Source: Methanobacteriota archaeon
GTDB taxonomy: Archaea > Halobacteriota > Methanosarcinia > Methanosarcinales > Methanogasteraceae
Direction: 5' to 3'
Length of the DNA stretch: 31,790 bases
NCBI GenBank assembly: GCA_034659235.1
Contig: JAYEGV010000103.1
Location: 1-31,790, forward strand
In this document: in pieces, positions 1-31,790 of the stretch
How the letters are laid out: each line of letters begins with the position of its first letter
Numbering within the stretch: position 1 is the first letter of the stretch
Translations under genes and position numbers: made by a program
Notes under the pieces: generated by a model
What the model was told of the DNA's origin: nothing
Seen by the model: only the letters and a program-made list of their open reading frames with translations
Database searches by the model: none

Positions 1-80
1 GTGTATGGGATTCGGGTGTTTGGATCAGATAGAAAACAGATAGCACACAGCGATGGCATGAAACAGATCGAGGAAGAAAG

Positions 81-740
81 ATGCGAGGCGCAAACCACAC
101 AACACTGATTCTCTTCTGGATTATCGTTCTCATAATAATTGGTATTCAGATCCGTGCCGGTGCAAGCATACTGCCATCATGCTTGTTGGCGATTGTCCTT
201 CTGACAGGGGGCATCGAGATTCCGGTTGCACGCAAACGGATGCGAAAACCATGTTACACGAGGGAAGCAGTACATCTACTCGAGGAGATACATTCAGTCC
301 CGCTGGAACGAGATTTTTCTGAGAAGAAACGTTTTTTTGACACGATAATCACGATCAATCTTGGTGGATTCGTGATACCATTCGTGGCTGCGTGCTATCT
401 CGGCGTGACATCTCCGAATCTTGCATCAATCGAGATTGGCATCATTATGATCGCGGTGACCCATATCATTGCAGTCTTTCAGGACGGAGTCGGGATCAAA
501 CTTCCGGATTACATCGGAATCGTACCACTTACGCTTGCGCTATTGCTGGCATCAGGCGAAGCCGCAACCGTGGCGTTTGCTGCTGGTGTTATCGGCATCC
601 TGATCGGGTTATGCACCGTTCTCGGCGCAATCGATCCCGAACGGCAGGGGAGCGCAAGGATCAGTATCGGTGGCGCAGGGAGTTTTCAGGCGATCTATGT
701 CACGATGCTGCTTGCGGTACTGGCATCGTTGATTGCTTGA
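81..740 (+). CDS. DUF1614-family membrane protein
   Basis: Multi-TM ORF with INLGGFVIP and C-terminal SIGGAGSF motifs resembling the DUF1614 NLGGAVIP / SIGGAGTFDG signatures. Confidence 0.7.
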   Translation: MRGANHTTLILFWIIVLIIIGIQIRAGASILPSCLLAIVLLTGGIEIPVARKRMRKPCYTREAVHLLEEIHSVPLERDFSEKKRFFDTIITINLGGFVIPFVAACYLGVTSPNLASIEIGIIMIAVTHIIAVFQDGVGIKLPDYIGIVPLTLALLLASGEAATVAFAAGVIGILIGLCTVLGAIDPERQGSARISIGGAGSFQAIYVTMLLAVLASLIA

Positions 741-759
741 AATTCTCCCATATAAGAGC

Positions 760-921
760 CACTGTCTAAAAACCCAGTGATTTATCACCGCGGAGATCGC
801 AGAGGGCGCAGAGTTTAAGACCGCTTCAATCCTCGCTGGGTTTTCTGATGCCTCTGCGTTCTCCGCGTACTCTGCGGTAAAACTTGAGGATATGGTGATT
901 TCACTGGAAAATTTGACAGTG
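760..921. mobile_element. 162-bp MITE-like element with imperfect 21-bp TIRs and 13-bp target-site duplication
   Basis: CCCATATAAGAGC is repeated exactly at 747-759 and 922-934. Left end CACTGTCTAAAAACCCAGTGA vs reverse complement of the right end CACTGTCAAATTTTCCAGTGA (16/21 match). Internal inverted arms at 787-813 and 852-878. No transposase. Confidence 0.75.
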
Positions 922-1092
922 CCCATATAAGAGCATCCCACGAGAGGACTGCCAACCTAACGCGGGTGTGTTTAGGCTCCAACTCTGATTCTTCCGGATA
1001 TCCGATAACCCTGAAGCGACAGAACACGAGACCCTGAATTGAGTAACTTCAAAACGTTCGCACAACACCAGATGATATGAAGCCCCATCGTT

Positions 1093-1108
1093 CAGAAAAC
1101 GTTAATAC
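1093..1108 (+). promoter_or_regulatory. Putative BRE/TATA promoter of tRNA-Ser
   Basis: CAGAAAAC-G-TTAATA about 28 nt upstream of the tRNA 5' end. Confidence 0.4.
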
Positions 1109-1134
1109 CAATACCCACAATCCGTTACTGTGGT

Positions 1135-1219
1135 GACGAGATAGCCAAGCCCGGTATGGCGCTGGATTGCTAATCCAGTGGTGCACTGCACCTCGGGGGT
1201 TCAAATCCCCCTCTCGTCG
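1135..1219 (+). tRNA. tRNA-Ser(GCT)
   Basis: Acceptor GACGAGA/TCTCGTC, anticodon stem CTGGA/TCCAG with GCT at 1169-1171, long variable arm, TTCAAAT T-loop, discriminator G. Confidence 0.96.
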
Positions 1220-1226
1220 TATTTTT

Positions 1227-2495
1227 CTATTCGATCATGAAAAAATCGCCGTTCGCCGGCGCTGTTGCATCGATCTCGTGCTCTTTAATCCATGCTGCAA
1301 AATCATCGGCACGGTCGCCATGCATAGCAAACACGATCTCGCCGCCGAGACCTGAGAATCTGCGTACAATCTCCTTTAACTCGGAATCCCCGCAATGAGC
1401 AGAGAAATCATACTGTTCCACTTCCATTCCCAGGTGCAGTACCCGCTTTCCTACAGTCAGATGCCCGTGTCTGAGAGCATGATAACCATTGGTGCCTTCG
1501 ACCTGATAGCCTGTCAGCAGAATCTTGCTGGACCGATCGCCGTGTATCTTGCTGATGTAATACAGTGCAGGTCCGCCGTTCAGCATCCCTGCAGTCGTGA
1601 CGATGATGGCATTCTTCAGTATTCGCGACCGCGTCTCCGGTTTCACCACGGTGCTATTATCGAATGCTTGCTGGAGTGCATCCGAATCACGCAGATACTC
1701 GGGATATTGGATGATCTTGCGGAAGACATCGATTCCCATCCCGTCAATGTACGGATGTAGCCCATGTTTATGCAGGATCATTACGATCTCCTGGGTTCTC
1801 CCGATCGCAAAACACGGGATGATTGCATTGCCACCGCGGTCGATCGTCTCGCGGATCGAATCGATGAATGCACGTTCCAGTTCCTTTCTTGGCGTGTGAT
1901 CGGTACCATAATACGTACTCTCGATGATCAGGATATCGGCTTTCGGCTGCTGCTCGGATCGATGCAGAAGATATGTATCTGTGAGATTCACATCTCCGGT
2001 ATAAAGTATCCTCATCCCGTTTTCCGATTCGAGGAGAACCGATGCCGAACCAGGGATGTGTCCCGCATCGTATAGCTCTGCGGTATATCTGCCGCACAAA
2101 AAGACGTCCCTGTAATCGATGGCGCAGGTGCACCGCAAAAACTCCTGGATATCCTGAGCATCGAACGGCGGCATCTGCCCGGCGCGTCTTGCGATTGAAA
2201 GCGTATCCTTTGCAAGAAATGAAGTGAGATATTTGGTAATCGGCGTGGTATAAACCCGCGGGTGAATATCCATGATATTCGGTACCAGCCCGCAGTGGTC
2301 AAGATGTCCGTGCGACACGATGACTGTTTCCGGACGGCTTCCATTCAATGGATATGACGGCGGATGATCTGGCGCTTCGCCTGGTTTCATCCCATAATCG
2401 AGCAGGATGTCATCATCGATCATAACCGCTGATCTGCCAACCTCTCTGCATCCACCGAGAAACCGTAACGAGCAATCCATGACAGATACGTACAT
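1227..2495 (-). CDS. Beta-CASP metallo-beta-lactamase ribonuclease (aCPSF2-like, no KH domains)
   Basis: FLGGCREVGRS, SHGHLDHCG, AGHIPGS, YTGD, ESTY and FSAH motifs. Start could instead be the ATG at 2480 or the TTG at 2501. Confidence 0.88.
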   Translation of the reverse strand: MYVSVMDCSLRFLGGCREVGRSAVMIDDDILLDYGMKPGEAPDHPPSYPLNGSRPETVIVSHGHLDHCGLVPNIMDIHPRVYTTPITKYLTSFLAKDTLSIARRAGQMPPFDAQDIQEFLRCTCAIDYRDVFLCGRYTAELYDAGHIPGSASVLLESENGMRILYTGDVNLTDTYLLHRSEQQPKADILIIESTYYGTDHTPRKELERAFIDSIRETIDRGGNAIIPCFAIGRTQEIVMILHKHGLHPYIDGMGIDVFRKIIQYPEYLRDSDALQQAFDNSTVVKPETRSRILKNAIIVTTAGMLNGGPALYYISKIHGDRSSKILLTGYQVEGTNGYHALRHGHLTVGKRVLHLGMEVEQYDFSAHCGDSELKEIVRRFSGLGGEIVFAMHGDRADDFAAWIKEHEIDATAPANGDFFMIE

Positions 2496-2530
2496 GCCCA
2501 ATAATGATAAACTTGTGGGTACAAAGCATA

Positions 2531-2540
2531 AGGTTTAAGT
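2531..2540 (+). promoter_or_regulatory. Putative TATA box for the tRNA-Asn/tRNA-Ile/priL transcript
   Basis: AGGTTTAAGT about 30 nt upstream of tRNA-Asn. Confidence 0.4.
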
Positions 2541-2570
2541 CTATACTGTTATGATTGATGTATATCGAAA

Positions 2571-2643
2571 GCCGCTATAACTCAGTTGGTAGAGTGCTTG
2601 GCTGTTAACCAAGATGTCACAGGTTCGAGCCCTGTTGGCGGCG
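2571..2643 (+). tRNA. tRNA-Asn(GTT)
   Basis: Acceptor GCCGCTA/TGGCGGC, anticodon stem CTTGG/CCAAG with GTT at 2604-2606, TTCGAGC T-loop. Confidence 0.96.
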
Positions 2644-2647
2644 CTGC

Positions 2648-2744
2648 GGGCCCATAGCTTAGCCAGGTTAGAGCGCTCGGCTCATAATTCTTCGTTCCAT
2701 AATGGGAAACCGAGCGGTCCTGCGTTCGAATCGCAGTGGGCCCA
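2648..2744 (+). tRNA. tRNA(CAT), probably tRNA-Ile2 (agmatidine-modified), with a 22-nt intron at 2687-2708
   Basis: Acceptor GGGCCCA/TGGGCCC and CAT at 2683-2685. BHB at position 37/38: CTCA (2681-2684) pairs with TGGG (2703-2706), with 3-nt bulges TAA and AAA. The GGGCCC acceptor and discriminator A match archaeal Ile2. Confidence 0.9.
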
Positions 2745-2769
2745 TCTCAAGAAATATAGAGAGACGCGT

Positions 2770-3786
2770 ATGATTCCGGATTTCAGTTTCGCGATCTATC
2801 CTTTCACATCCGAAGCCACTGCGTATGTCAGAGAACTGGAAATCCCCATTCCGGATCTCCTCAGTAAACGTGTATATGATCGCGTCCGCGTCCGCAGCAT
2901 GGAACGGGTGATTCAGGCAGTCGAGGGCAGAATCGAGAAGACTGTCGATACAGAGATTCAGGCAGAGATCGAACTGCTATCATATCCGATCGCCAGAATG
3001 ATCATATCCTGCATCAATGATTCGTATCTGATCCGCAGATATGCTCTTGCAGAGGCAAAAGCAGTCTATGACTCTCTTAAAACCGAACCGCAGGATTTCC
3101 TGATAGCGATGGGAGCTGAGTTCAATATGCATGTTGATGTGTCTGACCATGTATTCAGAATGCATTTTACCGATTATATCAGATACGCCCACCGCATGCA
3201 TGATCCCGGATGGAAACTGGTGAACAGAAGGCTGCATCGCGGCTGGGTTTCACTTTCACAAGATAAGTTTACACGATTATTACAGGAGGCGATCAGCGAT
3301 CGCATACAGCATGATCTGCCGCTTGATATCCCGTCTGAAATCTGCGATGCATTATCAAGATACATCAGTGCTGTGAATGAATCGCTTGGAACGCGAAAAA
3401 CCGAGTTTGATATCAAAGGCGCAGTTTGTACCGAGGCATTTCCGCCGTGCATCGTAGATATGATCGCAAGACTTCAGCAAGGTATCAACCTTCCGCATTC
3501 AGCAAGATTTGCAGTCACCTCGTTTCTGCTGAATATCGGCATGGATGTGAATGGGATTGTTCAAATGTTCGGTGGATCACCGGACTTTGATGAGTCACGA
3601 ACCAGATATCAGGTCGAGCATATCGCAGGACGCGAATACACCGCACCTGGTTGCGATGCGATGAAGACGTACGGGAATTGTACTGGCGCTGATGATCTAT
3701 GCGCAAGGATCAAGCATCCGCTTAACTATTATCGAATCAAAAAGACAGCTGCGGGTTCTGGCTCGAAGAAAAAACATGCTCAATAA
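2770..3786 (+). CDS. priL: DNA primase large subunit PriL
   Basis: LLSYPIAR, RRYALAEAK, FPPC, LPHSARF, RYQVEHIAG, APGCDAMK, HPLNYY (Fe-S CTD). Start moved to ATG 2770 because the tracked 5' extension runs through two tRNAs. Confidence 0.93.
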   Translation: MIPDFSFAIYPFTSEATAYVRELEIPIPDLLSKRVYDRVRVRSMERVIQAVEGRIEKTVDTEIQAEIELLSYPIARMIISCINDSYLIRRYALAEAKAVYDSLKTEPQDFLIAMGAEFNMHVDVSDHVFRMHFTDYIRYAHRMHDPGWKLVNRRLHRGWVSLSQDKFTRLLQEAISDRIQHDLPLDIPSEICDALSRYISAVNESLGTRKTEFDIKGAVCTEAFPPCIVDMIARLQQGINLPHSARFAVTSFLLNIGMDVNGIVQMFGGSPDFDESRTRYQVEHIAGREYTAPGCDAMKTYGNCTGADDLCARIKHPLNYYRIKKTAAGSGSKKKHAQ

Positions 3787-3830
3787 GTTGTGGTAAATCA
3801 GAGATCGAATGCGAATACGATAGAACGGTA

Positions 3831-3892
3831 AAATCAGTGTAATCTGTGTCTAAAAACTTTATCAGACACAGATTAACACTGATTTCACAGAT
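3831..3892. repeat. Palindromic intergenic repeat (21/22-bp inverted arms)
   Basis: AAATCAGTGTAATCTGTGTCT (3831-3851) pairs with AGACACAGATTAACACTGATTT (3864-3885) with one bulge. CACAGAT-like unit occurs three times. Confidence 0.7.
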
Positions 3893-3987
3893 TACTGGTT
3901 GTCTGTGACATTGGATCCATTTAAGAACTCCACACAATATTGAACATGTACCTAACGGTAGCTCTCTATCGTATGTGGAAAAACGCG

Positions 3988-4072
3988 GGCGTCTTTCTTT
4001 CTCGTCTCTCTCGCCTTTGCGTTAAACTGGAGAATGAGAACGCAAGGTCGCAAAGACGCTATGGCGAGAAAG
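3988..4072. repeat. Imperfect palindromic intergenic repeat (CGCAAAG type)
   Basis: CCTTTGCGTT (4014-4023) faces AACGCAAGG (4039-4047). Outer GGCGTCTTT / AAAGACGC and TCTTTCTCG / CGAGAAAGA pairs. Confidence 0.45.
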
Positions 4073-4215
4073 AATCTTTCGGCGTCTTTTGAAAACCACA
4101 GAATCAGTCAGAATCAGAAATTTTTGACCATAAAACTTCCATATTATAACCGCATTACTCTGTCAAGAGGACGATGTTGAGTGGCTAAACACGTACCAAA
4201 TGATTAGTCCGATCA

Positions 4216-4902
4216 CTACTGCACCACGATCCCATCATCACTGATCCTGTAACTCGCCTTCTCGTGTTTGAGTCCAGCCATTGCCTCAATGGTGAGTTCC
4301 TCGCCATCGAGATGGATGATGTTGTCCGCAGTCGCTTTCAGCATCGTCTCAATCTGCGGCTCGGCTGATCCCTCGGTGTATGTGATGATACCGGTGCCAC
4401 CAGCCATCTTGATCCGCATGGTGTATGACTTGAGTACCCTGATGATCAGGATCGGTGAGTTGAATGCAAAGAGGGTGGTCGATGAATCCAGAACCGACCG
4501 GAATCGCTGTGCCTGCTGATAGACGGATTGCAGTTGCTGGATGAGCTTGCTTGCGATATCGGTTGGATTCTGCGGAAAGGATACCATCATATTCTTGGTC
4601 TCTTTTTGTATCGCGCCAACCGAGCCTGATGCCGTATCGATCACATATAACCTTTTGTTTGAGATGTAATCATGGATGAACCAGTTAAAAGCCATCATCT
4701 GCTGTTCAAGTTGAGATAAATTATAATCCGTCATCAGATACATGCACAGATCCCCTTCTTCTGCGGACTGGCGGAGGAACTGATAGCAGAATATGGATTT
4801 CCCAGTCTTTGGCGGACCATAAACCAGAGTCATCGTATTCTCTGGCAGACCACCTGTCAGATTATCAAAACCCGCAATTCCCGATCTTATTTTTGGAATC
4901 AT
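4216..4902 (-). CDS. KaiC/RAD55-like single-domain ATPase
   Basis: IRSGIAGFDNL, Walker A GPPKTGKS, Walker B region VLDS, ADNIIHL. Confidence 0.85.
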   Translation of the reverse strand: MIPKIRSGIAGFDNLTGGLPENTMTLVYGPPKTGKSIFCYQFLRQSAEEGDLCMYLMTDYNLSQLEQQMMAFNWFIHDYISNKRLYVIDTASGSVGAIQKETKNMMVSFPQNPTDIASKLIQQLQSVYQQAQRFRSVLDSSTTLFAFNSPILIIRVLKSYTMRIKMAGGTGIITYTEGSAEPQIETMLKATADNIIHLDGEELTIEAMAGLKHEKASYRISDDGIVVQ

Positions 4903-6098
4903 ACCCTGTATATGAGGCTGAATAAAATGTCCAGAGCCTCATCAAGTCCCTGTTTGTTTGCTGCCGATACCGGCACGATCGGAACATCCTCCCAGAGTGC
5001 CATCCTCTTCTTGATCTCATCAGGCGACAATGCGTTTGGAAGGTCCTGCTTGTTGGCGATTATTACCTTTGGTATCGCCTCTGTACGGCACATCCGGATC
5101 ATCTCCTTTGCACGCACGAACGTCTCTGGCTTTGTCGAATCGATCACGACAAAAGTACCGATAGCCTCTCTTCCAAGCGGTTCGAGCAGAAGATCGAACC
5201 GTTCCTGACCCGGGGTGCCAAATACGTCAGCTGAGAACCCTTTGTAATCGACATGTCCAATATCGAGCCCGACCGTCGTAGGAAATAGTTCAAAGGTTTG
5301 TCGCTCTACTGAAACAGTATCCGGAGCAATTGCATGGGCGAATGTCGTTTTTCCGGCATTGTACGGACCTGTTACCAGCAGTTTTGGTATAAATACCCTG
5401 ACACCACCAGGTTCCAAAACCTCGAAGAATATCTTGCTTCCGGAAGTCTTTATCCAGTTTGACTTTGTGATTGCAAAGACCTGCCGATAAATTACCTTCT
5501 CCTCGACACTGAAGAGTTTAATTTCGCAGTCAACGATATCAGACAGTCTATCGAGCATCACTTTCTCATAGTTCCATCGTGTGAACATGTATACCATATC
5601 CACATCGTTCGATCGTGCCTCCTTATTCAATCGCTCGATCAGGTCGAATGTCTGATCAACACCGATGGAATCGAGAAGCGTTGCGATATTGTCAATTACA
5701 GCGGTTCCTCCTGCGATATCAGAGATCGCGTTCGTGACTGTCTCCTCACTTTCTGCAAAATCATCGACCACGTACCTGCCGATTGCTGGCATCCCCATCA
5801 TCGGAGATATGGAATCGACAAAGAATGCCTGACCTGAGTCAAGCGGTGATCGCAAATCCCATCCATATCTCTGAAATACGTGTTCGATCTCAACAGGTGT
5901 TCTGGTGTTTGTATAGATGAAGCAAACATCCCTCTCGTTGCGCATGCGCTCGGCAATGATCTGATACCCGAAAACCTCAGACGTGATGCCTGGCATCGAT
6001 GTGAACAATATCGAGGTGCCGGCAGGCATGCCACCACCAAGCAGTTCATCGAGCATAGGAATATAGGTCTTACGCTTGCATTCGGCGTCTTTCACCAT
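4899..6098 (-). CDS. Fusion of a degenerate KaiC/RAD55-like domain with a C-terminal MglA/CvnD-like small GTPase
   Basis: N-terminal IPMLDELLGGG with a degenerate P-loop (SMPGITSE). C-terminal G1 GPYNAGKT, G2 PTTVGLD, G3 FGTPGQERF, G4 NKQD, G5 SAA. ATG 6098 follows the SD GAGGT. Confidence 0.85.
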   Translation of the reverse strand: MVKDAECKRKTYIPMLDELLGGGMPAGTSILFTSMPGITSEVFGYQIIAERMRNERDVCFIYTNTRTPVEIEHVFQRYGWDLRSPLDSGQAFFVDSISPMMGMPAIGRYVVDDFAESEETVTNAISDIAGGTAVIDNIATLLDSIGVDQTFDLIERLNKEARSNDVDMVYMFTRWNYEKVMLDRLSDIVDCEIKLFSVEEKVIYRQVFAITKSNWIKTSGSKIFFEVLEPGGVRVFIPKLLVTGPYNAGKTTFAHAIAPDTVSVERQTFELFPTTVGLDIGHVDYKGFSADVFGTPGQERFDLLLEPLGREAIGTFVVIDSTKPETFVRAKEMIRMCRTEAIPKVIIANKQDLPNALSPDEIKKRMALWEDVPIVPVSAANKQGLDEALDILFSLIYRV

Positions 6099-6099
6099 G

Positions 6100-6477
6100 T
6101 TATACCTCTTCAAGGATCTCCTGCACCTGTTTCGCTCTCGTTTCGATCTCCATCATAATCAGTCCGAGTTGAGCGCCGGATTCTGCCAGTGCGATCAAGA
6201 TTGCCTTTTCACCGGCTGGCTGGAGCAGTATCGTTCCCTGCGCGGTCTTCACATGAATATCACTCACCGCTCCTGTCCCCATCTGTGTACTGGCAGTCTC
6301 AGCGCTTGCCATGATCGTGGAGCAGAGTGCTGCAACGATCCGCTCATTCATCTCTGGCGGCATGCGAGCTGTTATCAGCAGTCCTTCCTTGGAGACGATG
6401 CCAACGGCTTTGATCTGCCCGACTTCTCCGAATCTGGCAAGAATCATGTCCAGTCTTTCTTTCTTGGTTTCAGGCAT
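6100..6477 (-). CDS. Roadblock/LC7 (MglB-like) protein
   Basis: IKAVGIVSKEGLLI, IVAALCSTI, AILIAL, QLGLIMMEI pattern. ATG 6477 follows the SD GGTGAG. Confidence 0.88.
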   Translation of the reverse strand: MPETKKERLDMILARFGEVGQIKAVGIVSKEGLLITARMPPEMNERIVAALCSTIMASAETASTQMGTGAVSDIHVKTAQGTILLQPAGEKAILIALAESGAQLGLIMMEIETRAKQVQEILEEV

Positions 6478-6486
6478 CCGACTCAC

Positions 6487-6612
6487 CTACCCGATCAACT
6501 CAAAGGTCACCACGTAATCCCCGAGTTTCGCGGTTTCATTGGTTATTCTTATCTGGAACCGCTCACCAAAAACCTTTCTGGCTGCGGAGGCTGCATAGAA
6601 GCCTGGTGTCAC
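6487..6612 (-). CDS. Unannotated 41-aa small ORF (MTPGFYAASAARKVFGERFQIRITNETAKLGDYVVTFELIG)
   Basis: GTG start overlaps the upstream TGA (GTGA) and is preceded by AGGTGAG. Its TAG stop sits in the Roadblock SD. It fills the intergenic gap exactly. Confidence 0.5.
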   Translation of the reverse strand: MTPGFYAASAARKVFGERFQIRITNETAKLGDYVVTFELIG

Positions 6613-7049
6613 GATCTCACCTTCTCTGTTATCTCACATTCCTCTCCTGGTTCGAGTTTTGCATAACCCTCTCCTCTGGTGCCCTTCACAGCATCGATTG
6701 CACCCCTGATAATTCCCGGGATCGGGCATACCGTAGTCTCGAAGGCAGCTCCTCCAACCTTCGTCGGACAGATATTACATTTTCTGATCGTAAGCGTAAT
6801 CGAACCATCTCTTTCGGTGATCTCAGGTTCCTCTCCAACTTCGAGTTCGTCTGTGATTATCTCGATCAACTCTTTTACCGGTGTATCCTTATTCACTAGG
6901 CCCTTCTCGAGGAGGAGTTTGCCGATTTCAGCACCGATATATGAGGTGAAGAGATTGGTCTGCTCCTGACTTGACTTTCCGAACAGTTCCCAGATCGCCG
7001 CTCCCAAGCCCATAAATGCGCGATGCGCATACTCGATTTTGTTAGTCAT
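6609..7049 (-). CDS. V4R-like / methanogen output domain-like protein
   Basis: IRKCNICP, VCPIPGIIRGA and ECEI pattern. GGAGG SD upstream. Confidence 0.6.
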   Translation of the reverse strand: MTNKIEYAHRAFMGLGAAIWELFGKSSQEQTNLFTSYIGAEIGKLLLEKGLVNKDTPVKELIEIITDELEVGEEPEITERDGSITLTIRKCNICPTKVGGAAFETTVCPIPGIIRGAIDAVKGTRGEGYAKLEPGEECEITEKVRS

Positions 7050-7137
7050 CTGATATCCTCCTTGTATTTGGTTCGTGATTGGATGGGTGGATACATAAGC
7101 TTTTACAATCCGCGTGCTCCGATCTCGTAATCATCTC

Positions 7138-7686
7138 TCATACCATCAATCTCTGCTCAACCAGCTCTTTCTTTGGTGCGATCACGAATACGCAAGCATC
7201 TGCGCCCTCCGCAATACATTCGGTCTCAACGCATTCTATATCCTCTCTTCCTGTGAGCGCCCTCATAAATCCTGTGAGGATGCCGCATGAGTAATAACAG
7301 GCTTTTGATGTATCGCCATGCTTCTTCCACGCCCAACCCTCAAATGCATCCTTGCACGTAACAACACCTTTTGCATGTTCATAATCGATCTCTTCGACGA
7401 TGAAATCCCCGAACCCTAGCTGCGCATAAGCATCCACACAATCCTTAAAACCCTGCTCTGATTCTGTGATGCTGCCAGACCTGAGTGCTCCCCGAACATA
7501 CGCGATACCGCCTTCGATTGCAGCATTGTAATATACTGTGCCTGCAACCGGACCTATAAGTTGTTCGACTGACTTCCTGATTCCATAAAAACCATGCTCG
7601 ATATCGGTGAGGCATGTCCGTGACCCTTCGACATAGATCCAGCCCCTGCTCCTGAATTCGATAAGCCTGCATGATATAGTCATCAT
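7138..7686 (-). CDS. V4R (4-vinyl reductase) domain protein
   Basis: YAQLGFG, FEG, CYYSCGILTGF and VETECIAEGADACVF are V4R signatures. Confidence 0.88.
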   Translation of the reverse strand: MMTISCRLIEFRSRGWIYVEGSRTCLTDIEHGFYGIRKSVEQLIGPVAGTVYYNAAIEGGIAYVRGALRSGSITESEQGFKDCVDAYAQLGFGDFIVEEIDYEHAKGVVTCKDAFEGWAWKKHGDTSKACYYSCGILTGFMRALTGREDIECVETECIAEGADACVFVIAPKKELVEQRLMV

Positions 7687-7754
7687 CTCAATTGATGCTG
7701 CATAACCTAATTAAGGTTTGGGACTCTGGCACTGCCAGGACTGGGGACTGTCAG

Positions 7755-7797
7755 AAACAAAAAAAACAAAATATGAACGCATCCATCGCGCCCATAT
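7755..7797 (-). terminator. Hairpin plus U-tract terminator (copy 1)
   Basis: Minus strand ATATGGGCGC-GATGGAT-GCGTTCATAT followed by TTTGTTTTTTTTGTTT. Confidence 0.55.
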
Positions 7798-8161
7798 CCA
7801 CAAAGTACCTTTCAGTACTGCGTTAAATTATACTTTGTCTTCATCCGCACGTACGAGCCCCAGTCTGTTATTCTGAGCAGTTCGGTCATCTCTTCCATCA
7901 GCGGTGCCCATGTGTCGTCCCATTCCTCTGCCATGTTCCGCAGCCGCTTAAGATCGCCATCCCAGACCATCGTCTCACGGTTGTCCTGCAGGCAGATGAA
8001 GAGCTTTGCAGCACCTGCTTCGGTCTTGTCGTGCTTGAAATGCTCGATGCAGTGTTTCGTATCCCGGCCTCGTGTTACCATTCGTCGATCACCTCACCTG
8101 TCGTTACTCTTGTGCATATCGAAGCTCGGGTACCTGACATCGTAGCGGTTGATCATGTACT
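7771..8161. repeat. Direct repeat copy 1 (~390 bp), diverged paralog of 9656-10041
   Basis: Collinear with 9656-10041, including the terminator, the 89-aa gene and the 3' end of the 138-aa gene. Carries an extra 5-bp CACCT. Confidence 0.9.
7812..8081 (-). CDS. Hypothetical 89-aa protein (copy 1)
   Basis: 81/89 aa identical to 9698-9967, with additional synonymous changes. SD GAGGTGA. Confidence 0.75.
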   Translation of the reverse strand: MVTRGRDTKHCIEHFKHDKTEAGAAKLFICLQDNRETMVWDGDLKRLRNMAEEWDDTWAPLMEEMTELLRITDWGSYVRMKTKYNLTQY

Positions 8162-8165
8162 GCAT
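8094..8165 (-). pseudogene. 3' remnant of the 138-aa hypothetical gene
   Basis: Encodes MQYMINRYDVRYPSFDMHKSNDR*; the last 21 residues are identical to the C-terminus of 9974-10390. Homology breaks upstream of 8161. Confidence 0.75.
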
Positions 8166-8236
8166 GAGATCACTTATGCACCATCAACAACTCGCTGTTG
8201 TGACCAAAACCAGAGGGTTTTGAGTTGCGACCAGTA

Positions 8237-8503
8237 TCACCGTCTGTAAATCTTATCGTGGTGGTCGTAATCCTCGATTATTACCAGTTTATTATATTCA
8301 TCCACAGAAAATACAAGGACATAGCTTTTGTCTACATGCACTCGTTTCAAGTGCTGTAGCGGACTCCTCAGGTTTTTGTAACGATGTGGGTCACGTCTTA
8401 TTTCTTCGATCTTATTGTGGATTCGTTCCAACTGTTCCCGATTCTTTACTGCAAGTTTGAAAAATATCTTTTCCACGGTCTTTCTCATGGCATAGTCATA
8501 CAT
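8237..8503 (-). CDS. RelE/ParE/StbE-family toxin
   Basis: Basic 88-aa protein with YKNLRSPLQHLKRVHVDKSYVLVFSVDE..VIIEDYDHHDKIY, coupled to the upstream antitoxin. Start at ATG 8503. Confidence 0.85.
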   Translation of the reverse strand: MYDYAMRKTVEKIFFKLAVKNREQLERIHNKIEEIRRDPHRYKNLRSPLQHLKRVHVDKSYVLVFSVDEYNKLVIIEDYDHHDKIYRR

Positions 8504-8738
8504 TCTCTTCCAACCCAAAATGTCTTCTGAAATCCGTAACTTGCACCACCGGTTCTTTCTCCCGCGCTCCCATCTTTTCTATGAACTCCGGCTTAAGCTC
8601 AGGCTCCAGAAACTCATTCTCGTACTTTTGTATTATCCACTTGATCGCCTCTGATTTGTTCTTAAATCCAAACTTGGCTTTTATTATGTTCAGCACCCGA
8701 TTCTCATACTCTGTCAGATTTACCATTGTTTGTACCAT
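8496..8738 (-). CDS. DUF2683-family antitoxin
   Basis: MVQTMVNLTEYENRVLNIIKAKFGFKNKSEAI...LEPELKPEFIEKM. SD GGTGA; overlaps the toxin start. Confidence 0.8.
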   Translation of the reverse strand: MVQTMVNLTEYENRVLNIIKAKFGFKNKSEAIKWIIQKYENEFLEPELKPEFIEKMGAREKEPVVQVTDFRRHFGLEENV

Positions 8739-8767
8739 GTTATCACCCATCATGTTTTGTTATATGT

Positions 8768-8784
8768 TGTAACCTCTTGTTACA
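8768..8784. promoter_or_regulatory. Putative TA autoregulatory operator
   Basis: Inverted repeat TGTAAC-N5-GTTACA in the AT-rich promoter region, about 30-45 nt upstream of the antitoxin start. Confidence 0.45.
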
Positions 8785-8788
8785 TAAA

Positions 8789-8931
8789 ACCCGCCCCACG
8801 AGCCAGTAGGCGATCACCATCTCGCTGTTGACGCTGCGAACCACGTTGGCACGAGCCTGTTCAAGGATCGTTGCCACCCGATCGAAGAGTGGAGAGTCTG
8901 GTTTTGTCGGCTGCTGGTTATTATTTGGCAT
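8789..8931 (-). pseudogene. Truncated DUF1016/YhcG N-terminal fragment
   Basis: LFDRVATILEQARANVVRSVNSEMVIAYWLVGR matches the YhcG N-terminus. Similarity stops after WLVGR, where the TA promoter begins. Confidence 0.8.
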
Positions 8932-9045
8932 CAGGCGCCTCCGCGATATCAAGTGCTTCTTCTGTATCCTGTGACTTGGCGAATTCTTCCAGTGCCTCGT
9001 CTGCCTGTGCCGCCGCGACCAAGTCTCGGCTTGGACGCGCTGTCA
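8921..9045 (-). pseudogene. 3' remnant of an unidentified gene
   Basis: GC-richer acidic stretch RPSRDLVAAAQADEALEEFAKSQDTEEALDIAEAPDAK* whose stop overlaps the DUF1016 ATG. No plausible start. Confidence 0.35.
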
Positions 9046-9092
9046 AGTATAGCTCGGAATTGTGGATTTTAAAGTGAGCCGTATATGCGGAG

Positions 9093-9545
9093 TCAAGTGA
9101 AGGCGCTCTTAAACCATTCAGTAATGACACCTTCTGAAGCGCTATATCCCCCGTCACGATAAATTGCACCGATCAATGCTTCGAGTGTTTCTGCAAGAAC
9201 GTATGGCTCTTCGTCCGCTTTCTGTTTTCTCTCTCCAACACCCAACTTGATAAACGGTCTGATTCCAAGAGTTTGACCGATCTTTGCAAGCGGGTTTTTA
9301 CTTTCGAGTCCTTCCTTCCTGCGTGTTATCTCATCTCTTGTTTTGCAGCCTGATTTTATTAATAGATCAACCAACACTGCTTTCAATATCGCATCGCCAA
9401 GGGTTCTAAATACTTCTTGATCTTCGCAGTCTTGATTTTGTTGTTTTTGTTCGAGTGCGTAGGCTTTACGTGTCAAAGCGCGATTCAGGAGATCTTTGTC
9501 AGCGAACGAATAACCAACTTTTTTCTCGAGTGTCGTAGTGTCCAT
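9093..9545 (-). CDS. Stand-alone RNase III nuclease-domain protein (no dsRBD)
   Basis: LEKKVGYSF, LLNRALT, QEVFRTLGDAIL, AETLEALIGAIYRDGG. SD GGAGG. Confidence 0.85.
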   Translation of the reverse strand: MDTTTLEKKVGYSFADKDLLNRALTRKAYALEQKQQNQDCEDQEVFRTLGDAILKAVLVDLLIKSGCKTRDEITRRKEGLESKNPLAKIGQTLGIRPFIKLGVGERKQKADEEPYVLAETLEALIGAIYRDGGYSASEGVITEWFKSAFT

Positions 9546-9639
9546 ACTATTTTACCCTCCTAACATCATCATTATCCACATAGTATATATCTCTGTCGTC
9601 TTTGCTCACACTTAACCAATAGAACAGCAAACAAAACGC

Positions 9640-9682
9640 AAAAAAAAGAAAACAAATATGGACGCATCCATCGCGCCCATAT
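9640..9682 (-). terminator. Hairpin plus U-tract terminator (copy 2), probably ending the fpo transcript
   Basis: 10-bp stem ATATGGGCGC/GCGTCCATAT with a 7-nt loop, then TTGTTTTCTTTTTTTT. Confidence 0.6.
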
Positions 9683-10041
9683 CCTTAACGCACAGCTTCA
9701 GTACTGCGTCAGATTATACTTCGTCTTCATCCGCACGTACGAGTCCCAGTCCGTAATTCCAAGTAACTGAGTCATCTCTTCCATCAGCGGTGCCCAAGTG
9801 TCGTCCCATTCCTCTGCCATGTTCCGCAGCCGCCCGAGATCGTCATCCCAGACCATCGTCTCACGGTTGTCCTGCAGGCAGATGAAGAGCTTTGCTGCGC
9901 CGTTTTCGGTCTTGTCGTGCTCGAAATGTTCGATGCAGTGCTTTGTATCCCAGCCTCGTGTTACCATCTTCGATCACCTGTCATTGCTCTTATGCATATC
10001 AAAGCTCGGGTACCTGACATCGTACCGGTTGATCATGTACT
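9656..10041. repeat. Direct repeat copy 2
   Basis: Collinear with 7771-8161. Confidence 0.9.
9698..9967 (-). CDS. Hypothetical 89-aa protein (copy 2)
   Basis: Paralog of 7812-8081. SD AGGTGA. Confidence 0.75.
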   Translation of the reverse strand: MVTRGWDTKHCIEHFEHDKTENGAAKLFICLQDNRETMVWDDDLGRLRNMAEEWDDTWAPLMEEMTQLLGITDWDSYVRMKTKYNLTQY

Positions 10042-10390
10042 CAACCCGGAAGATGATCGCCTCTACAGCACCTTCTGGAGTTCCGCTGTCGATTCTGCCT
10101 CGCTTGAAGACCTCAGGATACCTCTGTTCGAGCTCCCAGATCCGATCCTTGAACTCTTTCATGCTGGTTCTGCCTTCCATCGTCGAGATGAAGAGATCGT
10201 TAGTTTTTAGCGTGCAGTCCGCCATCTCGATGTCTTCTTCTGCTGTCGCGATATCCTTTAACCGGGATGCCCATTTCGAGCTTCGTCCGATCGTGTTTGC
10301 AACCAGATCCATGTCGCCATAGACCGTCTCGAACTGAATTCTCGTGTGGCATGCATCAATCATCTTTCTGTATAGTGCTTCTGTTAGCAT
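9974..10390 (-). CDS. Hypothetical 138-aa protein directly downstream of fpoN (not FpoO-like)
   Basis: ATG 3 nt after the fpoN stop. Only two isolated Cys and no CxxC pairs, unlike FpoO. Confidence 0.75.
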   Translation of the reverse strand: MLTEALYRKMIDACHTRIQFETVYGDMDLVANTIGRSSKWASRLKDIATAEEDIEMADCTLKTNDLFISTMEGRTSMKEFKDRIWELEQRYPEVFKRGRIDSGTPEGAVEAIIFRVEYMINRYDVRYPSFDMHKSNDR

Positions 10391-10393
10391 TGT

Positions 10394-11878
10394 TCACACC
10401 CCCATAACTGCGTGTGCTGCTGCTTCTGCCCAGTAGTACACCATGTCTGGCATGGCGAAGAGTGCGATCAGGGCAATAACAGCGATCGCCATTGCAAAGA
10501 GATATGTTGGCGGCTCAATGAATGCATCGCCCCTGGGCTCGCCCCAGTACATCCGCATCACGACCTTGGCATAATAATACACCGAGAGCGCTGAGTTCAA
10601 GACACAGATTATGGCAAGCCAGAGCAGCCCTGCCTCGATTGCTGAGAGGAAGAGCACGAACTTGCTTGTAAATCCGAATAGCGGTGGGATGCCTGCAAGC
10701 GAACATAAGAGGAGTGCCATCAGGAGTGCGGTCAGTGGAGCCCGTTTTCCAAGACCATCATAGTTGTCTATGTGGTTCGGATCATCGACCTTGCCCTTCG
10801 AGAGAATCATGTATCCGATCGCTCCAACAGCAATGAAAGCGCCAGCCTTTCCGATCGCATGTGAGAGTGCGTGCATGAACCCGCCTGTCAGCGCAAGATT
10901 CACTGCTTCTGAAGGGGAGTATGGGTATGCAACGACCGCAAAGACGATCGCGAGATATCCCGCATGTGCGATCGATGAGTATGCAAGCATACGCTTAACG
11001 CTCTTCTGCACCACTGCGAGCACGTTTCCAACGGTCATCGTTGCTACTGCGAGGATTACGAATCCGATGTACCAGTCAATTTTCATCGCAATGAGACCGA
11101 CTATAAACACCCTGAATGCCGCAGCAAATCCCATCTTCTTTGATCCTGCCGCAAGAAGCGCTGACACGATCGACGGTGCTCCTTCATAGGTGTCCGGTGC
11201 CCATTGATGGAACGGCACGAATGCCATCTTGAACCCGAACCCTGCAATAAGCATAACCATCGCAAGCAGTATCGCCGGTGATGTTACAAGGCTTCCGTTC
11301 GCTGCAAATGCAGCAGCTATCAGATCGAGGTTCGTCGAACCTGTGAGTCCGTAGATGTAGGACATACCAAAGACCATGAGCGATGACGATAGTCCACCGA
11401 TCAGGAAGTACTTGAGCGCAGCCTCAATCGACTTCGGATCACGCTTGTTAAAGCCAGCCATCGTGTACGTCGCGATACTTGCAAGCTCGAATCCGATGAA
11501 GAGTGCCACAAGGTCCTTTGACATAGCGACAACCATCATACCGATGATTGCAAGCAGCATCAGTGAATAGAACTCATCCTGATGCGGATGATCACCGTAA
11601 GCTTTCAGCGCTGCGATACATACGAGGACTCCTACGACAAGGAACATCAGATTGAATATCTGCGAGAACGGATCGACCACAATCGCACCATAAAATGGCG
11701 CGTCATTGAACGTGGCAGGTAGATTCCAGTCCTTGATTACCAGACCGAGCGATACGAGCAGTCCGACAAGGGTTATATACCCTAAAATCTTCTTCTGCTC
11801 GATAAAGAGTCCTGCGAGTATCACCAGTACAGCGACACCGATCAGGACTCCTTCGGGTAGTAATGCAGCGTAGTTCAT
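10394..11878 (-). CDS. fpoN: Fpo/complex I-like subunit N
   Basis: Antiporter-like: GFELAS, EAALKYFLIG, GFKMAFVPFHQWAPDTYEGAP, KRMLAYSSIAHAGY. Confidence 0.92.
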   Translation of the reverse strand: MNYAALLPEGVLIGVAVLVILAGLFIEQKKILGYITLVGLLVSLGLVIKDWNLPATFNDAPFYGAIVVDPFSQIFNLMFLVVGVLVCIAALKAYGDHPHQDEFYSLMLLAIIGMMVVAMSKDLVALFIGFELASIATYTMAGFNKRDPKSIEAALKYFLIGGLSSSLMVFGMSYIYGLTGSTNLDLIAAAFAANGSLVTSPAILLAMVMLIAGFGFKMAFVPFHQWAPDTYEGAPSIVSALLAAGSKKMGFAAAFRVFIVGLIAMKIDWYIGFVILAVATMTVGNVLAVVQKSVKRMLAYSSIAHAGYLAIVFAVVAYPYSPSEAVNLALTGGFMHALSHAIGKAGAFIAVGAIGYMILSKGKVDDPNHIDNYDGLGKRAPLTALLMALLLCSLAGIPPLFGFTSKFVLFLSAIEAGLLWLAIICVLNSALSVYYYAKVVMRMYWGEPRGDAFIEPPTYLFAMAIAVIALIALFAMPDMVYYWAEAAAHAVMGV

Positions 11879-13431
11879 GGAATCCCTCCTATGGGAAGAA
11901 TGCCACCTATCGGCAGGATGTCACCGCTTGTCAGGAAGTAATTCGCAGTGGTTTGCATCATGTCCATGATCGGCTGTGGATATATGCCGAGTATCACAAA
12001 GATGACCACCCAGATTGCAAGCGGCGTAAACTCGAACCACTTGATCTCCTTAACGTCACCGAGGTACTCGTTGTACGGACCCCATAATGTCCGCTGCACA
12101 GCCCAGAGATGGTATCCTGCTGTAAACGGAATACTGATCGCTGCAAGAATCACGAATGTCTGCATTGTGTGATAACTTCCTGAAAGTATGCTGAACTCTG
12201 CGATGAATCCACTGCATAATGGTAGTCCGAGCGATGCAAAGAACCCTGCAACCATGATGATTGCTAACTTCGGCATCTTCTTTGTGAGTCCGCCGAGGTC
12301 ATCAATGATCCTTGTGTGGGTATGGTGCTCGATTACACCGCAGCAGCCGAAGAGGACGCATGTGATGATTCCGTGTGAGAACATCTGGAACATCGCACCT
12401 GTATGTGCCAGCACTCTGGCTGGCTCCATTCCCGCAAGAACGCTTGCAGCAACGCCGAGCGATATGAATCCCATGTGCCCGATACTCGAGAATGCCACGA
12501 GTTTCTTCAGGTCCTTCTGTGCGAGCGCTGCAAACGGGCTGTACAGGATGCTGACCAGTCCGAAGAGCCCGATCAGATAGACGAAGTATATGGATGCATT
12601 CGAGAACATCGGCAGCAGTACCCGGAATAGTCCGTAGCCGCCCATCTTCAGAAGGACACCGGCAAGGATGATACTTCCGATCGTTGGCGCCTCGACGTGT
12701 GCGTCAGGAAGCCATGTGTGGAATGGAACAGACGGCATCTTCACCATGAATCCGAACATGATTGTCAGGAAGATGAAGTTGAGCCAGTACTGATTGGCAG
12801 TAGTAAGAACACCGTTTCTGTATGCGTCTGTCAGCGTCGGAATGTCAAACGTGTAGATTCCTGTGGAAGTTCCATGGAAATAATACAGCGCAAAGATTCC
12901 AAGCATCATCAGAACGCTTGCGATGTGTGTATAAATCAGGAACTTGATTGCTGAGTAGTCCTTTCTAGGTCCGCCCCATATCCCAATCAGGAAGAACATC
13001 GGAAGAAGTGTTAACTCCCAGAATACGTAGAACATGAAGAAGTCCAGAGACACGAATACACCGATCAGTGTCAGATCCATTAAGAGGAGGAGTGCAAAGA
13101 ACTGGTTCGGTCTCTTGCTCTCGGTCCATGAGTATATCGCACAGAGAGCGCAGACGATCGTTGCCAGAATAACCATCGGAAGACTGATGCCGTCCACACC
13201 GACGTGGTAGCCGATGCCGATTGATGGCATCCATGTTCCTGACTCCTCGAACGCATAATGCGTTACCGTATCATAGCTCGCATCGTAAGCGATGTACATC
13301 CATATTGAGAGTGCCAGTGCAGTGAATGACGATACGAGTGCAACGCCTCGTGCCTGTGCTGTGGTGTTCGTGAGAAGCGAGAGAATCGCTCCTATGAGAA
13401 GCACCAGCAGGATTATTGTTATCGGTCCCAT
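11875..13431 (-). CDS. fpoM: Fpo/complex I-like subunit M
   Basis: GVDGIS, FYVFWELTLLP, VKMPSVPFHTWLPDAHVEAP, LLKMGGYG, DLKKLVAFSS. ATG 13431 follows GGAGGTG. Confidence 0.92.
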   Translation of the reverse strand: MGPITIILLVLLIGAILSLLTNTTAQARGVALVSSFTALALSIWMYIAYDASYDTVTHYAFEESGTWMPSIGIGYHVGVDGISLPMVILATIVCALCAIYSWTESKRPNQFFALLLLMDLTLIGVFVSLDFFMFYVFWELTLLPMFFLIGIWGGPRKDYSAIKFLIYTHIASVLMMLGIFALYYFHGTSTGIYTFDIPTLTDAYRNGVLTTANQYWLNFIFLTIMFGFMVKMPSVPFHTWLPDAHVEAPTIGSIILAGVLLKMGGYGLFRVLLPMFSNASIYFVYLIGLFGLVSILYSPFAALAQKDLKKLVAFSSIGHMGFISLGVAASVLAGMEPARVLAHTGAMFQMFSHGIITCVLFGCCGVIEHHTHTRIIDDLGGLTKKMPKLAIIMVAGFFASLGLPLCSGFIAEFSILSGSYHTMQTFVILAAISIPFTAGYHLWAVQRTLWGPYNEYLGDVKEIKWFEFTPLAIWVVIFVILGIYPQPIMDMMQTTANYFLTSGDILPIGGILPIGGIP

Positions 13432-13432
13432 A

Positions 13433-15487
13433 TCATGCACCTCCCATTCTAAACAGTTTAACCAGTATCAGCAATAGACTCACCCCGAATATCACCATGG
13501 TGGCGTAGTTCTGCACAACACCGGTCTGAATCTTCCGGCTGACCTCTCCTGACTTGATCGTAATCCAGCTCAAGAGATTGACCACGCCATCGATTACGTA
13601 TCTGTCGAGCACATCCCAGAACGTGAAGACCGTCATTATGATCTTCTCTGCAAGGATGTCTTTAAACAGGTAATCGAGGTAGTACTTGTTCCAGAGAATC
13701 TGGTAGAGCGGGTTGTCCTTCTTCACATACTTGCTCACATCGACCCGGTTCTTGTAGTAGACCGCTGTTGCGATCGCGAGTCCTGCGATCATTAAGAGTA
13801 GCGGCAGGTAGATCACCGCAGCAGGTATGTGATGGTGCACACCGTGTTCCAGCAGATGGTTGTGACCCAGAAGTGCGACCTCATGGAGATCGAGTCCTGG
13901 GTACACGCCAGTTGCTGTGTGCGTTTCCGTAACGAACGTCTCTTCAAGGAAGAGCCAGAATTTCTTGCCGCCTCCTGTTATTATTCCCAGGAATATTGCA
14001 AAGAACGAGAGCACGATAAGTGTCGTCTTCATCCAGAAGCCGCATTCATGCGGATGCACCGCAGGATGGCTTCTCGGTTCACCTGTCATTGCAAGGTACC
14101 ATGCCCGAAACGTGTAGGTTGCTGTGAGAATCACACCGAGCACAAGGAATATCCATGGCAGGTATCCGAGTTCTCCTGGATGATGCACCGTTGCATAGAG
14201 ATACGCCTCCTCAATGATCTTGTCCTTGCTGTAGTAGCCAGCAGTGAACGGGAATGCGACCAGTGCAAGTGCACCGGCAAACATCGCCCAACCAGTCCAC
14301 GGCATTCCCTTCAAGAGTCCTCCCATCTCTTTTATGTCTCGTATGTTATTGATCCCGTGCAAAACAGAACCGGACGAGAGAAAGAGGAGGGCTTTAAAGA
14401 ATGCGTGGGCGATAAGGTGGAAGAGTGCATAAGCAACGGAAGCTACTCCGAGCACTGCGCCGCAGCCGAGTATCGCAATCATGTAGCCGAGCTGGCTGAT
14501 TGTAGAGTATGCGAATATCCGCTTCAGGTCATTTACAACGAGTCCGAGCGTCGATGCATAGAGTGCTGTGAACGCTCCAAGGAACGCAACCACTGCCAGT
14601 GCGTGTGGCGCTGCAAGGAATATCGGAAACGCCCGTGCAATCAGATAGACACCAGCAGTAACCATCGTTGCAGCGTGAATGAGTGCGGACACAGTCGTCG
14701 GACCTTCCATCGCATCAGGAATCCAGACGTGAAGCGGGAAACCCGCGCTCTTTCCGAGCACACCGCACATGAAGAGCACGCAGATGATTGTTAGCGCACT
14801 CATGCCAAAGAGCGTCTCGTGGCTCAGGTGTTCAAGGTTCTGGAAGATGTTGTTGAACGAGATTATCTCTGTTGTTATCCCCTGTTTCACCATGATCGTG
14901 AACATCATAGCAATTCCTAAGAGGAAGAGACAGTCTCCGACCGAACATGCCATCCATGCCTTCTTGCCAGCTGCGGCAGCCTCTGGTCTGTGCCACCAGA
15001 ATCCGATCAACAGATACGAACAGACACCGACCATCTCCCAGAAGATGAAGAGCTGGAGCAGGTTGTTTGCAAGCACCAGACCGAACATACTGCCAGTAAA
15101 GAGCGCAGTCTCAGCAAAGTAAACGTTCTTTGCGCAGTCATGCGCCATGTATCCGATCGCATAGAAGTGGATAAAGAACGAGACGAACGATACCATGCAG
15201 ACCATTGCAAGCGATAGCGGGTCTACTACGAATCCCGCAACGATTCCCGGATAGAACCATTCCCATGAGTACTCCCAGAATCCGAGATGCTGGACGTACA
15301 CATTGTACAGACAGCCAAACGAGATGATCATCGAACCAAAGATCGATAGGGTCGCAAACATCCCGCCCTTGCGCCACCAGTACTTACCGATCAAGAGCTC
15401 GAGAAGGAATCCGATCATCGGCAGTAAGACGATCCAGTGTGCATACGGTCTGAAATCCATCGTAGCCAACATTAAATCTGCCATCAT
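13433..15487 (-). CDS. fpoL: Fpo/complex I-like subunit L
   Basis: LFIFWEMVGVCSYLLIGFW, GKSAGFPLHVWIPDAMEGPTTVSALIHAATMV, AYSTISQLG, HAFFKALLF. TAATG overlap with fpoK. Confidence 0.92.
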   Translation of the reverse strand: MMADLMLATMDFRPYAHWIVLLPMIGFLLELLIGKYWWRKGGMFATLSIFGSMIISFGCLYNVYVQHLGFWEYSWEWFYPGIVAGFVVDPLSLAMVCMVSFVSFFIHFYAIGYMAHDCAKNVYFAETALFTGSMFGLVLANNLLQLFIFWEMVGVCSYLLIGFWWHRPEAAAAGKKAWMACSVGDCLFLLGIAMMFTIMVKQGITTEIISFNNIFQNLEHLSHETLFGMSALTIICVLFMCGVLGKSAGFPLHVWIPDAMEGPTTVSALIHAATMVTAGVYLIARAFPIFLAAPHALAVVAFLGAFTALYASTLGLVVNDLKRIFAYSTISQLGYMIAILGCGAVLGVASVAYALFHLIAHAFFKALLFLSSGSVLHGINNIRDIKEMGGLLKGMPWTGWAMFAGALALVAFPFTAGYYSKDKIIEEAYLYATVHHPGELGYLPWIFLVLGVILTATYTFRAWYLAMTGEPRSHPAVHPHECGFWMKTTLIVLSFFAIFLGIITGGGKKFWLFLEETFVTETHTATGVYPGLDLHEVALLGHNHLLEHGVHHHIPAAVIYLPLLLMIAGLAIATAVYYKNRVDVSKYVKKDNPLYQILWNKYYLDYLFKDILAEKIIMTVFTFWDVLDRYVIDGVVNLLSWITIKSGEVSRKIQTGVVQNYATMVIFGVSLLLILVKLFRMGGA

Positions 15488-15789
15488 TACCACCTCAGAA
15501 GATTAACATTCTCGATGTCGATCTCTGCACGGAGCCGGTAGACCATCAGGATGATCGCAAAACCAACCGCAGCTTCAGCTGCTGCAAGTGCGATTGAGAA
15601 GAGCGCAAAGACCTGACCCGATGCATCATTGATGTGTGTCGAGAATGCGACCAGGTTCATGTTCGCGGAGTTTAACATCAGTTCAACGCACATCAATAGC
15701 CTGATACCGTTACTGAGCGTCATGATACCGTAAGCACCGATCGTAAACAGCACTCCTGCGAGCAGCAGATACCATTCTAAGGGAATCAT
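15487..15789 (-). CDS. fpoK: Fpo/complex I-like subunit K
   Basis: [29 protein letters not shown]. Confidence 0.92.
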
Positions 15790-16037
15790 GTTGAAGCCTC
15801 CGTTTCCTTCTTTGCGAGGTATATTCCACCGATCAGCGCTGCGAGAAGCACCAGTGCGAGCACCTCGAATGCTACAACATACGTGGTGAAGATCAGTTCA
15901 CCGATGTGAATGATTCCTGAGGAGTCGCCCTCGACGAATGTCAATTCCTCGGTAACCCAGGTAGTCCCGGTGACCGACATCATGACAACCGCCAGAAACA
16001 ACAGCGATACGACTGCATTTAGTATCTTACTGATCAT
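15786..16037 (-). CDS. fpoJ2: Fpo subunit J, C-terminal half (J2)
   Basis: [31 protein letters not shown] matches the NuoJ C-terminus. Split J is typical of Methanosarcinales fpo. Confidence 0.85.
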
Positions 16038-16094
16038 TCAGACCGCCTCCGTACAGTCCAACTGGAGCGCAGCGGAACGTTGGACATTTTTACT

Positions 16095-16132
16095 CGATTT
16101 TTTTGGAAAAAAATCGTTGGAAAAAAATCGTT
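16095..16132. repeat. Palindrome plus 14-bp tandem duplication in the fpoJ1-J2 spacer
   Basis: CGA-T7-GG-A7-TCG (16095-16116). GGAAAAAAATCGTT occurs twice (16105-16118, 16119-16132). Confidence 0.75.
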
Positions 16133-16148
16133 ACTAATCATGATTGAT

Positions 16149-16412
16149 TCATCCTCCAACCTCTCGTGTCGTCAGCATCACTGCGAAGAGTATCAGTATA
16201 CCGATAGCTCCGATATATACGAATATCTGGACGATTCCTACGAATGCTGCACGGGTTAGAATATATATTCCAGCCACTACAGCAAACGATCCTAAGAGGT
16301 ACAGTGCGCTGTGCACGATCTCCTTTGATGCGATCACCATCACTGCTGTAAATATCAGTACAACGGCAAGCACAGCAAACACAATCATTTCAAAACTCTC
16401 TCCAAGTATCAT
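16149..16412 (-). CDS. fpoJ1: Fpo subunit J, N-terminal half (J1)
   Basis: IVHSALYL, AAFVGIVQIFVYIGAIGILILFAVML. Confidence 0.88.
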   Translation of the reverse strand: MILGESFEMIVFAVLAVVLIFTAVMVIASKEIVHSALYLLGSFAVVAGIYILTRAAFVGIVQIFVYIGAIGILILFAVMLTTREVGG

Positions 16413-16423
16413 TTATATCACCT

Positions 16424-16513
16424 TCATATCATCGAGAGGATCAGTAGCAGGATTACGAGTCCGAATCCAATGATCTCTACTATGCGGTCCAGTATCTTCA
16501 TCTTGGATTCCAT
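16424..16513 (-). CDS. Unannotated 29-aa single-TM microprotein (MESKMKILDRIVEIIGFGLVILLLILSMI)
   Basis: ATG 3 nt after the fpoI stop, preceded by GAGGAGG. Its TGA abuts the AGGTGA SD of fpoJ1. About 17 hydrophobic C-terminal residues. Confidence 0.65.
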   Translation of the reverse strand: MESKMKILDRIVEIIGFGLVILLLILSMI

Positions 16514-16516
16514 TTT

Positions 16517-16879
16517 TCAGTCCTCCTCGCCCATCAACTTTGCAGGGCTGTATATGATCGCGTACCTGTCAGGCGATACTGCCTCAACGAACTCCTTCGT
16601 CATTGTAAGCGCCTCATTCGGGCACTGATCCACGCAGAGTCCGCAGAACATGCAGTGCCCAAAATCGATCATCGGGAACCAGCGTCCGTATCTCACAATC
16701 CTGATCGCCCGTGTCGGGCAGACGCCGGCACAGATCCCGCAGCCGATGCACTTATCTCGATCGAGTTTGTGCAGACCCCGGTACCGATCCGATACCTCGG
16801 TCGGCACCTCAGGGCAGAGCCTTGTCACATTCGGTCTGAATGTGTTTTTTATCATTTCTTCGAAGTTTTTCAGAACCAT
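16517..16879 (-). CDS. fpoI: Fpo/complex I-like subunit I (2x[4Fe-4S])
   Basis: RYRG, CIGCGICAGVCP, CMFCGLCVDQCP. ATG 16879 follows TAGGTGA; a GTG start at 16888 is also possible. Confidence 0.92.
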   Translation of the reverse strand: MVLKNFEEMIKNTFRPNVTRLCPEVPTEVSDRYRGLHKLDRDKCIGCGICAGVCPTRAIRIVRYGRWFPMIDFGHCMFCGLCVDQCPNEALTMTKEFVEAVSPDRYAIIYSPAKLMGEED

Positions 16880-16888
16880 GCCAATCAC

Positions 16889-17968
16889 CTACCAGAATAC
16901 CAACCCTATAGCCACTGCCCATACCAGGTTCACCATAGCAAGTGGCAAAAGAACCTTCCATCCTATCGATGTCACCTGATCGATCCTGATTCTCGGAAGC
17001 GCCCATCTGATCATGACCACAAACATCATAACCAGCACCCATTTCGCCAGGAATACTACGGCTGGCAGCAGTCCGAGGAGCGGGATACTCGATTCTTCGA
17101 TGAACCATGGCAGATTCCAGCCGCCAAGGAATATCAGAACCGCGATGCACGATCCGAGCACCATGTGGATGTACTCAGCAAAATACGCAAGTCCAAACCT
17201 CATGCCGCTGTACTCGGTGCCCCATCCTGCGATCAGTTCCTCCTCTGCCTCGTTCTGATCGAATGGCACACGTCCCATGTCCGCGATCAGCGAAACTCCG
17301 AAGATCACAAATCCCAGAGGCATTGCGAATGCGAACCAGATCACTGTTGATTGCGCCTCAACGATATCAACGATGTCAAGGGAGCCTGTGACGATCACAA
17401 CGCTAACAATAGTCATTCCGAGTGCGACCTCGTATCCGATCATGCGAGCGATGTTTCTGAATGCGGCAATGACTGAGAACTTGTTGTTCGATCCCCATCC
17501 TGCCATGAATATTCCGATGATACCGATCGCAGATACCGCCTCAAGGTAGAGGATGCTGATATCAAACTGTGTCACTGCGAGCGGATAGCTTGTCCCGTAG
17601 AAGACGAACGCCCCGAACGGGATTGCGATTATCATGAGAAGCGCTGATCCGAACATCAGTATCGGTGCGCCAGCCCAGACAGGACCGTCAACCTTGTCAG
17701 GTTTTATGTCCTCCTTTGTGAAGAGCTTGATCGCATCAGCGATGAGCTGGAGCAGACCATACCTTCCGCCGACGCGGTTCGGTCCGATTCTGGACTGGAT
17801 GTCGCTTGCATACTTTCGCTCAAGCCAGACCGCAAACATCGCAGCGACCATGATTCCGCCCATTGCGCAGAGTCCGGCGATTCCTCGAATCCATGGACCC
17901 CACCAGTTTTTGTTTCCGAGTATGAAATATAAACCACCTATCAGCCATTCCATAAACCCTTCTAACAT
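16889..17968 (-). CDS. fpoH: Fpo/complex I-like subunit H
   Basis: ERK..S.IQSRIGP, LLQLIADAIKLFTKE, IGYEV, RVPFDQNEAEEEL, EYSG, LPRIRIDQ. Confidence 0.92.
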   Translation of the reverse strand: MLEGFMEWLIGGLYFILGNKNWWGPWIRGIAGLCAMGGIMVAAMFAVWLERKYASDIQSRIGPNRVGGRYGLLQLIADAIKLFTKEDIKPDKVDGPVWAGAPILMFGSALLMIIAIPFGAFVFYGTSYPLAVTQFDISILYLEAVSAIGIIGIFMAGWGSNNKFSVIAAFRNIARMIGYEVALGMTIVSVVIVTGSLDIVDIVEAQSTVIWFAFAMPLGFVIFGVSLIADMGRVPFDQNEAEEELIAGWGTEYSGMRFGLAYFAEYIHMVLGSCIAVLIFLGGWNLPWFIEESSIPLLGLLPAVVFLAKWVLVMMFVVMIRWALPRIRIDQVTSIGWKVLLPLAMVNLVWAVAIGLVFW

Positions 17969-17980
17969 ATCCTATCCCTC

Positions 17981-19177
17981 CTACCTGTCAGCCTCACTGT
18001 TGCACGAATCCATCGACGCAGCGATTGCTGGAACGTCTGCGATGTACACATTCTCAAGCATCGGCGGAAGCCCCTGCATCAGGGCAAAAGCCGGTCCTCG
18101 GATCTTGACGCGATACGGCTTGTCTGTGCCGTCACTTACAATATACATCGCCATCTCGCCTCTCGGGTCCTCGATTGGCACATACGCCTCTCCCGGCGGC
18201 ACCCTCATCGATGGAGTCCGCCGTCCGAACGGTAACTCTTCCGGGAACAAAGGTCCCGGTTTCATCTGGTCGAGCGCCTGCTCGATGATCCAGCAGCTCT
18301 CCTGCATCTCGTTCACCCGAACCATTACACGGTCGAAGATGTCTCCGTTCTCTGCGGTCTGCACCTTGAAATCGATATCCGGGTATGTGAGCGTCGGATA
18401 GACCTTGCGCACATCGTAATCGATCCCTGCCGCACGAAGTGCAGGTCCTGTGAGACCGGCTTTTATCACATCCTCCTTTGTGAGAACACCAATGTCAACC
18501 GTTCTCATCCGATATGTGCGGTCACTTGAGAAGAGTTCCTTGTACATCTCGCACTTCTCGTTGATCATTGCAAGCACATCGATCGCCTTCTCGCGCCACC
18601 CATCAGGAAGATCCTCACGCACGCCCCCAAACCTCGGGAAGCAGTGAGTGATCCTTGCGCCAGTGATATCCTCGATCAACCCGAGAACGTACTCTCGCTC
18701 CCGGATCATGAACAGGAACATCGTAACAAAGCCGAGATCGGTTGCGTACTCACCAGTCCCAAGTAAATGGCTCTGGATTCGAGAGAGTTCCTGCATGATA
18801 ACCCTGATGTACTGTGATCTCTCGGGCGGCTCGATATCGAGCAGTCGCTCAACAGAACTGACATAAGCCTCGTTGTTTGAGAGCGATGCAAGATAGCATA
18901 TCCGATCCGTTATCGGAAGCCCCTGGATGTATGTCATGCTCTCAAGGATTTTCTCGATTCCTTTGTGTCCATACCCCATATATAACTTTGAGTCCCTGAC
19001 AGTCTCGCCGCTGATCTTGAGATCGATCAGGAACGGTCCTGGCTGTATCGGATTCTGCGGACCGATGTGAAGCATCATCTCAGTATCATCGAGCTTATAC
19101 GCTTCTTGCTGTGGCTCATGAATGTATTCGGCAGCCAGTTGCCGCATCCGTTTCTTAACGTCGTGTTTGTTAACCAT
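17981..19177 (-). CDS. fpoD: Fpo/complex I-like subunit D
   Basis: IGPQNP, GYGHKGIEK, DRICYL and C-terminal MDSCNSEADR. Single Cys in each, so no NiFe CxxC motifs and not a hydrogenase. ATG 19177; GTG 19186 is also possible. Confidence 0.92.
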   Translation of the reverse strand: MVNKHDVKKRMRQLAAEYIHEPQQEAYKLDDTEMMLHIGPQNPIQPGPFLIDLKISGETVRDSKLYMGYGHKGIEKILESMTYIQGLPITDRICYLASLSNNEAYVSSVERLLDIEPPERSQYIRVIMQELSRIQSHLLGTGEYATDLGFVTMFLFMIREREYVLGLIEDITGARITHCFPRFGGVREDLPDGWREKAIDVLAMINEKCEMYKELFSSDRTYRMRTVDIGVLTKEDVIKAGLTGPALRAAGIDYDVRKVYPTLTYPDIDFKVQTAENGDIFDRVMVRVNEMQESCWIIEQALDQMKPGPLFPEELPFGRRTPSMRVPPGEAYVPIEDPRGEMAMYIVSDGTDKPYRVKIRGPAFALMQGLPPMLENVYIADVPAIAASMDSCNSEADR

Positions 19178-19186
19178 TGCGACCAC

Positions 19187-19753
19187 CTACTCCGGATAAT
19201 GCCTCTCAGAGGGCCACGACTTCCATTCAAGCGGGTACTTCTCTTCGACAATGCTTTCCTGATCATCCGAGTACGGGTACTTCGCAGTCGTCTGCGGATA
19301 CTCCTGATAATCCTTACGAAGGGGCCATTCGCCCATCATATCGTCTGCTAAGACTAGTACGGTCATCTCAGGGTGTCCATCGAAGTAGATGCCCATGAAC
19401 TCGTAGACTTCTCGCTCGTACCAGTTTGCATTCCACCAGACCGGAATAACGGTGTCGATCGATGGATTATCGTCCCGCGGTACCTCTGCCTTCAGCTTCA
19501 CGATGACCGAGTGATCGTACGATGCGATCATGTATACCACCTCGAACTTCCTCTCTTCCGGGAAATCGAGGCTTGTAATCCCGGATAATCTGTTGAATTG
19601 CAGATCATCCTTTAAGTACGAGCAGACGTCAACGATCGTTCCCTTATCGACGTTCGCACAGACTATATGCGGCGGCTGAGAATCGATCAGAGCGTCCGTA
19701 ACAGCGTCCGGGAACTGAGATTTCAACGAATCAAGTACTGTCTCTCCGTCCAT
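19187..19753 (-). CDS. fpoC: Fpo/complex I-like subunit C
   Basis: ANWYEREVYEFMGIYFDGHP, WPLRKDY. Confidence 0.92.
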   Translation of the reverse strand: MDGETVLDSLKSQFPDAVTDALIDSQPPHIVCANVDKGTIVDVCSYLKDDLQFNRLSGITSLDFPEERKFEVVYMIASYDHSVIVKLKAEVPRDDNPSIDTVIPVWWNANWYEREVYEFMGIYFDGHPEMTVLVLADDMMGEWPLRKDYQEYPQTTAKYPYSDDQESIVEEKYPLEWKSWPSERHYPE

Positions 19754-19754
19754 C

Positions 19755-20282
19755 TCATTTCACCCCGTACATTGTTCCCTTGTCGGTCTTCGCCTTGATC
19801 TTCTTCTGGAGTTCTATGAACCCCTGGATCAGTGCCTCGGGTCTTGGCGGGCATCCGGTGATGTAGACATCGACCGGGAATATCTCGTCGATGTTCTGTA
19901 GCGTGTTGTATGATCTGTAGAACGGTCCGCCGCTTATGGAACAGTTGCCCATACAGATCACCCATTTAGGCGATGGCATCTGCTCGTACAACCGCTTCAG
20001 CGCGGGGAAGTACTTACGGACGATATACCCACTGATCACCATCACGTCCGCGTGTCGCGGTGAACATCTCGGAATGATTCCGAAACGATCGGTGTCGTAG
20101 TGGGAACAGCCCGCAGCGATCATCTCAACGCCACAGCACCCCATCGGCTGGGTCATGAACCAGAGCGAGTTCTTCCGCCCCCAGTTTATGACATCCTGTG
20201 CCGGCGATTTCTTGAGGAACTCATGAATCGCGCTCGTCGTGGTGGTTATGACCTGTATTGGTGTTCTAATGTCTTTTGGCAT
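19755..20282 (-). CDS. fpoB: Fpo/complex I-like subunit B
   Basis: WGRKNSLW, GCCGVEM, SPRHADV, MGNCSISGG, VDVYITGCPPRPEA. Confidence 0.93.
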   Translation of the reverse strand: MPKDIRTPIQVITTTTSAIHEFLKKSPAQDVINWGRKNSLWFMTQPMGCCGVEMIAAGCSHYDTDRFGIIPRCSPRHADVMVISGYIVRKYFPALKRLYEQMPSPKWVICMGNCSISGGPFYRSYNTLQNIDEIFPVDVYITGCPPRPEALIQGFIELQKKIKAKTDKGTMYGVK

Positions 20283-20291
20283 AATTACCTC

Positions 20292-20663
20292 CTACGAACG
20301 CATCCATGAGAACGCGCCTTTCTTCCATGCGTAAATATCTCCGATCACGAGTGCGATAATAAGGAATATTGTCATCGCACCAACTGCCGCCATCGAATTC
20401 TTGTAACAAACAGCCCACGGATATAAGAAAAGAACCTCGACATCAAAAAGCACAAAAACAATCGCAAGTACGTAGTACGAAACGTTAAATCGTACCTGTG
20501 CTTCGCCTATCGGATCTTTTCCACCCTCGTAGGTCGTGTTCTTGAATCTGGCAGGGTTTCTCGGAGTAATCTGTTTCACAATGAACATGATGACGAATGG
20601 TATAATCAACGCAAGAACAAGCATTGCCATAATCGGTATGTAGTTTACAATCCCATTCATCAT
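20292..20663 (-). CDS. fpoA: Fpo/complex I-like subunit A
   Basis: TYEGG, YYVLAIVFVLFDVEVLFLYPWA, YAWKKGAF.W. Confidence 0.92.
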   Translation of the reverse strand: MMNGIVNYIPIMAMLVLALIIPFVIMFIVKQITPRNPARFKNTTYEGGKDPIGEAQVRFNVSYYVLAIVFVLFDVEVLFLYPWAVCYKNSMAAVGAMTIFLIIALVIGDIYAWKKGAFSWMRS

Positions 20664-20754
20664 CGTGTCAACCTCCTGATCATATCTTCAAGCCTCCTTT
20701 GTTATATGGTCATAATCGACCTTTGATTGTCTCGGTTTCTATGATTTTACCATA

Positions 20755-20766
20755 GTATAAAAGGTT
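20755..20766 (-). promoter_or_regulatory. Putative TATA box of the fpo operon
   Basis: Minus strand AACCTTTTATAC about 95 nt upstream of fpoA. Confidence 0.4.
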
Positions 20767-21038
20767 TATCACGTCATCATCGGTTCTGGATAAAGGTGGT
20801 TTTGAATCGGATGTTATCATGAAAAAAGTAATTAAAATAAGTTTTTTATGAAAATAATCGAAAATCTACTGATTTTCCATCATTCGGGGGTGGAAGCATC
20901 CTATAACTGCTGATCTATGCCGCGTTGAAAATCTATCACAGCATCCTCCGGATCACATCACCGCCCGTACATCATCCTATCAGCCGTAAATTCACAATCG
21001 ACCAAGCGCGCAAATCGTTCTCTGTTGATCACTGATTC

Positions 21039-22322
21039 CTATGGATGGCACCATTCGTCTGCAGGAAATCCATAAGCATCGGTATCATCGAAGCAGTAAC
21101 AGACCTTCTGATACCCGCTCTTCAACTCAACAACATCACTTCTCACGCTTTCAGGAGATTCATGGTCGAATACGATTCGCTTGAAGAATTCGGCGATCGC
21201 GTCCATCTCTGACGCACCCATTCCGATGCGGGTCAGTTCCTGTGTTCCGATCCTGATTCCGGACGGCTCGACTGTGACGCTGACAGGATCTCCTGGCAGA
21301 AGATTCTTGTTCACGATGATATTTGCCTCTTCGAGTTTTGTGGCAACCCTGGTGCTGCCTCCAACCGTTGTGACATTGACTGCAACCTGGTGCGATTCCG
21401 TAAACCCGTAAGGCTCGCACAGCACATCGAATCCTCGCTCATATAATGCCTGCGCAAGCGTTTTGGCATTTGCAATCACATGCGAGGCATAATCCTCACC
21501 AAACTCTATCATCTCTGCGAGCGATACTCCGAGTCCTGCAAGATGATGCAGATGATGATTGCTCACTGTTCCTGGAAAGACCGCTTCATCGATCCTCTCT
21601 CTCTGGTTCTTCTTGCAGAAGATTACCGCACCCTGTGGTCCCGGAAAGGTCTTGTGCGTGGATCCTGTCATCACATCGGCACCCTCGTGCAGCGGGTCCT
21701 GAAAGCGTTTTCCCGCGATTAACCCGAGCACATGCGCGCCATCATAGACGACGGTTGCACCTACCTCGCTTGCTGCATCGGAGGCTTCCCGAACCGGATG
21801 CGGGAACAAAAACAGGCTCCCGCCTAAAAGCACGATGCGCGGCTCTTTATCCCGGATCATGGCAGCCATGCGATCGGAATCGATGTTCATGATCTCGGGA
21901 TCGAATGGATGAGGTATCACGCAAAGTCCGCGAACACCAGCAGCAGAATACCGTACGTGGCTGATGTGCCCACCCTGTGGGACATCAAGGGACATGATCG
22001 TGTCCCCTGGCTTTGCCAGTGCAAAAAAAGCAGCGATGTTTGCGTTAACACCTGATGTTGGCTGCACATTGACATGTTCTGCTCTGAATAAATCTTTTGC
22101 AAGTTCGATGGTCTTTGCCTCGATCAGATCGATGTATCTGCATCCCTGATAGAACCGATGCCCGACCACACCTTCTGCATATCGATGAGCAAGATCGCTT
22201 GCTGCAAGCAGCCTCGCCTTTCTGCTCATGAGGTTGGTGCTCGCGATCATTGGAAGGCAGTCCTTATACCATGAGTGATGTGCCTGCGTGGCACGCATGA
22301 TAACGTCAATATCCTGTTGCAT
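21039..22322 (-). CDS. glyA: Serine hydroxymethyltransferase (archaeal type)
   Basis: MIASTN, YAEG..G.RFYQGC, NVQPTSG, GGHISH, YDGAHVLGL, STHKTFPGPQG (PLP Lys), SGIRIGT. Confidence 0.95.
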   Translation of the reverse strand: MQQDIDVIMRATQAHHSWYKDCLPMIASTNLMSRKARLLAASDLAHRYAEGVVGHRFYQGCRYIDLIEAKTIELAKDLFRAEHVNVQPTSGVNANIAAFFALAKPGDTIMSLDVPQGGHISHVRYSAAGVRGLCVIPHPFDPEIMNIDSDRMAAMIRDKEPRIVLLGGSLFLFPHPVREASDAASEVGATVVYDGAHVLGLIAGKRFQDPLHEGADVMTGSTHKTFPGPQGAVIFCKKNQRERIDEAVFPGTVSNHHLHHLAGLGVSLAEMIEFGEDYASHVIANAKTLAQALYERGFDVLCEPYGFTESHQVAVNVTTVGGSTRVATKLEEANIIVNKNLLPGDPVSVTVEPSGIRIGTQELTRIGMGASEMDAIAEFFKRIVFDHESPESVRSDVVELKSGYQKVCYCFDDTDAYGFPADEWCHP

Positions 22323-22398
22323 GTCCTTTGTTATGATAAGAACCGCAATACCTTAAATGCATTCTGATCAGGAGAATGTTTCTGCATTACCGATAAAC

Positions 22399-23142
22399 TC
22401 ATATCACAACCGTCTCCATATCCTCCCCGATCGCAACATCGCAGTCGCAGTACTCGTGCACCGTCGCAACCATCTCATCCTCGAATCCTCTGGTATGCGG
22501 ATATAGATGTGTGAGAATGATCCTTCCTACCGATACCGAACGCATCATCTTACCGAGCATCATTGGTGTCGTGTGATTGGTTACATCAGGCACCGAGTCA
22601 GGAAACGAGCACTCATGGATCAGGATGTCCGCACCATCGCTCAAGCGTGCAATGCTCTTCACAGGCTCGGTATCGCCAGAATACACGATCCGCACTATTC
22701 CATCCTCATCGGCAATACCATAACCGAGTGACGGCATGCCATGCATGGTCTTTGCGCAGATGATCTCATATCCGCCGATTGAGACGCGATCCTGATCCGA
22801 CATCTCAAAGACATCGATTCTCATCCTGTTCTTCATATAAGGATATGCATCAAAAAGCCTTGAAAGCCACTCTTCTGTACCAGATGGTCCGTATATCAGA
22901 AGATCGTGACTTTCACAGAGCCATTTCGCCTTTATGAGACTCATGACATCTGCAACATGATCAAGATGCAGATGTGTGAGAAATACATGCTCAATCGCTG
23001 CACAGTTTAAAAGGCGTGGAAGAACACCGCTTCCGCAGTCGAATAATACAGGGGAATCGAGTTCAACGAGTATTCCTGACTGTACCCGGTGCGGCTGGGG
23101 TATGGCAACGCCTGTTCCGATCAATGTTATGTTGATTGGCAT
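22399..23142 (-). CDS. MBL-fold metallohydrolase, RNase Z/ElaC-like
   Basis: LIGTG, FDCGSG, THLHLDH, YSGDT, ILIHECS, LTHLYP. Confidence 0.8.
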   Translation of the reverse strand: MPINITLIGTGVAIPQPHRVQSGILVELDSPVLFDCGSGVLPRLLNCAAIEHVFLTHLHLDHVADVMSLIKAKWLCESHDLLIYGPSGTEEWLSRLFDAYPYMKNRMRIDVFEMSDQDRVSIGGYEIICAKTMHGMPSLGYGIADEDGIVRIVYSGDTEPVKSIARLSDGADILIHECSFPDSVPDVTNHTTPMMLGKMMRSVSVGRIILTHLYPHTRGFEDEMVATVHEYCDCDVAIGEDMETVVI

Positions 23143-23163
23143 GGTTCATCGTAATTTCTCTGG

Positions 23164-23185
23164 GGATAACTGGCAATCTGCTCAT
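23164..23185 (-). pseudogene. Stub of a HicA toxin gene (MSRLPVI)
   Basis: ATGA overlap with the hicB stop. ATG AGC AGA TTG CCA GTT ATC gives a typical HicA N-terminus; no HicA-like sequence follows. Confidence 0.5.
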
Positions 23186-23421
23186 ATCTCTACCGACACG
23201 ACGTGGTAACTGAACTCCTGGATTGCGTCAAGCTGTTCTACAATTTCTTCCTTTTGTTCCTCAAGGCACAATTCAATCACTTCGTGTATGTTTTTCAATG
23301 CTTCATCCAGTGTTTTTCCCTGCGTATAGCATCCCTGAAGAAGCGGACATTCTACCACAAAAAAACCATCTTCATCCGTCTCCACAAGAATTGGGAGATG
23401 AACTTTTTTAGACTCAGTCAT
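23182..23421 (-). CDS. HicB-family antitoxin (79 aa)
   Basis: ETDEDGFFVVECPLLQGCYTQGKTLDEALKNIHEVIEL is the HicB N-terminal signature. Start at ATG 23421. Confidence 0.88.
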   Translation of the reverse strand: MTESKKVHLPILVETDEDGFFVVECPLLQGCYTQGKTLDEALKNIHEVIELCLEEQKEEIVEQLDAIQEFSYHVVSVEI

Positions 23422-23515
23422 GTTCAATCGCCAACAATGGTATATTCTACAAGCATTTAAATGTCTATCTCCTCCAACCAAAAATTTCATACTTCCGCAT
23501 ACCAACACAACCACA

Positions 23516-24916
23516 ATGACACAGATCGACATTCCCCGCGTGCTTCTCGCTGCTGACCGGTCATCCGCTGGAAAGACCACCATCTGTACCGGAATCATGG
23601 CTGCGCTCTGCAGAGACATGGATGTGCAGCCATTCAAGGTCGGTCTCGATTATATCGATCCGAGTTATCACACGCTCGTATGCGGGCATGCATCCCGGAA
23701 TCTCGATGGCTATCTGATGACCGAGAATGCTGTGCTTGAAACGTTCTTACATGCTCTGAACCGTGAAAAGACAAATTTAGCCATCATCGAAGGGGTAAGG
23801 GGATTGTATGAAGGTTTTGATGGACTTAGCGATATCGGAAGCACGGCTCAGATCGCAAAGATCCTGAAATGTCCTGTGATCCTGATAATCGATGCAAGAA
23901 GCATCACGCGAAGCGCAGCCGCGGTGGTCATGGGATATGCAGCATTTGATCAGGAGGTTGATATCAGGGGTGTGATCCTCAACAAAATCGGAAGCGAGCG
24001 ACATGCTGAAAAGGCAGTATCAGCAATCGAGCAATACACGAATATACCTGTTATCGGTGCTGTTCCGAGAAGCGATGATATGGGGCTTACGATGCGACAT
24101 CTGGGCTTGATTCCTGTGCATGAGAACAAGCAATCTCCTGAATTTCAGGAACGCATATCAAACATCACACGAATCGTTTCAGAGAATATCGACCTTAAAC
24201 GACTGGTCGAAATAGCAGAGACCGCAGAGCCATTAGATATTCAGGAACCTTCGATCTTTGTCAGACATGATATCAACAACCGGGTCAGGATCGGTGTGGC
24301 GCTCGATGAGGCGTTCAATTTCTATTACAGGGATAATATTGACCTGCTGGAATTGCATGGCGCAGATATCATCTATTTCAGTCCATTACATGATGCATCG
24401 CTCCCTGACGTGGACGGTATATACATCGGGGGCGGCTATCCGGAACTGTTTGCAAAAGAACTCGAAGCGAACCGAAGTATGCGCCTCTGCATAAAAAGAG
24501 CATCATCAGATGGCATGCCGGTATATGGTGAGTGTGGCGGGCTCATGTATCTTGCAGAGCATATCATCACGAGAAGCGGCATGCATGGAATGACCGGCGA
24601 TACTTTTGATATGGTGGGTGCAATTCCGATCACCGTTGCGATGGGCGGCAAGGTCGTGAGTTATAATATCGGATCATTTATAACGAATACGCCGATCGGA
24701 GGAGCCGGCGATTCCTTTCGCGGACATGAATTCCATCATTCATCGGTCACGGATATTTCGGATGATGCCGTCTTCGCAATCAAACTGGAGCGTGGAACCG
24801 GCATCAGAGATGGCTGGGACGGGATCATGGTTGAGAATACGCTTGCAGGATATGCTCATCTGCATGCATGCTCGTATCTGCGGTTCGCAGAGGCGTTTGT
24901 CGAGGCGTGTCGGTGA
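23516..24916 (+). CDS. cfbB: Ni-sirohydrochlorin a,c-diamide synthase (F430 biosynthesis; CobB/CbiA family)
   Basis: AADRSSAGKTT, YIDPSYH, RNLDGYLM, EGVRGLYEG, STAQIAKIL, ARSITRSAAA, MRHLGL, YGECGG, GHEFH. EGVRGLYEG and TAQIAK fit CfbB rather than CobB (EGVMGLFDG). Start at ATG 23516. Confidence 0.82.
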   Translation: MTQIDIPRVLLAADRSSAGKTTICTGIMAALCRDMDVQPFKVGLDYIDPSYHTLVCGHASRNLDGYLMTENAVLETFLHALNREKTNLAIIEGVRGLYEGFDGLSDIGSTAQIAKILKCPVILIIDARSITRSAAAVVMGYAAFDQEVDIRGVILNKIGSERHAEKAVSAIEQYTNIPVIGAVPRSDDMGLTMRHLGLIPVHENKQSPEFQERISNITRIVSENIDLKRLVEIAETAEPLDIQEPSIFVRHDINNRVRIGVALDEAFNFYYRDNIDLLELHGADIIYFSPLHDASLPDVDGIYIGGGYPELFAKELEANRSMRLCIKRASSDGMPVYGECGGLMYLAEHIITRSGMHGMTGDTFDMVGAIPITVAMGGKVVSYNIGSFITNTPIGGAGDSFRGHEFHHSSVTDISDDAVFAIKLERGTGIRDGWDGIMVENTLAGYAHLHACSYLRFAEAFVEACR

Positions 24917-25094
24917 TGGATGTGCTGGTGCTTTGTGTGAAACCAATTCCCATCTCCTTAAACACATACATTACGAAAGATTTAATGAATATGAAACTTA
25001 TATTAATATACATACAAAAGGCAACATTCCCATTAATAAGCCACTGGCAAAAGAAGTGGAAGACGGAAATCACAACCCATCTTACCAGAGAAAC

Positions 25095-26330
25095 TTATAT
25101 AATTTCCCGGACTCTCTCCCAATCACTCACTGTAATCCTCTGACCAGCTTGATGATTGAAACTGCCAAGAACTTCCCGTATTTTTTCTAAATCAATGCAT
25201 TCAGGTATTTCCTTAATTTCCTCAAACGAGTACGCGGTAACAATTGATTTGCCTTCTGTATAGGTCTTGTATTCATCATCTTTGAAAGCAGATTGACGGC
25301 TATATTTTTTCCAGATATCATTTGGTTCGCCGCTGGATAAGTTTTTGATTATGGTATATCCTTTTATTCCCATAATCGGCGAAGTGACATAAAACAATAA
25401 GACCTGTCCATGGTCAACTCCAGGAGATATTCCCCCGCCTCTGAGATAAACACGATCTTTTTTCTCTAATAGGTTGTTTAAATATTTCGGTTTTATGATC
25501 GCGATTAACCCTGCAACTTCTTCAGGGGATTTTGGCAGACTTAAACCAGAAAGCTCTTCTAATTTATCACAATCTATAAGCGTGACACCTTTTTCATTGG
25601 CGTAATCTTTTGCCGAATCTGTGAAAAATGGTGCGAAACAAAATGATACACCTTTAACCATTCCGGATTCGTGGAGTGATTGCAGCTGCTCTTTATCGAC
25701 TTTATTGTCTAATCCGGCATTTATAAATACTGTTGAAATAATGTTCATCCCATTATCAGATTTCTTATATAAATAGCATTCTCTTTCAACCAACTTCTTT
25801 TCATGTTTGAAACCCCATAAACATTCCATAACCCATTTGGAGATCGCTACCCAATCATATTCACCCATATATTTAGCAGATAACCTTTTTACCAACCGAT
25901 AGCTCTCATTCCCCTCGCCATAAAAATCCCCTCTTGACTGAAACTCGAATCCTTTTTTCAGAAAAAATCTAACAGTATCAATTTCACTAACATAGGCATC
26001 GACTTGTATTTGAGTATAACCCCGCTCTATGCAATAGTTTTCGATGTACTCCAAAAGTTCATGACCGTTGCCGCTTTTCCTAAATTCCGGGCATATATAG
26101 AAGTTTTTTAACTCGACTGTTCCACTTGCTGTAACCCGGATAACCCCATCTCCACCAAGTTTTTCAGCAAATAATCCAAAAGCATGTTTCTTACCATCTT
26201 TTATTTTTTTAATAGTCTTTCCAACCCAACCTGCATAATCAGGATAACTCAAATCTTGAGATAACAAAAGCTCTTTCAGCTCTTGAATTTCTTCTTCGGA
26301 TATTATCCGATCGGGGTATCCTTCAGCCAT
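25095..26330 (-). CDS. GNAT acetyltransferase - Mrr-like REase-fold - ASCH/PUA-like fusion
   Basis: GNAT: FYICPEFRKSGNGHELL and RFFLKKGF. Mrr-cat-like tail: FTDSAKDYANEKGVTLIDCDKL. ASCH-like: IIKPKY and FYVTSPIMGIKG...GEPNDIW. AT-rich. Confidence 0.7.
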   Translation of the reverse strand: MAEGYPDRIISEEEIQELKELLLSQDLSYPDYAGWVGKTIKKIKDGKKHAFGLFAEKLGGDGVIRVTASGTVELKNFYICPEFRKSGNGHELLEYIENYCIERGYTQIQVDAYVSEIDTVRFFLKKGFEFQSRGDFYGEGNESYRLVKRLSAKYMGEYDWVAISKWVMECLWGFKHEKKLVERECYLYKKSDNGMNIISTVFINAGLDNKVDKEQLQSLHESGMVKGVSFCFAPFFTDSAKDYANEKGVTLIDCDKLEELSGLSLPKSPEEVAGLIAIIKPKYLNNLLEKKDRVYLRGGGISPGVDHGQVLLFYVTSPIMGIKGYTIIKNLSSGEPNDIWKKYSRQSAFKDDEYKTYTEGKSIVTAYSFEEIKEIPECIDLEKIREVLGSFNHQAGQRITVSDWERVREII

Positions 26331-26332
26331 GT

Positions 26333-26746
26333 TTAACCTTCTTCAACGATTCGTATTTTAAATAAAATAAATTTATTATATTTATCTTTGTAATTTTTGA
26401 TAAAAGCCATAACACCGGAATCGTTGCGGATAGCTGGCGGTATTGTTTCATCAAATATAGTGGATGGTATTTCTTTAAAAGAATTGACTACCAAGCGCTC
26501 TGTAATGATCCCCCATAGTGGGTCAGATTGGTAACCTCGCCTCAATTCAACTGTTCGGCCTTCTTTTATAGTTTTAGTGTTAAATATGTCATTAATCCCT
26601 CGTAACTCCCAGTGCTTCTTTCCTTCACGAAACAATTGATACCATTTCGTATCCAATGGCAAAAATAATCGATTATTCTTTTTTATTTTATCAATTTGCT
26701 CAGGCAACTCGAAGAAATGATGAAGTTTAAGTTGGTCTGATTGCAT
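26333..26746 (-). CDS. ASCH-domain protein
   Basis: FLPLDTKWYQLFREGKKHWELR fits the ASCH GxKxxExR motif. Two nt from the GNAT fusion start. Confidence 0.7.
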   Translation of the reverse strand: MQSDQLKLHHFFELPEQIDKIKKNNRLFLPLDTKWYQLFREGKKHWELRGINDIFNTKTIKEGRTVELRRGYQSDPLWGIITERLVVNSFKEIPSTIFDETIPPAIRNDSGVMAFIKNYKDKYNKFILFKIRIVEEG

Positions 26747-26961
26747 AATAAATAGTACATATCAATAGTATATCAATGTTGCTTCAAACATAAATAACAA
26801 TGCCAGAAGGCGCAGAGATGCCGCAGAATTCATTCGGGGATTGGGCGGCTGGAGCTTTTTATAGTGTAATGCGAGGCTGTCGTGTTCGACCAAAAATCAC
26901 GAATGAACAAATCACACGACTACCGCTGCCCCTTCGCCCCCCCTTCCACTTCTTCGCGCTC

Positions 26962-29229
26962 CTACTTCTTCTTCGCAGCCTTCACCGCCACCTGCTCGGA
27001 AAACACATTCAAGAGATTCATCAGCTTCTCGTACTGCGCGGTCTCGACATGCGAATACCGGATCGGCTTCTTGAACGCCTTTGTCTCCTTCTTCAGCCGG
27101 CGGTACAACCCCTTCGACCGCGAAGTGAGCGCCTCGTCGGTCGTACCCTCGATGAGCATCACGCCGCCAGCACCGCTCCTGTATGCATGGCTCACGATGT
27201 CCGCATCCAGCAGATGGATCGATGGCACCTGAATGAACCTGATAAGAGGTGAGTATTGTGTTCTGTTCACACCTGCAAGATCAGCAGCCGCGTACGCTGC
27301 AGGATCGATGTACGCGATAACACCCATTCCTGCATCAAGAATTCCTTCTGCCTGTGCTTTCAACTCTTCACGCGTATAGTTGGCAATTTCGACCGCTTCG
27401 TTCGGACACACAGCCGCACAGATCCCGCATGTATTACACGATAGTGGATCAAGCACAGGCTTTCCGTCAGCATCCGCCATTACCAGTGCTCCGTACGGAC
27501 ACTCAGCAACACAGATGCCGCATCCATCACACGCATCCGAGATCACTGGTTTCTCTGGCGAGATCGAGATCTCTCCCTTCCCAAGGAACCTGTGAATCTT
27601 GTGCGCAGCACCGATAGCTTCTGTTACCGAGTCATGGATGTCCTTTGGTCCCACAGCACATCCTGCCACAAAGACGCCCGGGTTGAGCGTATTCACAGGA
27701 TCGATCTTGACATGCTTCTCTTCAATGAATCCGTCGCTTCCCACAGGAACCCCGAGCGAATCCGCAAGTTCTCGCGATCCCTTTGAGGGAATAAGTGATG
27801 GGCAGAGCACAACCATATCGAACTCGTCCTGTCCGATCTCACCAAGGAAAGTATCCTCGTAGCGGACCTGTAACCTGCCACCATCCTCACCATTTAGCGG
27901 GGTGATATCAGCCACGCGTCCCCTGACAAAGTTCACTCCGATCTCTTGTGTGTGGTGGTAAAACTCTTCCATCCTTCTTCCTGCCGATCGTATATCGATG
28001 TAGAAGATCGTAACATCCGCATCCGGGTTCATCTTCATGACGAGCTGCGCCTGCTTCTGCGAATAGGGACAGCAGACCTTGGAACAGTGCTTGTTCCCGC
28101 GGTTGAAGTCGCGGGATCCGACGCAGAGAACAAATGCAACCTTCTGCGGCATGGTTCCATCTGACTTCTGCAGACGCATGCCGGTCTTACTCTTTGCAGA
28201 GAGCATATCCTCAAACTCGATTGCGGTTATCACATCAGGATGCCAGTAGTTGTACTCCTCGATTGTCATCGGGTCGATCGACTCAAATCCTGTCGCAATC
28301 GTTATCGCTCCAACATTCACCTCGATATCCTCAGGCACATCATCAAGTCTGATCGCGCCTGCCGCACAAACCTTTTCGCAGAGACCGCACTCGATGCACA
28401 GATCCTTATCGATGATGTATGCCTGTGGGATCGCCTGCGCAAACGGCAGGTAGATCGCATCCTTCGGACACTTCTCCGCACATCTGCCGCATGATGTACA
28501 TGCCTCGATATCCACATACCTGGGCATGCGGCGGAGGATTACATTGTAATCACCCACGTTTCCATCGACCGATGCAACCTCGGTCTGGGTGTAGAGTGTA
28601 ATATTGGGATGGTTGAAGACCGCAACCATCTTCGGGGTGAGGATGCACTGTGAGCAATCAAGCGTCGGAAACGTCTTTGAAAGCCCGATCATCTGCCCGC
28701 CGATGTGTGGCTTCCTCTCGATGAGGATCACCTCGCGATCATCAGCCATCTCAAGCGCAGCTGTTATTCCGGCAATGCCACCGCCAACAACCAGCACGCT
28801 GTCTTTCAGATCCTTTGTGATTGGTTGCAGGGATTCGAGGTTCTGCATCCGGAAGACTGCGCCCTTTACCAAGCCCATCGCTTTTCTTGTAGCCTCATCG
28901 CGATCCTCATGCACCCATGAACACTGCTCGCGGATGTTTGTGATCTCAAGAAGAAGGGGGTTGATGCCTGCTTTTTGTGCCATTGCACGGAACGTCTCAA
29001 GATGGAGTTTCGGAGAACACGAACCGATCACCACGCGGTCGATCAATCCTTTCGTTATATCATCACTGATCCGACCCTGCCCGGCACTGCTGCACAGGTA
29101 ATCCTGGACATTTGTTAGTGCCACACCAGCAATTCCGGAGACTTCATCTGCGATCTTCTCGACATCAACAACATCGCCGATGTTGCCTCCGCATCTACAG
29201 AGATATACACCGATATTTTTGCCGCTCAT
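26962..29229 (-). CDS. hdrA: Heterodisulfide reductase subunit A-like flavoprotein with a C-terminal, Cys-less MvhD-like domain
   Basis: CRCGGNI, CSPKLH, NIREQCSW, GGGIAG, KTFPTLDC, four CxxCxxCxxxC ferredoxin motifs, CVGSRD and CSKVCC. Tail AYAAADLAG...QY. ATG 29229; TTG 29253 is also possible. Confidence 0.9.
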   Translation of the reverse strand: MSGKNIGVYLCRCGGNIGDVVDVEKIADEVSGIAGVALTNVQDYLCSSAGQGRISDDITKGLIDRVVIGSCSPKLHLETFRAMAQKAGINPLLLEITNIREQCSWVHEDRDEATRKAMGLVKGAVFRMQNLESLQPITKDLKDSVLVVGGGIAGITAALEMADDREVILIERKPHIGGQMIGLSKTFPTLDCSQCILTPKMVAVFNHPNITLYTQTEVASVDGNVGDYNVILRRMPRYVDIEACTSCGRCAEKCPKDAIYLPFAQAIPQAYIIDKDLCIECGLCEKVCAAGAIRLDDVPEDIEVNVGAITIATGFESIDPMTIEEYNYWHPDVITAIEFEDMLSAKSKTGMRLQKSDGTMPQKVAFVLCVGSRDFNRGNKHCSKVCCPYSQKQAQLVMKMNPDADVTIFYIDIRSAGRRMEEFYHHTQEIGVNFVRGRVADITPLNGEDGGRLQVRYEDTFLGEIGQDEFDMVVLCPSLIPSKGSRELADSLGVPVGSDGFIEEKHVKIDPVNTLNPGVFVAGCAVGPKDIHDSVTEAIGAAHKIHRFLGKGEISISPEKPVISDACDGCGICVAECPYGALVMADADGKPVLDPLSCNTCGICAAVCPNEAVEIANYTREELKAQAEGILDAGMGVIAYIDPAAYAAADLAGVNRTQYSPLIRFIQVPSIHLLDADIVSHAYRSGAGGVMLIEGTTDEALTSRSKGLYRRLKKETKAFKKPIRYSHVETAQYEKLMNLLNVFSEQVAVKAAKKK

Positions 29230-29479
29230 GTTTTTGCCTGCCTGTTCACCCAAACTTGTTACGCTGCAGGTTCTTTAAGTTTTTCAAATGGCAGTCCTGT
29301 CCTGTCACATGATTCGGATCGATTCCCAAGTTCTTCCGGTGGAGCAGTACGTGTGTGTCTGAGGTGTATGCAGCGAAGGGTTTAAGTATGATGAGTGGTT
29401 CTTACTGCATGAATTGATGTAATTCTGTCATCATCTATACATGAATTGCTATCAATCAATCATATAACAGCATAGATTC

Positions 29480-30025
29480 ATGCACATATTGCATGATCGA
29501 GATGGACGCCCTATGTCCCACATACTACCCACGCGAACAGATGCACCCGAATCAGAAGATTCGAGGAATGTGCTGCATCACAGATACCCGCAACTGCCAA
29601 CATCCAGCATTAATTTATATTTGTTTATTTTAGCATTCCTATTCTCCTTATATGATGCGCTGAGTACCGTTCTATGTATAAACATTCATGGTTATGACAG
29701 TGAGGCAAACATACTCCTCAGATGGATCATGCAGGATTTCGGCGTGGCAGGTTTCGTCGGTGTGAAACTGGGTGTGACCCTGATCGTTCTGGTCGCTGTT
29801 TACTATATTATAACAAATAATATTCATTTTGGACAAAATAATTCAAAAAAATTTTATGGTATCTATCTTGGAGTAATATTGAGTAATGCATACGCAGGCA
29901 CCTCAAATACCGCTGTAGTAATCAAAAACAGCTCTTTTTATTTTTTGAATCTGAATTCCATGCAAATGGTACTGTTGCTGATATTTATACCGCCGATTGT
30001 AGTTTTATTTTTTGATACACGATGA
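29480..30025 (+). CDS. DUF5658-like membrane protein
   Basis: YDALST...GYDSEAN.LLRW...GVKLGV pattern with several TM helices. Start uncertain. Confidence 0.55.
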   Translation: MHILHDRDGRPMSHILPTRTDAPESEDSRNVLHHRYPQLPTSSINLYLFILAFLFSLYDALSTVLCINIHGYDSEANILLRWIMQDFGVAGFVGVKLGVTLIVLVAVYYIITNNIHFGQNNSKKFYGIYLGVILSNAYAGTSNTAVVIKNSSFYFLNLNSMQMVLLLIFIPPIVVLFFDTR

Positions 30026-30341
30026 TGCGGGCACGCCAGTGGTTGCCATCCGCCCGCTATCCAGTGATTCGGAGACTCGCCTCCTCCCCGCTACCCTGCA
30101 AGCGATGATCGTCTGCGGTATTGTCCGCTCCCTTCCGGGCCTAAACCGTTTTCCGCAGCAAAGATTAGCAAACCTGCCCTCCGGCAGACCTAACTATCAA
30201 CGCCATCCCCGCAGGACGGAGATTCATTGTTGGGCATCTGATCTTAAATAGCGTTTGACACGTCTTCCACTGGCTTCGCCCCCCGCATATCGACGGTTTC
30301 GGGTTACAGGTGACGTCGAGTTACCCGGGCTAGCCCGCAAT
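30025..30341 (-). ncRNA. ffs: Archaeal SRP (7S) RNA
   Basis: Minus strand: helix 1 TGCGGGC/GCCCGCA, Alu CTGTAACCCGAAACCG, helix 6 CTGCC-GGAG-GGCAG, helix 8 AGGCCCGGAAGGGAGC. Confidence 0.92.
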
Positions 30342-30360
30342 CACCTAATCTTACAGATGA

Positions 30361-30377
30361 TCCTAATAAGGTTATCC
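30361..30377 (-). promoter_or_regulatory. Putative TATA box of SRP RNA
   Basis: GGATAACCTTATTAGGA about 25 nt upstream of the RNA 5' end, overlapping the upstream stop codon. Confidence 0.4.
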
Positions 30378-30809
30378 GTCCACCGGGACCGGGATATCTG
30401 GCGCACCATATACCTCATGCCAGTCAAGCACCTGTCGATAGGTGCGCACCGTTGACTTGCCTGCACCGAACATCGCTGCAATATCAGCGTCGGTCTTGCC
30501 AGTATCTACTGCATGGATGAATTCATTGATGTCGAAAGGCGTTTCAAAATCCCGCCATCGAAATAGACCCATTTTGATCCTTGCCCGTTCAACATTGCGC
30601 ATCATCTTCCGATCGCCAAGCGATACTGCAATCTCACTGTCGCTACAGTTCTGGTGATACAATTTAAATAGAGTTACCATTTCATCAAGCGTCAGTGTGG
30701 TCTTGATGTTCAGCGCACTAATAGCATCTTTGATCGCCTGATCGGTGGCACCATTGTCCGATCTCAGGGTGATCATCTGTTCAACTGATTCGTCATCGGT
30801 CTCCAGCAT
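30372..30809 (-). CDS. Conserved euryarchaeal HTH protein (resembles haloarchaeal conditioned-medium-induced protein 4 family)
   Basis: SDSEIAVSLG..VERARIKMGLFR.RD..TPFD and C-terminal HTH TDADIAAMFGAGKSTVRTYR. GAGG SD upstream. Confidence 0.55.
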   Translation of the reverse strand: MLETDDESVEQMITLRSDNGATDQAIKDAISALNIKTTLTLDEMVTLFKLYHQNCSDSEIAVSLGDRKMMRNVERARIKMGLFRWRDFETPFDINEFIHAVDTGKTDADIAAMFGAGKSTVRTYRQVLDWHEVYGAPDIPVPVDG

Positions 30810-30879
30810 TGTGTTTCCTCGTTTGTATTATGTTTATGGATATTGTGCGGCGCATTATTAAATCCCTTGTTCCTGCCTG

Positions 30880-31446
30880 TTACTCCACCCCGAATACATT
30901 CTTCCGATAATACCCCGAATACACCGCACCCAGTGGATTGTGCGCAAGTACACGATCCTTTACCGCAAGCGTGGTCACAGGCGCATCCGAATATTTTGTA
31001 AATAGTATGTCATGCCCGATACAGAGTCCGAGAATGATATTCAAATCGGTACGCTCCTTATTCAGGACCCTCGCCTGTCCGAGTGGATTGCACATCGTTT
31101 CATGCGCTCTGGCGTCTCGAATCTTCACAAGCCCGAGATCGTCCTTGTCAATCCCGCCGACCTTGCAGCAGACCGAATGTACCTCAAAATCACGCGACAG
31201 GATCTCGTGTACGATTCTCGCCTCTGCCGAAAGTCCGATGCAGAATGCAATCCCGAGCTTCCTGAATCTCATATTCTTGCAGAAGAGGATCAGTTCTTTG
31301 AGGCGCGTGTGTTTCATATACTCTGACTCGATCCGAGAAGCGATCCGCATCACTTCTACTGCTGGCTCGTAGTCGATATCGGTTGCAACTGTTGTGCAAT
31401 TTTTGCCCTGATAGCATTCCTTGTTGTCACAGAGAGCACATTTCAT
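30880..31446 (-). CDS. DUF1847-family metal-binding protein
   Basis: MKCALC, KLGIAFCIGL, CCKVGGIDK, CNPLGQA, GLCIGHD, KDRVLAHNP. Start set at ATG 31446. Confidence 0.85.
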   Translation of the reverse strand: MKCALCDNKECYQGKNCTTVATDIDYEPAVEVMRIASRIESEYMKHTRLKELILFCKNMRFRKLGIAFCIGLSAEARIVHEILSRDFEVHSVCCKVGGIDKDDLGLVKIRDARAHETMCNPLGQARVLNKERTDLNIILGLCIGHDILFTKYSDAPVTTLAVKDRVLAHNPLGAVYSGYYRKNVFGVE

Positions 31447-31701
31447 ATTATCGTGATTGTCTCTTCTCTTTTCAGTTCGTGTATGAACATGAGGATGCCC
31501 AACTATAAAATATCTCACTCTGCTTACACAATCCCAAAATACTCGTGGCGGTGTGAAATCATCTTCGAGAGGTATTCGGAGGTACTGATTTGCAGCCAAC
31601 CCACCTGATACAACAGTTAATTTAACGTGCGGACATATCGTATACGTTGAAGCAGTATCAAAAATATCCGTTACAATTCCAAGACAAAGGTAACAGATCA
31701 C

Positions 31702-31790
31702 ATGCCCCAGAAAAAAGACTATTATGAGATTCTTGGAGTTCGAAAGGACGCCGATCCCAAGGAGATCAAGAAGGCGTATCGAAAACTGGC
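31702..31790 (+). CDS. dnaJ: DnaJ-domain protein, 5' part (cut by the window end)
   Basis: [30 protein letters not shown] is a J-domain start. Confidence 0.85.

What the first reader, a model, noticed from the sequence alone, without database searches (positions are those of the whole stretch)
4216..7686. Conservon-like archaeal signalling cassette: V4R, V4R-like, small ORF, Roadblock, KaiC-GTPase fusion, KaiC
Seen: six co-oriented genes, the last five tightly coupled. Known: Roadblock (MglB) proteins act as GAPs for MglA-type GTPases; FGTPGQERF is the G3 form of actinobacterial conservon (CvnD-like) GTPases; V4R domains bind small hydrophobic or aromatic ligands; KaiC-like ATPases have been proposed as archaeal signalling hubs. 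Inference: ligand sensing by V4R is relayed through a GAP/GTPase switch to KaiC-like oligomers. No histidine kinase is present. In a possible alkane or methane oxidiser the ligand could be a hydrocarbon or cofactor.
Basis: partly seen in the sequence, partly recalled or inferred. Interest (0 to 1): 0.65.

Follow-up and report, generated by a model that had tools for sequence, protein, structure and literature searches.

The report
Archaeal Roadblock, KaiC-tethered GTPase, KaiC module
This methane-oxidising archaeon carries a widespread but experimentally unstudied three-gene switch: a Roadblock regulator, a small GTPase fused to a dead KaiC-type domain, and a KaiC-type ATPase. Here the switch has V4R/Bet3-fold accessory genes that are being lost, and the "small ORF" is the stump of one of them.

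Summary
The ORFs and domain calls are real. They are V4R, a V4R/Bet3-fold protein (MJ0207 family), Roadblock, a KaiC-like::small-GTPase fusion and a KaiC-like ATPase. All lie on the minus strand and are tightly packed.

The 41-aa "small ORF" is not a gene. It is the in-frame stump of a ~165-aa third V4R-superfamily gene that is intact in related ANME-2c genomes. A second deletion removed a Cys-rich small gene between V4R and the V4R-like gene.

The conserved unit is the triad Roadblock + (dead KaiC domain::MglA-type GTPase) + KaiC-like partner.
- 67 of 82 fusion genes from 79 genomes have both partners adjacent.
- A tree splits them 100/100 into two paralog clades with opposite gene order.
- This genome has one of each.

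The fused KaiC domain has lost its P-loop Lys and its catalytic Glu. The partner keeps GPPKTGKS. The GTPase motifs are intact.

It is not a conservon: there is no CvnA kinase and no CvnC, and GTPGQ is common to MglA groups 2-5.

Most likely it is a Roadblock-regulated GTP switch mounted on a KaiC-type scaffold, with V4R proteins as lineage-specific inputs or co-regulators. The output is unknown.

This scan has noted the same triad in at least 38 other genomes. I found no experimental study.

The parts
7138..7683 (-). V4R-domain protein (181 aa from the second ATG; an alternative ATG lies at 7686)
   Evidence: PF02830 E 2e-9. Weak match to the MsvR C-terminal V4R part. Relatives are 181 aa. Co-oriented and adjacent to the cassette in 9 ANME-2c loci.
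7050..7137 (-). 88-nt spacer: the scar of a ~238-nt deletion that removed a Cys-rich small gene present in relatives
   Evidence: Relatives, including the 93%-identical ones, have 279-327 nt here (939 nt in L011). That stretch encodes a conserved Cys-rich ORF (L009:4231-4578, L087:668-973; weak DUF3795 match, E 0.008). The junction is spanned by contigs of four runs. A strong SD (GGAGG) precedes the next gene.
6609..7049 (-). V4R/Bet3-fold protein, MJ0207 family (146 aa), four conserved Cys
   Evidence: Precomputed PF27343; a source names it 'methanogen output domain-containing'. Conserved Cys at C91, C94, C108 and C138. AF2 pLDDT 75; Foldseek top hit is Bet3 2j3t_A (TM 0.56), then 7yh2, MopR and PoxR; MJ0207 TM 0.68. 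Atlas feature neighbours are MJ0207, RdxA_C, ATC_hydrolase, TRAPP, V4R and MetOD1.
6487..6612 (-). 41-aa ORF: stump of a deleted third V4R-superfamily gene (pseudogene relic)
   Evidence: It aligns to the C-terminus of 163-184 aa proteins at the same position in L008-L018. The in-frame deletion removed about codons 3-125 and kept the SD and the start; ATG became GTG and a conserved Cys became Tyr. The stump is frameshifted and uncalled in the 93% relatives. The intact gene's model is weak (pLDDT 60); its nearest matches are MJ0312, MJ0758 and TRS31.
6100..6477 (-). Roadblock/LC7 (MglB-like) protein, 125 aa
   Evidence: PF03259 E 4e-17. Weak MglB match. Adjacent to the fusion gene in nearly all loci. 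Relatives start at the ATG.
5391..6098 (-). N-terminal inactivated KaiC-like domain of the fusion protein
   Evidence: PF06745 E 8e-21. Aligned to PH0284 (2dr3): P-loop GGPGTGKT becomes SMPGITSE, and the catalytic Glu pair becomes Asn-Thr. The P-loop Lys is absent in all 10 diverse homologues.
4899..5390 (-). C-terminal MglA-type / Arf-like small GTPase domain of the fusion protein
   Evidence: Arf E 1.5e-13, Ras E 5e-10. Motifs G1 GPYNAGKT, G2 PTT, G3 FGTPGQERF and G4 NKQD are invariant or nearly so. Best solved matches are Arf-like, Arf1 and Sar1. GTPGQ with TT is the MglA group 2-5 signature.
4216..4902 (-). Stand-alone single-domain KaiC-like ATPase (228 aa), P-loop intact
   Evidence: PF06745 E 2e-29. 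Nearest solved structures are PH0284, SSO2452 and KaiC. Walker A GPPKTGKS is nearly universal in type-A partners, and Asp (TDY) stands where RecA has the catalytic Glu. Weak ArlH/FlaH similarity.
7769..7799 (-). Terminator-like hairpin plus T-run ahead of the cassette
   Evidence: Consensus scan; pattern match only.
3840..3875 (-). Terminator-like hairpin about 340 nt after the KaiC gene
   Evidence: Consensus scan; pattern match only.

Best explanation
The cassette is the 'type A' copy of an ancient, widely conserved archaeal three-gene module.

Shown:
- A Roadblock/MglB-like protein comes first, then a small MglA-type (Arf-like) GTPase whose N-terminus is fused to a KaiC/RecA-fold domain. 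That domain has lost its P-loop lysine and catalytic glutamate.
- A stand-alone single-domain KaiC-like protein follows. It keeps a canonical P-loop.
- The three genes are translationally coupled and stay together across many archaeal lineages.

Inferred mechanism:
- The dead KaiC domain acts as an oligomerisation handle. It builds a mixed RecA/KaiC-type ring or filament with the ATP-binding partner.
- This tethers several GTPase domains to an ATP-dependent scaffold.
- The Roadblock dimer sets the GTP/GDP state of those domains, as MglB does for MglA.
- ATP binding, or slow hydrolysis or autophosphorylation of the partner (as in ArlH/KaiC), gates or times the switch.

The output is unknown.

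The V4R and MJ0207-type (V4R/Bet3-fold, Cys-rich) proteins upstream are lineage-specific accessories of the ANME-2c clade. They are probably small-ligand, metal or redox inputs, or co-regulators of the GTPase. In this lineage the accessory part is eroding: one V4R-like gene survives only as a 41-aa stump, and a Cys-rich small gene is gone.
For: - Domain identities.
- Motif states: dead P-loop in every fusion homologue and invariant GTPase motifs; partner P-loop GPPKTGKS in almost all type-A loci.
- Tight coupling: overlaps or gaps of 9 nt or less, each with its own SD.
- Synteny: 67 of 82 fusion genes have a Roadblock and a KaiC-like gene within 150 nt on the same strand. Gene order follows a 100/100-supported split into two paralog clades.
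- Both paralogs are in this genome.
- Full-length architecture is conserved in 52 of 401 sampled genomes of the phylum (22 of 128 genera), and in other phyla.
- V4R-type genes join the module independently in ANME-2c, in a Methanomassiliicoccales chromosome and in two Halobacteriota MAGs.
- Accessory erosion.
Against: - No physical interaction, GAP activity, oligomer or transcript has been shown. No RNA run holding this DNA was listed.
- Roadblock proteins can be GAPs, GEFs or plain scaffolds.
- The partner has Asp rather than Glu at the catalytic position, so ATP hydrolysis is uncertain.
- In type B the partner's P-loop is GPPMSGK[E/D], so ATP use is not a universal feature of the module.
- A few loci lack an adjacent Roadblock (L076, L084, L085).
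- Flanking genes are lineage-specific housekeeping genes and give no clue to the output.
Confidence: 0.6

Rival explanations
1. Proto-TRAPP/Ragulator reading. The V4R/Bet3-fold proteins are not ligand sensors. Together with the Roadblock (longin-like fold) protein they form a platform that acts as the exchange factor or positioning platform for the GTPase. This would parallel eukaryotic TRAPP, where Bet3-family plus longin subunits act as a Rab GEF.
For: - The 146-aa protein's model matches Bet3/TRAPPC3 best among solved structures, and TRAPPC3/6 in AFDB.
- The lost third gene's model also lands on TRS31/TRAPPC3.
- V4R-type genes recur next to Roadblock/GTPase genes in unrelated lineages. One example is a Ras-like GTPase + V4R pair inserted inside a type-A triad (L025).
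- V4R as the ancestor of Bet3 is published (PMC2253512). Asgard TRAPPC3 and Roadblock structures are discussed in PMC10933270.
Against: - Most triads have no V4R gene, so the GTPase cycle does not need one.
- This lineage has deleted two accessory genes and kept the triad.
- TM scores are modest (0.5-0.6), and the same fold serves as a ligand sensor in MopR/PoxR.
- No GEF activity of any prokaryotic V4R protein is known to me.
Confidence: 0.15
2. First reader's linear relay. V4R proteins sense a hydrophobic or aromatic (hydrocarbon or cofactor) ligand. The signal passes through Roadblock (GAP) and the GTPase to KaiC oligomers, as in an actinobacterial conservon without its kinase.
For: - V4R domains bind phenolics in MopR/PoxR, and these structures are among the fold matches.
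- Genes are co-oriented and adjacent in all ANME-2c loci.
- The GTPGQ G3 motif is shared with conservon CvnD.
Against: - CvnA and CvnC are absent, and GTPGQ is not conservon-specific.
- In relatives the V4R gene sits 279-939 nt from the next called gene, so it may be a separate transcript.
- The KaiC domain next to the GTPase is dead, which fits a scaffold better than a downstream 'hub'.
- Conserved Cys clusters point to Zn or redox at least as much as to a hydrocarbon pocket.
- There is no evidence for the direction of signal flow.
Confidence: 0.15
3. The module is not a signalling device. It is a RecA-superfamily assembly or nucleic-acid-handling factor (RadB/KaiC-like) with a GTPase subunit, and the Roadblock protein is merely a structural subunit.
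For: - The partner gives weak RadB and DnaB_C hits.
- Type A here lies next to primase PriL, and this is also so in the 93% relatives.
- Type B lies next to RNase HII in this genome, and next to S19e, PDCD5-like and YhbY genes in other genomes.
Against: - The neighbours differ between lineages. PriL is convergent here and not in the operon.
- The best family matches are KaiC/ArlH-type, not RadA/RadB.
- Pairing of Roadblock with an MglA-type GTPase is the hallmark of a switch.
Confidence: 0.07

Closest known systems
MglA/MglB GTPase-GAP switch (Myxococcus xanthus, Thermus thermophilus); MglA family Groups 2-5, especially the methanogen-specific Group 4 of Wuichet and Sogaard-Andersen 2014 (PMC4316618)
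   Same: A small Ras-superfamily GTPase with G3 GTPGQ (no Asp) and TT in G2, encoded next to a Roadblock/LC7 protein.
   Different: Here the GTPase is the C-terminal half of a 399-aa protein whose N-terminal half is a dead KaiC domain. A KaiC-like ATPase is an obligatory third partner. That paper found no conserved neighbours for Group 4 and studied single-domain proteins. By plain sequence the domain is nearer to Arf/Sar than to solved MglA.
Actinobacterial conservon (CvnA-CvnB-CvnC-CvnD)
   Same: A Roadblock (CvnB) plus a GTPGQ-type GTPase (CvnD) in one operon.
   Different: There is no CvnA sensor kinase and no CvnC (DUF742). The module is archaeal, and KaiC-type components have no counterpart in conservons.
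Archaeal single-domain KaiC-like ATPases (ArlH/FlaH; PH0284, SSO2452) and the KaiC-centred signalling networks proposed by Makarova, Galperin and Koonin 2017 (mBio; not held in the library, cited from PMC5847659 and PMC6393860)
   Same: One-domain KaiC/RecA fold. One active-looking and one inactivated ('iKaiC') version. Embedded among sensor-type domains.
   Different: Fusion of iKaiC to a small GTPase and obligate pairing with Roadblock. I could not check whether that paper lists this architecture.
V4R / Bet3 (TRAPPC3) / MetOD1 / MJ0207 superfamily (Podar et al. 2008, PMC2253512; Galperin et al. 2018, PMC5847659; Tran et al. 2024, PMC10933270)
   Same: The fold and the conserved Cys cluster. 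Stand-alone ~150-180 aa proteins.
   Different: Here they sit in an operon-like array directly upstream of a Roadblock/GTPase module. Tran et al. note that in the Asgard archaeon MK-D1 GTPase genes are generally not in operons with Roadblock, longin or TRAPPC3 genes.

Membership tests
Conservon (Cvn) | CvnA membrane sensor histidine kinase in the operon | tested here: not met
   No HATPase_c or HisKA in any cassette gene or its immediate neighbours.
Conservon (Cvn) | CvnC (DUF742) protein between Roadblock and GTPase | tested here: not met
   No DUF742 hit. Roadblock is followed after 1 nt by the fusion gene.
Conservon (Cvn) | CvnB Roadblock plus CvnD GTPase with GTPGQ | tested here: met
   This feature is shared by all MglA groups 2-5.
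MglA family (Groups 2-5) | G3 GTPGQ lacking the canonical Asp; Thr-Thr in G2 instead of an Arg finger | tested here: met
   FGTPGQERF and PTT are invariant in 10 diverse homologues. The criterion comes from PMC4316618.
MglA family (Groups 2-5) | Coupled MglB/Roadblock gene | tested here: met
   Adjacent in the window and in nearly all related loci.
MglA family (Groups 2-5) | Phylogenetic placement inside archaeal Group 4 | not tested
   No reference Group 4 sequences were at hand. The nearest solved structures by sequence are Arf-like, Arf and Sar1.
MglA family (Groups 2-5) | Single-domain small GTPase | tested here: not met
   399-aa two-domain protein, conserved full-length.
MglB-type GAP | Stimulates GTP hydrolysis of its partner | not testable with these tools
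   Only fold and family membership are available (PF03259). The NCBIfam MglB match is far below its cut-off.
KaiC-type ATPase (active) | Walker A GxxxxGK[ST] and a catalytic acidic residue | tested here: not met
   Fusion N-domain: SMPGITSE in place of GGPGTGKT, and Asn-Thr in place of Glu-Glu.
KaiC-type ATPase (active) | Walker A GxxxxGK[ST] and a catalytic acidic residue (stand-alone partner, 4216-4902) | tested here: inconclusive
   Walker A GPPKTGKS is intact. Asp, not Glu, aligns with RecA's catalytic Glu.
Cyanobacterial clock KaiC | Two tandem KaiC domains with KaiA/KaiB partners | tested here: not met
   Only single domains are present, and there is no KaiB-like gene in the cassette.
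V4R domain (PF02830) | Match above the Pfam gathering score | tested here: met
   The 182-aa protein scores 37.6 bits against a cut-off of 31.
V4R/Bet3 superfamily (146-aa protein) | Alpha/beta two-layer fold with a Cys cluster | tested here: met
   AF2 pLDDT 75. Bet3 TM 0.56 with probability 1.0; MJ0207 TM 0.68. Four conserved Cys. The hhalign comparison to V4R on shallow alignments was not significant.
TRAPP-like GEF platform | Bet3-family subunits plus longin subunits with GEF activity on a GTPase | not testable with these tools
   Fold resemblance and gene adjacency only.

The most novel reading that the evidence does not exclude
In non-Asgard archaea, V4R/Bet3-fold proteins and a Roadblock protein assemble on a KaiC-type ring that carries Arf/MglA-like GTPase domains. 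This would form a prokaryotic counterpart of the eukaryotic TRAPP/Ragulator-type GTPase-regulating platforms, with ATP-dependent (KaiC-like) timing of a GTP switch.
Probability: 0.12. Interest if true: 0.8.

Novelty: new variant of a known kind. Interest (0 to 1): 0.5.

Why it matters
Small GTPases paired with Roadblock regulators are the root of eukaryotic Ras/Arf/Rag signalling, yet almost nothing is known about what they do in archaea. This module is conserved from methanogens and methane oxidisers to Thermoproteota. It joins a GTP switch to the KaiC family, which has been proposed as the main archaeal signalling hub. It also occurs in cultivable Methanothermobacter and Methanobacterium, so it can be tested at the bench. 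The ANME-2c version adds V4R/Bet3-fold proteins. That is the same fold pairing (Bet3 plus longin/Roadblock) that eukaryotes use to regulate Rab GTPases. The local erosion of the accessory genes shows which parts are dispensable.

Tried and rejected
- Reading Makarova et al. 2017 (mBio), the most relevant paper: it is not held, by DOI or by PMC id. I cannot say whether the fusion is listed there.
- Literature searches for KaiC + Roadblock/LC7 + GTPase found no description of the triad.
- hhalign between the shallow V4R, V4R-like and third-gene alignments gave no significant probabilities. The fold assignment therefore rests on the structure models and atlas neighbours.
- The word-based search with the V4R protein reached only close relatives.
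- A genome-wide V4R versus fusion co-localisation test failed because the match list was truncated.
- No RNA run holding this DNA was listed, so co-transcription stays untested.
- The sigma-70-type promoter scan is not meaningful for an archaeon.
- Rfam found no RNA family inside the cassette.
- The idea that the 41-aa ORF is a conserved micro-protein was rejected. It is frameshifted in the sister lineage and has lost a conserved Cys.


Full report
**What is there**

Region 4216-7686 carries six minus-strand ORFs. Pfam and NCBIfam give:
- V4R for 7138-7686.
- Nothing for 6609-7049 or 6487-6612.
- Roadblock/LC7 for 6100-6486.
- KaiC plus Arf/Ras-type GTPase for 4899-6113.
- KaiC for 4216-4902.

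With the start codons that relatives use (Roadblock ATG at 6477, fusion ATG at 6098), the genes are packed as follows: 88 nt, 4-nt overlap, 9 nt, 1 nt, 4-nt overlap. Each downstream gene has its own Shine-Dalgarno sequence. Terminator-like hairpins on the same strand lie just upstream of V4R and about 340 nt after the last gene. These are pattern matches only.

The neighbours are unrelated:
- Upstream: an 89-aa unknown gene, a ParE-like/DUF2683 pair and an RNase III-like gene.
- Downstream: a convergent primase PriL gene and a beta-CASP nuclease gene.

The nearest homologues are named Candidatus Methanogaster / ANME-2c. The DNA comes from a brine metagenome.

**The small ORF is a gene stump**

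In ten related ANME-2c loci, the position between the V4R-like gene and Roadblock holds a 163-184 aa gene.
- The window's 41-aa ORF matches only that gene's last ~39 residues.
- The DNA alignment shows an in-frame deletion from about codon 3 to codon 125. It kept the ribosome-binding site and the start codon (now GTG, overlapping the upstream stop as GTGA).
- A conserved Cys has become Tyr.

The closest relatives (93% identical fusion protein, from other samples) share the deletion. Their stump differs by +1 and +4 nt, ends early, and is not called as a gene. It is therefore a decaying relic.

The lost gene belongs to the same superfamily as the 146-aa gene. Its atlas neighbours are ATC_hydrolase, RdxA_C, MJ0207 and TRAPP. 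Its low-confidence model is nearest to MJ0312, MJ0758 and TRS31.

A second deletion is specific to the window's lineage. The V4R to V4R-like spacer is 88 nt here but 279-327 nt in most relatives (939 nt in L011). The missing ~238 nt encode, in relatives, a conserved Cys-rich small ORF with a weak DUF3795 match.

Per-run contigs of four runs span both junctions without gaps. These runs are from one study and are possibly the source.

**The V4R-like protein**

The 146-aa protein is PF27343 (MJ0207 family) in precomputed annotation. One source calls it methanogen-output-domain-containing. It has four conserved Cys. Its AF2 model (pLDDT 75) matches, in order:
- TRAPP Bet3 (TM 0.56).
- Thorarchaeota TRAPPC3.
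- BcsD.
- The MopR/PoxR phenol sensors.
- MJ0207 in AFDB (TM 0.68).

It is thus a V4R/Bet3-superfamily protein. MetOD1, a related domain, is described as similar to V4R, H-NOX and ATC hydrolase (PMC5847659).

**The conserved core**

The fusion protein has over a thousand relatives of the same length and architecture. At least 569 stretches in species-representative genomes encode a relative.

I annotated 79 fetched loci plus the window and a second locus of this genome, using profiles built from the window's proteins.
- Of 82 fusion genes, 67 have both a Roadblock and a KaiC-like gene within 150 nt on the same strand.
- Most of the rest are cut by contig ends or by my ORF-start rule.
- A few appear to lack an adjacent Roadblock (L076, L084, L085).

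A maximum-likelihood tree splits the fusion proteins with 100/100 support into two clades that coincide with gene order:
- Clade A (40 rows, including the window): Roadblock, then fusion, then one or two KaiC-like genes. It includes ANME-2c/2a, Methanobacteriaceae, a Methanomicrobiales MAG and Methanomassiliicoccales.
- Clade B (42 rows): KaiC-like (DUF7504), then fusion, then Roadblock. It includes Methanoperedens, Methanocellales, ANME-2, Hydrothermarchaeota, Thermoproteota/Nitrososphaerota and a Woesearchaeota MAG.

This genome has both. The clade-B copy lies on another contig next to RNase HII.

In a sample of 401 genomes of the phylum, 52 (22 of 128 genera) have a full-length match. One 55-genome family of the same order has none. 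Flanking genes beyond the triad are lineage-specific.

**State of the active sites**

- In all ten diverse fusion proteins aligned, the GTPase motifs are intact and nearly invariant: GPYNAGKT, PTT, FGTPGQERF, NKQD. The N-terminal KaiC-like domain lacks the P-loop Lys.
- Against PH0284, its P-loop reads SMPGITSE instead of GGPGTGKT. The catalytic Glu pair is Asn-Thr.
- The type-A partner keeps GPPKTGKS almost everywhere. It has Asp (TDY) where RecA has the catalytic Glu.
- Type-B partners have GPPMSGK followed by Glu or Asp.
- The partner weakly resembles ArlH/FlaH.

**Comparison with the known**

The G3 form GTPGQ and the TT in G2 are the published signature of MglA groups 2-5. Group 4 is almost exclusive to methanogens, and no conserved neighbours were reported for it (PMC4316618). 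The conservon is Group 2 and is defined by CvnA and CvnC as well, and both are absent here. By plain sequence the domain is nearest to Arf-like, Arf and Sar1 structures. The cassette therefore works like an MglA/MglB pair but is not a conservon. It differs from every described MglA system in the KaiC fusion and the KaiC partner.

**The V4R link**

V4R-type genes are not part of the core, but they recur beside it:
- Throughout the ANME-2c clade.
- In a Methanomassiliicoccales chromosome, where a Ras-like GTPase and a V4R gene sit between Roadblock and the fusion gene.
- In two Halobacteriota MAGs with several V4R and Roadblock genes and two fusion genes.

Two readings fit. The V4R proteins could be small-ligand, metal or redox sensors, as in MopR/PoxR. 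Alternatively, they could be Bet3-like subunits of a GTPase-regulating platform. Neither reading is tested.

**Earlier notes of this scan**

The same triad has been noted 44 times in at least 38 other genomes. The V4R/Roadblock/GTPase theme has been noted many times as well. Those notes agree with the core reading. I checked the points I reuse on my own loci. One note describes the second KaiC-like protein as inactivated. That holds for type B but not for the type-A partner here.

**Verdict**

This is a real, conserved and experimentally unstudied module. The conservon label and the small ORF are not. The mechanism given is inference from anatomy and from the MglA/MglB and ArlH/KaiC precedents.

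Noticed in passing
L007 (own genome, contig C149) 1470-3719, minus strand: A second, paralogous triad in the same genome with the opposite gene order: DUF7504 KaiC-like (235 aa), fusion (392 aa, 41% identical), Roadblock (120 aa). It lies next to RNase HII.
   Followed up: yes
L009:4231-4578; L087:668-973: Relatives carry a conserved Cys-rich small ORF between V4R and the V4R-like gene. It gives a weak DUF3795 match and gene callers did not call it. It is deleted in the window.
   Followed up: partly
L025:4477-7173 (Methanomassiliicoccales chromosome CP070739.1): A type-A triad with a stand-alone Ras-like GTPase (183 aa, PF00071 E 9e-40) and a V4R protein inserted between Roadblock and the fusion gene.
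   Followed up: partly
L063:997-11615 and L073 (Halobacteriota MAGs from a tar biofilm): A super-cluster: a type-B triad, three V4R genes, two Roadblock genes, a second fusion gene, two UbiA prenyltransferases, a FilR1-like protein, then Roadblock and two more V4R genes.
   Followed up: partly
window 2571-2643 and 2648-2744 (+), 1135-1219 (+): Three tRNA genes. Two of them overlap the 5' part of the longest ORF 2614-3786, so the real PriL start must lie further downstream (relatives: 336 aa).
   Followed up: no
window 30025-30340 (-): Archaeal SRP RNA (Rfam RF01857, 204 bits).
   Followed up: no
window 7812-8081 and 9698-9967 (-): Two copies of an 89-aa protein with no Pfam family. They bracket a ParE-like/DUF2683 pair (8237-8753) and an RNase III-like gene (9093-9545).
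   Followed up: no
L028-L046 (Methanobacteriaceae loci): Type-A triads there have two tandem P-loop-intact KaiC-like partners and often a third, P-loop-less KaiC-like gene upstream. A TPR protein follows downstream in 16 loci.
   Followed up: partly

Follow-up and report, generated by a model that had tools for sequence, protein, structure and literature searches.

A two-gene cassette on the minus strand of a methane-cycling archaeon is, to judge from its sequence, a discrete, self-contained and horizontally mobile unit, which probably works as a conflict system of the virus-defence or toxin-antidote type. Rather than a system of a wholly unnamed kind, the cassette is a variant of the class predicted as (PIN)-GNAT-EVE + ASCH (PADLOC candidate PDC-M11). 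We tentatively propose that the product of gene 2 may write an acyl mark that the product of gene 1 may erase. The features of the cassette within the window (the whole stretch of DNA that was analysed, 31,790 nt) are the following.

25076-26815, minus strand: mobile cassette, which holds the two genes plus 69 bp upstream and 19 bp downstream of them, delimited by the blastn span common with L001 and by GC content
26747-26815, minus strand: AT-rich region upstream of gene 1, carried with the cassette (inside the span shared with L001), the presumed promoter
26333-26746, minus strand: gene 1, stand-alone ASCH protein of 137 aa, from a family without a Pfam model
26600-26623, minus strand: GxKxxExR motif of gene 1 (G42, K44, E47, R49)
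25095-26330, minus strand: gene 2, GNAT/Mrr-like/ASCH fusion of 411 aa, characterised by AF2 model, homologue clusters and dN/dS
25881-26330, minus strand: GNAT acetyltransferase domain of gene 2, residues 1-150
26064-26081, minus strand: acetyl-CoA motif R84-x-x-G87-x-G89 of the GNAT, intact
25527-25877, minus strand: Mrr_cat-like PD-(D/E)xK fold of gene 2, residues ~152-268, from Pfam and hhalign
25098-25520, minus strand: ASCH domain of gene 2, ZmASCH/PDC-M11B type, residues 271-411
25440-25463, minus strand: segment K-K-D292-R293-V294-Y295, in place of the triad

The two ORFs, gene 1 being upstream, are separated by 2 nt (26331-26332), which agrees with the two-gene operon of the original prediction. 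The AT-richness reported there was reproduced exactly (20/60 GC at 25681-25740 versus 34/60 at 14401-14460 in fpoL) and holds for the cassette as a whole, which has a GC content of 36.4% versus 49.2% in the rest of the window and is the lowest-GC 1740-bp stretch of it. Similarly, the GC3 of the cassette genes is 0.31-0.33 versus 0.50-0.60 in hdrA and cbiA, the two housekeeping genes that flank the cassette; with such neighbours, the window shows no defence island around it. A copy found by blastn in a Methanosarcinales MAG (L001) is 91% identical over exactly 1740 bp (1.74 kb), its flanks being unrelated. The cassette was not found in a genome of the same genus (G085), where homology ends at the hdrA stop codon; this genome is ~78% complete and carries hdrA and cbiA on separate contigs, so that the absence is not seen as an empty site. 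Neither convincing terminal repeats nor a tRNA or an integrase were found at the cassette ends, where the only thing noted is one perfect inverted pair of 12 nt (25051-25062 and 26943-26954), for which we estimate ~0.16 chance occurrences.

The cassette is rare, with strong full-length matches in 4 of the 201 genomes of the order and the gene pair in 9 of the 401 genomes of the phylum. Both genes are real, since each has ~40 homologue clusters (38 for gene 2) and the dN/dS values against the 91% identical copy are 0.13 and 0.22 for the two genes (0.14-0.22 for gene 2); to all appearances, the cassette is under purifying selection. The two genes are co-conserved, as the original prediction had expected: gene 1 lies directly upstream of gene 2 in 6 of 6 distinct genomes (the window and L001, L002, L003, L004 and L005), and nine pairs of gene-1 and gene-2 homologue clusters come from equally long contigs. 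The association extends to fusions and to other neighbourhoods. In L012 a PDC-M11B-type ASCH is fused to GNAT-Mrr-ASCH (565 aa), in P0227, present on 5 contigs, a gene-1-family ASCH is fused to a PDC-M11A-like GNAT-EVE protein (528 aa), and in L030 and L031 a gene-1 homologue adjoins PDC-M11A/B-like genes. No gene-2 relatives were found in IMG/VR viral contigs and no relative of either gene in GenBank phages, while a plasmid search gave single-domain matches only.

Gene 2 was modelled by AF2 as a three-domain protein (pLDDT 89.5, pTM 0.79). Residues 1-150 have both the GNAT fold and the pyrophosphate-binding motif R/Q-x-x-G-x-G/A, and score above the Pfam cut-offs of Acetyltransf_10 (30.3 bits, cut-off 23.6) and Acetyltransf_1 (28.6 bits, cut-off 20.7), a Pfam GNAT match being present in 27 of 27 gene-2 family members; the domain was rightly described as a complete GNAT. 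Its best fold matches are the N-terminal protein acetyltransferases Ard1, RimI and Naa50. The tRNA-acetylating toxins are absent from the PDB profile matches (E <= 1) and from the top 50 fold matches.

The middle domain resembles the catalytic domain of Mrr. Pfam Mrr_cat (PF04471) is matched by 18 of the 27 family members (best E 1.6e-5), the window protein itself scoring 19.8 bits, below the cut-off of 21, over profile positions 58-114 only; hhalign to the true Mrr of the same genome likewise aligns the post-catalytic half only. In the approximate register given by this post-catalytic alignment, the position of (E/Q)xK is taken by ~I203-x-A205, and E-V-K is retained only in a remote branch of the family (P0080-P0084). 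The alpha/beta order of the modelled domain is, in our own reading of its secondary structure, consistent with a Mrr-type fold, and the Atlas clusters nearest to it are all Mrr_cat (0.81-0.84), which is a lead only. A profile search of solved structures gave no Mrr-type match at E <= 1, and Foldseek and VIA searches with the whole 411-aa model gave lists taken up by GNAT and ASCH chains. The domain agrees with the Mrr-catalytic-like fold of the original prediction, including the loss of the D...(E/Q)xK residues, and is predicted to be catalytically dead.

Residues 271-411 are homologous in both sequence and fold to ZmASCH and PDC-M11B, the domain being a paralogue of the latter (E 1.9e-12). 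A second ASCH domain is thus present, as had been proposed, but it is not simply degenerate. The GxKxxExR signature is missing, the aligned residues being K-K-D292-R293-V294-Y295-L-R with D at the K site and Y/F at the E site; the K-D-R-V-Y/F segment is itself invariant in the gene-2 family, and an invariant Tyr (Y314, corresponding to ZmASCH Y47) is kept, as is the segment NHQxGQ of the cleft, likewise invariant. The ASCH of gene 2 is most likely a reader-type domain.

Gene 1 has a PUA-like beta-barrel ASCH fold, with YqfB as its second-best structural match, and the intact ASCH motif that had been noticed in it proved invariant, G42, K44, E47 and R49 being unchanged across the 28 sequences of the homologue alignment. 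By fold and motif only, it is assigned as a YqfB/PH0355-like ASCH protein. It matched no Pfam family at E <= 1, PF04266 included, and no PADLOC model, PDC-M11 included; the Atlas clusters nearest to it have PF04266 in 44-61% of their members, which again serves as a lead only. With hhalign, no sequence kinship was detectable to a true PDC-M11B (probability 3.8%) or to the ASCH domain of gene 2 (probability 0.6%). K/E(T)/R is the ac4C-deacetylase triad of EOLA1 and YqfB, both of which are salvage enzymes (preprint 10.64898/2026.08.01.741249), and K44, E47 and R49 are spaced as K21, E24/T24 and R26 are, an agreement in sequence spacing only. Stand-alone homologues of gene 1 also occur on viral contigs (L032 and L033); one adjoins a dCMP deaminase gene, with a thymidylate-synthase-family gene nearby, and the other adjoins a C5-cytosine methylase gene.

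A wider family surrounds gene 2. Family-profile matches in the representative library number ~50 at E <= 1e-30, where the three-domain form is typical, and 205 at E <= 1e-10. Remote three-domain relatives carry additional C-terminal TIR_2, HD-CE, PNP_UDP_1 or PRTase-CE domains, which match PADLOC effector models of CBASS, retron, Thoeris-like and DRT systems; a metagenome scan for these long forms yielded one 1.5-kb fragment. In L013 a gene-2 relative has a complete PDC-M11 pair on one side and HsdS of a type I R-M system on the other, and in L040 one adjoins an N6 methylase gene. A small ASCH with intact GxKxxExR is adjacent or fused in 8 of 8 short forms examined and lies within 1.5 kb of 0 of 3 effector-bearing long forms, in a comparison that covers 8 versus 3 loci with short flanks. 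The GNAT is equally conserved in short and long forms. A conflict role is supported because relatives carry TIR, PNP, PRTase or HD effectors or adjoin type I R-M genes; together with the mobility and rarity of the cassette and the linkage to PDC-M11, this lends comparative support to the conflict-system reading of the original prediction.

As to how the cassette may work, we propose, as a possibility that falls somewhat short of even chances, that it combines a GNAT writer with an ASCH eraser; all the enzymatic activities, the substrate and the harmful partner are our predictions. Gene 2 would be an acetyl-CoA-dependent acetyltransferase, whose Mrr fold devoid of (E/Q)xK and whose ASCH devoid of the K-E-R triad would act as nucleic-acid-binding or reader modules and deliver the GNAT to nucleic acid. 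There the GNAT may acetylate an exocyclic or aminoacyl amine, N4 of cytosine being the most plausible target. Gene 1, translationally coupled upstream and with an intact K44-E47-R49, would be a YqfB-like ASCH hydrolase that strips the same acyl mark, so that the modification would be restrained or reset, as by an antidote or eraser. The ground for inferring this chemistry is that gene 1 has retained the K-E-R triad, to which work on YqfB/EOLA1 attributes ac4C deacetylation. The intact acetyl-CoA motif, the invariant triad of gene 1, its structural match to YqfB and the nucleotide genes next to its viral homologues speak for it. On the other side stand the resemblance of the GNAT to Ard1, RimI and Naa50, the housekeeping flanks and the lack of a Pfam ASCH or PDC-M11B match for gene 1. 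The long forms, none of the three having an ASCH partner within 1.5 kb and yet all with a conserved GNAT, are hard to square with a constant need of the GNAT for an antidote, and a single chain with both ASCH and GNAT (L012, P0227) would run a futile cycle unless regulated. Neither Bell et al. 2020 (PMC7641849) nor the later literature searched holds a measured activity for any member of the (PIN)-GNAT-EVE + ASCH class. A broader version of the writer and eraser proposal, unlikely as a whole, is an archaeal immune module in which reversible nucleobase acetylation (e.g. N4-acetylcytosine in DNA or RNA) would be the signal; a dead nuclease fold together with an ASCH reader would steer the GNAT writer, and a dedicated ASCH eraser would oppose it. 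The stand-alone erasers of viruses would then be counter-defence, and sister lineages would have wired the sensor module to TIR, PNP, PRTase or HD suicide effectors.

The distribution of the small ASCH among short and long forms could also mean, an alternative which the original prediction had not raised and which we consider rather unlikely, that GNAT-Mrr-ASCH senses or regulates and that the small ASCH is an effector, either an RNase or a nucleotide hydrolase, which the long forms replace by TIR, PNP, PRTase or HD. The equal conservation of the GNAT in both forms suggests one common non-toxic role for it, in line with such a sensor, and ZmASCH, in which the motif is intact, cuts ssRNA in vitro (PMC5615036). 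The authors of that work remark, however, that ASCH lacks a known acidic metal-binding site (PMC5615036). The sample is small (8 versus 3 loci with short flanks), the gene order, in which the small gene leads and 2 nt separate it from the large one, is in keeping with antidote-toxin pairs, and viruses carry lone gene-1 homologues in nucleotide-metabolism modules, which would be odd for a suicide effector. The same gene order and translational coupling, in a mobile, AT-rich and rare locus, would suit a classical type II toxin-antitoxin pair, in which the GNAT acetylates aminoacyl-tRNA, a target discussed for GNAT-EVE proteins (Bell et al., PMC7641849), and binding by gene 1, not catalysis, neutralises it. 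Such a pair is improbable: the invariance of the K-E-R triad favours catalysis by gene 1, no TacT, AtaT, KacT or ItaT chain is among the PDB matches, and two extra domains of nucleic-acid type would be left unexplained. The fold of the upstream partner is that of ASCH, whereas the antitoxins so far known for GNAT toxins are RHH or HTH DNA-binding proteins.

Relatives that adjoin HsdS or HsdM and PDC-M11 recall R-M systems, and Iyer et al. 2013, according to Bell et al. (PMC7641849), proposed DNA-base acetylation for the class; the GNAT might thus acylate host nucleic acid as a self-mark that ASCH modules read, neighbouring or unlinked nucleases doing the killing. This, too, has a low probability in our estimate, as the cassette travels as two genes with no nuclease among them, its own nuclease fold is dead and the flanking genes are housekeeping ones. 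Least probable is a housekeeping pair, engaged either in N-terminal acetylation of the RimI/Ard1 type or in tRNA/rRNA ac4C homeostasis with a salvage deacetylase. The best fold matches of the GNAT and the salvage function of YqfB and EOLA1 (preprint 10.64898/2026.08.01.741249) would accord with it, but it is hardly compatible with presence in only 4 of 201 genomes of the order and 9 of 401 of the phylum, absence from the same-genus genome (G085, ~78% complete), the low GC content and mobility of the cassette, and relatives fused to TIR, PNP, PRTase or HD effectors.

The class that joins a GNAT, a PUA-fold domain and ASCH is widespread and is listed as a defence candidate. The cassette is its most compact and chemically suggestive version, two genes with an intact acetyl-CoA site and the triad of ac4C deacetylation; since these sites reside on two small proteins, it can be tested whether acyl marks are written and erased by prokaryotic conflict systems, and what ASCH is for. 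The occurrence of the three-domain module as the N-terminal part of TIR, PNP, PRTase or HD proteins links it to abortive-infection immunity and provides natural constructs for comparison.

Among known systems, TacAT, AtaRT, KacAT and ItaRT share with the cassette a mobile locus in which a small partner lies ahead of the GNAT gene and is translationally coupled to it; they differ in that the partner here is ASCH, not RHH/HTH, the GNAT protein has two extra domains, and no toxin GNAT is among the structures nearest to gene 2. The middle domain of gene 2 is similar to the post-catalytic half of Mrr_cat of the Mrr type IV restriction endonucleases (PF04471), but the gene 2 family has neither (E/Q)xK nor the N-terminal DNA-reader of Mrr, and the window protein falls below the Pfam threshold. 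ZmASCH (Zymomonas mobilis ZMO0922, PDB code: 5GUQ) has the same cleft Tyr (Y47, Y314 in gene 2), but it retains GxKxxExR, where gene 2 has K-D-R-V-Y/F, and is reported as a Mg-dependent ssRNA nuclease, while the ASCH of gene 2 belongs to a three-domain protein. Gene 1, like YqfB and EOLA1, is a stand-alone ASCH of ~100-140 aa with identical K-x-x-E/T-x-R spacing; it has no detectable sequence homology to them, begins with 20 disordered residues and has additional helices at its C-terminus. YqfB and EOLA1 serve salvage and have no acetyltransferase partner, and the like activity of gene 1 is a prediction.

The remark that the three-domain architecture was not recognised as a named system needs a qualification at the level of the class, since Bell, Wolf and Koonin 2020 (PMC7641849), citing Iyer et al. 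2013, describe (PIN)-GNAT-EVE + ASCH operons. It holds for the exact GNAT-Mrr-ASCH architecture, which is in no paper of the literature searched, nor was a paper found that combines ASCH, GNAT, Mrr and TIR. The reader of the cassette is ASCH, not EVE (gene 2 has no EVE Pfam match), a dead Mrr-type fold stands between GNAT and reader, and a PIN domain is lacking. Gene 2 matches PDC-M11A weakly (28 bits), only over PUA-like residues 285-385 and never at full length, whereas a true member scores E 4.5e-109 on that model; in place of PDC-M11B there is gene 1, which matches neither a PDC-M11 nor a Pfam ASCH model. In common with PDC-M11, the cassette has a GNAT that carries a PUA-fold reader at its C-terminus and has a small ASCH for a partner, in a mobile module with type I R-M linkage, and the two are connected by gene-1-family proteins that are fused to or adjoin PDC-M11A-like proteins and by the gene-2 relative within the full PDC-M11 locus L013.

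The cassette spans positions 25076-26815 (minus strand) and comprises two open reading frames:

26333..26746, minus strand, gene 1, an ORF of 137 aa encoding a stand-alone ASCH protein
25095..26330, minus strand, gene 2, an ORF of 411 aa encoding a GNAT/Mrr_cat-like/ASCH fusion, with 2 bases between gene 1 and gene 2

Rechecking the coordinates returned both ORFs and the 2-nt gap as placed in the original prediction of an AT-rich two-gene operon, and a recount of its GC values (20/60 and 34/60) gave identical numbers. The GC content of 25076-26815 is 36.4% versus 49.2% in the rest of the window, the minimum for a stretch of such length in the window, while third-codon GC is 0.31-0.33 in the cassette genes, compared with 0.50-0.60 in their hdrA-type and cbiA-type neighbours. 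Judged from sequence, gene 1 and gene 2 are real genes; homologue clusters number about 40 per gene, reaching down to about 50% identity, and dN/dS against a 91%-identical copy is 0.13 (gene 1) and 0.22 (gene 2).

By genome comparison, the gene pair is a discrete, mobile cassette. The 91%-identical copy, in a Methanosarcinales MAG (L001), spans exactly 25076-26815 and lies among neighbours unrelated to those of the window (pyruvate kinase, an RHH/UPF0175 gene and a cobalamin gene); the pair is found again in differing neighbourhoods in Methanotrichaceae (L004) and Methanoperedens (L005). In a genome of the same genus (G085, about 78% complete), no copy of the cassette was found; hdrA is 92% identical there, and homology ends with its stop codon. 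Of 201 genomes of the order, 4 have strong matches over the full length, and a broader profile detects the family in 9/401 genomes of the phylum. At the cassette ends, neither a tRNA nor an integrase nor a clear terminal repeat was found.

Between cbiA and the cassette, about 115 bp (24951-25069), single-copy in the source genome, have many dispersed matches at 72-80% identity in related genomes (>10 in G033; also G069, G028, G085, G045 and G088) and look like a small mobile repeat. About 75 bp across the upstream cassette boundary (26782-26858) have three partial copies elsewhere in the source genome (two on contig C225, one on C152) and a further one in G028. In genome G061, L002:1413-1913 matches window 26816-27320; the cassette is followed there by about 360 bp matching only the 3' end of the window's hdrA (74-85% identity), and since the hdrA homologues of G061 sit on other contigs, this flank fragment seems to have travelled along with the cassette. 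In the Methanotrichaceae locus, the sequence ahead of the cassette (L004:4857-7351) encodes a wHTH protein and an SMC-like ATPase (AAA_23, 668 aa), which may be a further pair of defence genes. The window also carries, between a metallo-beta-lactamase-fold gene and cbiA, a gene for a 79-aa HicB-like antitoxin (23185-23421, minus strand; PF15919, E 5.8e-10).

Gene 1 matched no Pfam, NCBIfam or PADLOC family; its predicted structure is an ASCH barrel (pLDDT 83.6). The intact GxKxxExR motif ascribed to it was borne out, G42-x-K44-x-x-E47-x-R49 being without variation across 28 sequences. Deacetylation of ac4C by EOLA1 and YqfB is reported to require the motif triad K21, E24 (T24 in YqfB) and R26 (2026 preprint, 10.64898/2026.08.01.741249). 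Lone genes of this family (34-42% identity, KxxExR retained) are present on two IMG/VR viral contigs: that at L032:2418-2903 is flanked by a dCMP deaminase and a family-B DNA polymerase (called by reading the translation), with a thymidylate-synthase-family gene close by, and that at L033:110-505 adjoins a C5-cytosine DNA methylase gene. They could serve nucleotide metabolism or act as counter-defence erasers. An 89-aa homologue fragment (P0075, 74% identity) is labelled as from a Deltaproteobacteria MAG, which could reflect mis-binning or transfer between consortium partners.

The structural model of gene 2 is confident (pLDDT 89.5, pTM 0.79). The motif of its ASCH domain, originally described as degenerate, has indeed lost the triad residues, D292 and Y295 occupying their positions within an invariant K-D-R-V segment, but the domain retains an invariant N-H-Q-x-G-Q segment and the cleft tyrosine, Y314, counterpart of ZmASCH Y47, which is required for nucleic-acid binding (PMC5615036). 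We read this domain as a putative binder or reader rather than a hydrolase. Mrr_cat is the family matched by residues about 152-268: the window protein scores slightly under threshold, whereas 18 of 27 relatives do match (best E 1.6e-5). Fold searches with the whole gene-2 model were taken up by hits to its GNAT and ASCH parts. Aligned with the source genome's own true Mrr, the post-catalytic half alone corresponds, and non-catalytic residues stand at the (E/Q)xK position, in agreement with the predicted loss of catalytic residues; E-V-K is retained in a remote branch of relatives only.

When 1.84 billion representatives were searched with a profile, 49 clusters of remote gene-2 relatives were found at E <= 1e-30. 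The majority are 580-760 aa long and consist of the three-domain module followed by an added C-terminal domain:

TIR_2, in L015
HD-CE, in P0091
PNP_UDP_1, in P0108, P0116, P0122 and P0130
PRTase-CE, in P0113

The PADLOC matches of these domains are effector models from Thoeris-like, DRT, CBASS and retron systems. An AAA_28 ATPase precedes the long form at L015, and that at L040 adjoins an N6 DNA methylase. Exchangeable effector domains acting on nucleotides or NAD+ are the hallmark of abortive-infection immunity, and the remote relatives provide evidence for a conflict role. Two long forms (588 aa and 624 aa), each from a Methanosarcinaceae-level genome, have C-terminal domains without a Pfam match. 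Both have in common a neighbouring gene, transcribed divergently (L039:3-1313 and L040:3-1361, minus strand), for a protein of 437-453 aa that likewise has no Pfam match and whose N-terminus (MRILIDTNIF...) looks PIN-like.

We tentatively propose, with somewhat less than even confidence, that gene 2 is a writer/reader and gene 1 an eraser. The GNAT would acetylate an amine linked to nucleic acid, with the dead Mrr fold and the ASCH domain that lacks the triad as its guides, and gene 1, with its intact triad, would remove the acetyl mark. This model is supported by the complementary predicted chemistry of the two genes, by the coupled arrangement that puts the small gene first and by the existence of the viral stand-alone homologues on two contigs. 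Its main rival, which we consider rather doubtful, is that gene 1 is itself the effector: a small intact-motif ASCH is adjacent or fused in 8/8 short forms examined and in 0/3 effector-bearing forms, and ZmASCH is reported to be an ssRNA nuclease (PMC5615036). A housekeeping role of the pair is unlikely because of the distribution and the mobility of the cassette.

Bell, Wolf and Koonin (2020), who credit Iyer et al. 2013, describe (PIN)-GNAT-EVE proteins as nearly always paired with an ASCH gene of their own and as often found together with type I R-M and an ATPase of AAA_17 type; they are predicted to be TA or defence systems (PMC7641849). The PADLOC candidate PDC-M11 is this (PIN)-GNAT-EVE + ASCH system: at locus L013 the EVE protein matches PDC-M11A (E 4.5e-109) and a 127-aa ASCH matches PDC-M11B (E 1.4e-49). 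The window cassette is not called by the PDC-M11 model tests, but links are several. At L013, a gene-2 relative of 419 aa lies after the PDC-M11 pair and before HsdS; at L012, a PDC-M11B-type ASCH forms the N-terminal part of a 565-aa fusion with a gene-2 relative; gene-1 homologues adjoin PDC-M11A/B-like genes without gene 2 at L030 and L031; and in P0227 (five contigs) a gene-1 homologue (59% identity) is fused to a PDC-M11A-like GNAT-EVE. In genome G235 a gene-2 relative (L044:1268-2544) lies 3' of a PDC-M11A/B-like pair, split by one TAA stop into ORFs of 120 aa and 321 aa, and is probably a decaying copy. The view that the cassette belongs to no named system holds for the GNAT-Mrr-ASCH architecture, which, like the gene-1 family, was found in no paper by our literature search, but not for the wider class that contains it, which is already predicted and catalogued as PDC-M11.
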